Part shown: positions 1-64,000 of the stretch, piece by piece
Position numbering within the stretch: position 1 is the first letter of the stretch
Layout: every line of letters begins with the position of its first letter
Origin: Stylophora pistillata
Taxonomy: Eukaryota
NCBI RefSeq assembly: GCF_002571385.2
Contig: NW_019217786.1
Location: forward strand, 572,365 to 636,364
Direction of reading: 5' to 3'
Length of the DNA stretch: 64,000 nucleotides
The notes under the pieces: model-generated
What the model was told of the DNA's origin: nothing
Seen by the model: only the letters and a program-made list of their open reading frames with translations
Database searches by the model: none
Position numbers and translations under genes: made by a program

Positions 1-15289: not shown

Positions 15290-17711
15290 ATCTGTATCTT
15301 TCTACTGTAGTGTCGTCTACTATAGTGAGAAAATGTTCTACCTTGAATGAGTCGCTTTTGACCTTCCAACGGTGTAAATTCTCCGAACGAATGAAAAAAG
15401 TTCGCCGACGACAAGAACATATCATGTCGCAGTCATAATTCGCATGATCTGATTGGCTAGGAAGACAATACAACTCAGTCTCTTGGCAACAGCACGAGAG
15501 TAAGGGGTGACAGGATATCATTACGGCCAATGACATGATGGGTTTTTATCAGCCCACATCCCGCCCACAATTCGTAAACAGATGAAGTAAAATTTCATAT
15601 TTCATGAATTGCCTTAGCTTCCTGTGTTTGGGGTTGTATGTATTCCCCGTCAGAAAATAGCCAGGCTTCCGAAAAAATACTTTATGTGGTGACCAAGATT
15701 CCCAAAGAGGTTTGATCTATTCCTGGAAAGTTGACGCAGCACTAAGATCATTAGGGAACGTGCGTCAATAATTTAGATCGAAGGCGTAAGATAGCATTAT
15801 CAGCCCTCGTGCATCGCATTATTCATGAACACAAAGGGCGAAATGAAAGGAGTTTTGAACGTTTAACTGACGTCAGAGATTACAGGAGTTTCATTTGTAT
15901 TCAGACAAAACTGCTAGAATTGTTCTCGAGTTCTATGAAAATAACCTGCTTCAACCAATGCTCAATAGGAGAGGAAGTTTCACTGGCAAATTAATAACAT
16001 TGGGATCGATGTCGGAAACTCCTGTTTTTAATTCCGAAATTTCCCATCGGATCGTTCGAAGAACTCGAAATCTCCCTTGTGTACTGAATCGAGGAAAAGG
16101 TATTCGTTGGAGTAAAAATGTACAAATGAGAATCAAAAACTCTCCGCTCCCAGAGTAAAAGATAAATTTAAAAGAAATAAAATTTGAATCACATCGGAAC
16201 TTAACTTCAATCTTTTTTAAGTATATCCTAAAAAACCTTCAAATCATTTGTACATGTACAAAGTACTACGCTAACCTTCAAAATATTCAAATGTAAATCA
16301 TGGACCCAGAAGTAAAAACTTAATTCAAGATAAAAATCTTCTGCAATAAACAAAATAAATAACCTGGATCAGACGAAAATTTTGTCACGACATTATATCA
16401 AGTTCCTTCCTTCTACGTCAAGGATCGTTTTCAATGGCAAACAAGGCTCTAAAATTTACATGTCAGCGACTTAACACTTCCTAGATCAGTTATTTTATTC
16501 AATTTTTTCATCAGACTTCTCTGATTCTTTTCGCTAAAATGGATGCGTCAGCGCAATGATAGTACTAAAAAATAATTCATTCCTTAGCTGGATATATTTG
16601 TTACTCAATATAGTTGTGGGAACTCATGATTTTGTATCGATTTACACACAAGTTACTTGAGCCATGTGTGAAAGTGAATCTACAGAAATAGACTGTCAGT
16701 GGTACGAACACATCCTTGGGGACCTTTCATTGTTCAGTTTATTTTCGTCACAAGTCTATTATTAGTTTCAACTGCCAGAGCGTGTGAAAGATTTCGTTAA
16801 AGATTTGTTATCAGGCTGATACGGATAAATTAAGAAACAAATAAGAATTATTTCAACCATCAAAGAAAAACGTTTGAAATACCCGGAGACTCTTCACATT
16901 GACTGACTTCCTACAAGTCACAACGCGTTAATTTCCAAAAATAACTTTATTCCTATTCATATATTCATAGGACAGTTTGTTGTTCTTAATTCTTTTTAAT
17001 AAATTTTTAACGCTTCTAGATTTGATCTAACCGCACTTGTAATTTATTAGTAGTAATTACCATGGATCAATCGTAGAAAAGCCCAAGTTGAAACAATGTC
17101 AATCTAAATGAAGAAACTGAAGGTTCACTGACTACGATTTGGTCTCTTTACATATTCGTTCTTCATGTTCGTTTCCTTCCCATGACAAAACAAATCATGT
17201 AACTTCGGTAGCCTTTAACACCTCTGTGTTATCAGAAATATCATCTTGTTCATATCTACCTTGTTCTAATCGCTGATATCAAACCCTTTTTCAGGCTCAA
17301 CGAGGAACAAACTCAGAAAATAGAAATATAATCCTCATTCCCACTCATCTTCATTAAGTCTGTATTAGAAACAGTTCCTTGATGTTCATGCATTTGTAGG
17401 GCATATCTAGTTTAATAGAACGCTAATCGACATTTATACTGAATAATTAAAACAACAATTTCTCTTAACTCTAAAACTACCTCTTAAAAGTGGCTAAGTT
17501 TAACGAGATATTACAAGCATGATTTGAATATGGTCCGACAACGATGTAGACTGAAGAATAATTGTTGGCCGAATCATTTCACTGCCGGAATAAATATGGT
17601 ATTTATTGCCCGAGGAGGCAATAACCGCCATGTGCCTTCCAAAAGATCATATGTGTAATTGTCGAAATTTAGTGGCAGAATCGGTTATATCTTTAAACTC
17701 AACAAAGACTC

Positions 17712-20700
17712 TTATAGACTTCCCGTGCGGTACGTACTGGCTGGAGTGTGGTAATTATTTCCATTTTCCTGTGAGGAATAATAATAAATGTGATTAATAA
17801 CATACGAAACGACTGACAAAAATACTTCCTTCAAGCAAAAACAAAACAAAAAAGCTTCACAAGAGTAAAGTGACGTCTAATCTGCTTTGGACACATATTT
17901 TGTGGTAACCACTAAAACTCATACCTTCATGTCGTGCTCCAAGACGAAGGCTGGAATTTCCAGTTGATCAGGATCAATCCAGTCATACAAGTATTGGATT
18001 CCGGACAAAAAGTGAACCTTATCTTTGATTGAGGAAGCGGTGAAAGTCGTGAAAAACCACGTAACAATTCTAACCCAAACAGTTGGATGAACTATGTAAA
18101 AGGCTTTAAGATTACGCCGATACCTTGGTACAAGGAGAGATAAGTGTTACTCAAAATGTGTCATACTAGTGTACAAATGTTTCTAACGATGTATTTTTTT
18201 TGGCTACTCTCCCGTGTTAGCAGATTTAAAATAATTGAAATTAATACAAACTCTCCCCAGCTTTAAGCAAAGTGTGAAATCAAAGTAAAATCAAAGGTGA
18301 AGAAGACTAACTTGTTATCCACCAAATGATAAATGTCTTTCAAAAATGACAATGGAGGCTGATTTTCCTCTGAACTCAGTGTATGCAAGTACACAATAAC
18401 ATAATCCCTGTTAACAATCTTGTCCAATACGGAGATAAAGTAAGCCACAGCCTGAAAAACACGAGAGCCAACAAAAATAAAATACTCACAACCTCGACCC
18501 TCTAACTGTAACACCCTTAAAACATCTCTTGAAGATATCATAGTAACAAATCTCCCACTAGAAGTATAAAAAGCTAAAAAAAACGAAAAACCTCCCCCTT
18601 TCCAAAATCTACTCGATGGTTTAACTGGAAGCAAATATTTCATCTCTACATACGTGTACCAATACTGCTTTTAGAAGTAACGCTGCACGTCGTTATGATT
18701 TGGGTTGGGCTTAGGGTTATCTGAACTTGTCTGGTGAAAATTGTTTTTGATTTTCAGTATAAGTGGTTCTCACTTCCCACTCACATACGAATCTCGCTTT
18801 TATAGAACACGAGTACTGTTTCACGGCATCATCACCGAAAATTAAGAATTCCCCTAAATACATCATTCAGTGAAAACACTTCTCGAGTAGACCACCAAGA
18901 ATACCTCTGAGAATCTCGGTTTTCCAGACAAAAAAAAAAAAAACGTAGAAAAACAATCACCACGTCTGTCTAAAGGTCAATACGATGTGTTTTGATCTGA
19001 AACACAAATTCGATCACATGGTTTAGGTGTCACTAATCGGGGGAAGGGTTTTAAGTACCAATTCTGCGGACTTTGTACCCCCGCTAAAGCATACAGGAAC
19101 AAACCTTATTCAAGTCTACACTTCTTGCTTGAAAATGCCGACCAACAAATACTATGACAGGTCTGCCAAGGAAATCCACACCTACAAAACACAGATTCAA
19201 TATTGTGTTTACTAAACTAACACCCAGATATCAGCTTCCACATCACGGAGTTTGTAAATAAGTCAGGAAGAACAAGTAAAAATTATTCACATTGAAACTC
19301 ATAGAAGGAGGATGTTTCGACTGATCCATGGATGAATGTGTTCCATCAATTTTTTATTAAATGAATAAATCTGCATTTTCTGATTGATTTAATGGCGTAA
19401 TATCAAACGCAGGGTGGTGCCAAAACGCGAGAAAAGTTTTTACATCTCGGCCGTCTTTGTGCACACTTAGAAAAAATAACAGGGCTACCTGGCTCCGCTA
19501 GCCTCTATGGTTATTCCAGGCTGCTAGTACTCCAATTTTTTTCTAATAATTTCTTTCAATTTTGTAACTTTTTCGCTTAGAGCAATTATGAATGTGAGTA
19601 TAAATAAAGATTATCCGTATCCGTATGAGAAATGCCAGCGGAAAAGAAAAATCAACCAAAAGCAAAACCTGATTGGTAGACCATCTTCAACCTGAGGAGA
19701 CTCGAAAAATCTTCTGTCCTGGCTCGACGCAGCCATCTTTGATAGCTGAAGTAAATAGGATTCAAACATAATTAAAAATTAAAAATAATAATTAAAAATA
19801 ATTAAAAATCTTCTGTCCTGGCTCGTCGCAGCCATCTTTGATAGCTGAAGTAAATAGCATTCAAACATAATTAATACTCAGTTAACACAATTATTACAGA
19901 GCAAGTCATACACTATACCAAAAGATTCAAAATCAACTAAAATTAAAGGCCACAATGCATGACAGCAACGTATGGCAGGGCTGCCCATTGCAGATGTCAT
20001 AAAATATTCCTTACACTCTCTCATGTTGAATAGCATGTTGTTCACTGGGAGATCTCTGCAGTCGTTGTCTTGTTAGTTGGTCATGGTCTCCTGCCATTGC
20101 TGTGAAGGAATGTTTGCCGACAGTAGCTGAATCCAACATGTGAATAGCACCAGCTTCTTCTGCTTCTTCTACATCAGGGTCTGCACCTGTTTTAAACACA
20201 TTCCAATCACATGTAATTCTATATTTTAGTCTCTTTAATATTCTCGCATAAATGTGTGGATATATCGGCTGACCTTGGATTTTGTGAGAAAGAAGGGTTT
20301 TATTTCTCAGAGCTAAATCAATGGAGCACAAATCTTTCCTTACCATCATCAGAGTTTCTTTGACCCAGCGGTTTATCCATTATTCTAATTTGTCTTTCAG
20401 CGATCACTGGTTCACCATTTTCATTCCCTACAAATGCAAAGATATCAAAACTGAGTTTACAATAAAGGTTGGACAGTACTCTTTGTGGTGAGTTACAAAT
20501 GAACTAACTATTTTTCTATGTCTGCATCGGTAACTTTCAAATGGCATTAAGGTTGCAACATTTTAAGATTGAAATTGAAAGAAACTAAACATGCATTAGG
20601 AATGTTATTCCTTGCTAGTTAACCATGTCAGATGTAGAATCTTAAGCAAAGAAAAGAAATACCAGAGCTCACCAATATCATCTGGAAGTTTATTCAACAC

Positions 20701-22285
20701 ATATTCCTCCTCTTCCTTGCTTCTTGGGAAGTAAAGAGGCATGACATTCTTGTATATGGCCTTCCACAGAAAGCGAAAAAAAAAAAAAAACCTTAGGATG
20801 AATGACTCAAAAAAGGGTCTTCAAAATTCACCTTCTTACCTCATCAGCATTTTCAGCAGAAAAAACAACAAGTTCAATATCAGAAAACTTTTCTAGAAAT
20901 CGTCTGACAGTTCCTGTAACCAAAATATAAAACTATCAAACCCTGCATCTGTGTTTTCTAAGTAATGCTACAAACTTATATGTAGATGTTGACACTAATC
21001 AATACATGATATAACTTTTTCAGTCTATCCAAGCTATGTAATTAAACTTTGATGGGGGTACAAAGATGTGAATAAAGAGAAAAATTAAAGAAAGACAAAA
21101 ACAAAAAATACACCAAAAAAATATAAATTGTTCAACAAGAGATACAGATAAGACAGGTTTACAGAATCCAAAATTTTTTTTCCTTTTACACAAAACAAAA
21201 TCGAAAAAATAATTCTGATACTCAAATCAGGACTTACGCAAAGCTATGTGGGCACCATCTTCAGGGGGGTAGCCTCTTCTGGATGTGTTTATTACACAAA
21301 GACCAACAGAGGTAATTCTGTTCTCTCTAAATCAAACAATATGCAACGTTAGTGACTATATGTATGATGCACGATCCTCGCAGTAGATAGCGCTATTTAA
21401 GCAATAGCGAAAATCAGACCTGAAANAAATCAGGCCTGTACGGGATTTGAACCACTGACCTCTGCGATACTAGTGCAGCGCTCTACCAATTGAGCTAACA
21501 AGCCAACTGGGAGCAGGCCGTTAAGTTGATTCGTAATAAACACGTGAAAGTGATAAATCAGATACAATGAAATATATGAAGTTCATATATTTTGAATCCC
21601 GTACAGGCCTGATTTTTTTCAGGTCTGATTTTCGCTATTGCTTAAATAGCGCTATCTACTGCGAGGATCGTGCATCATACGTATCTAACACCGCAGTTCA
21701 AAATATATGAACTTCATATATTTATTGTATCTCATTTATCACTTTCACGGGTTTATTACGAATCAACTTAACGGCCTGCACCCAGTTGGCTTGTTAGCTC
21801 AATTGGTAGAGCGCTGCACTAGTATCGCAGAGGTCAGTGGTTCGAATCCCGTACAGGCCCGATTTTCGATATTGCTTAAATAGCGCTATCTACTGCGAGG
21901 ATCGTGCATCATACGTATCTAACACCGCAGTTCAAAATATATGAACTTCATATATTTCATTGTATCTGGTTAGTGACTATGTCAGCCATTCTTATGGTAA
22001 CAATAATTTTCCCACCTTGTTTTCCCAGTCACAAGGATTAGGCACCCAATGGGTAAATGAGTCTACGGTGCTCTATGTTTTTAGACTGGGTCTTAGAAGA
22101 CTCCTATATCTTGTTACAAAGCTCATCTCTCTATAAGTAGGCTTTGTTAAGGGCTGCTTTTCGTTAAAAAGATCCCTTGGATACAAGGCAAACCCACAGA
22201 GGACTCATTTTGCAGAGCTAAAGGTGATGTAGCTGGAAGCAATCATGGGTGATGCGACTCATGAAACCAGTGGTGCAGTAATAAC

Positions 22286-22322
<37 letters not shown>

Positions 22323-25300
22323 GTTTTATTTCAACTGATAAAACTAATCAGCAATATGCTAGATTGGCTGGTATAAACTAGTGATCAGCATGATAAATAG
22401 TATCAATTAAAATCAAAGGAGAGACCCTATAAGGAACTGAAGTCTAAATTAAAAGAACAAAGTTATATATAGAAAAAAGGCTGATAGTTTCGAAAGAAAC
22501 TGTTTGGGGCTGCATTGGTGGGAGTAATGAAATAATTTGGATATATCGACAAAGTTGAAATGGTAAATTGGCCACCGTAATGATTACAAAAGCTGACGTT
22601 TCGAGTGTTAGCCCTTCGTCGGAGCGAAGGGCTAACGCTTGAAACGTCAGCTTTTGTAATCGTTATGGTGGCCAATTTACCATTTCAACTTCGTTGATAT
22701 ATCCAAACTATATATAAAAAAGCTAATACTTATTTTAAACTACATATTAAATGATTACATTTGTCGTATTCTAAAAAATATTTAAAAACTATTGCCTTAA
22801 ATTTAGATAAAGACTGTATCTCTCGAATCTCCTTAGGTAAAAGATTCCACTCCCTAGTAGCAGTACATTTAAATGACGTTTGACCTATTTTGGTCTTTGT
22901 AGCAACAATATTCAATAACGTAGAATCTCTAAGATCTCTAGTATGAAAGGCTGATCTCTTGGGGAGATAGTTCTCTAATTGCTGTGGGCAATTTAAATCA
23001 TGTACAATCTTAAAAACAAGATTAAGTCTTAAGAATCTATGTCTACTCTCTTAAGACAATAAAGAAAGCTTACTACACATTTCTTGAGAACATGTATTAT
23101 GACTTGTAGAGAGGATGGTATGCATGGCCTGATTTTGCAACCTTTCTAAACGTTGTGAGTTGTTCTTTCCACAGGTTACAATCAATCAGAAATCAATCAT
23201 CTATTTAAAACTCTGATTCTGCCAATTTTTCACAGTATAATAACTTCAGAGATACTTTCTCAATGTAAGTCTCGGAACACGCAGGTAGATGAATCACTAT
23301 CAACAGAATGTGCCACAGCAGGGAGAGTTTTCTACATCTTTTATAATCTTTTATAATTTGTATGCTTCGGATTTTAACTTGTAACATAGGAAATGTATTT
23401 TTATGCTATGAACAAATAAAGACATATTATTATTATTACTTACTTTTGAAAAACTGATCTATTACACACCACACAGACAAATACCTCTCACAAGACTCCC
23501 TAGTTTGCATTTGGTGTCCTAATAGAATTACAGACTTCAACTCACTCTTAGGTAAGTCAGGTTCAACTTTCTCTAATACACAAGTCATACAGATTGATAC
23601 TAAGCAATAACTGACAATTTTCCCAAGAAATGTCCAACAATTCTTAAATTACCCACCTCACTATTTTCATTACACTTCTGTAACAAGAGAAAAGAGCACT
23701 CTCTGCCGCAGTTTTGTATTTGATGTTGTATCGTGGACCCACGGTGTGAATAACAAATCTACAAGTTGCAAAATGAGGACAGTTTAACTCCTGAATAAAG
23801 GTAACGAGCAGTGGGATTACTGCTGCAGTTAGTTTAAGAAATCTACAGACAACACATGATAACATAATATATCATTAAAAGGAGAAAAAAGATAACAGAT
23901 GATAACATAGTATATCAAGAAAAGGAGAAAACAACTCGCCACCTTTCCATTTTGTTAATGGATAACATTTTGTTTGGGAAATTTTAATTCCAAATTAGCC
24001 AATTATATTAAGCTTATTTCAAAGATTTGCATCAACAAATCTGTATAATACTCTTATCTGTATGTTAAAAAATTTGATCTAAAAATATCCTCCCTCATCA
24101 CAGGATTTTGTTTTTTTACTCCAGTTTCAACTTCCCACATGCATCCATACCTTGATATATCCAAGCTAAACATGAAACAATTGTTAAATCATTCTTAAGC
24201 ATAGTATCAGTACTGTAAACAGTAAAACTGTGACTGAAATATTTGGTCTTGTATAGTTAGATTGGAGGTTACCATATTACATACCTTGCTGGTAGACAAT
24301 AGCCCTTTGAAATTTTAGCTTCTCCAGTTCTGCAACCTGATAACAATGAAGATATCAAGCTTCCATTTAAAATTGCAATAAAAAAATACCATCAGTTATA
24401 CATCAAAATATAACATCACAGCTTGGTTTGATGATGAACCATGGGTAAGGAAATCATAAAGAAAGAAATACATCAACCAACATGAAGCAATAAAAAAGTT
24501 AACTATGATTCTGCTCCAGAATAGCTTTAAACACATATTGTTTACTTGATGCTAAAGAACAAGAAAACAATAATCATCTCTTACCAAGTAACTGTGTTTT
24601 ACACTCCTGCAAGAGTTCTGGACCTGCTGCACGATGGATTCTTTCACTTAACATTCCTTTGCTACTTAAAGATTCATTTGTAGTGTTAACTATTGCAATA
24701 GTGTTCAGTTTAGTGATATCACCAGACCTAATAGTTAGAAAAAATAACAAAAATTATTTAAATTAGTCTCTTTTAAATGTAAAAACCCAAAGAAACAGGG
24801 AAGCATAGTAATTAGTCCCAAGCAAAAATCACCCTTTTTGGTGGTAACAAAGTAACTAAGTATACAGTAATATACAAGCCTTAGTTGGAGAGTCTGTTGC
24901 AGTTCAGTTCTATCCTTAGTTTCTTTAGCTTTAGCCAGTTATCATTAGTGATAAGATACAACCACAAAGCCCATGTAGTTTGGGCTAGCAAGTGCAAGTG
25001 TGTGCAAAAGGTCCACAAGGGGTTCTGGTACAAAAATTACAGAGTTCCCGTTAATGCACAGGTGTGCGTCTTATACGTACAAAAAATGAAAATGACACAC
25101 AGTTTTTGCCAATGTGCGTCCTCGGGATGCAGGAAAATATATTTGATATTTGAAAGAGGAAACCTGAAAGTGATACAGATCTGGGGGATGATACCCAAGT
25201 GAAGAAATGCAAATTTTGTCCTAAATGGCCGGAGGAGTTTCAATGGTTAAAATATGATTCGCTGAAAAATAAATGGTTGGTGTTGAGAAACACGAGCACA

Positions 25301-27524
25301 CTTTATTCCAAAATGACAGCTCCATTAATGCGTTAACATCTGGTCTTGGCTTTTGCCTCTCTATAAGTAACTATAAAATCAAATTTTAGTAAAAGGCAGG
25401 GGACCCCTAAAAAGCTAAAAGGATCCCCAACTTCTTGGAACTGGGGGTCCCAAGGACCCTTAACTATCAAAACTAGTGGGAACTCTGAATTAGTGCCTGC
25501 TTGGATGCTTCCATATGAAGGCATCCATATTTTAACAACTGCATAGTGAAAAGTGTAAAACTTTGCAAGCAGAATTTGAGAGAAATATAACAGCAAATCT
25601 CATATGGAGACATTTCAATCAAAGATAGCTCTTATGATCATCAATAGTCACACAAGAATTGTACACAGAGTGTACCAAAGTTGCTGAGTTTGCAGGTGCT
25701 ATTTCCGTGTTAAACATTGGACTGGAATATAAGGCTGGGTCTTAACTAAAATCTTATTTGACTTGTGAAATCTCCATGGGAGCCACAAAGAAGTATTACT
25801 GGTGATGTTCATAGACGTATGTATTCAAATGGTCTGATTTTTCAAGTCTAGTTGCAATCCATGAACGCAAAATAAAATAGAAACTTTACAAAAGGCAATC
25901 CACAGGTGCTTACAACCTGCTCTTCAACTCAAACTAAACATCAACTACCAACCACAGTTTTAACCTTGGAAAGGAACCCTTCAAACAAGAACTTGAACCA
26001 AACAAAAAAGCATCCAAGAAACCTTTGTCTCAAAGTCTCTCTTCTTAGAAATTTGGCAGGATTGAAAACTCATCATAAGAAGATAGCAAACTGTTCTCCT
26101 TTTGTAATTTATCACATGAAGCTCTATGAGCTCTATCTTTTATTATTTTGTAGACAAAGCATCATAAACCAGAATATACATTATCCCTTCAAGCCCCCCA
26201 ACTCTTCAGCTTTGCACAGTACAAGAGTAGTTGACAACAATCAATTAGAGCTGTTTAACACCTTTAAATTTCAAATTCTTTATGGTTATTCTGACTTCTA
26301 TGACTGTCCTGAAAAACATTTCTGCTCCGCCTAATAGTTTTCCCTCCTTTAACTTATCATTCCTTGTGACAGTTAGCATGCAAAATATCTTCAATTGTCT
26401 TGCCCAAACCTTCAATGTGGTCCTTGCATCTGCAAACAGTTGGAATGTAAAGCTTTAATTGCATCTTGTTGGCATTTGGGCAAAACATCACCTTTATCCA
26501 AGGGATAATTCACTGCTTTTTCCTCCTCCTCCTTTTTTATGATGGTCACATCTCTTACTCTGATCCGAAGTTTTTATATTTTAAGGTTTGGATTACTAGA
26601 AACCGTGTTTGCCTTGAATAACGAATAACCCACTAGCATACTATACTGGTAGGAAATGTTATTTCCCACCAATCAAAATGCTGCATTTGTAGACAAACAC
26701 ACCATACTCAGCAAACAATAGCCTCTTCTCACAGACTCATTTTTAAGTACCAGAACCCATACAGACCTCTTGCATGTTAACTTTGCTTGCCAGCTCCTGC
26801 AGCAGTACTAATAAGGGCCAGCTTGTAGGCTACAGTTTCATCAGGTTAATCTTAATTACAGTGACACAATACAGAGGTCAAAGACACAAATATAAAATTA
26901 AAAAAGAGGGGGGCTGCATCTTGTTCTTTTTAACCTTAACATAACTTTTCACATATTAAAGCTAATTCTTGGTGTGAGTGTAATTACCTACTAACTAATC
27001 AATTGTTGTTGTACTTCTGGGCTTCCTGGGCAAATACAGTTTTTAGAAGGTTAACATATGCGTTGTCGTTTAAACTACACCCGTAAGCAAGCCGCGACAG
27101 GATAATCTAATATTCCAAAGAGTGTAATGCAGTTGCATATATATTCTCAGATGAAAGAGGGGTGAAGCATTCTACAACGATAATTAATACCACCTACTAA
27201 CAAGCAAGTCGGACTATTAGATGGAAAATTCCCCTTGAAAACAGATAAAGAATACAACAACACACGGTGTCAAACCATGCATGCTCACTACACACCAGAA
27301 ACCTAATCAATTCATAAAAAAAAAAACGAGTTCAAATGCCTCCTAATACATTCTCACCAGAGTGCTACTTTGCTGTTGATGTCTTGCCGTACAGGAAATG
27401 GACTGTGCATCCTTCTGTCATCGGCCGGTGGAGCCGTGTCCTCATAGGCAGGAACTGGAGTTGAGCCCCATCTTGGAATGGAAATAGCGTCCACAAAACC
27501 CGCTGTCACTCCAAGGGGATCCAT
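17712..27524 (-). CDS. GDAP2: Ganglioside-induced differentiation-associated protein 2 (macro domain + CRAL-TRIO/BCH domain), 14 coding exons
   Basis: Exons 27358-27524, 24585-24727, 24285-24336, 23657-23758, 21238-21326, 20840-20913, 20673-20760, 20344-20427, 20015-20186, 19669-19745, 19105-19181, 18312-18451, 17925-18123, 17712-17768 splice in frame. They give MDPLG...ALWSGDI...GCRTGEAK...FVIHTVGP...RGYPPEDGAHIALRTVRRFLE...PLYFPRS...GEPVIAERQIRI...YQRWLRRARTED...KYRRNLKAFYIVHPT...TWFFTTF...ENG. Confidence 0.96.
19705..19873. repeat. ~69-bp tandem duplication spanning the GDAP2 intron 9 / exon 10 boundary
   Basis: 19705-19773 vs 19804-19873, 2 mismatches, AT-rich spacer. Confidence 0.9.
21433..21504 (-). 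pseudogene. tRNA-Thr(AGT)-like module inside repeat
   Basis: Reverse complement of the cloverleaf at 21788-21859. Confidence 0.7.
21788..21859 (+). pseudogene. tRNA-Thr(AGT)-like module inside repeat
   Basis: GGCTTGT/ACAGGCC acceptor stem, GCTC/GAGC D stem, CT-AGT-AT anticodon loop, GGTTCGAATCC B box. The T stem is mispaired. Confidence 0.72.
22287..23190 (-). mobile_element. 3' fragment of a LINE with adjacent (AAT)n microsatellite, interrupted by a hammerhead element
   Basis: Minus-strand peptides RLERLQNQAMHTILS and WNLLPKEIREIQSLSKFK are typical of LINE ORF2 C-termini. Confidence 0.65.
22479..22708. mobile_element. Penelope-like hammerhead inverted repeat (copy 2)
   Basis: Inverted arms ~22537-22707 containing gctgacgtttcgagtgttagcccttcg / cgaagggctaacgcttgaaacgtcagc, with the same left tail as 4268. 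Imperfect tatatata(g)aaaaaag TSD. Confidence 0.75.
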
Positions 27525-27915
27525 GACACACTAACCCGAAACTTAAACTAAATAATGTTCAGTTCCTAAACAATTTATCGCAAGATAGACTGATTTTCAC
27601 GCGATTTTCAATCGTATCAGATGTCTCTTTCGAAACACTCGGACATTGTTGGTTCCGTAAGTAAGTAATGGAATCAGCTGTATAGTTAGCCAGCGGTCAA
27701 AAAAGATCTGACTCACATAAACCTAAGTGATGTGTATCTAATTTATGCAAAGAGGTAAAGCTCCGATATGGAATGTGACGTTCCTATACCGCATATTGCA
27801 AGTCTTCCCAGGTTATCAGTCGAATGGAAACGCATCACCTCACGTACTGTTCTTCGTTACCTTCGCATCATGGAACGAGGGGTCCGGGCATCAAAAATAC
27901 AAAGTTTCGACTTAA

Positions 27916-29105
27916 GGAGGCTCGAAAGGGTTTTTTTGACCGCGGGGAGAATGGATTCCAAGATACACGCAAGCTTATTACTCGCGAGAGAGATAAGCGA
28001 TGGCGCGCGCGAGTTGTAAACAAACATGGCCGCCATGAGCGTTTCAAAATTGCCGGGTACCTCTAGCTCCATTGTTTCCAGCGGAAATGGTTATTAAAAA
28101 ACAAAAATGGAAAGTTCACTTCTTGAAAGCAGGTAGGAAATGTTCGGATGGCAGGGTTCTTGCCGAAAGTGGTCAATAAAAGTTTATTTAACAAGCTAAA
28201 GGAGGATGGTGAAGTCGACACCCCATCAATAAAGTCGTGTCGAGTGCATTCGGTAGGTCTTACTTTGTTCCGCGATAAATTTAAGTGGATACCTCTGAGT
28301 GCTACTATTTGTTTCGCATCGTATTTGACTCCTAATAAAATGAAATGACCGAGAACTTTCCTAAACAACTCACTGGAAGATGAAAAGGAAAATGAAATCA
28401 TTGTTGGATCCAGCAGGGGCCTGTTTCTCGAAAGTCCCGGTAACTTAACGGGCACGAAGCCATGTTTTAAAAGCAAAATTTAAAGGATAGGAAAGCAGGT
28501 TCTGGCACCCAAACCAGTCCTTTTTGTCTCTTTAGCCGATAGTTTTATTGTATCATTTTCAAAACTTTCGAAATCCCCATCTTGAATGAAGACAGAACAG
28601 CTTTACGGGCCCGTTAAGTTACCGGGACTTTCGAGAAACAGGCCCCTGCAGGNTTAGTTCGGTGACCTACCCTGATTTTTTGTATACAAATTATTTACAT
28701 CATTACGCATTCCTGAAGAAAATTTTAAAAAAATTTATCTAGTGGAAATTTTTTTACATTTTAAAACAGCATTTTCCTAAATAATTCAAGTTCTACTAGG
28801 TAGTTTTTTTTTATATCACGTATACAGGTAGAGAATGTGATGACGTTTAAGAAATTTGAAAAAAAAAACTAGGTCACCGACTTGGTTTTTGAGATATCTT
28901 TCAAAAACTGAGTTTTAGAGGGTCTTTTAGCACTACTGTACTGTTGCCATGGCAACAGATAATGCCTGACGAGCCCCTTAAAAGATTGCCCTAACATAGT
29001 GTTATGCATATGTCGATTTATTATCCTGATGATAAGTTTGACAGTCCTGATATCTTTTACTGATTGGCGCTTGCTGTTAATTGTTGAAAACCCTTTCGAG
29101 CCTCC
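27916..29105. mobile_element. Non-autonomous Kolobok-type DNA transposon
   Basis: TTAA|GGAGGCTCGAAAGGGTTTT ... AAAACCCTTTCGAGCCTCC|TTAA: 19-bp TIR, TTAA TSD, purine-purine start. Confidence 0.85.
28414..28648. mobile_element. Harbinger-like MITE nested in the Kolobok element
   Basis: ~40-bp TIR caggggcctgtttctcgaaagtcccggtaacttaacgggc and its inverse, with CAG on both flanks. Confidence 0.8.

Positions 29106-64000: not shown

What the first reader, a model, noticed from the sequence alone, without database searches (positions are those of the whole stretch)
21348..21980. tRNA-bearing mobile element with Penelope/retrozyme-like architecture rather than SINE architecture
Seen: four insertions (21360-21968, 46601-46966, 47277-47645, 61868-62161) share one plan. 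Each has two arms in inverted orientation with their 3' ends facing outward, a variable internal junction and a 10-13 bp TSD. The outer ends are fixed: one stops at ...gatcgtgcaYNatac(g), the other runs ~50 nt further, past the ttcatatatt hairpin. Arms can exceed one unit (head-to-tail period ~250 bp). The tRNA-Thr(AGT) cloverleaf is internal and is immediately followed by a T-run, with more hairpins downstream. Known: a classical SINE has the tRNA at its 5' end and a simple tail, whereas inverted arms with a one-sided tail are typical of Penelope-like element (PLE) insertions. The hammerhead elements at 4268 and 22479 show the same plan. Inference: a non-autonomous element copied from a circular or multimeric RNA by a PLE RT, in which a tRNA (Pol III promoter and/or RNase P/Z processing signal) takes the role of the hammerhead. 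I cannot confirm whether this has been described.
Basis: partly seen in the sequence, partly recalled or inferred. Interest (0 to 1): 0.85.

Follow-up and report, generated by a model that had tools for sequence, protein, structure and literature searches.

The report
tRNA-carrying rider of Penelope-like retrotransposons
A stony-coral genome holds about 10,000 copies of a 250-bp repeat built around a tRNA-Thr-like sequence, and they insert with the odd geometry known only from Penelope-like retrotransposons, so the repeat is most likely a non-coding parasite of those elements.

Summary
All four insertions have two inverted arms with 3' ends facing outward, a variable inner junction and an 8-14 bp target-site duplication (TSD). 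One arm stops at the short end (unit position ~200). The other runs ~50 nt further to the long end (~251).

In 30 other loci plus the window, 48 of 56 arm 3' ends fall at these two sites. 5' ends are scattered. Fifteen of about 19 two-arm insertions clearly pair one short with one long end. Arrays reach at least 10 units, many 100% identical. The genome holds ~10,400 tRNA-like units.

This matches the published Penelope-like element (PLE) signature: partial tandems, an inverted 5'-truncated copy, a one-sided tail and two internal reverse-transcription start sites. An autonomous PLE family in this genome shows the same plan.

Not supported: the Pol III promoter idea (a conserved T7 run follows the tRNA), tRNA processing defining templates (arms span whole tRNAs), and a circular RNA (RNA-seq shows only passive, two-stranded transcription). 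No autonomous partner turned up among about 60 sampled PLE loci, many with N runs.

The closest precedent is Schistosoma Sm-alpha (tRNA-like plus hammerhead). First readers noted this family on many other pieces of this genome.

The parts
21348..21359 (.). Left target-site duplication of insertion 1 (GTTAGTGACTAT)
   Evidence: Exact 12-nt direct repeat with 21969-21980
21360..21596 (-). Insertion 1, inverted arm of about 0.95 unit. Its 3' (short) end faces outward at 21360. Includes the tRNA-like 21432-21504.
   Evidence: Blastn to the reference unit gives u214>201; ARAGORN and Rfam tRNA calls
21591..21968 (+). Insertion 1, direct arm of about 1.6 units. Its 3' (long) end is at 21968. Includes the tRNA-like 21788-21860 and crosses one unit boundary.
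   Evidence: direct repeat with 234-250 bp spacing
21969..21980 (.). Right target-site duplication of insertion 1
46601..46875 (-). Insertion 2 (diverged subfamily B), inverted arm with the long end outward at 46601. tRNA-like at 46725-46796.
   Evidence: TSD of about 10 bp at 46591-46600 and 46967-46976.
46873..46966 (+). Insertion 2, direct arm starting in the tRNA 3' part and ending at the short end
47277..47409 (-). Insertion 3 (subfamily B), inverted arm with the long end outward
   Evidence: TSD AATTCTCT(CT) at 47265 and 47646.
47407..47645 (+). Insertion 3, direct arm of about 0.94 unit with tRNA-like 47502-47574, ending at the short end
61868..61975 (-). Insertion 4, inverted arm with the long end outward. 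The target is an AAT-rich microsatellite.
61976..62163 (+). Insertion 4, direct arm with tRNA-like 62018-62090, ending at the short end
39440..39586 (-). Fifth copy: a single 5'-truncated arm (unit 60>205) ending at the short end
   Evidence: partial tRNA hit at 39525-39586
4268..4530 (.). Hammerhead-like short element with the same insertion plan: TSD GAAGTAAGA, 82-nt inverted arms, ~64-nt one-sided extension at the left
   Evidence: A separate abundant family, not part of PLE-A. No Rfam hammerhead hit.
22480..22711 (.). Second hammerhead-like element with the same plan: 87-nt arms, ~52-nt one-sided extension at the left

Best explanation
This is a young, abundant, non-coding retrotransposon family with a unit of about 247-253 bp. 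The 251-nt reference unit reads: 54-nt leader, 73-nt degenerate tRNA-Thr(AGT)-like sequence, T7 run, and a ~115-nt 3' module of three hairpins. It is most likely copied in trans by the reverse transcriptase/GIY-YIG endonuclease of a Penelope-like element (PLE).

Inferred steps:
- A transcript of a tandem copy, probably made by read-through from neighbouring promoters, is bound through the hairpin module.

Shown by the products:
- Target DNA was cut on both strands 8-14 bp apart (8-15 by the automatic candidates), as the TSDs show.
- cDNA synthesis started at two fixed internal sites, unit positions ~200 and ~251. In the two-arm insertions one site was used at each cut.
- Both cDNAs ran 5'-ward for variable distances, from less than one unit to at least ten, and were joined in the middle.

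This gives two inverted arms with 3' ends outward, one of them ~50 nt longer. Single-arm, partly tandem insertions also occur.

The tRNA-like part is the best conserved segment, so it matters to the element, but its role is open. It is neither the 5' head of a Pol III SINE nor the site that defines template ends.
For: Geometry:
- 3' ends fall in two classes in 48 of 56 arms, while 5' ends are scattered.
- Fifteen of about 19 two-arm insertions clearly pair one short with one long end; the rest have divergent, truncated or gap-limited ends.
- All 10 adjacent opposite-strand unit pairs closer than 700 bp among the first 100 genome hits are ordered '-' then '+'.
- TSDs are 8-14 bp with a median of 11 and are mildly AT-rich, 0.68 against 0.61 for the window.
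- The two arms of insertion 1 are 96-98% alike, while the best copy elsewhere is 92%. This points to one event from one template.
- Arms longer than a unit always continue head-to-tail.

Published PLE signature:
- Partial tandems, an inverted 5'-truncated copy and a 30-40 bp tail at one end only (PMC8557442).
- A purified PLE protein cuts and extends both strands and starts reverse transcription at two adjacent internal RNA sites, with the tail lying between them. The authors call this signature unique to PLEs (PMC11167929).

Same-genome controls:
- The genome is rich in PLEs: 1590 GIY-YIG and 2645 RT first-look candidates, and RT plus C-terminal GIY-YIG in one ORF.
- PLE family A has two alternative termini 13 nt apart. 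Its three inverted pairs each combine one short and one long end.

The 3' module:
- The short end lies at the foot of a small hairpin with an AC-rich loop inside a longer stem. The module folds into three conserved hairpins, and two pairs show compensatory changes.

Youth and abundance:
- Dozens of loci have 100%-identical units.
- The genome holds 10,391 tRNA-like units; the reversed-pattern control gives 0.
Against: - No autonomous PLE sharing the leader or 3' module was found by blastn or nhmmer. The sample was about 60 loci from at least eight GIY-YIG or RT families. Many of those loci have N runs exactly where their 3' ends should be, and these were not filled.
- The tail is ~50 nt, longer than the published 30-40 bp, and is 13 nt in PLE-A here.
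- Stranded RNA-seq shows reads on both strands equally, and 73% run into unlike flanks. No dedicated template RNA was seen.
- Covariation support for the hairpins is thin: 2 of 29 pairs.
Confidence: 0.8

Rival explanations
1. The element is a ribozyme-free retrozyme. A multimeric transcript is cut at the tRNA by RNase P and RNase Z, or the tRNA drives Pol III transcription. The resulting unit-length or circular RNA is the template, so the tRNA does the job of the hammerhead.
For: - The tRNA-like part is the most conserved segment between subfamilies: 97% against 81-89% elsewhere.
- The A and B boxes are intact.
- The 54-nt leader between the long end and the tRNA 5' end is about the length of RNA needed downstream of the start sites in the anole PLE. 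There the minimal 3' boundary is +172 and the starts are at 111-118 (PMC11167929). RNase P could therefore set a suitable template 3' end.
- Arrays of identical units fit rolling-circle copying.
- Three arms start at unit 125-127, next to the RNase Z site.
Against: - A conserved T6-T7 run directly after the tRNA would stop Pol III before the RT start sites.
- Many arms contain whole tRNAs and several units, so uncut RNA is a template.
- 5' ends do not cluster at either tRNA end: 3 of 54 at the 3' end and none within 5 nt of the 5' end.
- RNase P and Z products carry 5'-P and 3'-OH, not the ends that RtcB joins. This rests on established knowledge and was not tested.
- Hammerhead cleavage is dispensable for PLE insertion in vitro (PMC11167929).
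- No read starts or ends pile up at tRNA borders, and there is no strand bias.
- The tRNA has three mismatched stem pairs.
Confidence: 0.15
2. An ordinary tRNA-derived SINE moved by a LINE, with the inverted arms produced by twin priming.
For: - It has a tRNA-like sequence with A and B boxes.
- LINEs with APE endonuclease and RT are present, for example L061:3-2192(-).
- TSDs of 10-15 bp are also typical of LINE-mediated insertion.
Against: - The tRNA is not at the 5' end.
- There is no poly(A) or simple-repeat tail.
- Both arms end at fixed sites and overlap in content. Twin priming gives one fixed end and one variable end, with adjacent, non-overlapping segments.
- Short and long ends pair up in every clearly resolved two-arm insertion.
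- Insertions come as tandem multimers.
Confidence: 0.03
3. The insertions are merely extreme 5'-truncated copies (pseudo-LTR pieces) of an unseen autonomous PLE whose 3' region contains the tRNA.
For: - PLE insertions are heavily 5'-truncated.
- Many PLE 3' regions in this assembly are hidden in N runs.
Against: - Arms that exceed one unit restart the same ~250-bp unit, up to at least 10 times, instead of running into coding sequence.
- None of about 60 PLE loci contains the unit, apart from an independent insertion in L060/L062.
Confidence: 0.05
4. A DNA-level phenomenon: a foldback or MITE-type DNA transposon, or a satellite spread by recombination.
For: Inverted arms and tandem arrays resemble foldback elements and satellites on the surface.
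Against: - Arm lengths and inner junctions vary between copies, so there are no fixed terminal inverted repeats.
- TSD length varies.
- The two outer ends are different sequences.
- Ends are defined in the sense of one strand only.
Confidence: 0.02

Closest known systems
Penelope-like elements (canonical EN+ PLEs, e.g. Poseidon of Anolis; Naiad, Neptune)
   Same: The insertion products match: partial tandems, an inverted 5'-truncated copy with 3' ends outward, an extension at one end only, two internal RT start sites, mildly AT-rich and microsatellite targets, and variable TSDs (PMC8557442, PMC11167929). PLE family A in this genome shows the same plan.
   Different: There is no ORF, and the unit is only ~250 bp. 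The tail is ~50 nt rather than 30-40. The element carries a tRNA-like sequence and no hammerhead. No sequence is shared with any sampled PLE.
Metazoan non-LTR retrozymes (Cervera & de la Pena 2020, PMC7229834; bioRxiv 10.64898/2026.07.22.740005)
   Same: Short (170-400 bp) non-coding units in tandem arrays from dimers to tens of units, with TSDs longer than 4 bp, thought to ride on PLEs and abundant in a coral. Hammerhead-like elements with the same geometry sit in this window.
   Different: Retrozymes are defined by a hammerhead ribozyme and circular RNA. Here no ribozyme of any Rfam family matches at E<=1, and no circular RNA has been shown.
Sm-alpha / Sj-alpha SINE-like elements of Schistosoma
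   Same: Short tandem and dispersed repeats that tRNAscan-SE calls as thousands of tRNA genes (tRNA-Gln-TTG in S. mansoni). They belong to the hammerhead/PLE world (PMC2770079, PMC4209133).
   Different: Sm-alpha also carries an active hammerhead. The coral element has the tRNA-like part only. Whether Sm-alpha insertions show the two-ended inverted geometry was not checked here.
Non-autonomous Chlamys elements such as MRC1 of Chlamydomonas
   Same: Non-coding PLE dependants that form pseudo-LTRs and multicopy head-to-tail insertions (PMC8557442).
   Different: Those share 3'-end sequence with their autonomous family and have no tRNA.
Classical tRNA-derived SINEs (SINE2)
   Same: A tRNA-like sequence with A and B boxes, non-coding, thousands of copies, TSDs.
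   Different: In a SINE2 the tRNA is the 5' head and Pol III promoter, with no terminator behind it, and the tail comes from a LINE. None of these holds here.

Membership tests
PLE-type retrotransposition product (non-autonomous PLE dependant) | Partial head-to-tail tandems (pseudo-LTR-like) with 5' truncation | tested here: met
   Arms of 0.15-4 units in the 30 loci. Arrays of at least 10 units with a 247-253 bp period.
PLE-type retrotransposition product (non-autonomous PLE dependant) | Adjacent inverted 5'-truncated copy with 3' ends outward | tested here: met
   Two-arm insertions lie '-' then '+' (one complex locus, L009, does not). Ten of 10 adjacent opposite-strand pairs have this order.
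PLE-type retrotransposition product (non-autonomous PLE dependant) | Extension ('tail') at only one end, reflecting two internal RT start sites | tested here: met
   There are two 3'-end classes ~50 nt apart (23 short, 25 long of 56 arms). Fifteen of about 19 two-arm insertions clearly carry one of each; the rest are divergent, truncated or gap-limited.
PLE-type retrotransposition product (non-autonomous PLE dependant) | 3'-end sequence shared with an autonomous PLE of the same genome | tested here: inconclusive
   No match in about 60 PLE loci. Many 3' regions read N, and 1590-2645 candidate loci exist.
PLE-type retrotransposition product (non-autonomous PLE dependant) | Mobilisation by a PLE RT/GIY-YIG protein | not testable with these tools
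   Needs a biochemical or genetic assay.
Metazoan retrozyme | Hammerhead (or other self-cleaving) ribozyme in each unit | tested here: not met
   An Rfam scan at E<=1 over 21300-22950 finds only tRNA and hairpin false hits. No CUGAnGA...GAAA boxes are seen in the unit by eye.
Metazoan retrozyme | Abundant unit-length circular RNA | tested here: inconclusive
   Stranded RNA-seq shows two-stranded, flank-joined reads only. The libraries are not suited to small structured RNA.
Classical tRNA-SINE | tRNA head at the 5' end of insertions | tested here: not met
   The 5' ends are scattered. Only two of 54 lie within 8 nt of the tRNA start.
Classical tRNA-SINE | Pol III transcript able to span the whole element (no internal terminator) | tested here: not met
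   A T6-T7 run 2-3 nt after the tRNA is conserved in both subfamilies.
Classical tRNA-SINE | LINE-derived or A-rich/simple-repeat 3' tail | tested here: not met
   Both ends are unique sequence next to hairpins.
MITE / foldback DNA transposon | Fixed terminal inverted repeats and constant-length TSD | tested here: not met
   Arm lengths vary, the two ends differ, and TSDs are 8-14 bp.
Functional tRNA-Thr gene | Intact cloverleaf | tested here: not met
   Three of 21 stem pairs are mismatched in the reference unit: 31-39 A/C, 50-64 G/G, 51-63 U/C. Rfam scores 34-58 bits.

The most novel reading that the evidence does not exclude
The tRNA-like module is an essential working part of a ribozyme-free, PLE-dependent element. 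One version has RNase P cutting at its 5' end to set the template 3' end 54 nt past the long RT start site. Another has it recruiting TFIIIC/Pol III to keep master arrays open. Either way this would be a distinct class of Penelope-dependent SINE, in which a host tRNA fold replaces the hammerhead and which perhaps cycles through multimeric or circular RNA.
Probability: 0.15. Interest if true: 0.8.

Novelty: new variant of a known kind. Interest (0 to 1): 0.6.

Why it matters
PLE transposition is the least understood retrotransposition mechanism. The two-start-site model rests on one reconstituted lizard element.

This family offers about 10,000 short, young, easily aligned products that record both start sites, the strand pairing rule (one short plus one long end per two-arm event), junction positions and target sites. 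It could serve as a natural data set and a compact template for testing that model.

It also shows that PLE dependants need not carry a hammerhead. That weakens the idea that the ribozyme is needed for mobilisation.

There are practical consequences too. tRNA gene counts in this coral are inflated by thousands of Thr(AGT) pseudo-genes. The inverted tandem structures may also contribute to assembly gaps.

In the searched literature I found no description of a tRNA-bearing, hammerhead-less PLE dependant. Repbase and Dfam could not be consulted.

Tried and rejected
- **Hammerhead-like elements as pseudo-LTR pieces of an autonomous PLE.** I first thought so because one lies just downstream of an EN domain in L039. 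One search shows PLE family A ends at fixed sites. The hammerhead-like element merely abuts one copy, so it is a separate family.
- **Partner search.** I ran blastn (word size 7) and nhmmer with the whole unit, the leader plus 3' module, and subfamily-B pieces. Targets were L031-L083, covering GIY-YIG families A, B, C, D and E, the L039 type, and RT-only picks. The only hits were an independent insertion in L060/L062, a third-subfamily fragment beside L043, and an unrelated tRNA-SINE head in L073.
- **A 'shared SINE core' with another family at L043:2200-2290.** It turned out to be a fragment of a third subfamily of the same element next to an unrelated palindromic repeat.
- **Strand bias, where all top hits were '+'.** This is a listing artefact. 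The pattern count gives 5097 forward and 5294 reverse.
- **Carrier of the host's real tRNA-Thr genes.** Rejected because of the stem mismatches.
- **TSD for the PLE-A inverted pair in L036.** None was evident.
- **Rfam hammerhead models** did not confirm the 'hammerhead' label.
- **Literature.** Eight full-text searches found no description of this family. The coral 'CMITE' paper (PMC2872659) concerns piggyBac-related MITEs, not this element.
- **Limits.** N runs were left as they are.

Full report
**What is there**

The window comes from a 398-Mb stony-coral assembly. Run labels include 'coral metagenome' and the species name is coded.

ARAGORN and Rfam call tRNA-Thr(AGT) five to six times. 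Each call sits inside a ~250-bp repeat.

Its layout is:
- leader, positions 1-54
- tRNA-like sequence, 55-127
- a T7 run at about 130-136
- a 3' module, 137-251
- the 'short end' near 200, after ...GTGCATCATACG
- the 'long end' at 251, after a 19-nt AT hairpin and ...TCATTGTATCTG

**Checking the observation**

All four insertions map as a '-' arm followed by a '+' arm.
- Insertion 1 has an exact 12-bp TSD, arms 96-98% alike, and a direct arm of 1.6 units.
- Insertions 2 and 3 belong to a diverged subfamily about 80-85% identical to the reference.
- Insertion 4 sits in an AAT microsatellite.
- In each, one outer end is the short end and the other the long end.

A fifth, single-arm copy lies at 39440-39586.

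**Genome-wide behaviour**

Sample of 30 further loci plus the window:
- 48 of 56 arm 3' ends fall at the two sites, 23 short and 25 long. The p-value against uniform placement is about 1e-31.
- The 54 arm 5' ends are spread over the unit, with a mild excess at 208-233 near the tail hairpin.
- Fifteen of about 19 two-arm insertions clearly combine one short and one long end. The chance of that is about 3e-5 if ends were drawn independently. The other four have a divergent, truncated or gap-limited end.
- TSDs are 8-14 bp, median 11, and slightly AT-rich.
- Single-arm, partly tandem insertions with TSDs also occur (L022, L023).

Whole-genome counts:
- A 33-nt pattern from the tRNA 3' half, with up to 2 mismatches, occurs 5097 times forward and 5294 times reverse. 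The reversed control gives 0. That is about 10,400 units, roughly 0.65% of the genome.
- Arrays have periods of 247, 248, 251 or 253 bp.
- Among the first 100 places, all 10 adjacent opposite-strand pairs are '-' then '+'.
- Dozens of loci carry 100%-identical units, in arrays of up to at least 10 units. The family is therefore very young.

**What it matches**

Craig et al. (PMC8557442) describe PLE insertions as 5'-truncated partial tandems. These are often preceded by an inverted 5'-truncated copy and have a 30-40 bp tail at only one end.

Frangieh et al. (PMC11167929) purified a PLE protein and found that:
- it cleaves and extends both DNA strands;
- it starts reverse transcription at two adjacent sites internal to the RNA, in an AC-rich stem-loop;
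- the tail is the stretch between those sites;
- it prefers AT-rich targets;
- hammerhead cleavage is not needed.

They call the signature unique to PLEs. The coral element reproduces every product-level feature.

The short end lies at the foot of a small hairpin with a CATCA loop inside a longer stem. The long end lies ~10 nt past the tail hairpin. Three hairpins are conserved, but covariation is weak, 2 of 29 pairs.

**Same-genome controls**

- The genome has many PLEs: 1590 GIY-YIG and 2645 RT first-look candidates.
- Family B encodes RT plus a C-terminal GIY-YIG domain.
- Family A copies end at one of two sites 13 nt apart. Its three inverted pairs each join a short and a long end.
- The two hammerhead-like elements in the window follow the same plan. 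They belong to a separate, very abundant short family and are not part of PLE-A.
- Rfam does not confirm them as hammerheads.

**What the tRNA does**

The tRNA-like part is the most conserved segment between subfamilies: 97% against 81-89% elsewhere, on local alignments. It is probably under selection in master copies.

It is a degenerate tRNA, with three of 21 stem pairs mismatched. It is followed at once by a conserved T6-T7 run.
- A Pol III transcript would therefore stop before the RT start sites, which argues against a SINE-type promoter role.
- Arms that contain whole tRNAs and several units show that uncut RNA is copied.
- 5' ends do not pile up at the tRNA borders: 3 of 54 at the 3' border and none within 5 nt of the 5' border.

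So the 'tRNA replaces the hammerhead as processing signal' idea has no support from the products, although it is not excluded.

One point does fit it. The 54-nt leader is about the length of RNA that the anole PLE needs downstream of its start sites. An RNase P cut could therefore set a workable template 3' end. This is inference only.

**RNA evidence**

Six poly(A) RNA-seq runs from several studies hold the unit.

Two raw-read RNA libraries are stranded, judged by a ~1:3.5 strand bias over the neighbouring flank. In these libraries:
- reads cover the element equally on both strands;
- 73% of reads run on into unlike flanks;
- loose ends sit at unit ~200 and ~251 and lead into diverse AT-rich sequence;
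- no starts or ends pile up at tRNA borders.

This is passive co-transcription of many dispersed copies. It independently confirms the two termini. It neither shows nor excludes a dedicated or circular RNA.

**Partner**

None was found among about 60 PLE loci. Many of these loci have N runs at their 3' sides, which I did not fill. This is the main gap in the argument.

**Novelty**

Already known:
- non-autonomous PLE dependants: retrozymes (PMC7229834, bioRxiv 10.64898/2026.07.22.740005) and MRC1 (PMC8557442);
- a tRNA-like plus hammerhead SINE-like family, Schistosoma Sm-alpha (PMC2770079).

I did not find a tRNA-bearing, hammerhead-less family with a fully documented PLE signature in eight full-text searches. 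Repbase and Dfam were not available.

First readers of this scan noted the same family on many other pieces of this genome: 62 notes match 'tRNA-Thr'. Those notes are unchecked and are not independent evidence.

**Verdict**

- PLE-type mobilisation is well supported by structure, with confidence about 0.8.
- The tRNA-as-ribozyme-substitute and circular-RNA parts are unsupported.
- This is a new variant of a known kind.

Noticed in passing
window:62268-62470: After a 16-N run, 62281-62469 repeats the direct arm and right flank of insertion 4 (61976-62250) almost exactly. It looks like an assembly or haplotype duplication, not a sixth insertion.
   Followed up: partly
L061:3940-4056 (G000:C780): PLE family A has a hammerhead-like box (CUGAGGA...GAAAC) about 100 nt before its 3' terminus. 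It has two alternative termini 13 nt apart. A hammerhead-like short element is inserted exactly at the terminus (4056|4057).
   Followed up: partly
L043:2284-2349 (G000:C24): A ~66-nt palindromic repeat gives many of the 250 first-look candidates and matches on both strands. It lies next to a fragment of a third subfamily of the tRNA element (L043:2200-2290, minus strand).
   Followed up: partly
L073:2140-2222 (G000:C340): A different tRNA-derived SINE head (A and B boxes, not called by ARAGORN) lies downstream of a PLE RT locus. It is unrelated to the Thr element apart from the boxes.
   Followed up: no
L061:3-2192 (minus strand): A 730-aa open frame with APE-type endonuclease and RT domains, i.e. 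a LINE, sits next to the PLE-A copy.
   Followed up: partly
L031-L083, many loci: N runs of 0.1-2.9 kb lie right beside many PLE ORFs. This fits published remarks that inverted and tandem PLE structures break short-read assemblies. They were left unfilled.
   Followed up: no
G000:C1:1026539-1028818 and G000:C2:1567505-1569464: Large inverted insertions of the tRNA element: 3 units '-' then 6 units '+', and 7 units '-' then 2 units '+'. All have one period (247 bp), so both arms come from the same subfamily template.
   Followed up: partly
window:46860-46890 and arm 5' ends genome-wide: Inner junctions in the window fall in the tRNA T-arm (unit 108, 111, 117). In the wider sample, junctions are spread over the unit, with the largest cluster at the tail hairpin (unit 208-233, 14 of 54). 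A T-loop stop is therefore not the general rule.
   Followed up: partly
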